Source: Gammaproteobacteria bacterium (GTDB lineage Bacteria > Aquificota > Aquificia > Aquificales > QOAS01). Taken from it: 34,058 bases of DNA. Below, piece by piece: positions 1 to 34,058 of the stretch. Within the stretch, counting starts at the first letter, position 1. Each line of letters opens with the position of its first letter. Where the stretch lies: NCBI GenBank assembly GCA_003972855.1, contig QOAS01000154.1, positions 1 to 34,058 on the forward strand, in the 5' to 3' direction. A program made the translations under genes and the position numbers. Below the pieces are notes generated by a model. That model ran no database searches, had not been told where the DNA came from, and saw nothing but the letters and a program-made list of their open reading frames with translations.

Positions 1-1
1 C

Positions 2-184
2 TTGGAAGTTGTAATGAGAAAGGAATTTCTCCCGCTTGTGGAGGGAAAAAAGCTCATACTCCAACCGGAGGGTAACAAAGAGGAAAACCTCAAAAGGGCT
101 TTGGAACTTTTAGATAAGCTCCTAAAGATGGGTTTTTACGCCCGAATAATACCTCAAATGCACAAGCTTATCAATCTCCCTTGA
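2..184 (+). CDS. queE: 7-carboxy-7-deazaguanine synthase (QueE-type radical SAM), C-terminal fragment; the 5' end lies outside the window
   Basis: The ORF is open to the left window edge. Its tail ..LILQPEGNKEENLKRALELL....ARIIPQMHKLINLP resembles the QueE C-terminus (..ALQP.. then ..MQTHKYLNIA in E. coli, recalled from memory). Confidence 0.6.
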   Translation: MEVVMRKEFLPLVEGKKLILQPEGNKEENLKRALELLDKLLKMGFYARIIPQMHKLINLP

Positions 185-308
185 GTTTGAAAATTCCGCA
201 CCTTACTAAGAAGAGGGTCAAAGTGAACAATTTTCTATTTGTTCATTTCATTTTAAATTTGTTCCTAAGTAAGGATTTGGAAAAGGAAAACCACCTTCCT
301 AAAAAGGC

Positions 309-337
309 TTGATTTTTTGTTTAAAAGGCGGTATATT
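309..337 (+). promoter_or_regulatory. sigma70-type promoter of tRNA-Pro
   Basis: TTGATT (309-314), 17 nt spacer, TATATT (332-337). The predicted TSS is about 7 nt downstream, and the tRNA begins at 352. Confidence 0.6.
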
Positions 338-351
338 AATTCCTTTGTCCA

Positions 352-426
352 CGGGGCGTAGCTCAGAGGCAGAGCGCTGGCATGGGGGGCCAGAGGTCGC
401 CGGTTCGATCCCGGCCGCCCCGACCA
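352..426 (+). tRNA. tRNA-Pro (anticodon GGG), CCA end encoded
   Basis: Manual cloverleaf: acceptor CGGGGCG/CGCCCCG, D stem GCTC/GAGC, anticodon stem CTGGC/GCCAG with loop ATGGGGG, variable AGGTC, T arm GCCGG-TTCGATC-CCGGC, discriminator A, then CCA. Total 75 nt. Confidence 0.9.
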
Positions 427-493
427 TCTTAGAAATATCCTTATTTCCTCAAAAGATAGTATCCGATAATTTTCTCCTGTCGGAGGTTTAAAG

Positions 494-2410
494 TTGGTCT
501 GGGAAAACTACGCCATTTTAAATAAATACCGCTCTTCCGAAGATTTAAAAGTCTTAAGCGAAGAAGAGCTGGAAAAACTCGCCCAAGAGGTTAGAAGATA
601 CATAATAGAGGTTACTTCAAGAACGGGAGGACACGTAGGACCTTCCCTTGGAACTGTGGAACTCACCATTGCCCTCCTTAAGGTGTTTAATCCCCCCAAA
701 GATGTAGTGGTCTGGGATGTAGGACACCAATCCTATGCGTGGAAAATTCTCACCGACAGAAAGGAGAAATTTCCCACCCTACGCCAATACGGGGGTATTT
801 CGGGATTCGTTAAAAGGGGAGAAAGCCCATACGACGCCTTTACGGTGGGACACAGTTCAACCTCCATTTCCGCCGCCCTCGGCATAAGGAAGGGAAAAGA
901 CCTTTTGGGGGAAAAAGAAGATTTCGTCATAGCGGTTATAGGAGACGGTGCCCTAACCGGGGGAGAAGCGTGGGAAGGACTTAACAACGCGGGACAGCTT
1001 AGACCCAACCGCTTTATAGTGGTTCTAAACGATAACGAAATGTCCATATCCCCCAACGTCGGGGCTATATCCAATTACCTCAATAAGGTTTACAGCGGTA
1101 AGGTGGTTCAAGAATTCCGCCAAAGGATAAAGAAACTCTTGGAAAAACGGTTTGAGTTCGGGCTTAGGGTTATGAAACTGCTGGAGGAGTTTGCCAAGGG
1201 TCTTATATCCCCCGGCGTTCTCTTTGAGGAATTGGGATTTAACTACATAGGGGTTATTGACGGTCACAATATTCCCCTTTTGGTTCAAACCTTGGAAAAC
1301 ATAAAAAACATAGAAGGTCCCGTTTTGCTCCATATAAAAACCGTCAAGGGGAAGGGTTACAAACCCGCCGAGGAAAACCCGATAAAGTGGCACGGGGTAG
1401 GTCCCTACAAGTTAGAAACGGGAGAAAGCGCCAAGAAGAAAAAAAGAACTTGGTCGCAGGCATTCGGAGAGGCGTTGGTTGAACTCGCCCAAAGGGACGA
1501 AAGAATAGTGGCTATAACGCCCGCAATGAAAGAGGGTTCGGGACTAACCGAATTTGAAGAAAAATTTCCCGAAAGGTTTTTTGACGTTGGTATAGCGGAG
1601 CAACACGCGGCTACTTTTAGCGCGGGATTGGCAACCCAAGGGTTAAAACCCGTCCTCTGCTACTACTCCACCTTTATGCAAAGGGCTTACGACCAAATAA
1701 TTCACGATATAGCCTTGCAGAAGTTACCGGTGGTTTTGGCAATAGATAGGGCGGGGCTGGTCGGCGAGGATGGACCCACCCACCACGGTGCCTTTGACCT
1801 TTCCTTTTTAAGGTGCGTTCCCAATATGGTTATTTCCGCCCCCAAAGACGAGGTGGAGCTTAGGAATCTGCTTTACACCGCATTGAGACAAAACAGATTC
1901 CCCTTTGCCATAAGGTATCCCCGCGGGGAAGTTGTGGAAAACCTCCTCGGAGAGGGTAAAGAATTTAGGGAAATCCCCATAGGCAGTTGGGAAGTTCTAA
2001 GGGATTTAAACTCAAAGGTCGTTATAGTGGCTACCGGCATAGCGGTAAGTTGGGGGTTAAAAGCCTACGAAATTCTTAAAGAAAATTACGGAGTAGAGGT
2101 TGGAGTAGTAAATGCCCGCTTCGTCAAACCTTTGGACAGGGATTTACTCAAAGAGATAGCCCAAACTTGCGAGGTAATAGTTACGGTGGAAGAAAACACC
2201 CTTAAAGGTGGTCTATACGGTGCGGTGCTTGAGGAGTTAAACGAAATGGGATTACTCAAAGCGGTAAAAGTTAAAGGTATAGGTATCCCCGACCGTTTCG
2301 TAACCCATGGCAACCAAAACCTACTTAGGGAGAAACTAAACCTATCCCCCGAAGGGATTGTTAAAGTCGTAGTCCAAACCTTGGAAGAACTAAAAACCCT
2401 CTCTCCCTAA
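494..2410 (+). CDS. dxs: 1-deoxy-D-xylulose-5-phosphate synthase
   Basis: 638 aa ORF. The N-terminus has GGHVGPSLGTVELTIAL and DVGHQSYAWKILT, with the GDGALTGGEAWEGLNNAG ThDP motif. The start is TTG, preceded by GGAGG (482-486) at 7 nt. Confidence 0.93.
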   Translation: MVWENYAILNKYRSSEDLKVLSEEELEKLAQEVRRYIIEVTSRTGGHVGPSLGTVELTIALLKVFNPPKDVVVWDVGHQSYAWKILTDRKEKFPTLRQYGGISGFVKRGESPYDAFTVGHSSTSISAALGIRKGKDLLGEKEDFVIAVIGDGALTGGEAWEGLNNAGQLRPNRFIVVLNDNEMSISPNVGAISNYLNKVYSGKVVQEFRQRIKKLLEKRFEFGLRVMKLLEEFAKGLISPGVLFEELGFNYIGVIDGHNIPLLVQTLENIKNIEGPVLLHIKTVKGKGYKPAEENPIKWHGVGPYKLETGESAKKKKRTWSQAFGEALVELAQRDERIVAITPAMKEGSGLTEFEEKFPERFFDVGIAEQHAATFSAGLATQGLKPVLCYYSTFMQRAYDQIIHDIALQKLPVVLAIDRAGLVGEDGPTHHGAFDLSFLRCVPNMVISAPKDEVELRNLLYTALRQNRFPFAIRYPRGEVVENLLGEGKEFREIPIGSWEVLRDLNSKVVIVATGIAVSWGLKAYEILKENYGVEVGVVNARFVKPLDRDLLKEIAQTCEVIVTVEENTLKGGLYGAVLEELNEMGLLKAVKVKGIGIPDRFVTHGNQNLLREKLNLSPEGIVKVVVQTLEELKTLSP

Positions 2411-2435
2411 TGGGGTTATCCTTTTTACTTAAACT

Positions 2436-2609
2436 ATGGAGTTCTCTTATATAACCGACCCTCAAACACTTAAAGCGGAAATTGAAAAGTTAAAGGATGC
2501 ACCCTATTTGTATTTGGACATAGAAACCACCACCCACGAGGATTTTACGAAAACCAAAATAAGACTGGTTCAGTTTGGAGATGACAAACTTGGTGGTGGA
2601 TTTGTTTGA
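2436..2609 (+). other. polA: N-terminal fragment of DNA polymerase I (3'-5' exonuclease ExoI motif), in a different frame from the main polA ORF
   Basis: The 57-codon ORF MEFSYITDPQTLKAEIEKLKDAPYLYLDIETTTHEDFTKTKIRLVQFGDDKLGGGFV* carries the LDIETT (DxE) motif. It is below the 60 aa track cut-off. Confidence 0.7.
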
Positions 2610-4182
2610 ATGTCCCGCCTGCGTTGAGATACTAAAGCAATTTTTACCGCAAAAGGCGTGGGTTGGACACAACCTAAAGTTTGACATAAAAAACCTTTAC
2701 TACCACTACGGTATAGAGCCGATAACCACTTTTGACACCTACATAGCCTCAGTTTTGCTCGGAAACGAAAGGAACAGCTTGCAGGCGGTTGTAGAAAAGT
2801 ATTTAGGGGAGTTTTTGGACAAAACGGAGCAACTGTCCAACTGGGGGGCAAGTCAGCTAACGAGCAACCAATTGGAATACGCCGCCAAAGATGTGGAAAT
2901 TTTGAGGAGGCTTTTTCCCATTCTCCTTAAGGAGCTAAACGCCCAAACCTCCCAAAGAAAGGAGTTTTTACTCAAAACGAGGGTAGCGGAGATTTTCGGG
3001 TTGGAAAATCCCATCGCCATAGTGGAAATGGCTATGGTTAAAGAGACGGGAAAGTTGGAAGCCAACGGTTTTACGGTGGACGTTGAAACCCTAAAGGGTA
3101 TGCTCAAAAAGTTAAAGTTGGAACTCCAAAGGTCGCAAATAAATTTTGTGACCAAATACGGTAAAGTGGATATTTTTTCACCCAAGCAGGTTGCCCAATT
3201 TCTCACCAAAAGGTTGGGGCTAAAGCTCCCTTCCACCAAAAGGGGAAACGTGGCAACCGACGACAAAAGTTTATCCGAATACATAGACAACCCCGCGGTG
3301 GCGGAAATCGTAAGAATTAGAAAACTCAAAAAGGTTTACGACAAGATACGGGAACTGGTGGGACACATAAGGGAAAACGGAAGGGTTTACCCCGAATTCA
3401 AACAGATTGGGGCTAAAACGGGTAGAATGTCCGCCAGCGAACCCAACGTTCAAAACATTCCAAGGGACTTGAGAAAAATCTTTAAAGCCCCAGAGGGGAA
3501 AAAATTAATAGTGGCGGATTTCTCCCAAATAGAACTCCGCATAGCCTCCGAATACGTAAACGAGGAAAAGATGATAGAGGCTTTCCAAAACGGGGAAGAC
3601 ATGCACGTGGTAACCGCTTCGTTAGTTTTGGGAAAGGGCAGGGAGGAGGTTACGAAGGAAGAAAGACAACTGGCTAAGGCTATGAACTACGGGCTTATAT
3701 ACGGAATATCCCCGAAGGGGCTTATGGAATACGCAAAGTTTGGTTACGGCGTAGACCTCTCCTTGGAGGAGGCTAAGGATTTGGTAAAACGCTTTTTTAA
3801 AGCCTTTCCCCGATTTTACGAGTGGCACAAAAGTCTTAGGGAAACCCTTAGGGAAAAGGGTAAGGTTGAGGGAGAAACCCTTTTGGGTAGGAAATACATT
3901 GCGGAAACCTTCCAAGACGCCGCCAATTATCCCATTCAGGGAACGGGCGCGGATTTGCTCAAATTAGCGGTGGACATCTTCTCTTACCAAGCCCAGCAAT
4001 GGGGTTTTGAGGTGAAGATAGTAAACTTGGTTCACGACGAGATAGTTTGCGAAGTTCCCCAAGAGCAGGCTCAAGAGGTTGCCCAGCTCCTAAAGGAGAG
4101 TATGGAATACGCGGGGAACTTAATTTTGAAAAAAGTGCCGGTGGAGGCGGAGGTAAAAGTCTCCCAAGTTTGGGAAAAGTGA
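2575..4182 (+). CDS. polA: DNA polymerase I, family A (rest of the 3'-5' exo domain plus polymerase domain; no 5' nuclease domain). The main ORF sits downstream of a frame change.
   Basis: HNLKFDIKNLY (Exo II-like), YAAKDV (Exo III-like), RVYPEFKQIGAKTGRMSASEPNVQNIP, DFSQIELRI (motif A), QLAKAMNYGLIYG (motif B), VNLVHDEIV (motif C). The true N-terminus appears to be at 2436 in another frame. Confidence 0.9.
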   Translation: MEMTNLVVDLFECPACVEILKQFLPQKAWVGHNLKFDIKNLYYHYGIEPITTFDTYIASVLLGNERNSLQAVVEKYLGEFLDKTEQLSNWGASQLTSNQLEYAAKDVEILRRLFPILLKELNAQTSQRKEFLLKTRVAEIFGLENPIAIVEMAMVKETGKLEANGFTVDVETLKGMLKKLKLELQRSQINFVTKYGKVDIFSPKQVAQFLTKRLGLKLPSTKRGNVATDDKSLSEYIDNPAVAEIVRIRKLKKVYDKIRELVGHIRENGRVYPEFKQIGAKTGRMSASEPNVQNIPRDLRKIFKAPEGKKLIVADFSQIELRIASEYVNEEKMIEAFQNGEDMHVVTASLVLGKGREEVTKEERQLAKAMNYGLIYGISPKGLMEYAKFGYGVDLSLEEAKDLVKRFFKAFPRFYEWHKSLRETLREKGKVEGETLLGRKYIAETFQDAANYPIQGTGADLLKLAVDIFSYQAQQWGFEVKIVNLVHDEIVCEVPQEQAQEVAQLLKESMEYAGNLILKKVPVEAEVKVSQVWEK

Positions 4183-6504
4183 TTACTCCAGTTGGGCTAC
4201 CGTTACCCCCGCTCCACCTTCGGAGGGAGTTCCCTCCCTATAAAAAGCCACGTAGGGAGTTTCCTCTAAAACTTCTTCCGTAACCCTCTTTAAAACCCCC
4301 GTTCCTATTCCGTGGATTATCCTAACCAACGAAACACCCGAAAGGTGGGCTTTGTCCAAAAACTTTAAAAGTTCCTCCTTCGCCTCCTCCGCGGTTTTAC
4401 CCCTTAGGTCTATTTCCGCCATTCCCTTGCTTTTCCTCAAAGAGGAGCTTACCTTTATTTCAACCTTCCTTTCGGAGGGAATTGTTTTAGTTCCTTTTAA
4501 GGGGTCGGGTTTTTCCAAATCGGTTTTATCCACCCAAATTTTGAAAGCCCCGCTTTGGACCAAAACCTTGTCCCCCTTTACCTTTAGGGCTTTTACTTGG
4601 GAACCTTTGTAAAGGTATTTCTCCCCTTCTTTTACCTCCTCAATGCGGGAAAGTTTTTCCTTTTTCTCCTTAACCGATTGCGATAGTTCGTTTATAAGTT
4701 TTTCAACCTCGCTTTTAGTTTTAGCCTCCTCAATCCTTTGGAGGGCTTGGGCTTTTAGGGTTATTAAAAATTCTTCCGCTTCCTTTATTGCACCTTTCCA
4801 CCGGCGGAGTTTTTCCCTTTCCAACTCTTCCCTTAGTTTCCTTATTTCCCTTTCGCTCTCCTCTATTTGTTTTTTCAATATTTCCGCTTCTTTTAGTTTT
4901 TCGTGATACTCGCGGGCGTATTTTTGAAGCTCTTGGGTGGCTTTCTCGTATTCCGCGGAAACTTCCATTTTCAGATAAGAACGGGCTTTTTCCACTATAT
5001 CTCTTTTTAATCCCAACCTTTGGGCTATATCCAAGGCGTGGGAACCCCCTATGGTATTGTAGGCGAGTTTGTAAAGGGGTTTTAGACTCTCCTCGTCAAA
5101 CAAAACGGAGGCGGGTGTGTAGTAGGTGCTTTCTAAGGCGTAAAGCTTTATAGGGGTGTGGTGGGTCGTTACAACCGTATAGGCGTTTACCTTTTCAAAG
5201 TATTCCAAAAGGGCTCTGCCCAACGCGGAACCCTCTACGGGGTCGGTTCCCGCCCCCAGTTCGTCTATGAGGACTAAGGTATTGCTGTCGGTTTTGTAGA
5301 GGAAATCCGCAATATTCTTTATGTGTCCCGCAAAGGTGGAAAGGTTTTGCTCTATATTCTGCTCGTCACCTATGTCGGTAAATATCTTGTCAAAAACCCT
5401 TAACTTGCTCCCTTCCTCACAAATAATGGGAATACCCAATTGGAACATTAGGGCATTCAAACCCAAGGTTTTGAGGGCAACCGTTTTTCCACCGGTGTTG
5501 GGTCCCGTTATAACAAGTCCCCTCCTCTCGCGGGTCAAAATTAGGTCTATGGCAACCACGTTTTGGTCTCCCAGATTGAGAACCAAAAGGGGATGTTTGG
5601 TATTTTTAAGGTAAACCTCCGTTGGGGAAATTTCGGGAAATCTAGCCCCTATCTCGTTGCCAAATTTAGCCTTCGCCCAAAGCCAATCCAAGTGGACCAA
5701 AATTTCAAAACTCCTCAAAAGTTCGTCCGCTTTTTTTCCCACCACCGAGGTTAAGAACCTCAAAACCTTTTTAACCTCCCTTTCTTCCGCTTCCCTCAGT
5801 TCCACCAAGCGGTTGTTTAAACCCACCACCAACGCGGGTTCAAAGAAGGTGGTTTTACCTGAAGAGGATACGCCGTGGGCGATACCCCTTATTCGTTTGG
5901 CGTAGGAAGTTTTTAAAGCCACCACATACCGTCCTTGGCGTAAGGTCACTATACGGTCTGCCACGTATTTGGCGTTTTCCTCTATAAACCTCTCAAGGGT
6001 TTGAACTATTTGCCTTTCAAGGTTTCTAATCCGCTTTCTTAAAGATGCCAGTTCAAAGTTAGCTTCGTCCTTTAAAAATCCTTTCTCGTCCAAGGCGTGG
6101 CGTAGTTCCCTCTCTATCTCTTTAAAAGAGCCTATTTGACCCTCATACTTCCGCAAGTTGGGGTATTCTTTGGAAAGTCTCTTTAGGTAATCCTTTACAA
6201 CCCTTAGGGTGGTAACCACCTTAAGCACCTCGTGAAGCTCTTTGGCGGAAAGCCAAGCCCCTTCTATCTTTGCCCTTTTGAGGTAGGGTCTTACATCTTC
6301 AAATTCGCCTATAGGTAGCTTTAAACCGCTTTTGAGTAGATTTAAGAAAACCCGTGTATCCTCTACCTCTTCCCTAACCTTTAGCTCCTGACGGTGGGGT
6401 CGGAGCCTATCTATGTATTCCCTCGTGGCGGGTGAAGAGGTGTATTCCTTTACCTTAGCAAGGATTTTGGACAGTTCCAACTTCAGCAAATCCTTTTCCC
6501 TCAT
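4183..6504 (-). CDS. mutS2: Endonuclease MutS2 (MutS domain V ATPase plus C-terminal Smr domain)
   Basis: 773 aa with Walker A ITGPNTGGKTV, LIDELGAGTDP, a long coiled-coil linker, and C-terminal Smr (IDLRGKTAEEA...RIIHGIGTGVLK). Confidence 0.92.
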   Translation of the reverse strand: MREKDLLKLELSKILAKVKEYTSSPATREYIDRLRPHRQELKVREEVEDTRVFLNLLKSGLKLPIGEFEDVRPYLKRAKIEGAWLSAKELHEVLKVVTTLRVVKDYLKRLSKEYPNLRKYEGQIGSFKEIERELRHALDEKGFLKDEANFELASLRKRIRNLERQIVQTLERFIEENAKYVADRIVTLRQGRYVVALKTSYAKRIRGIAHGVSSSGKTTFFEPALVVGLNNRLVELREAEEREVKKVLRFLTSVVGKKADELLRSFEILVHLDWLWAKAKFGNEIGARFPEISPTEVYLKNTKHPLLVLNLGDQNVVAIDLILTRERRGLVITGPNTGGKTVALKTLGLNALMFQLGIPIICEEGSKLRVFDKIFTDIGDEQNIEQNLSTFAGHIKNIADFLYKTDSNTLVLIDELGAGTDPVEGSALGRALLEYFEKVNAYTVVTTHHTPIKLYALESTYYTPASVLFDEESLKPLYKLAYNTIGGSHALDIAQRLGLKRDIVEKARSYLKMEVSAEYEKATQELQKYAREYHEKLKEAEILKKQIEESEREIRKLREELEREKLRRWKGAIKEAEEFLITLKAQALQRIEEAKTKSEVEKLINELSQSVKEKKEKLSRIEEVKEGEKYLYKGSQVKALKVKGDKVLVQSGAFKIWVDKTDLEKPDPLKGTKTIPSERKVEIKVSSSLRKSKGMAEIDLRGKTAEEAKEELLKFLDKAHLSGVSLVRIIHGIGTGVLKRVTEEVLEETPYVAFYREGTPSEGGAGVTVAQLE

Positions 6505-6549
6505 CTTTTGTTAAATTTTGCTTTTGTCAAAGTGCTTTAATAGGTTTTG

Positions 6550-8496
6550 ATGACTTTAACTGCAAAACAGCTTGAGGAAAATTTTGAAAAAAACATCGCC
6601 TTTTTTGAAAAGGGTTTTCCCAAATTGGCGGAGAAATTTAAAGATTTCAAACCTTCCGCGGACTTAATTTTAGACCCCGACTTGGGTATCAATATATTTG
6701 ACCGCAAAAAGGAGGCTTTTTTATATCCCGGCGACGGAAGGCTTATAACCCTAAAACAGATAGCCTACTGGTTGGAAAATCCTTCCTTTTTCACCTTGGC
6801 GCCCGCGGAAATGGATGAAAGCGAAGGTTACCTCCATACGCGGTATATAAACCGTTTGGTGCGCTTGCGAAAGGAACTTCTAAAAACCGACCGCCTTTCG
6901 TTAACCTCCACCATACCGATGTCCCTCCTCATTGTAGGTGTAGGTTTGGGGGAACATCTAAAGTTTTTGGTTGAAAACCTAAATTTGGAAAACCTCCTTA
7001 TTTTGGAACCCAATGAAGACTTCTTTTACATCTCCCTTCACTACCTAAATTGGGAAGAACTAATAAAAACCTTTACCGAAAAGGGGGGTCTGAGAATTTC
7101 CATCCTCGTAGGGGAAGATGCCAAAGATACCGACAGAATTTCGGGATTTTTTTCCCTAATAGGTGCCTTCAAGGCTTCTACTACCTTCTTATATATCCAC
7201 TATTTGGACGAATTTTTAAAAAACTTTGTAAAGGAATTGGGAACGGAAGTTGTAAGAAATATTTCCTTCTTCGGTTTCTTTGACGATGAGATAATTTCGC
7301 TCAAACACACCCTTACCAACATAAAAAACAGGGTTCCCCTCTTTAACCCCCATAGTAAAGGGCTTTCCCCCGACATTCCCGCGGTGGTCGTGGGTTCGGG
7401 ACCCTCTTTGGAGTTTCTTTTACCATACCTAAAGAGGTATGGGGACAAACTGTTTATAATTTCCTGCGGAACCGCATTGGGAATTTTGGAAAAGCACGGA
7501 ATAAAACCCGACTTACACACAAACATTGAAAGGATTCCCCTTCCCTACGAGGTTGCACTGAAAACCACCTCCGAGGAGTTTAGGAAAGAAATACCTTTTT
7601 TGGGTGCCAACAATAATTACCCTCCATTCTTCGGGATTTTCAAAAAAGGGGCTATGTTTTTAAAGGCGGGCGACGCGGGAGCGGACCTTTTTCCCCAAGA
7701 AAAGCTTTACTATGTAAACCCGACGGTTACCAATACCGGTCTGGCTTTAGCCTTTTATTTAGGCTTCAAAAAGGTTTACCTCTTTGGGGTAGACCTCGCA
7801 TTTGAGGGCAAAAAACACCACGCAAAGGGAAGCGCCTACGACACCCTCCTAAAAGATATGGAAAAACTCCTTAAGGGGGAAATAGAGGTTGAAGGAAACT
7901 TCGGAGGGAAGGTTGTTACCAACTCAATCTTTTACAGTTCCCTCAAGTTTATGGGAGAATCCATTAAATACTTCAAAGGTGTTAGGAAGGAGTTTGAAGT
8001 CTTTAACCCCAACAGGGGGGCTAAAATAGAGGGAGCAACCCCTTTAAGGGAAGAGGAATTGGAAAACCACCTTAAGGAGCTAAAGGAAAACAAAAAAACA
8101 TTTGCGGAAAGGTTTTGGCAAGAAACGGTTGAACCTTTAAAGGAGGAGTGGTTTGACTTCCCGAAACTCAAAATGCAACTGATGACCAACTTTTACCAAC
8201 TCAAAATGGTAATGGATGAGGTTTTGGAAAAAACGGAAAGGGCGGAAGATTTCGCCCAAACGGTGGCGGAATTTTACGACTACATAAGGGTTATAAGAAA
8301 TCACAACCCAATTCTTTACCACCTCTTGCACGGAACTTTAACCCTCTTTTTAGCCCACCTGCAGTTTGGACTTTTTGCGGATGTTCCCACCCCCCAAAAG
8401 GAGCTTTACCTAAAAGAGGCTAAAAAACTTCTAAGGGAAATGCTCCAAGAGATGGAAAAGGAAATTTACAACCTATACGATTATTTTCCCTTCTAA
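6550..8496 (+). CDS. Motility-accessory-factor-like protein (Maf / DUF115, MptE-like fold); putative nonulosonic-acid (flagellin) glycosyltransferase
   Basis: About 648 aa. The N-terminus LEENFEKNIAFFEKGFPKLAEKF...DLGINIFD resembles Maf N-termini. The core has VVVGSGPSLEFLLP...FIISCGTA and VYLFGVDLAF. ATG 6550 is preferred over TTG 6547. Confidence 0.6.
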   Translation: MTLTAKQLEENFEKNIAFFEKGFPKLAEKFKDFKPSADLILDPDLGINIFDRKKEAFLYPGDGRLITLKQIAYWLENPSFFTLAPAEMDESEGYLHTRYINRLVRLRKELLKTDRLSLTSTIPMSLLIVGVGLGEHLKFLVENLNLENLLILEPNEDFFYISLHYLNWEELIKTFTEKGGLRISILVGEDAKDTDRISGFFSLIGAFKASTTFLYIHYLDEFLKNFVKELGTEVVRNISFFGFFDDEIISLKHTLTNIKNRVPLFNPHSKGLSPDIPAVVVGSGPSLEFLLPYLKRYGDKLFIISCGTALGILEKHGIKPDLHTNIERIPLPYEVALKTTSEEFRKEIPFLGANNNYPPFFGIFKKGAMFLKAGDAGADLFPQEKLYYVNPTVTNTGLALAFYLGFKKVYLFGVDLAFEGKKHHAKGSAYDTLLKDMEKLLKGEIEVEGNFGGKVVTNSIFYSSLKFMGESIKYFKGVRKEFEVFNPNRGAKIEGATPLREEELENHLKELKENKKTFAERFWQETVEPLKEEWFDFPKLKMQLMTNFYQLKMVMDEVLEKTERAEDFAQTVAEFYDYIRVIRNHNPILYHLLHGTLTLFLAHLQFGLFADVPTPQKELYLKEAKKLLREMLQEMEKEIYNLYDYFPF

Positions 8497-9509
8497 ACCT
8501 TGTGAGAAAGCTCTACAAATTTCTCCACCGTTTGTTTTACCTTCCCGCTCCTTATTAGCTCCTTGGAAAGCTCTACCCCTTCCCTTAGGGAGGAAACTTT
8601 TTCCGCCACGTAGAGGGCAAAGGCTGAATTTACCGCCAAAAAGTCTTCGCCCGCTTCGTTTTTACCTTCCAAAATTTCCCAAAAGATTTGAACGTTACGG
8701 GTGCAATCTCCACCTTCTATCTCCCTCAAAGGTCTCCTCTTTACCCCCAACTCCTCGGGGGAAATTTTGTAAGTTTTCACCCCTTCGGGGGAAACTTCTC
8801 CCACCAAGGTTTCCGCGGTAACCGATACCTCGTCCAGTCCCTCAAGTCCGTGAACCACGAAAGCCCTCAAAGCTCCCAAATCTTTGAGAACTTGCGCCAA
8901 AGGTTCCACCAGTTTGGCGTCGTAAACCCCTACAACCTGCCGTTTTGCCCCCGCAGGGTTGGAAAGGGGTCCCACCAAATTAAAAAGGGATTTAACGCCG
9001 AGTTCCCTCCTAACTTTTGCCACATTTTTCATCGCGGGATGATACAGCGGTGCGAACAGAAATGCCAAATTGGTTTCTTCCAAAAGCCTTAAAGCCCCTT
9101 CGGGGGGTATTTCTACTTTTACACCCAAAGCTTCCAAAAAGTCCGCACTACCGCATTTGCTTGAAACCGCCCTATTTCCGTGTTTGGCAACCTTTACCCC
9201 CGCGGAAGCCACCACAAAGGCGCTCATGGTGGAGACGTTGAAGGTATCTACCTTATCCCCTCCCGTTCCGCAGGTGTCCACCAGCTTTTCGGGATAGGGG
9301 TAATCCACCTTTGTAGCCCACTCCCTAAATTTCTCCGCCGCCGCGACTATTTCCTCCACGCAAGCCCCTTTCATAGCCATGCCCATAATGAAGGCGCCGA
9401 TTTGCCCCTCGGTAGCCCTTCCCCCAACTATATCCTCTAAGGCGGAACGCAATTCCGATTTCGTTAAATCCTCAAAACGGGATAATTTTCTTATGATGTC
9501 TTTACGCAT
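8493..9509 (-). CDS. trpD: Anthranilate phosphoribosyltransferase
   Basis: 338 aa with DTCGTGGDKVDTFNVST, KHGNRAVSSKCGSAD and NLVGPLSNP motifs. Confidence 0.93.
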   Translation of the reverse strand: MRKDIIRKLSRFEDLTKSELRSALEDIVGGRATEGQIGAFIMGMAMKGACVEEIVAAAEKFREWATKVDYPYPEKLVDTCGTGGDKVDTFNVSTMSAFVVASAGVKVAKHGNRAVSSKCGSADFLEALGVKVEIPPEGALRLLEETNLAFLFAPLYHPAMKNVAKVRRELGVKSLFNLVGPLSNPAGAKRQVVGVYDAKLVEPLAQVLKDLGALRAFVVHGLEGLDEVSVTAETLVGEVSPEGVKTYKISPEELGVKRRPLREIEGGDCTRNVQIFWEILEGKNEAGEDFLAVNSAFALYVAEKVSSLREGVELSKELIRSGKVKQTVEKFVELSHKV

Positions 9510-9954
9510 AGTGTTAATGATATTTTCCTTTTTGGGTTTTACCGCCTTTAGCCAACCCTTTTGCGGGGTTGAAGTAGAAAATCCCTTTCCCCTCCAAAGG
9601 GGTTTTATAAGTTCCTATCTAAACCAAAAGGTGTTTGAGACCTTAATTGAAACCGGTTTCGTGCAGGACTGCAAAAAGGGAAAACCCGTCTTGGTAAGGG
9701 TAAAAAGGGTGGACTTCAAGGGTTCCTCCATATCGGGAAACCGCTTTAGCGGTTACACCTTTTACCTATCCTTTGATATAGTCCTTCCAAAGGAAACACT
9801 TTCTTACAGCCTTTCCAAATACGTTTCTTTGCCCGACCCCTCGTTGGGAACTTTGCCAATAAGAAGCGCAATGGTAGACCTTTTGGAAACTTACCAGATG
9901 AGGATAAAAAAAGACCTTTTGGAGTATAAGGAAAAGTTTAAAGATGGAAGTTAA
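9493..9954 (+). CDS. Hypothetical exported protein (N-terminal signal peptide)
   Basis: The in-frame ATG at 9493/9496 gives [22 protein letters not shown].., a signal-peptide-like start. The 191 aa track ORF upstream of this ATG is antisense to trpD. No family recognised. Confidence 0.45.
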
Positions 9955-10933
9955 AGCCTTCGTGTGGAATTCGGGAGAACTTAAGGTTTTAAATCAGCTG
10001 AAACTTCCCCGAGAGGAAGAGTGGCTTTCCCTAAAAAGCTACAGAGAGGTTGCCAAGGCGATAAAGGATATGGTGGTAAGGGGCGCACCCGCAATAGGGT
10101 GCGTCGCGTCTTACGGTTTTGTGTTGGGGGTTAAATACGAAAAGGAAGACCCCGAAGAAGTTTTTCAAGCCTTGAAAAATACCCGCCCTACCGCGGTAAA
10201 TCTCTTTTGGGCTTTGGAGAGGGTTAAAAAAGCTTTGGAAAGCGGTAAAGATGTAGAGGAAGAGGCAAAAGCTATAGAGCGGGAGGATTACGAGACCAAC
10301 CTAAAAATAGGAGAAAACGGAAACACCCTAATCCCCGAAGGGGCAAAAATCCTAACCCACTGCAATACGGGGGCTTTGGCTACCGCGGGATACGGCACCG
10401 CGTTGGGGGTTATAAGAAGTGCCTTTAGAAGCGGAAAAAATATTTTCGTTTGGGTGGACGAAACCCGTCCCTATTTGCAGGGCGCCCGCCTTACCGCTTG
10501 GGAACTGGCTAAAGAAGGTATCCCCCACAGGATTATTACCGACTCCACCGCCGGCTTTTTGATGAGGAAAAAAATGGTAGATGCGATTATCGTAGGAGCG
10601 GACCGCATCACCCTAAGGGGGGACGTAGCCAACAAAATAGGGACTTACACTTTGGCGGTTTTGGCAAAGGAACACAAAATACCCTTTTACGTAGCCGCAC
10701 CGCTTTCAACCTTTGACCCAAATCTGTTTTCGGGGGAAGAAATACCTATAGAGGAGAGAAGTGAGGAGGAGGTCAAAACCTGTTTCGGTTGTAAAGTGGC
10801 ACCTACCGAAAGCGGGGCATTGCATTGGGGTTTTGATGTAACCCCCGCGGAGCTTATAGACGCCATTATCACCGAAAAGGGTATTATTCAAAAGCCTACA
10901 CCCGAAAAGGTTAAAAGACTTTTGGGGATTTAA
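9944..10933 (+). CDS. mtnA: Methylthioribose-1-phosphate isomerase (eIF-2B alpha/beta/delta-like family)
   Basis: 329 aa with [49 protein letters not shown]. Confidence 0.88.
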
Positions 10934-10945
10934 AATCCCCCTTTA

Positions 10946-12973
10946 ATGTCTTCCAAAGGAAAACCAACCGTAGCGGTTGGGGTTGATACGGGCGGAACCT
11001 TTACCGATTTCGTATACAAAACCCCCGAGGGGTGGAAGGTTTACAAAACCCTCTCCACCCCCGAAAATCCCGCCAAAGCGATACTTGAGGGGTTAAAGGT
11101 TATAGGCGAAGACCTACCGAGGTATATAGTCCACGGAACGACGGTGGCAACCAACACCCTCTTGGAACGAAAGGGGGCAAAAACCGCCTTCGTAACCAAC
11201 AAAGGTTTCAAGGACATAATAGAGATAGGTCGCCAAAATAGGGAAAGGCTTTACGACCTACACTACCGAAGGGAAAAACCGCTCGTTCCCCGCAACCTTA
11301 GGTTTGAAATTGACTGCAGGGTAAACTCCAAAGGTCAAATCGTCAAAGATATAGACCCCAAAGAGGTTGAGGAGCTAATAGAAAACCTAAAAAAGGAAAG
11401 GGTTGAAGCGGTCGCGGTTTGTTTTCTCTTTTCCTTTTTAAATCCCCAACACGAAAAGTTGGTGGGCAAACTAATTAGGGAAAAACTTAAAGGGGTTTAC
11501 GTATCGGTTTCCTCCGAAATTCTACCCGAATTCAGGGAGTTTGAAAGGGCTTCCACAACGGTGGTAAACGCCTATGTAGCCCCCAAAATGGCAAAGTATG
11601 TAACCACCCTAAAGGAAAGTCTTTCCCCCCAAGATAGGCTCGTAATAATGCAGTCCAGCGGAGGGGTAATTTCCGCGGATACGGTAATTAAAGAACCGGT
11701 TAGAACGGTTTTGAGCGGTCCCGCGGGCGGGGTTGTAGGCGCTTGGAAAATAGGAAAATTGGCGGGCTTTGAAAAGCTTATCACCTTTGACATGGGGGGA
11801 ACTTCAACCGACGTTTCCCTCGTGGACGGAAAACCTTCCTTTACGACGGAAACAAAAATCTCGGGAATTCCGATTAAGGTGCCGATGATAGAAATTCACA
11901 CGGTAGGGGCGGGAGGCGGTTCCATAGTTTGGATTGACGAGGGGGGAGCTTTAAAGGTGGGACCCCAAAGTGCGGGGGCAAACCCGGGTCCGATTTGCTA
12001 CGGCAGGGGTGGAAAGGAGATAACCGTTACCGATACCAACCTCTTTTTGGGAAGGCTTGTCCCCGACCACTTTTTGGGTGGAAATATGAAACTCCACAAC
12101 GAAGGGGTTGAAAGGGCTTTCAAAAACCTCTCGGAGAAACTAAAGGTAGACCCCTACCGGCTGGCGGAAGGAATTTTGGAAATAGCCAATACCAAAATGG
12201 AGGGTGCAATAAGGGTAATCTCCGTTCAAAGGGGTTACAACCCTTCGGAATTTACCCTCGTGAGTTTCGGCGGTGCGGGGGGAATGCACGCGGTCTTTTT
12301 GGCTAAAAAGTTAGGCATACCGAGGGTTTTAATTCCCAAAAATCCGGGACTTTTGTCCGCAATGGGTATGCTTTTGGCAGACCTCGTAAGGGATTACTCC
12401 CTAACCGTTATGCTACCGATTGAGGGAGGGAGGGAACAAGAGCTTTACCGACACCTAAAGGAGCTTTTTAAGACCTTGGAAAACCGCGCGCTGGAGGAAA
12501 TGGAAAGGGAAGGTTTTACCCAGCTCGGTAAAGATCTATTTTTGGAACACTCATTGGACGTAAGGTATAAGGGACAATCCTACGAGGTTAATATTCCCTT
12601 TACCCCTCAAATAAGGGAGGAGTTTGAAAGGGTTTACAAAAACCTTTACGGTTACACCTTGGAAAACCGTCCCCTTGAGGTGGTAAACATCAGGCTCAAA
12701 GCGATAGGCGTAGGAGAGAAACCCCCCTTACCTCCCATAGAGAAGAGCGACGGAAAACTCCTCTCGCGGGCGGTTGTAGGCGAACAAAAAACCTTTTTCG
12801 GAGGAAAAACCTACACCGTAAAGGTTATAGATAGGGATAAACTCCTCGCGGGCGATAGATGGGACTTTCCATCAATAGTGGTTGAATATTCCTCCACTCT
12901 GGTAATCCCACCCGGTTGCTTCGTTAGGGTTGATGAATTTGGAAACCTCATAGTGGAAGTTTTTGAAAATTAA
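10946..12973 (+). CDS. hyuA: Hydantoinase/oxoprolinase family protein, A (HyuA-type) subunit
   Basis: 675 aa. N-terminus VGVDTGGTFTDFV, central FDMGGTSTDVSL and HTVGAGGGSI, typical of the hydantoinase_A/oxoprolinase ATPase fold. Confidence 0.85.
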   Translation: MSSKGKPTVAVGVDTGGTFTDFVYKTPEGWKVYKTLSTPENPAKAILEGLKVIGEDLPRYIVHGTTVATNTLLERKGAKTAFVTNKGFKDIIEIGRQNRERLYDLHYRREKPLVPRNLRFEIDCRVNSKGQIVKDIDPKEVEELIENLKKERVEAVAVCFLFSFLNPQHEKLVGKLIREKLKGVYVSVSSEILPEFREFERASTTVVNAYVAPKMAKYVTTLKESLSPQDRLVIMQSSGGVISADTVIKEPVRTVLSGPAGGVVGAWKIGKLAGFEKLITFDMGGTSTDVSLVDGKPSFTTETKISGIPIKVPMIEIHTVGAGGGSIVWIDEGGALKVGPQSAGANPGPICYGRGGKEITVTDTNLFLGRLVPDHFLGGNMKLHNEGVERAFKNLSEKLKVDPYRLAEGILEIANTKMEGAIRVISVQRGYNPSEFTLVSFGGAGGMHAVFLAKKLGIPRVLIPKNPGLLSAMGMLLADLVRDYSLTVMLPIEGGREQELYRHLKELFKTLENRALEEMEREGFTQLGKDLFLEHSLDVRYKGQSYEVNIPFTPQIREEFERVYKNLYGYTLENRPLEVVNIRLKAIGVGEKPPLPPIEKSDGKLLSRAVVGEQKTFFGGKTYTVKVIDRDKLLAGDRWDFPSIVVEYSSTLVIPPGCFVRVDEFGNLIVEVFEN

Positions 12974-12983
12974 GAAGAAAACA

Positions 12984-14267
12984 TCAAGAAGTTTTTACCT
13001 TTTTTATTTCTTCCTCTAAAGGTGTGGGTTTGTGCAGTAAAAACCCCTGTAGGCTTATTTTATCGGGTTTGAACGAATAAGTTTCAGCTATCTTTCTAAT
13101 TTCGTTAAAGATTTTTTCCGAGGAAATAAACTCGTAAACGATTTCCATGTCTATCTTTTGGGCAAAGAGAGATACCGACTCCACTATTGAGCGGTATATC
13201 TCGGAATTCAACATATTTTGGACTATTTTTCCGTCCAGCTTTATAACCTTGGCGTTTTTATATTTTGCCAGTTCTCCAACCGTTTCAAAATTGGTATATC
13301 CGCTTCCAAAATCGTCAAAAGCGATGGTAAATTTCTTCTCTTGCAGATATTCAAGGATTTGTTTATTGGTAACTATCGCGTATTCGGTTATTTCTAAAAC
13401 CAAATCAATACCAATGTCGTTACAACCGTCTATTAGCTTTATAAGTTCCTCTACAGCGGAGGCGTAACTTAGGGAGGAAGGGTAGATGTTTACAAAAATC
13501 CTGTCGGTTACCAACTTTAAATTTTCTAAATTGTCCCTCACGGTTGAAAGGACAACTTTGTCAAATTCTCCCGTTAGATTTTCCCTCTCAAGATAGGGAA
13601 TAAACAATCCCGCGGAGACATATCCGGAGCGGTCAGGTTTGGGAATTCTCGCCAATATTTCCGCACCTTTCTTTTTAAGCTCCAAATCAAAAATATAGTG
13701 AACGAAAAGGGTAATATCCCTTTCCTTTAAGGCTCGCTCTACATGTTTTCTTAACCTTATTCTTTCCCGTGCCTTATTTAATAACAAGTCCGTTTGTTCC
13801 GTGTAATCTTTAACGAATATAATCTTTTCCGTCGCGTTGCTTTTTAAATCTTCGGTTATTAGTTCAACAATCTCTTCTATCTCTTCATAATGCAAATCAA
13901 AAAGTTTTACGGTGTTTATTTTCCCTATAGCCAATATAGGTTTTCTGACGAAACTAAATTCTTCCCCCGATATGTTTTCGGAAAGAAGGGAGATATCTTT
14001 CCAAATTTTTTCAAACCTTTGGTGAAAATTTTTAGCCAATCCGTTAAAGACCACTTTTATAGATTTCTCATCAAAAAACCAAAAGAGCAAATCTACCTCG
14101 CTACCGTAATTCTTAAAGAGATTAAAAATCTTGCTCCGTATCCTCTCCGATACAGTGATTTCCTCTGGAGATTCAATTATTACCATAAAAATCTTGTTTT
14201 TGTAACCTTTTTCCGACAAATATCTGTATACAAACTCATCCCTATTTTCCAACCAAAAATTTATCAA
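12984..14267 (-). CDS. EAL-domain c-di-GMP phosphodiesterase with a degenerate GGDEF-like N-terminal domain
   Basis: The C-terminal half has GAEILARI (an EAL variant), VNIY, LEITEY, FDDFGSGYTNF, IKLDG, VYEFIS (in place of EGVE, first E kept) and QGFLLHKP. The N-terminal ~170 aa has GGDEF-like spacing but FFDEK instead of GGDEF. Confidence 0.8.
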   Translation of the reverse strand: MINFWLENRDEFVYRYLSEKGYKNKIFMVIIESPEEITVSERIRSKIFNLFKNYGSEVDLLFWFFDEKSIKVVFNGLAKNFHQRFEKIWKDISLLSENISGEEFSFVRKPILAIGKINTVKLFDLHYEEIEEIVELITEDLKSNATEKIIFVKDYTEQTDLLLNKARERIRLRKHVERALKERDITLFVHYIFDLELKKKGAEILARIPKPDRSGYVSAGLFIPYLERENLTGEFDKVVLSTVRDNLENLKLVTDRIFVNIYPSSLSYASAVEELIKLIDGCNDIGIDLVLEITEYAIVTNKQILEYLQEKKFTIAFDDFGSGYTNFETVGELAKYKNAKVIKLDGKIVQNMLNSEIYRSIVESVSLFAQKIDMEIVYEFISSEKIFNEIRKIAETYSFKPDKISLQGFLLHKPTPLEEEIKKVKTS

Positions 14268-14290
14268 CTTATCAAAGTTGTAAAGAAATT

Positions 14291-15019
14291 TTATCCTTCC
14301 TCCACTAAACTTTGAGTAAGGGAAACCGCCCTTTCGTAACAGCCTTTGCTCACTTCCGAAATAATATTTCTTTCCAACGAGTGTATTTTTTTATGGGAGA
14401 ATTTGATTTTTAAAGCCAATTCGTTATTGGAAAAAGCTATAATATCAAAAGCCAAACCGTCCAAAAATTTTCCGACTTCGCATGTAGTATGGGAAATAAC
14501 GGGAACTATTTCCCCTTTGAAAGCTTTCCTTACCGTATCTCGGAAGGTTTCTATCTTCCTTTTCATCAAGTGGTAGATGTATTGGTCGTAGTAAAAATCG
14601 GTTTCTTTTTTAACCGCGGAAGTTAAATAACCGACAAATTCCTCCAAAATATCGGAAATGTAAACTTCGGCGGTTGTTTTTTTTAACAATTCGGAAAACA
14701 ACCATAGCTTCCCGTTGTCCACCTTTAATTGAATATTTTTCAAAACCAAGTCCTCATAAATTTTTACCGAATCGTAAAAGATTTTTCCGTCTATACCCAG
14801 TTCCCTATGCCTTTTGGCTAAGCGGATTAACACTTCTCGGGCTTTTTCTTCGTTATTGTCCTTCAAAGCTTTGAAGACCTCTTTAACCACGGAGGATTGC
14901 CTACTTATTAAGGAATCTATTAAGGCGAAGGAGTTAAAAAATTCACCCGCGTGGTCGTCGTCCAAAAGGATGGAGTAAAATTCCGTAAAAATCTTTCTTA
15001 AAACTTTTTCATCTACCAT
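14291..15019 (-). CDS. Sensor protein: truncated-globin-like N-terminal domain fused to a CZB (chemoreceptor zinc-binding) domain
   Basis: 242 aa counted from ATG 15019. The N-terminus has FTEFYSILLDDDHAGEFF and LAKRHRELGIDGKIFY (FY B9/B10-like, candidate proximal His71). The C-terminus has H150-x29-C180-E-V-G-K-F-x23-H209-KKI-H213, which fits the CZB consensus H..C.[LV]G.[WF]..HxxxH. The gene sits 23 nt upstream of the EAL gene on the same strand. Confidence 0.65.
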   Translation of the reverse strand: MVDEKVLRKIFTEFYSILLDDDHAGEFFNSFALIDSLISRQSSVVKEVFKALKDNNEEKAREVLIRLAKRHRELGIDGKIFYDSVKIYEDLVLKNIQLKVDNGKLWLFSELLKKTTAEVYISDILEEFVGYLTSAVKKETDFYYDQYIYHLMKRKIETFRDTVRKAFKGEIVPVISHTTCEVGKFLDGLAFDIIAFSNNELALKIKFSHKKIHSLERNIISEVSKGCYERAVSLTQSLVEEG

Positions 15020-15124
15020 TTGTGGAATAAAATATAGGTTGCTCCGCCAAATTTTACATATTAATGTCAATACAAGGTGGGTTTTTAATTTAAACGAAAA
15101 CTTGAAGGATAATTCCTCTTTTTA

Positions 15125-16297
15125 ATGTCCCTAAGGGTTTTGAGATTTTTAACCGCCGGTGAGAGTCACGGAAAAGGGCTTGTAGCAATTTTGGAGGGTA
15201 TCCCCGCCAACTTAGAAATTTGTGCGGAGGACATAAATAGGGAACTCGCCCGCAGACAAAGGGGTTACGGAAGGGGCGGGCGAATGAAGATAGAAAAAGA
15301 CCGCGTAGAGTTCATTTCGGGAGTTAGGTTTGGAAAAACCATAGGTTCACCCATAGCAATGGCAATATGGAACAGAGACTACGAGAACTGGAAAGAAAAA
15401 ATGGCAACCGAAGGACAGCCTCCCCAAGGTTATACCCCCTTTACCCGTCCCCGCCCCGGGCATGCAGATTTGGCGGGTGGCATAAAGTATAACCAACGGG
15501 ATTTGAGAAACATACTTGAAAGAAGCTCTGCCAGAGAAACCGCGGCGAGGGTGGCGGTGGGTGCGGTGTGCAAAAAATTTCTTTCAGAGTTTGGAATAAA
15601 GATAGGAAGTTATGTAAGGGTTTTGGGCGGATACAAGGTCAAAGAGATGCCGATAGACCTCTGGAGTAGGCATCTAAAGGCGGAACAATCGGAGGTAAGA
15701 ATACCCAATCCCCTTGAGGACAATTTCGTAAAAACCCTTATAGATAAGGCTAAGGAAAAAGGGGAAACCTTGGGGGGAATAATAGAGGTTTTTGCTTTAA
15801 ACGTGCCACCCGGTTTGGGAAGCCACATTCAGTGGGATAGGAGGTTGGACGGAAGGATAGCCCAAGCGATGATGTCCATTCAGGCTATAAAGGGGGTGGA
15901 AATAGGAAGCGGATTTGAGACGGGGTTTCTACCGGGAAGCAAGGTGATGGACGAAATAGGTTGGAGGGAAGACAAGGGATTTTTCCGATATACCAACCAT
16001 CTCGGCGGAACGGAGGGAGGGATAACCAACGGTCAGCCAATTGTGGTAAGAATTGCAATGAAACCCATTCCCACCCTAATGTCTCCCCTAAGGAGTGTTG
16101 ATATAAATACGAAGGAAGAGGTTAAGGCGAGTCGGGAGCGTTCCGATGTAACCGCCGTTCCCGCCGCGTCGGTGGTTGCGGAGGCGATGTTAGCAATAGT
16201 TTTGGCGGACGCCCTCCTTGAAAAGTTAGGCGGTGACTTTATGGAAGAGGTTAAGGAGAGGTTTGAACTATACCTAAAACACATTAAGAGTTTTTAG
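15125..16297 (+). CDS. aroC: Chorismate synthase
   Basis: 390 aa with FLTAGESHGKGL, RRQRGYGRGGRMKIE, RPGHADLAG, ERSSARETAARVA. Confidence 0.94.
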   Translation: MSLRVLRFLTAGESHGKGLVAILEGIPANLEICAEDINRELARRQRGYGRGGRMKIEKDRVEFISGVRFGKTIGSPIAMAIWNRDYENWKEKMATEGQPPQGYTPFTRPRPGHADLAGGIKYNQRDLRNILERSSARETAARVAVGAVCKKFLSEFGIKIGSYVRVLGGYKVKEMPIDLWSRHLKAEQSEVRIPNPLEDNFVKTLIDKAKEKGETLGGIIEVFALNVPPGLGSHIQWDRRLDGRIAQAMMSIQAIKGVEIGSGFETGFLPGSKVMDEIGWREDKGFFRYTNHLGGTEGGITNGQPIVVRIAMKPIPTLMSPLRSVDINTKEEVKASRERSDVTAVPAASVVAEAMLAIVLADALLEKLGGDFMEEVKERFELYLKHIKSF

Positions 16298-16841
16298 CTC
16301 TTTCCGCCTCCTTCAATTGTTTTAAGTAGAGCTTCCTAACTTTTAGAAAAAAGTCCTTCACCTCCCTTTTGCGGTAATCCTCATAGGTCCAAAACAGGTC
16401 TCTAAAGTCACCTCCGAAGTAGAGGTATTCCATCTCCGCAAATATACCCTTTCCGAGGTAAAACCTTCCTCCCCTCTCTTTGTGGGTGGTCAAAAATAGG
16501 TGGTGTTTATCCACCCAACCGGGGTCTATATTTACAACCCTATTTCCTCCAACGGAAAGCTCCTTCTCTATTTCCATAGCGAGGAGTTTGAGCTTTAAGG
16601 GGTTTAGCCCTTGCGAGCAGGGGTCGGCATTTATAAGGTTTTTCCCCGAAAGGTAGAGCCTCTTTAGGGGATAACCCATTTCCTTTCCGTAGTAACGCTC
16701 AAGGTGGGGAAAGTGGTAAACTTCGGAGGTTAAATCAAAACCCCCCACCAACCTTTTCAGTTCCTCCAAAGAGGTTTCCAACGCGGAGGGAAAATTCTCG
16801 TTGTAGAGAACCGAAAAGGTGGGTTTTACTAACATAACCAC
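16284..16841 (-). CDS. DUF4416-family protein
   Basis: 185 aa with ..YYGKEMG..L.R.. and VNIDPGWV...LFLTTHKERGGRFYL..GIFAEMEYLY...WTYEDY, a pattern I recall for DUF4416. Start is GTG 16841 (abutting the rimM stop) or ATG 16835. Confidence 0.55.
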   Translation of the reverse strand: MVMLVKPTFSVLYNENFPSALETSLEELKRLVGGFDLTSEVYHFPHLERYYGKEMGYPLKRLYLSGKNLINADPCSQGLNPLKLKLLAMEIEKELSVGGNRVVNIDPGWVDKHHLFLTTHKERGGRFYLGKGIFAEMEYLYFGGDFRDLFWTYEDYRKREVKDFFLKVRKLYLKQLKEAERAKNS

Positions 16842-17339
16842 TTAAGGTAGCTTTTCGCCGTCTACCACGATGAGTTTTTTATCGGTATCCACTTCCAAAA
16901 CGAAGTTTTTGGTAAAGGGTATTATCCTCTCGTCGTCCAAAACCAACATGGAATACATACCGCCGTCGTGGATGTATTGAACCTTTCCCAAACTTTCGCC
17001 GTTTTTGTCCACCACCTTTGCACCTATTAGTTGGAAGTAGTAATATTCACCCGCCTTGAGTTGGGGAAGTTCCTCTTGGGGGTAATAAATGTGGGCTCCC
17101 ACCGTTTTTAGGGCTTCCTCCTCCGAGTCTATACCCTTTAGTTTTAGGTAAGCCTTTCTTCCCCTTACCTCCAAGTGTTGCACCTCAAAGGGAATGTAAT
17201 CCCCTCCCTTTCTTTTTAGGAAGACCTTTCTTAAGCCTTCCCACAATTTTTGGGGGGCGAAAATCTTTATTTTCAGTTTTCCGTCATATCCGAAGGTATC
17301 CTCTATTTTTCCCAGTATTACGAATTCCTTTTGTTCCAT
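16842..17339 (-). CDS. rimM: 16S rRNA processing protein RimM
   Basis: 165 aa. N-terminus ILGKIEDTFGYDGKLKI (RimM domain), C-terminal PRC-barrel-like segment. Confidence 0.85.
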   Translation of the reverse strand: MEQKEFVILGKIEDTFGYDGKLKIKIFAPQKLWEGLRKVFLKRKGGDYIPFEVQHLEVRGRKAYLKLKGIDSEEEALKTVGAHIYYPQEELPQLKAGEYYYFQLIGAKVVDKNGESLGKVQYIHDGGMYSMLVLDDERIIPFTKNFVLEVDTDKKLIVVDGEKLP

Positions 17340-17363
17340 CTTTAGGAGATAGAATTTTAAAGG

Positions 17364-17392
17364 TTGAATGTAGAGCCTTATTTTGATATATT
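17364..17392 (+). promoter_or_regulatory. sigma70-type promoter with extended -10, upstream of tRNA-Arg (and probably dnaN)
   Basis: TTGAAT (17364-17369), 17 nt spacer ending in TGa, TATATT (17387-17392). The tRNA starts at 17409. Confidence 0.6.
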
Positions 17393-17408
17393 ATTTATGA
17401 TAGCCTTA

Positions 17409-17482
17409 GCCCCGGTAGCTCAGGAGGATAGAGCGCGAGATTCCTAATCTCGAGGTCGGGGGTTCGAATCCCCCCCGGGGCA
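17409..17482 (+). tRNA. tRNA-Arg (anticodon CCU), CCA not encoded
   Basis: Manual cloverleaf: acceptor GCCCCGG/CCGGGGC, D stem GCTC/GAGC, anticodon stem CGAGA/TCTCG with loop TTCCTAA, variable AGGTC, T arm GGGGG-TTCGAAT-CCCCC, discriminator A. Total 74 nt. Confidence 0.9.
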
Positions 17483-17500
17483 TTAATAATTTAAAACTTT

Positions 17501-18586
17501 ATGAAACTCATTTGCGACCGCAGTCTATTGGAAAAAGCCTTAACCAAAGCCAAAGAGGCAACCGAAAAAAAAGCCGCCCTTCCGATATTGACAAACTTTC
17601 TTCTCTCCGCGGAAGGAGAAAATCTCGTTTTAAAAGCCACCGACTTGGAAAACTATTTAACCCTTTCCATTCCCGCAACCGTTATTGAGGAAGGTAAAGT
17701 TTGCGTTCATTCAAAAAAATTGGCGGACATAGTAAAAAACGGCAACTGTTCGGAAGTAATTTTCTCTTTAAACGGTTCCAACCTCGTGGTGGAATGCGGT
17801 AAGAGCAAATTTAAATTAGCAACGGTAGATGTGGACGAATTCCCCGAATTTCCCGAACCTTCGGAGGAAAACAAAACCACTTTGGAAGGAAAACTCCTAT
17901 TGGAAGCTATAGATAGAACCGATTACGCCATTCCCAAAGATGCGGAAAACTTAGTTTTAAACGGAATGTATATAAAGGGCAAAGAAGAGGAACTTCATTT
18001 TGTAGGAACCGACGGACACCGCTTGGCACTCTACAAACCACCCGTGGAGGGACTCAACCTAAGCCTCCTTTTACCCAAAAAGTCCCTAAAGGTTTTGAAA
18101 AAACTCGTAAGCGGATTGGAAGATTTGGAAATCTCCTCTTCGGAAAACTTTGCCTTCGTAAAGGGCGAAAATTGGCTTTTGGGTATCCGCCTCCTTGAGG
18201 GTGAATATCCCGATTACGAGGCGGTTATTCCTTCGGAAACCAATTACAACGCTTTGGTGAAAACCGAAGAGTTTATAAAAGCCCTAAAGAGGGTCACCCT
18301 TTTGGTAGAGGGAAAGGTAAAACCGGTAAGGATAACCTTAGGTGATAACCTCTTGAGGTTGGAAGTATCCGACCCCGAATTCGGAGAGGCTTCGGACGAA
18401 ATTGAAGTGGAATACATAGGTGAACCTATAAGCGTGGAATTTAACGCCAAATACCTAATTGACGCTTTGGACAACTTTGACAGCGAAAAAGTATGGTTGA
18501 AACTGGTTGACGAAGACTCTCCCGCCCTTTTGGAAGCGGAAAGTTCGGAACCTTACCTGTGTTTAATAATGCCCATGACCATTTAA
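17501..18586 (+). CDS. dnaN: DNA polymerase III beta sliding clamp
   Basis: 361 aa. N-terminus MKLICDRSLLEKAL......LPILTNFLL, internal VGTDGHRLA, C-terminus ...CLIMPMTI. Confidence 0.93.
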   Translation: MKLICDRSLLEKALTKAKEATEKKAALPILTNFLLSAEGENLVLKATDLENYLTLSIPATVIEEGKVCVHSKKLADIVKNGNCSEVIFSLNGSNLVVECGKSKFKLATVDVDEFPEFPEPSEENKTTLEGKLLLEAIDRTDYAIPKDAENLVLNGMYIKGKEEELHFVGTDGHRLALYKPPVEGLNLSLLLPKKSLKVLKKLVSGLEDLEISSSENFAFVKGENWLLGIRLLEGEYPDYEAVIPSETNYNALVKTEEFIKALKRVTLLVEGKVKPVRITLGDNLLRLEVSDPEFGEASDEIEVEYIGEPISVEFNAKYLIDALDNFDSEKVWLKLVDEDSPALLEAESSEPYLCLIMPMTI

Positions 18587-18590
18587 GGTT

Positions 18591-20506
18591 CTATCTCCTT
18601 TTCTCTAACATCCTTTGGTCGGGAGTGGGGGTTATCCCCAAGTAGGAAGAAACCCTGTTTACTATTTCCGCCCAATAGGGTGCCGCCACCGTTCCGCCGT
18701 AAAGTAGATACCTACGGGGGGATTTGGGTTCATCAACCAACACCAAAAGAACATATTTAGGATTGGGGTAGGGAAAAAATCCTATAAAAGAGGTTACGTA
18801 ACGGGTTGAGGAATACCTTCGGAGTTTAGGGTCGTAAACTTGGGCGGTTCCCGTTTTACCTCCCACTAAATAGTAATAGGGGTTCGCCTTTTTCCCCGTT
18901 CCCCTCACCACTATTTGACGCAAGGTATCCAAAATCCATTTACGGGTTTTTTCGTCAAAAAGAGGCTCCGTATTCAGGTATTGGGGGCTTGAAACTTTTA
19001 CAACCTTTCCGTCCTCCCTAATTACCTTCTTAATGAGAATCGGACGGGGGGCATAACCGGTAAGCAAAGCGGCGTAGGAGCTTATCAAATGGGCGGGTGT
19101 AAGAGCCAACCCTTGTCCAAAGGCTATGTAAAGGCGGTTGGCGGGCAAATTCAGATTTGGTATGAGACCTTTCGTCGCACCGGGGTAGTTTACAATTTTC
19201 TCGTTCCACCCGAGAAGGTTTATAAGCCACTCTTCATCCTCCTTCGTTAGTTTCCTTGCTATTTGAACCACCCCGACATTGGAGGAGTGAACCAAAACAT
19301 CCCTTACCGACAGATATCGGGTGGGAAGTCTCTCCGCATCTCTTACAATGTGTCTTCCTATATAAGTCTTACCCCCGTCTATGTAAATTTTTTCATCCTC
19401 GCTTATTCTTCCTTTGTAGAGTGCCAAACCGACGAAAAAAGGTTTTATTACCGAACCCATTTCAAAAACATCGGTAAAGGCTATGTTTTTACTGCTTAAA
19501 AATTCCTGCCAATTTCGGAAAGGTTTGTTGGGGTCAAAATCGGGATATACCGCCAATCCCAAAACTTCCCCCGTATAGGCATCCATTAAAAATAGGACAA
19601 CCTTTTTGGGTTGCCATCTGGCGATTATTTTCCTCTTTACATCCTCAAGTATTGCCTGAATGGTGTAGTCTATCGTGAGGTAGACATCGGAGGTAAAGTT
19701 TTTCTTGAGGAGGGAATAAATTTCCCCTTCCACCAACCTGAGTCCCGAGGGAATTTTTTCTCCTTTGGGGGGTCTGAGGGGTCCGTAGCTATAAAAAATT
19801 TTTACCGCTCCCGCATAAAGGTATTTATCCGCAATTTTCTCTATCCCCGCCCGTCCCTCGCCTTCTTTGGATACGAAACCTATGGTGTTTGCCAAAAACC
19901 TACCGTGGGGATAAACCCTCTTGTTGGAGGCTATAGCACCCGTCCAATAGAGGACTTTAAATATATGGCACGCCTTCTGTAGGTAGAAATCGGTCTCTTC
20001 CCCCAAATGGGAGCATATTTGGAGTAACCTCTTTGGGGAAAAGGTGGATTTTTTGAAAACCTTTCTAAGGTATCTCCTTTCACGCCTCCAGAGTTCCCTC
20101 CTTTTGGCGGTGAACTTCAGATAAATTTCCCTGTCGGGTGACTGAAATAAGGTTACATACCTATCCCCCTTGGAGAGGAGTTTCAGTATCAATTTAGGTG
20201 AAAGGTTGAAAACTTTTGAAAAACTACGGGCAAAGAGCCTCTTTTCCTCCTCACTCAGTTTGTCCACAATGGCGTAATAAACATAGGTGTTTATCGTAAG
20301 GGCTACGGGAACGCCGTCGGAGGTGTAGATAACCCCCCTCCAACCGGGCAAGGTTATAGCCTTTTTATCGGAAAAGTGGGATAGAAGCTCGGAAAATTCT
20401 TCGTCGTCCATTAAAACTTGAACTTGGAAATATCTAAAGCCCAAAAGTAAAAACATAACTAAAAAGAAGAAATAGAGGTAGTAATAACGAAACTTTGGAA
20501 TTTGCA

Positions 20507-20507
<1 letters not shown>
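18591..20507 (-). CDS. Class B penicillin-binding protein (PBP2/FtsI-type transpeptidase)
   Basis: 638 aa with an N-terminal TM helix and the motifs SVIK (SxxK), SSN (HSSNVG) and KTGT (GGKTGTAQ). Confidence 0.88.
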
Positions 20508-23211
<2,704 letters not shown>

Positions 23212-23240
23212 TAAAAGGAAAAATTTAAAATCTCCAAACA

Positions 23241-24467
23241 ATGGCGGGATTTATAAAGGCTCTCTTAGATTGGAGGAAATTGGAAAACCAGACCCTTTAC
23301 GCAATTATTTTAGCGATAATATTAGGGGTTATTCTGCCCGAACTCGCTCAATACCTAAAGGTGGTAGGGGATATTTTCCTAAGGCTTCTCAAAGCTATAG
23401 CAATTCCATTGGTTATAACCTCTATTTTCGTCAGCATAGTTTCCTTGGGTTCTTTAAGGGAGCTAAAGAGCTTGGGACTAAAGGCGATAGCCTATTATAC
23501 AGCCACCACCTTTTTGGCGGTTTTGACCGGTCTTATAGTCGTAAATCTGTTTTTTGGAAACGGTTTCTCCTCGGGAGAAGTTTCCCACTCCCAAACCTTC
23601 CAAGCAAGGGAGATATCCCTCCAAGATTTCCTCGTCGGTTTTTTCCCTTCAAATATCTTTCAAAGCTTGGCGGAAGGGAAAATCGTCCAAATAATTGTCT
23701 TTACCGTTTTACTCGCCTTGGGAGTTTTGGCAATTAAAGAAACCCTTAAGGGGAAGGAGACGGTAACAAACCTCTTTGAGGGTTTAAACGAAGCCTTTCT
23801 CAACACTGCGGGTTGGATTATCAAACTAACCCCTTTGGGGGTCTTTGCCATCGTCTACTACACGATTGCAACCCACGGGCTTGGCGCCTTTTCCTCTCTT
23901 TGGAAATACGCCTTGGCGGTGGTTTTGGGATTGCTTTGGCACGCAACGGTAAATTTGGGACTTATAGCCTACCTTTTGGCTAAGGTCAAACCCCACGAAT
24001 ACTTTGCCAAAGTTAGGGAAGCCCTCCTTATAGCCTTTTCAACCGCCTCCAGTAGCGCAACATTGCCCGTTTCCCTGCGGGTTGCCCAAGAAAAGGGTGG
24101 GGTTGATAAAAAGGTTGCGGGATTCATTCTACCTTTGGGGGCAACCGTCAATATGGATGGAACCGCACTATACGAAGCGGTGGCGGTAATGTTTATCGCC
24201 TCTATGTATGGAATAGATATGGATTTAACCAAACAGGTTATTATTTTGGTAACCGCAACCTTGGCGGCAATAGGCGCGGCGGGAATACCCAGTGCGGGAT
24301 TGGTTACCATGACTTTGGTTCTCACCGCGGTGGGTCTGCCCTTGGAGGGTATAGCGATTATTTTGGCGATAGACCGATTTTTGGATATGCTTAGAACTTC
24401 CGTAAACGTTTGGGGAGACCTAATAGGGGCTAAATTGGTGGATAACCTCCAAAGGGGAAGGCTATAA
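23241..24467 (+). CDS. Dicarboxylate/amino acid:cation symporter (DAACS family, GltP/DctA-like)
   Basis: 408 aa polytopic membrane protein with AFSTASSSATLPV and GATVNMDGTALYEAV signature segments. Confidence 0.88.
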   Translation: MAGFIKALLDWRKLENQTLYAIILAIILGVILPELAQYLKVVGDIFLRLLKAIAIPLVITSIFVSIVSLGSLRELKSLGLKAIAYYTATTFLAVLTGLIVVNLFFGNGFSSGEVSHSQTFQAREISLQDFLVGFFPSNIFQSLAEGKIVQIIVFTVLLALGVLAIKETLKGKETVTNLFEGLNEAFLNTAGWIIKLTPLGVFAIVYYTIATHGLGAFSSLWKYALAVVLGLLWHATVNLGLIAYLLAKVKPHEYFAKVREALLIAFSTASSSATLPVSLRVAQEKGGVDKKVAGFILPLGATVNMDGTALYEAVAVMFIASMYGIDMDLTKQVIILVTATLAAIGAAGIPSAGLVTMTLVLTAVGLPLEGIAIILAIDRFLDMLRTSVNVWGDLIGAKLVDNLQRGRL

Positions 24468-24512
24468 TTAAATCTTTTGGTTTTTTGCAAAACTATAAAG
24501 GGAGGACTAAAA

Positions 24513-24725
24513 ATGGCAAAATGTTACGTTTGCGGTAAACATACCGTTTTCGGAAGGAGCGTAACCTTCTCCGGAGAGAGAAACCCCAGAAAATTTAAAC
24601 CCAACCTCCAAAAGGTTAAAATAGAGCTTCCCGACGGTAGCCACAAGAGGGTTTACGTTTGCACCAAATGTTTAAAGGCTGGAAAAGTTAAGAGGGTTGT
24701 AAGGGTCCCCAAAGGGGAGGTTTAA
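24513..24725 (+). CDS. rpmB: 50S ribosomal protein L28
   Basis: MAKCYVCGKHTVFGRSVTFSGERNPRKFKPNLQKVKI.... GGAGG (24501-24505) lies 7 nt upstream of ATG 24513. Confidence 0.9.
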   Translation: MAKCYVCGKHTVFGRSVTFSGERNPRKFKPNLQKVKIELPDGSHKRVYVCTKCLKAGKVKRVVRVPKGEV

Positions 24726-24726
24726 T

Positions 24727-25377
24727 TTGCCCTCCCTAATTTTACTTCTCGGAGGAAAAGGCAAACGCTTCGGCGGAAAGAAACAATTTTTAACCTTTGA
24801 AGGTAAGTTCCTCTTTGAGTTACTTCTTAAGCGTATAGAAGACCTCTTTACCGAAATCGTTTTGGTAGCCCCCGAAGAAGACCTAAATTGGTTAAAAGAT
24901 AGATTTCCCCAATTTAAGTTTGCCAAAAGTGGAAAGGAAAGACAATTTTCGGTCTACAACGGTCTAAAAGAGGTAACCCAAGAGGTGGTGGTAGTTCACG
25001 ACGGAGCCCGACCCTTGGCGGGTAGAAAACTCTTTGAGGAAGCCTTAAACTTAGGAGATTGCGACGGCAAAATTCCCGTAATTCCCTTAAGGGATACGGT
25101 AAAAGAGGTTTCTCCCGAAGGTGAAGTTATAAGAACGATACCCCGAGAGGGTCTGTTTGCTGTTCAAACCCCCCAAGGGTTTAAAACCGAAGTCCTAAAA
25201 GAGTGTCACGGAAGGGCTTTGGAAGAAAACTTTTTGGGAACCGACGACGCGGTTCTCCTTGAAAGGTGTCAAAAAAGGGTTTGCACCTTTGGGGGTAAAG
25301 TTACAAACTTAAAAATTACCTATCCCGAGGATTGGGAGATTGCAAAATGCCTCTTAAGGAGCTTGGAAAAATATTAA
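24727..25377 (+). CDS. ispD: 2-C-methyl-D-erythritol 4-phosphate cytidylyltransferase
   Basis: 216 aa with LLLGGKGKRFGGKKQFL, VHDGARPL and FAVQTPQGF. The TTG start is 1 nt after the rpmB stop. Confidence 0.88.
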   Translation: MPSLILLLGGKGKRFGGKKQFLTFEGKFLFELLLKRIEDLFTEIVLVAPEEDLNWLKDRFPQFKFAKSGKERQFSVYNGLKEVTQEVVVVHDGARPLAGRKLFEEALNLGDCDGKIPVIPLRDTVKEVSPEGEVIRTIPREGLFAVQTPQGFKTEVLKECHGRALEENFLGTDDAVLLERCQKRVCTFGGKVTNLKITYPEDWEIAKCLLRSLEKY

Positions 25378-25706
25378 ACTGGAAACTGTTACTGCTGTCG
25401 CTATTTTCCGCAACCGCACTGCAGTTTTACGTTGCGGTTAGACAAAAGGTTCCCTTTCAGGTTGAAGTTCCTATAGAAGGTATCCCCAAAGGTTACAAAG
25501 TCTTCCCCGAAAAGGCTATTATTCTCGGAAAAATTTCGGAGAAGTTACACCGCGAAGAGGTTTTAAATTGCTTTAAAGCCACCGTAAAGTGGGAAAAAGG
25601 AAAGAAATACCTCCAAGTTGAGGTAAAAGTTCCCATTCCTTCAGTCTTTGTGGAGATAGAAAGCGTTCACCCCAAAATTGTTCAGGTTAAACCAAGTCCT
25701 TTTTAA
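25347..25706 (+). CDS. Hypothetical membrane-anchored protein (single N-terminal TM helix, beta-rich, possibly YbbR-like)
   Basis: ATG 25347 gives MPLKELGKILNWKLLLLSLFSATALQFYVAV followed by ..VEVPIEGIPKGYKV...VEVKVPIP..V..VHPKIVQV. It overlaps the ispD 3' end by 31 nt. Confidence 0.4.
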   Translation: MPLKELGKILNWKLLLLSLFSATALQFYVAVRQKVPFQVEVPIEGIPKGYKVFPEKAIILGKISEKLHREEVLNCFKATVKWEKGKKYLQVEVKVPIPSVFVEIESVHPKIVQVKPSPF

Positions 25707-26286
25707 CCACTTCCCCGCGGGGTGAAATTTCTTCAAAAACCAAACCTTGGAAGGTTTTAACTTTGGTCTCGTCCCAAAGCCAGCAATCGGGGGGAAGACC
25801 CGCTTTTAAACAGGTATGGGATAAAAAGGTTTGGGCGTCCCAACCGTATTCTATCGGCACTTGGGGAAGCAAAAGTCCGCTTCTACCCATAGCCTCAACT
25901 ATTAGTCCGTCCCTTCCCACCTTTATAAGTTTCGGCAAAAGCCTTTTATCTTCCACTTTAAGCTCCCGCGGAGGGGTTAAAACGGTCAGCTCCAAAGTGG
26001 TGTTATTTAATTCCTCTTCGCTTTGCAAAGGGACAAAACGGGGGTCTTCAAAGGCGGCACTCAAAGAAGCTTGAACGGTAGCCTTCCAAAGGGGTAAAAC
26101 CGGATAGGGAAAACCTATACATCCCCTAAGGTGTCCTCCCTTTTTCAGTGTAACGAAAACCCCCGCGGGTTGGCTAAATTTTTCCTTAACCCATTGGGGA
26201 ACCTCTATATCCTTACCCTTTAGGGCGTTTTCTATAACACTCCTCGCCAGGTTTATTAAAATCTTGGCATCGTCGGTGGTAATCAT
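25687..26286 (-). CDS. AMMECR1-domain protein
   Basis: AGVFVTLKKGGHLRGCIGFPYP is the AMMECR1 signature. ATG 26286 (MITTDDAK..) is preferred over the upstream TTG. Confidence 0.85.
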   Translation of the reverse strand: MITTDDAKILINLARSVIENALKGKDIEVPQWVKEKFSQPAGVFVTLKKGGHLRGCIGFPYPVLPLWKATVQASLSAAFEDPRFVPLQSEEELNNTTLELTVLTPPRELKVEDKRLLPKLIKVGRDGLIVEAMGRSGLLLPQVPIEYGWDAQTFLSHTCLKAGLPPDCWLWDETKVKTFQGLVFEEISPRGEVVKKDLV

Positions 26287-26343
26287 AAATTTGAAAATTA
26301 ACCGCAAATTGAGCGTTAAACTGTTAAACTTTAACGGGGAAAG

Positions 26344-26964
26344 ATGAACCTTACCAGCAAAAGGGAAATATTAAAAAAAATTTATGAACCCTTCGGGCTT
26401 TCCTTGGCTTATTTAAATATTCCGCCCAATGCGATTACCTTGCTGTCAATAATAGCGGGAACTCTTTCCGCTTACGCCTTTTATACCCACCATGTTTTAA
26501 CGGGGGCTACATTGCTCGTTATCTCCGGTTTGCTGGACTTGGCGGACGGAATAGTAGCAAGACACAACGACAGGGCTACGAAATTCGGCGCGGTTTTGGA
26601 CTGGCTGGCGGATAAATTTGTGGACGGTTTGGTTTTGGGAGCGGTGGCGGTTGCTTACGCCAACCCTTGGATTGCCATAGTGCTTATAACGGTAAATATG
26701 CTCCACACCTTTGTAAAACCCGTTGCGTATGCGGAAATAGGCTTCTCCCAAAGGGAAAAAGGGAAAATTTGGGACCCCCTGGAGGGGGTAGGATTTTTCG
26801 GAAGACCGGAAACCCACATAGCGTTGGTATTTTTTGCGGTGCTGGAGAGGTTTATAGGCGGAAGTCTCACCTTGGGGGTTTACTTCATAACGGTTATGAC
26901 CACCTTGTCGCTTATCCAAAGGGTCTTCTACCTTTATAGGAGGTTTGGAAATAAATTGGACTGA
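26344..26964 (+). CDS. CDP-alcohol phosphatidyltransferase family protein (inositol-phosphate/archaetidylinositol-phosphate-synthase-like size class)
   Basis: 206 aa multi-TM protein with DLADGIVARHNDRATKFGAVLDWLADKFVD, matching D-G-x2-A-R-x8-G-x3-D-x3-D. Confidence 0.85.
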   Translation: MNLTSKREILKKIYEPFGLSLAYLNIPPNAITLLSIIAGTLSAYAFYTHHVLTGATLLVISGLLDLADGIVARHNDRATKFGAVLDWLADKFVDGLVLGAVAVAYANPWIAIVLITVNMLHTFVKPVAYAEIGFSQREKGKIWDPLEGVGFFGRPETHIALVFFAVLERFIGGSLTLGVYFITVMTTLSLIQRVFYLYRRFGNKLD

Positions 26965-26967
26965 TTG

Positions 26968-27143
26968 CCCGTTATGGAAAGCCCCTCAGTAGGTTAGTGA
27001 CCTCCTCCCCTCATCAGAGATGAGGGGCTTCCCGCTTCATCGTGGGCAAAGCCCACTCCACGGGCGTTACTTCCCCGCGGTCCACGGGTAGGGCAGACAT
27101 TAGGCGGTCTGCCAGCGCCTTTAAAAAGTTTAAGCTTTACGGG
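26968..27143. ncRNA. Candidate structured RNA or palindromic element of unknown family (GC-rich, hairpin-dense); strand unresolved
   Basis: Long-range helix CCCGT..AAAGC (26968-26982) with GCTTTACGGG (27134-27143). It encloses at least three local hairpins: 27007-27027 (9 bp), 27042-27056 (6 bp) and 27092-27113 (7 bp). By eye GC is about 60%, against AT-rich intergenic DNA elsewhere. No protein-like ORF. Confidence 0.4.
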
Positions 27144-27188
27144 TCGCAGGGGATTTTTTCCCCTGCAGTTATTCCCCCTTTTTACACT

Positions 27189-27215
27189 ATTATATCACCA
27201 AAAACAAAAAATCAA
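27189..27215 (-). promoter_or_regulatory. Candidate minus-strand promoter with extended -10, reading into the structured element
   Basis: On the minus strand: TTGATT (27215-27210), 15 nt spacer ending TGa, TATAAT (27194-27189). The 15-mer CTTGATTTTTTGTTT is identical to the tRNA-Pro promoter at 308-322. Confidence 0.4.
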
Positions 27216-27290
27216 GACCTATCGGATGCCATTCATCCCCCCATCATAGATGAGGGGCTTTCTGGCGTGATTTCCTGTAAAAATGTTTCC

Positions 27291-28268
27291 ATGGACTGGG
27301 AAAGTTACCTAAAACGGTTGGAAGACAGCTCCATAAGGGGTGAGGTAACAAAGGAAGACCTTTTGAAGTTACCCCAAATCCCTACCGAGTATCTCCCCCT
27401 TATGGTTTACCACGCGGGAAAGGTTAAAAAACACTTTTTCGGGAACGAAATAGAATTCTGCAGTATCGTTAATGCAAAGTCGGGAGCCTGCTCGGAAGAC
27501 TGTAAATTTTGCGCCCAATCGCGCCACTACAATACCCGAGTTCCCGTTTATACCTTTTTGGATGAAAAGGAGATTGTAAAGGGAGCGGAGTTGGCAAACC
27601 TTTTCGGCTCCAAGCGTTACAGTTTGGTTTTAAGCGGACGCTCCGCCGGTGACCGAGAAATTGAAAGAATGGTTTCCGTAGCCCGAAGAATAAAGGAAAA
27701 GCTACCCCAACTGAAACTGTGCTTTTCCGCGGGGACACTAAACGGGGAACAGATAAGGAGACTAAAAGAGGCGGGCTTTAGCAGACTCCACTGCAATTTG
27801 GAGACCTCCGAAAGGTTTTTCCCGCAAATAGTTTCCACCCACGGTTGGAGGGAAAGATACGAAACCCTTTTGAGGGCTAAAGAGTTGGGATTGGAAACCT
27901 GCTCAGGGGGTATTTTCGGTTTAGGGGAAACTTGGGAGGACAGGGTAGATTTGGCTCTAACCCTTTCGGAGTTGAAAGTAGACTCCATACCCCTAAACTT
28001 TTTGATTCCGATACCGGGAACACCCCTTGAAGGTCAAAAACTCCTTTCACCAAAGGATGCCCTTGTGACTGTAGCCATATTTAGGTTTGCCTGTCCCAAA
28101 GCGGAACTACGGCTGGCGGGAGGTAGGGAAAGGATTTTGGGGGATTACCTCGGAATGGCAAACTTTATGGTAAACGCCCACATGGTCGGCGGGTATCTAA
28201 CCCGTGCGGGCAGAGACCCCCAAGAGGACAAGAAAATGGTTGAAGGAATAGGTCTTAAACTTATTTGA
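27291..28268 (+). CDS. bioB: Biotin synthase (radical SAM)
   Basis: MDWESYLKRLED... with CSEDCKFCAQS (CxxxCxxC). The upstream 83 codons of the track ORF cover the structured GC-rich element and look non-coding. Confidence 0.9.
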   Translation: MDWESYLKRLEDSSIRGEVTKEDLLKLPQIPTEYLPLMVYHAGKVKKHFFGNEIEFCSIVNAKSGACSEDCKFCAQSRHYNTRVPVYTFLDEKEIVKGAELANLFGSKRYSLVLSGRSAGDREIERMVSVARRIKEKLPQLKLCFSAGTLNGEQIRRLKEAGFSRLHCNLETSERFFPQIVSTHGWRERYETLLRAKELGLETCSGGIFGLGETWEDRVDLALTLSELKVDSIPLNFLIPIPGTPLEGQKLLSPKDALVTVAIFRFACPKAELRLAGGRERILGDYLGMANFMVNAHMVGGYLTRAGRDPQEDKKMVEGIGLKLI

Positions 28269-28274
28269 AAATTC

Positions 28275-28297
28275 CCCCGCTTTGCGGGTTTAATATT
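28275..28297 (+). terminator. Weak candidate intrinsic terminator after bioB
   Basis: CCCGC-TTT-GCGGG (28276-28288) followed by TTTAATATT. The stem is only 5 bp. Confidence 0.25.
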
Positions 28298-28306
28298 GAA
28301 GACTTT

Positions 28307-28588
28307 ATGAACCTATTTAACGCCCTAAAACAGCTAAAGAGCCTCCAAGAAACTTTTAACAAGTTTAAAGAGGAGTTGGAAAAGGAAACGGTAACCTATG
28401 AAGATGAAAATTTCAAAATAGTTTCCAACCTTGCGGGGGAAATCTTGCACCTTGAGATAAAAAACGGCGAATGCAAAACTTTGGAAAAGGAACTCCTAAA
28501 GGCTCTGAAGGAAGTAAACAGACAAACAAGGGAGAAAATAAAAGAGAAAGCTCAAAATTCCCTAATGGGTTCAATGGGGCTTTTCTAA
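28307..28588 (+). CDS. ybaB: Nucleoid-associated protein YbaB/EbfC family
   Basis: 93 aa from ATG 28307: MNLFNALKQLKSLQETFNKFKEELEKETVTYEDENFKIVSNLAGEILHLEI.... It lies directly upstream of recR, the conserved ybaB-recR pairing. Confidence 0.8.
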   Translation: MNLFNALKQLKSLQETFNKFKEELEKETVTYEDENFKIVSNLAGEILHLEIKNGECKTLEKELLKALKEVNRQTREKIKEKAQNSLMGSMGLF

Positions 28589-28589
28589 A

Positions 28590-29195
28590 ATGCGGTTTAT
28601 ACCCGCGGAAATAGAAAAAGCTCTAAAGGAGATACAAAAACTCCCCGGCTACGGGGAGAGGGGAGCTCAAAGACTTCTCTACGGTCTTTTAAAACTTCCC
28701 CCCAAGGAGAGGCTCTCTATAGTAAAGGCACTTGCGGAGGCTACCAAAAGGTTAAACCCCTGCAAGGAGTGTGGAATTTACACCGACAAGGAGGTTTGCG
28801 ATATATGCACCTCCCCCGAGAGAAACAAAAAACTTTTAACGGTGGTTGAAGAAAGTAGCGACGCCTATGCCATAGAGAGGTTGGGGAGGTATAGAGGGGT
28901 TTACCACATATTGGGGGGAAGAATTTCACCCTTAGAGGGTATATCCGCGGAAGACCTAAATATAGACAAACTTTTGGAGAGGATTGAAAAGTATAAAACC
29001 GATGAGGTTATTTTGGCTACCAATCCCAACACCGAAGGTGAGGCAACCGCTTCCTATTTAGCCCACCTGCTTAAGAGAAAATTTCCCAATCTGAAAATAA
29101 CCCGCATCGGTTTCGGAGCGGCTTTCGGAACTTATTTAGAGCTTTTGGACGAGTTTTCCCTCTCAACCGCGTTTGAAAACCGCAAAGAGTTTTAA
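28590..29195 (+). CDS. recR: Recombination protein RecR
   Basis: 201 aa with an N-terminal HhH (LPGYGERGAQRL), zinc finger CKECGIYTDKEVCDIC, and Toprim segment (LLTVVEESSDAYAIE...ILATNPNTEGEATA). Confidence 0.93.
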   Translation: MRFIPAEIEKALKEIQKLPGYGERGAQRLLYGLLKLPPKERLSIVKALAEATKRLNPCKECGIYTDKEVCDICTSPERNKKLLTVVEESSDAYAIERLGRYRGVYHILGGRISPLEGISAEDLNIDKLLERIEKYKTDEVILATNPNTEGEATASYLAHLLKRKFPNLKITRIGFGAAFGTYLELLDEFSLSTAFENRKEF

Positions 29196-29211
29196 GATTT
29201 AAAACCCTTAA

Positions 29212-30006
29212 ATGGAGTTGGATAAACTTTTGACGGTAGCCAAAGAATCCGCACTTATAGGTGGACAAGTTTTAAAGGAAAATTTCGGTAAAGTCAAAAC
29301 GGAGGAGATAGAAGAAAAGGGACCCAAAGATTTCGTTTCCTTTGTAGACCGAAAGGCGGAGGAGAGAATCAGGGACTACCTCAAAGGAAAGTTTCCCGAA
29401 TTTTCCATACTCGGAGAGGAAGGGGGATTGGAAGAAAAAGGAAACCTATTTTGGGTTATAGACCCCTTGGATGGAACCAAAAACTTTTTGGCGGGTTTTC
29501 CTATTTTCGGCGTATCGGTCGCCTTGGTGGATGCGGAAAAAAATTTCCAACCTTTGGTGGGAGCGGTATACCTACCCTATTGGGACGAACTCTATTACGC
29601 TTCCCTCGGTGGTGGAGCTTTTAAAAACGGAAAACCTATTAGGGTGAATACCCATAAAAAGGAACTCAAAAAGTGTTTTTATTGCTACGGTTTTCCCTCC
29701 AGAGCCAAGAGAGACCTAAACCTTTACTGCGAAATAATGCTTAGCATTTTCGGGAAAGTAGCCTCTTTGCGCCGACCCGGTGCGGCGGCGGTGGATTTGG
29801 TTTACGTGGCGGAAGGTATATTTGACGGAACCTTTGAGTTTGAGCTAAAGATTTGGGATGTTGCGGCTGGAAGCCTTATAGTAAGGGAAGCGGGCGGTAA
29901 AGTTGAATGGTTAAACTTTAATACAACCGATTGGCGGTTAGACCTCGTAGCCTCCATTCCCCAATTCTTTGAGGAGATAAAAACGGAAGTAGAAAGTAGG
30001 CTTTAA
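29212..30006 (+). CDS. suhB: Inositol monophosphatase family protein (IMPase/FBPase-type)
   Basis: 264 aa with ILGEEGG, WVIDPLDGTKNF and WDVAAG motifs. Confidence 0.88.
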   Translation: MELDKLLTVAKESALIGGQVLKENFGKVKTEEIEEKGPKDFVSFVDRKAEERIRDYLKGKFPEFSILGEEGGLEEKGNLFWVIDPLDGTKNFLAGFPIFGVSVALVDAEKNFQPLVGAVYLPYWDELYYASLGGGAFKNGKPIRVNTHKKELKKCFYCYGFPSRAKRDLNLYCEIMLSIFGKVASLRRPGAAAVDLVYVAEGIFDGTFEFELKIWDVAAGSLIVREAGGKVEWLNFNTTDWRLDLVASIPQFFEEIKTEVESRL

Positions 30007-31121
30007 AACTTAACCATACGCAAAAAGGAGGGGATAAATTTCATCCACAATTTAACCGCTTCCTCACTTACTATTTCAAATTTGTCCAAAGGGGTATGGC
30101 GGTAAGGAAAGGGATTGGAGGCAAAAAATAGGGTTCTCGCCCCTTTTCTACGGAAAGGAATATGGTCGGAACGCCCGCTTCTACCCTCGGTAAAAGTTAT
30201 CTTTAGCCCCAATGTGTTTGCCACTTCCCAACATTGATTGATTAAGGACCTACTGCAAAAACCTTCCCCGTCTCTTACCAAAATTGCGGGAGTTCTCCAA
30301 CCTACCGTATCCACACTAATGGCAACGGTGTCTATTATTTCCCACTTAGGTAAATTTTCAACAAAGTGGGTTGCCCCCAAAAGCCCGTATTCCTCCAAAT
30401 CGGTAAAGAGAATTCTAAATCTACAACCCTTTGGCGGTTCAAAATTTATAGCCAACCACAGGAGAAGGGCTACCGAAAGCGCGTTATCTATAGCCCCCGG
30501 GGTAAAGGGTTTGGTATCGTAATGGGCAATAAAGGTTAAAACCTTTTGCCCTACACCCTTTTCCAGCCAAATATTTTCCCCTTTTACTTTAACTTCTTTG
30601 GTTTCGCTTCTTATGACAACTTGAGAGCCTTCCGATAAAAGCCTTGCGTCGGAAGGTTTGACCGAAACCGTCGGTAAAAGCCCCGCGGAAATACCGCTGT
30701 AAACTTCATCCACCTCCGGGCGGAAAACCACAATCCCTAAAGCTCCTTTGCGGTGTAAGAGCTTTTCCTTTTCCCTAAAGGGTAACTTTCCCTCCCTTAC
30801 CAAGGCTATTTTTCCTTTCAGATTTTTACTCTTCAACTCCTGAGAGGTTGCAAAACCGCAATCGGTTAAAATCCCTCCGACTACCTTGGAAGGGGAGTTG
30901 GTATAAGGAATGGCACTAAAGCGGTTGAGTCCAACTTCAACAAATCCCCCAATCGGTTTCAGGAGGGAAACCTCAAAAGATTGGGTTTTAAATCCGCCCA
31001 ACCTTTTAAGGGTTTCCTTTAAAAACTTTCTAACCGCAAGGTGGTGGGGGGAAGAGGGAAACCTCTCCGCGGAAGATATAAAACGGGTTAATTCCAAAAC
31101 GAAGTTAATACCCCTTTTCAT
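30003..31121 (-). CDS. M28-family metallopeptidase (aminopeptidase-like)
   Basis: FIAHYDTKP and FTDLEEYGLLGATHF are typical M28 zinc-ligand segments. ATG 31121 overlaps the ilvE stop (ATGA). Confidence 0.7.
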   Translation of the reverse strand: MKRGINFVLELTRFISSAERFPSSPHHLAVRKFLKETLKRLGGFKTQSFEVSLLKPIGGFVEVGLNRFSAIPYTNSPSKVVGGILTDCGFATSQELKSKNLKGKIALVREGKLPFREKEKLLHRKGALGIVVFRPEVDEVYSGISAGLLPTVSVKPSDARLLSEGSQVVIRSETKEVKVKGENIWLEKGVGQKVLTFIAHYDTKPFTPGAIDNALSVALLLWLAINFEPPKGCRFRILFTDLEEYGLLGATHFVENLPKWEIIDTVAISVDTVGWRTPAILVRDGEGFCSRSLINQCWEVANTLGLKITFTEGRSGRSDHIPFRRKGARTLFFASNPFPYRHTPLDKFEIVSEEAVKLWMKFIPSFLRMVKF

Positions 31122-32038
31122 CAATATACCGGCGTCAGAAGATTCCTGTATTTTTCCAACTTACCCCTTACCGCGCTAAAGAATACTTCTTGAACTTTCT
31201 TTGTTATTTCTCCAACTTTTCCGTCACCTATTTTTCTGTTATCCACTTCCACAATGGGGGTTACTTCCGCCGCGGTTCCCGTCATGAAAATTTCGTCCGC
31301 TATGTAAAGCTCGCTACGGGATATCGGTCTTTCTATAACCTCTATGCCCAAGTCCTCTTTTAAAATACGGATAACCAACGCCCTCGTTATACCCTCCAAA
31401 ATGTGTTCGCTAACCGAAGGCGTATAAACCACGCCGTTCCTCACAAGGAAGATGTTTTCACCGCTACCCTCCGCAACGAAACCGTTGGCGTTGAGCATTA
31501 TAGCCTCGTCGTATCCACCCAAAAGGGCTTCGGTTTTCGCCAACGCACTATTTACGTAAGCCCCTGCAATCTTATACCTCGCGGGGATTGAATTATCATC
31601 GTTTCTGACCCACGAGGAGACCTTTGCCCTTATACCCTTTTGGGGGTCAAGATATGCACCAAACGGGTATAGGTAAATGGCTATTTCGGGGGTGTAACCG
31701 ACCAATTTCGGGGTTAGTTTCAAATCCTTAAAGTAGACTATGGGGCGAATATAGATATCTTCCCTTACTCCACTTTCTTTGAGGAGTTCTCGGGTAATTT
31801 CCACCAATTGCTGGGGGGTATAGGGGAGTTCCATAAACATAGCTTTGGCATTTTTTAAAAGCCTTTCGTAGTGCTGGTAACCCGCCAAAATGTAAAGTTG
31901 TTCCTCCTCTTGGTTCCAATATGCCCTAATCCCCTCAAAAACGGCGGTTCCGTAGTGGAAAGAGTTGGTTTTTATGCTTATCTTTGCTTCCTCTATGGGA
32001 ACTATTTTTCCTTCAAAAAACGCCAATTCTCGCTCCAC
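31121..32038 (-). CDS. ilvE: Branched-chain amino acid aminotransferase
   Basis: ..FHYGTAVFEGIRAY.., ..AKT.., EGSGENIF, GITR. GTG 32038 is preferred because GGAGG (32050-32046 on the minus strand) lies 6 nt upstream. Confidence 0.9.
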   Translation of the reverse strand: MERELAFFEGKIVPIEEAKISIKTNSFHYGTAVFEGIRAYWNQEEEQLYILAGYQHYERLLKNAKAMFMELPYTPQQLVEITRELLKESGVREDIYIRPIVYFKDLKLTPKLVGYTPEIAIYLYPFGAYLDPQKGIRAKVSSWVRNDDNSIPARYKIAGAYVNSALAKTEALLGGYDEAIMLNANGFVAEGSGENIFLVRNGVVYTPSVSEHILEGITRALVIRILKEDLGIEVIERPISRSELYIADEIFMTGTAAEVTPIVEVDNRKIGDGKVGEITKKVQEVFFSAVRGKLEKYRNLLTPVY

Positions 32039-32099
32039 AGCAAACCTCCTATAGGTTTTTAACAATTTTACCGCCTAAAGCTCAAAACTTTCGTCAACT

Positions 32100-33001
32100 T
32101 ACATTTGATAAAAAATCTTTATCCACACCAATTTTGAACTTTATCCACATTGTAAAACCCTTGATAGAGTAAGGTTTTGTGGATTTTTATCCACAGAATA
32201 TCCACACAATTGTAATTTTTGTGGATAAAATACACCTTTTTGAGACTCAATATCAGTTAGCTTGACATTAAATACTAAAATTTAGTTGCTTGACAATAGA
32301 TACAAACAGGGTAAAACTGCAAAAGTTTTAAATAACACAAACTTCAAGATGTCTTCTTTTATCCACACAAATTTTACTTTTGTGGATAAATTCGTGGATA
32401 AATTTTTCGTCTTAGTATAAAGCGGTCTATATTTGTCAAGTTATATCCTTTTATCCACACAAATTATCATTGCGAAAATCTCAATTTTGCGTCGTTCTGA
32501 GCTTACTCTCCCAATGGTTTCAGTGTCAGCAATTGAAATTTGCAAAATGCAAGTCTATTATTAATAATTATTAAAAAAATAAATAGCTATCTATTCGTTT
32601 AATAGCCAGCTATATATACGCCCAGATTAAAAATTTGTTATTTTTTATATTAATAATAGGCGGAATGTCAAGTTTCATCTCGCCTTACTGCGACAAGGGT
32701 TTCCCGTTATCCACACAAATTTTGTTTTTGTGGATAAATGAATGTCAAATTTTACGAAATTCTTGTGGCTGTAAGGCGAAATTTATCCACATTTCAAACT
32801 TGACAACAACGAAATAACTTGACAAAATAATTTCACTTGAGAGGTTCCGAGCCTACTCTCTCAAGGGTTTGGGATTTTTATCCACACAAAAGTTCCTTGT
32901 GTGGAGATACTGAGTCTCAAAATTGCGGAAGTTATTGATAGAGTAAGTCAAACCTATGTGGATAAAAATTCCACTTTTTGTGGACAAAGGAAATTTCCAC
33001 A
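32100..33001. other. Chromosomal replication origin (oriC): two DnaA-box clusters flanking an AT-rich unwinding region
   Basis: There are 12 perfect TTATCCACA/TGTGGATAA 9-mers. Forward boxes start at 32119, 32141, 32187, 32359, 32451, 32707, 32783 and 32878. Reverse boxes start at 32220, 32381, 32729 and 32957. Three boxes have 1 mismatch (32198, 32393, 32979) and three have 2 mismatches (32178, 32900, 32993). There is no credible ORF. Confidence 0.9.
32545..32660. other. AT-rich putative DNA-unwinding element of oriC
   Basis: About 115 bp of very high A+T between the two DnaA-box clusters. ATTAATAAT occurs twice (32570-32578, 32649-32657). Confidence 0.6.
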
Positions 33002-33041
33002 AATAATATTTGGTAGCCTTTTGAGGTTAAAATTTCTAAAG

Positions 33042-34058
33042 GTGGAGCTTTTAGAGGAGCTAATAGAGAACCGTAAAAGGTTTTCCAAACTGGTGGTAAA
33101 ACCCTGCGGTGAAATAAAAGGAGAGGTTACCGTTTCGGGAGCCAAAAATTCCGCACTTCCACTTTTGGCGTCCGCCCTTTTGGTGGAAGAACTTATTTTG
33201 GAAAACTTTCCCCTTTTGCTTGACACCCTTTACGCCCTGAAAATTTTAAAAAACCTTGGAAAGGAGGTGGAGCTAAATCCTACCCTAAAAAGGGTTAGGA
33301 TTTACGGGGAAATAAAACGGGTTAAGGTTCCGCATGAACTTTCTTCCCGCTTTAGGGGTTCTATTTTGTTTTTGGGTGGACTTTTGGGGGCAAAGGGTGA
33401 AGCGGTAATTTCCCACCCCGGCGGTTGCGCCATCGGTGCTAGACCTATAGACCAACACTTGAAGTTTTTAAGCCATTTGGGGGCAAACCTAACCATTGAG
33501 GGAGGTTACATAAACGCTTCGCTCCCAAAAGGGGTTAAAAATTCCAAATTCGCCTTTGACTTGGTAACCGTTACGGGAACGGAAAATGCCCTTTTGACTT
33601 TGGCGGGTTTGGAGGGTGAATTCATTTTGGACAATATCGCTTTGGAACCGGAGGTTTTTGACCTCATAGACTTTTTGCGTAAGTTGGGTTTACAAATTCA
33701 AACCTACGGAAGGACTTTGAAAGTATCCGTTCCACCAAAGGGGAGGTTAAAGAGAAAGGTAACCCATAGGGTGATACCCGACCGAATAGAGGCGGGAACC
33801 TTTTTGGTTTTGGGTGCGCTTTTGGGAAATCCCTTAAAGGTTTCAGGATTGAACACCGACCATCTCGGTGTTTTGTTGGAAAAGCTAAAAGAGGCGGGTG
33901 CAAGTTTGAAGATACTATCACCTTCGGAGGCGGAAATTTATAGGGCTACACCTCCCAAGGGATTATTCATAGAAACCGCTCCCTATCCCGGTTTTCCCAC
34001 CGATATGCAAGCGCAATTTATGGCTATGCTTTCAGTAGCGAGGGGAAGTTCCGTAATA
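33042..34058 (+). CDS. murA: UDP-N-acetylglucosamine 1-carboxyvinyltransferase, N-terminal ~340 codons; the 3' end lies outside the window
   Basis: My own translation (the ORF is absent from the track because it has no stop): ..LVVKPCGEIKGEVTVSGAKNSALPLL.., HPGGCAIGARPIDQHLKFL, VTGTENALL, APYPGFPTDMQAQFMAM. The start is uncertain: GTG 33042, TTG 33021 or GTG 33093, and none has a well-placed SD. Confidence 0.88.
   Translation, partial: MELLEELIENRKRFSKLVVKPCGEIKGEVTVSGAKNSALPLLASALLVEELILENFPLLLDTLYALKILKNLGKEVELNPTLKRVRIYGEIKRVKVPHELSSRFRGSILFLGGLLGAKGEAVISHPGGCAIGARPIDQHLKFLSHLGANLTIEGGYINASLPKGVKNSKFAFDLVTVTGTENALLTLAGLEGEFILDNIALEPEVFDLIDFLRKLGLQIQTYGRTLKVSVPPKGRLKRKVTHRVIPDRIEAGTFLVLGALLGNPLKVSGLNTDHLGVLLEKLKEAGASLKILSPSEAEIYRATPPKGLFIETAPYPGFPTDMQAQFMAMLSVARGSSVI

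Follow-up and report, generated by a model that had tools for sequence, protein, structure and literature searches.

Two adjacent open reading frames lie on the minus strand of the window, by which we mean the whole 34,058-nucleotide stretch of DNA analysed here. The original prediction, made from this DNA alone, treated them as a two-gene switch, in which a free-standing globin and CZB sensor with no output domain would control a separate c-di-GMP phosphodiesterase with no recognisable sensor. We asked whether the locus holds two such genes or one. The open reading frames and residues listed in that prediction were all present in the sequence as written. The features that bear on the question are:

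14291-15019, minus strand: ORF A, 242 amino acids, ATG start, probable N-terminal half of an interrupted gene (globin and CZB-type bundle)
12984-14267, minus strand: ORF B, 427 amino acids, TTG start, probable C-terminal half of the interrupted gene (degenerate GGDEF and EAL)
14289-14296, minus strand: frameshift site, one T missing, alignment gap at 14292, located by DNA alignment
14214-14338, minus strand: predicted signalling helix, residues 228-269 of the repaired fusion, from the AF2 model of that fusion

ORF A and ORF B are very probably a single interrupted gene

ORF A, for which a TTG at 15070 offers an alternative, longer start, closes with a TAA at 14293-14291 and is separated from ORF B by 23 nt. 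The reading frame of ORF B stays open for ~33 codons ahead of its TTG, running through the ORF A stop. The upstream peptide in this frame, IKFLYNFDKL, is homologous to the relatives right up to that stop. The 23-nt gap therefore has the length originally described, but it is a coding part of a single interrupted gene and not an intergenic spacer.

Alignment with the DNA of a sister genome placed the lesion at the junction, where the window reads GGA TA-A AA(T) and the sister genome reads GGT TAT AAA, exactly one base fewer in the window. The missing T produces the TAA stop that closes ORF A and brings a -1 change of frame. ORF A has just one close relative, P0002 (77% identity), which reads through the position of the stop (...SLVEEGYKLLYNFDKIVNSWWENKEEF...), and the closest relative, 77-88% identical, is continuous across the junction between ORF A and ORF B.

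The AF2 model of the repaired fusion (pLDDT 90, pTM 0.80; the model of ORF A had a pLDDT of 95) contained one continuous helix across the break, at residues 228-269. This helix runs from the last CZB helix to the GGDEF-like domain and holds the ORF A stop, the supposed spacer and the TTG of ORF B; W256 is invariant in the seven-sequence alignment. We found no Shine-Dalgarno sequence before the TTG at 14267 or an ATG at 14186, no promoter-like site ahead of ORF B on the minus strand, and no terminator-like site between ORF A and ORF B.

Programmed -1 ribosomal frameshifting or transcriptional slippage might in principle restore the full-length protein at this junction, since the two frames share ~100 nt of overlap and a -1 slip at the final sense codon would give a product of exactly the length of the relatives. 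However, the last 40 nt of ORF A contain no X XXY YYZ slippery heptamer, the run of A residues spans just 4 nt and slippage on it would still leave the in-frame TAA in place, and the site in the relative differs and needs no shift. With no slippery heptamer and so short an A run, we rejected recoding of either kind on the sequence, and consider it extremely improbable.

Thus, ORF A and ORF B are in all probability a single gene broken by the loss of one nucleotide, and not a designed two-gene system. The intact product would be a cytoplasmic globin-coupled sensor (GCS) of ~678 aa, with a globin, a CZB-type bundle, a signalling helix, a degenerate GGDEF domain and an EAL domain predicted from sequence and model.

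Relatives encode fused proteins

An HMMER scan with a profile of the ORF A module returned 64 clusters (at 50% identity) from 1.84 billion proteins, mostly 640-690 aa long (EAL type) or 398-445 aa long (GGDEF type). Among the top matches, ORF A of the window was the only complete "stand-alone" protein. The family surfaced in this full scan; a word-indexed search for homologues, based on the N-terminal alignment A2, had found only the query and P0002. In some 38 relatives all four domains sit in one polypeptide of 640-690 aa, and P0005-P0009 (622-696 aa) are collinear with ORF A plus ORF B over their whole length, covering 96-99% of ORF B. The GGDEF-type sub-group has an intact GGEEF and exactly the layout of DosC. 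Counting both types, the sensor is joined covalently to its output in ~38 EAL-type and ~16 GGDEF-type relatives, which is not the case in the window as written. The fused homologues are lone genes amid housekeeping genes, with no partner gene. A conserved pair of separate genes was therefore not what the relatives showed, and the proposed split switch gives way to one gene cut inside a predicted continuous helix.

These comparisons also bear on functional gene fission, in which ORF A would be a free haem/Zn sensor with control in trans over ORF B or over other c-di-GMP enzymes, and ORF B would be translated from its own start. Both frames are open, and the haem, Zn and catalytic residues are intact. 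A truncated BpeGReg with only its globin and middle domains still alters motility in vivo; such fragments inhibit it, and other c-di-GMP enzymes are the proposed partners (PMC5549716). An orphan ORF A product is therefore not necessarily inert. A second relative, the metagenomic L091, has its break close to the end of the CZB domain, and a lone 200-aa N-terminal module occurs in vent metagenomes (L092/L093). The details of the break fit fission less well, however. It falls within the predicted continuous helix and not at a domain boundary, and initiation of ORF B at the TTG or the ATG would cost part of that helix or strand beta1, with no Shine-Dalgarno sequence or promoter to serve it. The break in L091 lies elsewhere (around residue 225), where it removes the fourth bundle helix; that copy no longer has its Zn ligands, and FtsZ is also split on its contig. 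One missing base explains the split in the window, the closest relative is continuous at the junction and the other relatives are fused, so we regard fission as unlikely. If true, it would provide a natural globin-coupled sensor that works without a covalently attached output.

The GC content of the window copy was ~9 points below that of its flanks, and intact family members were also 3-4 points below theirs. Low GC as a sign of recent horizontal transfer was therefore not decisive.

Predicted domains of the intact protein

We assigned four domains across the two reading frames:

14609-15019, minus strand: sensor-globin domain, residues 1-137, from Pfam, Foldseek and hhalign
14294-14593, minus strand: CZB-type helical bundle, residues 143-242, from Pfam, a PDB profile and hhalign
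13806-14195, minus strand: degenerate GGDEF-like domain, fusion residues 276-405, from the AF2 fold and Foldseek
12987-13712, minus strand: EAL phosphodiesterase domain, fusion residues 437-678, from Pfam EAL, Foldseek and catalytic columns

For the N-terminal domain, fold and profile matches support the haem-type sensor globin originally proposed. ORF A contains F14/Y15, DDDHAGEFF and H71 in LAKRHRELGIDGKIFY, with the distal Tyr15 encoded at 14975-14977 and the proximal His71 at 14807-14809. Pfam Protoglobin (PF11563) matched the window protein from profile position 32 of 158 onward, with an E-value of 0.0066 and 16.9 bits, under its gathering cut-off of 25; the same profile matched 32 of 60 family members at E<0.01 (best 6e-13). 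In the hhalign comparison of the family with DosC (E 1e-11), the family profile aligned to DosC residues 40-444, placing Y15 on DosC Y43 and H71 on DosC H98. The H71 column holds His in 54 of 59 family rows and the Y15 column holds Tyr in 41 of 57. The best Foldseek matches in the PDB were the globins of BpeGReg, AfGcHK and DosC, with a probability of 1.0 and TM (target) of 0.52-0.66, at E-values of just 0.14-0.6, and the seven-sequence profile A2, run against PDB sequences, gave only DosC globin matches, which were non-significant (E 0.16). The comparisons recovered the 3-on-3 sensor-globin fold and, where the family has them, the proximal His (F8) and distal Tyr (B10). The prediction had left the choice between a 2/2 globin and a sensor globin; the latter holds, and a 2/2 truncated globin is not supported, the fold and profile matches being to the 3-on-3 globins of BpeGReg, AfGcHK and DosC. 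The globin domain is short because its N-terminal Z/A helices are missing. It is predicted to bind haem through H71.

The domain that follows appears to be CZB-like, as had been proposed, by profile homology to DgcZ. The residues named in the prediction (H150, C180 in CEVGKF and H209-x3-H213) are present in ORF A, encoded at 14570-14572, 14480-14482, 14393-14395 and 14381-14383, respectively. Pfam CZB (PF13682) matched the window protein at E 0.11 and 13.3 bits, under its cut-off of 29.4. The profile matched 18 of 60 family members (best 1.9e-20), and P0139 (32.4 bits) and P0164 (31.9 bits) exceeded the cut-off. With a profile of the family middle domain, the top PDB match was the DgcZ CZB structure 3T9O (E 0.029), and hhalign against DgcZ gave an E-value of 6.8e-5, with C180, H209 and H213 in register with C52, H79 and H83. 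Conservation across the family was 45/57 for C180, 47/56 for H209 and 48/56 for H213. Together with the EAL score given below, ligand columns conserved to this degree exceed what chance would produce. Modelled helices span residues 143-167, 181-194, 199-225 and 228 onward. A whole-chain Foldseek search, dominated by the globin, listed no CZB structure.

The claim of four Zn ligands at canonical spacing stood in part. Profile-level CZB homology and three of the four ligands, the CxxG Cys and the HxxxH pair, were found. The first His ligand (HxxW, DgcZ H22) is absent from the window at that column, which is occupied by M152, and the non-canonical H150 sits two residues upstream of it. Gly takes the place of H150 in the sister copy, the closest relatives place a His ~3 residues downstream of the DgcZ H22 column, and HxxW is found in many more distant family members. 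We also considered whether H209-K210 of the window corresponds to the pi-helix H223-K224 of DosC, and rejected this equivalence on the hhalign result, which puts DosC H223/K224 just after the CxxG. The Cys180/His209/His213 site probably holds Zn.

The N-terminal domain of ORF B had been described as a degenerate GGDEF-like domain, and the modelled fold, Foldseek matches and absence of the motif all argue for this assignment. In the AF2 model, residues 276-405 form alpha/beta strands and helices directly before the EAL domain. Foldseek aligned 430-457 columns to the tandem GGDEF-EAL structures of MorA (4RNH, E 4e-16), PA0575, DosP, RbdA and LapD. At the position of the GGDEF hairpin the window has WFFDEKS, including the FFDEK first noted, and distant family members have K-G-x-S-G-E-F; the motif [GAS]G[DE]EF is absent from 38 of 38 EAL-type members. 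With no GG(D/E)EF motif, no cyclase activity is expected. P0146 matches Pfam GGDEF with 36.8 bits at the equivalent position, and the PDB profile search gave weak matches to diguanylate cyclases (E 0.009-0.02). When an alignment of EAL-type members only was compared with DosC by hhalign, the globin alone aligned (E 3e-4). Because comparison with one DosC sequence does not reveal the degenerate GGDEF domain, the evidence for it comes from the model, Foldseek, transitive alignment and the weak PDB matches.

The EAL domain looks catalytically complete, as the prediction had stated. Pfam EAL (PF00563) matched with 102.4 bits against a cut-off of 31.3 (E 3e-29), and Foldseek superposed the domain on the EAL crystal structures of PA3825, BifA, MorA and YahA with TM (target) of 0.77-0.84 and an rmsd of ~3 A. 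Every residue of the catalytic and metal-binding set is present in the window (E454, R458, N511, E543/E546, D569/D570, K594, E630 and Q658 in fusion numbering), and each of these ten columns is either invariant or conserved in at least 90% of 37 fused relatives. The output of the intact protein would therefore be hydrolysis and not synthesis of c-di-GMP. For the whole protein, an O2/redox-responsive c-di-GMP hydrolysis device, as first suggested, is plausible.

A real deletion is favoured over an assembly error

The single lesion might lie in the organism or in the assembly. If it were an assembly or sequencing error, the organism would carry an intact 678-aa gene for the globin, CZB, degenerate GGDEF and EAL domains, still as one gene and not two. 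There is just one lesion in 2 kb, the catalytic and ligand residues are all intact, and dN/dS is ~0.1; the window also resembles a metagenomic or MAG contig, and L091, with its split FtsZ, shows that artefacts or population variants occur. By contrast, the missing base is outside any long homopolymer (TATAAA to TAAAA), the spot-checked genes of the 34-kb window are full length and its other large open reading frames are uninterrupted.

Related copies show decay of the same gene. The sister copy, L001, carries a 2-nt deletion and a 240-nt deletion, and in MAG contigs labelled "Aquifex aeolicus" a paralogue has been cut to a frameshifted EAL remnant by an N-terminal loss of 374 residues. Named members of the cluster of this paralogue are labelled Aquificales or Aquificaceae, and other members of the family come from hydrothermal-vent metagenomes. 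Gene loss is therefore a real trend, since the L001 copy and the paralogue of the related lineage have unambiguously decayed. Neutral decay as the source of the high divergence between the window and L001 was rejected, because synonymous divergence is several times the non-synonymous divergence. The low dN/dS, the intact residues and the single lesion speak for a recent break. The dN/dS of 0.12 and the intact residues fit equally well a gene that is still functional, whether it is in fact unbroken or is tolerated in two parts. On balance we favour a real, recent inactivating mutation, and regard an assembly error as possible but doubtful.

Comparison with known sensors

The combination of a globin with a CZB domain had been put forward as apparently undescribed in one small cytoplasmic protein. 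This did not hold: globin, CZB-like domain and c-di-GMP output make up the layout of DosC, and such combinations are already catalogued. Pfam gives PF21118 the name "DosC CZB-like middle domain", a survey of CZB domains lists globin among their partner domains (PMC8262984), and Protoglobin-GGDEF-EAL-CZB and GCS-EAL proteins have been catalogued in Acidithiobacillus (PMC6416229).

DosC (DgcO/YddV), BpeGReg, PccGCS and HemDGC share with the window protein the globin with Tyr B10 and His F8, the helical middle domain (PF21118) and the GGDEF fold. The window protein differs from DosC in that its middle domain keeps the Cys and HxxxH ligands, which DosC does not have, and in having a degenerate GGDEF domain ahead of an EAL domain that looks active, so that hydrolysis would be the output. 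In addition, its globin has no N-terminal Z/A helices and its gene is broken. DosP (PdeO) has a haem sensor, a degenerate GGDEF domain and an EAL domain, and the same logic of gas-regulated c-di-GMP hydrolysis; its structure 9CMF aligned to the degenerate GGDEF-EAL part of our model with an E-value of 3e-15. Its sensor, however, is a haem-PAS domain and not a globin, and it has no CZB domain.

The CZB domains of DgcZ (YdeH) and H. pylori TlpD share the four-helix bundle with the CxxG Cys and HxxxH. Compared with DgcZ, the window has Met at the H22 column, with H150 two residues upstream, and the CZB domain would be an internal relay, whereas in DgcZ it is the sole N-terminal sensor. The Acidithiobacillus AFE_1712-type, GCS-EAL and GCS-GGDEF-EAL entries carry the same four domain families in one polypeptide (PMC6416229); these were annotated from Pfam matches only and compared here by description. 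In the AFE_1712-type proteins the CZB domain is C-terminal, and in the window it stands between the globin and GGDEF domains. We found no characterised globin-coupled sensor with an EAL output. A globin-coupled HD-GYP phosphodiesterase from Vibrio fluvialis, activated when its haem binds O2 (Kitanishi 2024, in PMC13492106), also pairs a GCS with c-di-GMP hydrolysis; it differs in its HD-GYP domain, and the account of it in PMC13492106, as far as it bears on this protein, describes no CZB domain.

Thus, the locus is most probably a broken copy of a sensor of known type, and no new two-part switch. What is mildly new is that the middle domain keeps its Cys and HxxxH zinc ligands and that the output is a phosphodiesterase.

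Proposed mechanism and implications

Characterised GCS proteins such as DosC, together with DosP and DgcZ, suggest how the intact form, represented by P0005, P0006 and P0126, may work. The protein would act as a dimer, with haem held by His71 and faced on its distal side by Tyr15. When O2, NO or CO bound, the globin would change, and this change would pass through the CZB bundle and the helix at residues 228-269 to the degenerate GGDEF-EAL part, setting the rate of c-di-GMP hydrolysis. Zn at Cys180/His209/His213 would stiffen this relay and could add an input from Zn or thiol oxidants. In the window as written, the -1 shift at ~14292, in the middle of the helix, would uncouple the sensor from the enzyme, leaving an orphan sensor of 242 aa together with, at best, a degenerate GGDEF-EAL fragment that would be poorly initiated and free of regulation. 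We suggest tentatively, and at somewhat less than an even chance, that the intact family may be the first globin-coupled sensor with a true zinc site in its middle domain, so that O2 and Zn or oxidants would jointly control a phosphodiesterase.

The locus would best be annotated as one globin-coupled c-di-GMP phosphodiesterase gene with a frameshift, or as a pseudogene of this kind, and not as a hypothetical protein beside an EAL protein, nor as a new two-component module. The DosC-type middle domain appears here as a CZB domain that keeps its Cys/His/His ligands, which joins two lines of work, and this rare family offers a thermostable system in which to ask whether this domain is a second input, for Zn or oxidants, or a mere relay. 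Its repeated, independent decay in Aquifex-like genomes suggests that the lineage is shedding O2-linked control of c-di-GMP.

Results

Two neighbouring minus-strand open reading frames, ORF A and ORF B, lie 23 nt apart between two plus-strand genes:

10946-12973, plus strand, hydantoinase-like gene
12984-14267, minus strand, ORF B (427 aa), starting with TTG at 14267 and ending at 12984
14291-15019, minus strand, ORF A (242 aa), starting with ATG at 15019 and ending with TAA at 14293-14291
15125-16297, plus strand, chorismate synthase gene

The original prediction treated the pair as a novel split two-gene switch. Our comparisons do not support this reading: the closest relative reads through, more distant relatives are fused and the break falls within a helix. 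Among 5.8 billion clustered proteins, ORF A had one close relative, P0002 (77% identity), from the metagenome-assembled genome (MAG) GCA_024279505.1. At the position of the ORF A stop, P0002 reads on as ...SLVEEGYKLLYNFDKIVNSWWENKEEFIYRYLSEKGY..., which is the N-terminus of ORF B. Six-frame translation showed that the ORF B frame runs without a stop for about 33 codons 5' of its TTG, and IKFLYNFDKL is encoded in this frame directly after the last sense codon of ORF A. In the DNA alignment, exactly one base was absent from the window (GGA TA-A AAT TTC versus GGT TAT AAA CTT), and this missing base accounts for both the TAA stop of ORF A and the -1 frame shift.

Relatives of ORF B (P0005-P0009; 32-42% identity, covering 72-99% of ORF B) were 622-696 aa long and collinear along their entire length with a repaired fusion of ORF A and ORF B (~678 aa). 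When a profile of the N-terminal module was run with HMMER against all 1.84 billion representatives, 64 clusters matched, the majority of 640-690 aa (EAL-type) and a second group of 398-445 aa (GGDEF-type); among the top matches, the only complete stand-alone protein was ORF A of the window. An AlphaFold2 model of the repaired fusion, built with a 37-sequence alignment, had a pLDDT of 90.4 and a pTM of 0.80, with residues 228-269 forming one unbroken helix. ORF A stops after fusion residue 242 and the ORF B TTG is residue 252; both fall within this helix, so the break cuts through the helix and not between domains. Neither TTG 14267 nor the gene-caller ATG at 14186 is preceded by a Shine-Dalgarno sequence. 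Between the ORFs the minus strand showed no promoter-like site, and we detected neither a slippery heptamer nor a long homopolymer able to support recoding. ORF A and ORF B are one gene, in which a deletion in the window has parted sensor from enzyme.

All residues named in the original prediction were found where it had placed them. For ORF A, the Pfam match to Protoglobin was sub-threshold (E 0.0066). Its AlphaFold2 model (pLDDT 95, pTM 0.91) had as top PDB fold matches the globins of globin-coupled sensors (GCSs), namely BpeGReg, AfGcHK and DosC (probability 1.0), which upheld the predicted globin as a sensor globin but not as a 2/2 haemoglobin. Alignment of the 60-member family to residues 40-444 of Escherichia coli DosC using hhalign (97.4% probability, E 1e-11) paired Y15 with Y43 (the distal Tyr B10) and H71 with H98 (the proximal His). 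Against the 158-position Pfam profile, the match begins only at position 32, and B10 is already on the first helix of the model; therefore, the Z/A helices are missing. This short domain is a 3-on-3 sensor globin. Elsewhere in the family, one member each matched Bac_globin (2/2 haemoglobin, E 1.4e-32) and Hemerythrin (E 1.2e-11), and in two unusually long members, P0143 (817 aa) and P0171 (807 aa), the family module begins only at about residue 140. If these matches sit in P0143 and P0171, some relatives would stack a second O2-binding domain before the sensor globin.

The match of ORF A to CZB, a four-helix zinc-binding domain, was also sub-threshold (E 0.11). Pfam CZB was matched by 18 of the 60 family members (best E 1.9e-20), and PF21118, the "DosC CZB-like middle domain", by one of the 60. 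The top PDB match of the middle-domain profile was the DgcZ CZB domain (3T9O, E 0.029; hhalign E 6.8e-5). Of the four zinc ligands predicted at canonical spacing, three were in register: C180, H209 and H213 aligned with DgcZ C52, H79 and H83, and these columns held Cys in 45 of 57 rows and His in 47 and 48 of 56 rows, respectively. H150 lies off its column: Met152 occupies the DgcZ H22 position, two residues downstream of H150, in the sister-genome copy (L001) the H150 position is Gly, and in the nearest intact relatives a His stands about three residues downstream. The fourth zinc ligand is non-canonical. P0142, a 200-aa protein encoded in hydrothermal-vent metagenomes (L092 4001-4603; L093 350-952), comprises just the globin and the beginning of the middle domain; neither locus has an EAL or GGDEF gene downstream, and P0142 is a solitary remnant or else a true stand-alone module.

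The prediction of a degenerate GGDEF domain (dGGDEF) followed by a catalytically complete EAL domain was borne out. Model residues 276-405 form an alpha/beta domain, and Foldseek aligned the model with tandem GGDEF-EAL structures over 430-457 columns (MorA at 4e-16, then PA0575, DosP, RbdA and LapD). The GGDEF hairpin position reads WFFDEKS in the window versus K-G-x-S-G-E-F in more distant members; P0146 scored 36.8 bits to Pfam GGDEF at this position, and no EAL-type family member has a GG(D/E)EF motif. ORF B matched Pfam EAL (E 3e-29), and the model superposed on EAL crystal structures with a TM score of ~0.8. The window keeps all ten catalytic residues (E454, R458, N511, E543, E546, D569, D570, K594, E630 and Q658), each of which is invariant or reaches at least 90% conservation across 37 relatives.

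We favour a real, recent mutation as the source of the missing base: we saw no second interruption in the 34-kb window, the site is outside any long homopolymer and the gene family shows clear decay in this lineage. Copies bearing on this question are:

L001 (contig JAJRRN010000198, GCA_024279505.1), 1227-3018, sister copy of the window gene
L088 (same MAG as L001), 2800-4839, intact paralogue P0008 (679 aa)
L085 and L087, 4528-5336, frameshifted remnant of the P0008 orthologue at the same locus
L091, 2157-4078, frameshifted orthologue of P0009

L001 is unbroken where the window gene breaks. It is an independent pseudogene, with deletions of 3 nt, of 2 nt (causing a frameshift; window 14149-14150) and of 240 nt (in frame; window 13727-13966), the last of which takes out half of the GGDEF-like domain. 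P0008 lies between a tRNA U5-methyltransferase gene and tyrS; the remnant of its orthologue, on MAG contigs carrying a protein labelled "Aquifex aeolicus", matches residues 375-675 only. An artefact is the less probable source of the missing base. The dN/dS ratio of ~0.1 and fully intact functional residues fit a recent lesion or an artefact. L091 is also split, at a different place (about residue 207-225, before the last CZB helix), with all three zinc ligands replaced (C to F, H to R, H to Q); because FtsZ on that contig is likewise called as two genes, the contig is either error-prone or from a decaying genome.

Compared with L001, the window was 94-95% identical in the flanks and in the 105-nt intergenic region upstream. 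Identity fell abruptly to 63-83% from ~14945 to ~13550 and, inside the EAL domain, rose again to 91-95%. Four-fold degenerate sites had a divergence of 0.44 in ORF A, 0.25 in the EAL domain and 0.12-0.16 in the flanks. Because synonymous change far exceeded non-synonymous change, we rejected neutral decay; from these alignments, 13550-14945 looks like a recombination tract from a divergent allele, or a mosaic allele, over the sensor half.

The GC content of 12984-15019 was 0.361 versus 0.448 for the rest of the window (about nine points lower), whereas intact family members elsewhere were merely 3-4 points under their own flanks; the sister copy was also extra AT-rich (0.385-0.393). A separate AT-rich stretch of ~900 nt (32066-32950, GC 0.32) contained no ORF of at least 90 aa, Rfam match or tandem repeat. 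The sole Rfam matches in the window were two plus-strand tRNA genes (352-423 and 17409-17482).

Discussion

The claim that this domain combination is undescribed fails against known systems. Globin, middle domain and GGDEF make up the textbook globin-coupled diguanylate cyclase (PMC7033309, PMC5549716); globin is named as a partner of CZB in a survey that also has CZB-GGDEF-EAL and EAL-CZB classes (PMC8262984); an Acidithiobacillus catalogue includes Protoglobin-GGDEF-EAL-CZB (AFE_1712), GCS-EAL and GCS-GGDEF-EAL proteins (PMC6416229); and a globin-coupled HD-GYP phosphodiesterase, cited in PMC13492106, was characterised in 2024. Compared with known GCSs, this family has a shortened globin, a CZB domain with kept zinc ligands in the middle-domain position and a dGGDEF-EAL output. 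The searchable literature yielded no biochemically characterised GCS whose output is an EAL domain.

By analogy with DosC, BpeGReg, DosP and DgcZ, the intact protein would be a dimeric haem sensor, in which ligand binding at the globin would be relayed through the CZB bundle and helix 228-269 to the dGGDEF-EAL pair, setting the rate of c-di-GMP hydrolysis. The Cys/His/His site probably holds Zn, which may be purely structural or may add a Zn/oxidant input like that of DgcZ. The window gene represents a rare variant within this known sensor class, in a broken copy.

Follow-up and report, generated by a model that had tools for sequence, protein, structure and literature searches.

Introduction

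Gene-less derivatives of IS200/IS605-family transposons, known as PATEs, have been described in Haloquadratum, Halobacterium and Geobacillus (PMC3119063, PMC4615843, PMC10055086). These elements often encode omegaRNAs, for which TnpB is needed in trans (PMC10055086), and expression of one PATE-derived RNA is known from Halobacterium (PMC4615843). For IS608 of Helicobacter pylori, the geometry of the ends has been published: on its 5′ side, the foot of the left hairpin is 19 nt away from TTAC, AAAG occupies that foot, and the right hairpin is followed by 10 nt up to the right end (PMC3201880). On the RNA side, the reRNA of IS607 TnpB has RAGATH-18 as its core, a motif reported only with IS607 TnpB (PMC11061315), and a link has been drawn between HgcC and the right-end hairpin of tnpB elements of the IS1341 type (PMC4615843).

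Here we describe the interval upstream of the biotin synthase gene bioB in a 34,058-nt stretch of DNA (hereafter the window; contig QOAS01000154.1), which matches in public runs identify as hydrothermal-vent metagenome DNA. A first-pass annotation had singled out 26968-27143 as a structured element closed by a long-range helix and possibly controlling bioB in cis. We find that positions 26997-27276, read on the minus strand, very probably constitute a 280-nt tnpB-less miniature derivative of the IS200/IS605 family (a PATE or MITE) that carries a TnpB guide-RNA scaffold. Elements of this kind, PATE-type miniature IS200/IS605 derivatives with a TnpB scaffold, are already known; the one described here is a new family member in a vent Aquificota genome. 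Its recognition removes a false lead towards a biotin riboswitch and brings to the known TnpB elements a family from thermophilic Aquificota, characterised by a TTTAC target and a compact ~140-nt scaffold.

Genomic setting

The element lies in the 326-nt gap between a CDP-alcohol phosphatidyltransferase-family gene (26344-26964, plus strand; Pfam PF01066), its upstream neighbour, and bioB (27291-28268, plus strand; Radical_SAM and BATS domains), whose true ATG is at 27291, a start kept in relatives. Exact-protein look-ups of the window’s BioB and transferase returned the same arrangement only. The GC richness that first drew attention to the gap is real, at 58% over 26968-27143 and 64% over 26997-27121 vs 44% for the window, and it was right to take such an island, in a thermophile genome of moderate AT richness, as the sign of a structured RNA; the HgcC RNAs were once discovered by the same reasoning. 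Likewise, the four hairpins at 27007-27027, 27042-27056, 27092-27113 and 27146-27166 are all present where the first-pass annotation had placed them.

Ends and borders of the element

On the minus strand the element runs from a left end at 27276 to a right end at 26997, as borders shared among copies, empty sites in relatives and a step in metagenome depth all indicate. Directly 5′ of the left end lies TTTAC (27277-27281, minus strand), the predicted TnpA cleavage motif and TnpB TAM. The left end (27237-27276, minus strand) consists of a 19-nt linker, AGGAAATCACGCCAGAAAG (27276-27258), ending in AAAG, and an imperfect-palindrome hairpin of 9 bp (27257-27237). The right end (26997-27027, minus strand) is a hairpin, CCCCUCAUC-ucu-GAUGAGGGG (27027-27007), which also serves as the 3′ stem of the RNA scaffold, followed by a 10-nt tail, AGGAGGUCAC; this tail, AGGAGGTCAC, finishes with TCAC and ends at 26997. 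The two subterminal hairpins (27237-27257 and 27007-27027) are 89% alike (repeat D12), and both are conserved in full-length copies of the element. Between the ends, ~95 nt with a promoter-like sequence and a hairpin stand in place of the tnpB reading frame.

This order of parts, TTTAC, 19 nt and a hairpin on the left with a hairpin and 10 nt on the right, matches the published IS608 geometry and thereby identifies 26997-27276 as the element. The shared features are the TTAC target, the 19-nt spacing, the AAAG guide tetranucleotide at the left foot and the 10-nt spacing on the right. The right cleavage motif, however, is TCAC here and TCAA in IS608, the sequences are unrelated, and the full-length relatives of our element carry tnpB only, without an adjacent tnpA, as in IS1341-type elements.

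The same borders recur at other loci (given L numbers below). A sharp border at GTGAC (26997) is common to 17 aligned copies, the left end is common to the window and the full-length copies L016, L006 and L019, and the window, L010, L016, L006 and L019 all have TTTAC next to the left end. The unit originally drawn at 26968-27143 was therefore mis-bounded, the real one being 26997-27276. The proposed closing helix goes with it: its arms, 26968-26982 and 27134-27143, are complementary as written, but the left arm is native intergenic DNA outside the border at 26997, part of which (TATGGAAAG) is found in relatives without the element, and the right arm is not conserved, reading CCTGAAAAATATTAATTT in L010.

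Empty sites in relatives and copy number in the community

For a comparison of orthologous sites, we fetched BioB homologues together with their contigs (L023, L024 and L025), whose BioB proteins are 94%, 82% and 80% identical to that of the window, respectively. In all three, only 17-46 nt separate the stop codon of the upstream gene from the bioB ATG, and the 280-nt element is absent. The empty site in L024 reads ...CCCCGCTG|GTAAAAATGTTTCCATG, and the filled site in the window reads ...CAGTAGGTTA|[element]|GTAAAAATGTTTCCATGG. GTAAA is already present at the empty-site junction of L024, and insertion occurred without target-site duplication.

These sites bear directly on the suggestion that the structure is a plus-strand leader or riboswitch controlling bioB. 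Its position is what such a leader would have, directly upstream of bioB and on the same side, but relatives with BioB proteins as similar as 80-94% do without it, and the same sequence recurs at many unrelated loci and inside the 3′ ends of tnpB genes, as described below.

Depth in the source metagenomes tells of many copies. Depth over 26997-27280 is 15-130x that of the flanks, which stand at ~10 in one dataset (X1) and 80-100 in another (X2); in X2 the depth of the element reaches 1,300-11,000. Loose ends pile up at 26997 and at 27281-27285, and the segment specific to the gene-less form has a DNA depth ~15-25x that of the single-copy flanks. A search of the metagenome contigs for the empty-site junction pattern gave 0 matches, and no empty allele was found in the source metagenomes, where the single variant seen was internally deleted: one X1 DNA contig passes straight from 27041 to 27222, leaving out 180 nt, and represents a further-deleted derivative somewhere in the community.

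Most copies elsewhere form the 3′ end of tnpB genes

Scanning a species-genome collection with a pattern from the most conserved stretch yielded 19 loci, 17 of them real; the remaining matches, in Gemmatimonadales (L005) and Pseudomonas (L015), were due to chance and scored 17-21 bits with the RNA model R1 described below. The 17 copies come from vent metagenome-assembled genomes (MAGs), mostly Desulfurobacteriaceae/Aquificota, plus some labelled Thermotogaceae and Deltaproteobacteria. Two copies per MAG are common, many copies sit close to contig ends, and in the alignment the flanking DNA and neighbours differ in every copy. Scaffold cores that are nearly identical turn up under the labels Thermotogaceae and Deltaproteobacteria (L014, L004 and L009), which means that the element has spread horizontally between thermophiles of the vents or that bins are contaminated.

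In most copies, the core runs on into a minus-strand tnpB gene and forms its 3′ end, reaching the right end on the tnpB strand (L001, L006, L013, L016, L018, L019 and others). The open reading frame encodes TnpB, with the Pfam domains OrfB_IS605 and Cas12f1-like_TNB; its closest solved structure is ISDra2 TnpB (E 6e-21), and the next, non-IS605 entries have E values of 1e-8 to 1e-12. By tblastn, window positions 27121-26996 match the final 42 codons of the TnpB frame in L016 at 90% identity. The remainder of tnpB is missing, and tblastn found no other tnpB-like sequence in the 34-kb window. By eye only, the surroundings of the full-length tnpB element in L016 (L016:213-4048) have a CRISPR-associated look, as it lies between a Cas6-like 246-aa ORF and a 552-aa ORF.

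A second gene-less copy, L010, has the same internal architecture at a different site in another MAG. Searched against metagenome contigs, a pattern specific to the gene-less form matched the L010 contig only. Among the tnpB-linked copies, L017:574-715 has lost the right-end hairpin, apparently via a deletion between two GGAAG repeats (GAAGCAGGAAG|TCAC); this copy scores 108 bits with the RNA model and is probably immobile.

With its features of a gene-less, multicopy unit, the element closely resembles PATEs: it is free of ORFs, keeps both subterminal hairpins, and contains an RNA drawn from the tnpB 3′ end and the right end. It differs from them in its host, an Aquificota vent MAG, and in its ~95 nt of non-tnpB filler with the promoter-like sequence and a conserved hairpin, whereas earlier PATEs have been described as fused ends.

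A probable guide-RNA scaffold on the minus strand

The TnpB omegaRNA (reRNA) scaffold core spans 26997-27137 on the minus strand, as delimited by a covariance model, by homology to the tnpB 3′ end and by metatranscriptome contigs. The model, R1, was built from 12 tnpB-linked copies only and searched against the window, where its sole strong match, at 27137-26997 on the minus strand, was full length (140.3 bits, E 8e-39). The window’s scaffold scores as high as those of tnpB-linked copies. As in the omegaRNA/reRNA of ISDra2 and the sotRNAs of IS1341-type elements, the RNA overlaps the tnpB 3′ end, runs to the right end and would take its guide from the flank. The scaffold appears to differ from that of ISDra2 in both sequence and structure, and tnpB is missing in the window.

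Three stem-loops organise the scaffold. At its 3′ end is the right-end hairpin (27007-27027), whose stem shows compensatory changes among copies, with the caveat that this hairpin is also a DNA signal, which qualifies its conserved pairing as evidence for an RNA. Next comes a RAGATH-18-like core (27029-27064, minus strand) with an outer helix CCCGU/GCGGG, internal loops GGA and GAUGAA, an inner helix GUGGGC/GCCCAC and a truncated apex; here a C-G to U-A covariation occurs in 4 copies. The 5′ stem-loop, GGCAGAC/GUCUGCC (27092-27113, minus strand), is replaced by other sequence in some copies. The first-pass annotation had proposed conservation and covariation in relatives as a check, and both were found: the hairpins at 27007-27027 and 27042-27056 are present in 16/16 aligned copies and that at 27092-27113 in the window and 10/16, and compensatory changes occur. 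A consensus fold of 17 minus-strand copies, which are closely related, contains 27 pairs, 5 of them with compensatory changes. A metatranscriptome variant adds compensatory changes at 27096/27109 and 27097/27108 in the 27092-27113 stem.

Both strands fold well: the stretch folds better than dinucleotide shuffles with z of -3.96 on the plus strand and -4.14 on the minus strand. The good plus-strand fold would suit a bioB leader. However, 98% of the consensus-pair cells are canonical on the minus strand vs 86% on the plus strand, and 61 cells that are G·U on the minus strand become A·C mismatches on the plus strand. We therefore favour the minus strand, where these pairs are valid. In L010, too, the 27092-27113 stem is kept through G·U pairs that are valid on the minus strand only. 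Taking together the empty sites, the multicopy distribution, this strand asymmetry, the unconserved closing helix and the weak but informative RAGATH-18 resemblance described below, the evidence contradicts a biotin-responsive or other plus-strand cis-regulatory role in bioB expression, and we regard such a role as having almost no chance of being correct.

Several copies vary at the apex of the RAGATH-18-like core, where insertions of 38-42 nt are found. L003:728-902 and L008:2184-2366 have extra GC-rich hairpins of 38-42 nt in the apical loop or beside the RAGATH-18-like helix, and a metatranscriptome variant has a comparable 38-nt insertion at window position 27047-27050, in the loop of 27042-27056. 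These insertions mark the apex as a tolerated expansion site, which fits the long apical stem of true RAGATH-18.

Within 27029-27091, the scaffold also contains a direct repeat, CCCGUGGA, at 27086-27079 and 27064-27057 (minus strand), each with its own GCGGG partner. The two repeats account for two alternative RNAalifold folds, of which the RAGATH-18-like pairing is better supported by covariation.

Resemblance to RAGATH-18 and HgcC

A search of the whole window with Rfam at gathering thresholds returned only two tRNAs, and so nothing in the gap; in E-value mode, riboswitch, SRP, 6S, RNase P and tmRNA matches were absent. The lack of a match to any known riboswitch family is compatible with a bioB leader of a new class, as the first-pass annotation had envisaged. 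The search did find two families below threshold on the minus strand, RAGATH-18 (RF03064; 33.0 bits, E 8e-5, gathering score 44.9) and HgcC (RF00062; 19.1 bits, gathering score 50). Matches to the C/D-box sRNAs sR1, sR2 and sR47 (12-17 bits) were set aside as by-products of a GAUGA/CUGA palindrome in a bacterium. A piece of a 5S or other rRNA operon was considered as well, as copies sit at contig ends, and was rejected, since Rfam gave no such match.

The likeness to RAGATH-18 extends over the basal helices and both internal-loop strands, which align (cCUguGGAGuG...CaCGaUGAAgcAGgAA vs CCCGUGGAGUGGGC...CCCACGAUGAAGCGGGAA), and the strand and the position inside the TnpB guide RNA are the same. 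The two differ at the apex, where 39 nt of RAGATH-18 are replaced by 4 nt in the window, and in the type of element: RAGATH-18 goes with IS607 and AGGAG, whereas the element here has IS605-type hairpin ends, a TTTAC target and an ISDra2-like TnpB. Alignment with HgcC is confined to two parts, a 5′ hairpin-GAUGA segment and a 3′ hairpin that continues into the shared GAGGAGGUCA tail, and both RNAs came to light as GC islands in thermophile genomes of higher AT content. The window lacks the central 44 nt of the HgcC model, and the hosts of HgcC are hyperthermophilic archaea, whereas the host here is bacterial.

The double resemblance is a hint that what Rfam treats as several families is a single guide-RNA lineage. 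The case as a whole also shows that GC-island RNA candidates in thermophiles are best compared with transposon guide RNAs before anything else. More tentatively, RAGATH-18, HgcC and the Aquificota scaffold could form one TnpB guide-RNA superfamily across the IS607/IS605 divide, in which the vent guide RNA would have become its own promoter-bearing mini-transposon, multiplying to tens of copies, counting as one of the community’s abundant small RNAs and parasitising TnpB and TnpA in trans; we put this forward as a possibility that we do not expect to hold in full.

Expression and a putative promoter

RNA matching the element is present in metatranscriptome libraries. Contigs from three studies match ~26990-27177 with variable flanks; they are unstranded, derive from mixed communities and many stem from related copies. 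The contigs cover the scaffold and the gene-less-specific segment 27122-27177, which includes a hairpin (27146-27166, minus strand) that is identical in the window and L010 and is itself covered by RNA contigs in X7 and X8. RNA coverage ends at ~27177-27195 and falls to zero depth over 27196-27280, a stretch where DNA depth is about equal to that on the other side. That RNA stops where DNA depth continues points away from carried-over DNA and towards a 5′ end near 27177-27190. Since the contigs are unstranded, the assignment of the transcript to the minus strand draws on the tnpB homology and the G·U asymmetry.

Just upstream of the presumed 5′ end lies a putative guide-RNA promoter (27189-27215, minus strand), made up of TTGATT (27215-27210), a 15-nt spacer and a TG-extended TATAAT (27194-27189; TGaTATAAT). 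L010 has TTGACT...TAAAAT at this position. A scan of 26800-27400 for consensus promoters and terminators called nothing; the scan needs a spacer of 16-18 nt, and the candidate has 15. Given this short spacer and the uncalled scan, we regard the promoter as an inferred one. If it is active, the element would be a gene-less, apparently self-promoted form of guide RNA, and a natural case of the modular trans-acting omegaRNAs discussed by Meers et al.

The RNA contigs also help to weigh the element against a decayed, inert transposon relic, in which a tnpB 3′ end and the transposon ends survive by chance, with neither a functional guide RNA nor mobility. Such a relic would be expected to look in part as this element does: tblastn finds no tnpB in the window, no empty allele turned up in the population, and further-deleted derivatives exist, namely the 27041-27222 joint and the L017 copy without its right-end hairpin. 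Chance survival sits poorly, however, with L010, in which the same deletion architecture is found at a different site in another MAG, and with the ~15-25x depth of the gene-less-specific segment, which indicates that the gene-less form itself has multiplied. Moreover, RNA contigs cover that very segment, and the scaffold scores equal those of tnpB-linked copies. We consider a relic unlikely and favour a miniature element that may still be mobile and whose guide RNA may still be used.

Proposed mechanism and neighbouring genes

On our reading, the element descends from a tnpB-only IS200/IS605-family insertion sequence and came to lie 3′ of a TTTAC, with 14 nt between it and the start codon of bioB. 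It has kept the two subterminal hairpins, which a Y1 TnpA supplied in trans would recognise, and the ~140-nt 3′-terminal TnpB guide-RNA scaffold (omegaRNA/reRNA). Transcription on the minus strand is predicted to start at ~27180, pass through the scaffold and leave across the right end, such that ~16-20 nt of adjacent host DNA would become the guide. The predicted 20-nt guide, UAACCUACUGAGGGGCUUUC (26977-26996, minus strand), is native DNA beside the right end, placed by the published rule for the guide position of TnpB (PMC10055086). TnpB from a full-length copy elsewhere could then load the guide RNA and, after excision by TnpA, cut the TTTAC-flanked empty site (donor joint), with recombination restoring the element.

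The same position invites a further reading, that of a domesticated element regulating its neighbours, for example as an outward promoter or barrier for bioB or through antisense RNA into the 3′ end of the transferase gene. In relatives, bioB and its upstream neighbour probably share one transcript; here the element lies between them, its border falls 14 nt short of the bioB ATG, and any minus-strand RNA running out through the right end would be antisense to the upstream gene at its 3′ end. The insertion is not conserved at the bioB site in relatives, however, and all copies have different neighbours, and we judge domestication to be quite improbable. On the reading of a mobile miniature element, the insertion so close to the bioB start may nonetheless change biotin-synthase expression.

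The start region of bioB itself offers two observations. An obvious Shine-Dalgarno sequence is absent from 27277-27293 in the window and from the equivalent site in L023 and L024, and a TG-preceded TAAAAAT stands ~7 nt upstream of the bioB ATG in the window as well as in relatives without the element. The bioB mRNA may be leaderless or near-leaderless; if so, the insertion took the place of the -35 region. Elsewhere in the window, at 32117-32990, TTATCCACA DnaA boxes form a cluster in direct and inverted orientation, which corresponds to the replication origin named by the first-pass annotation.
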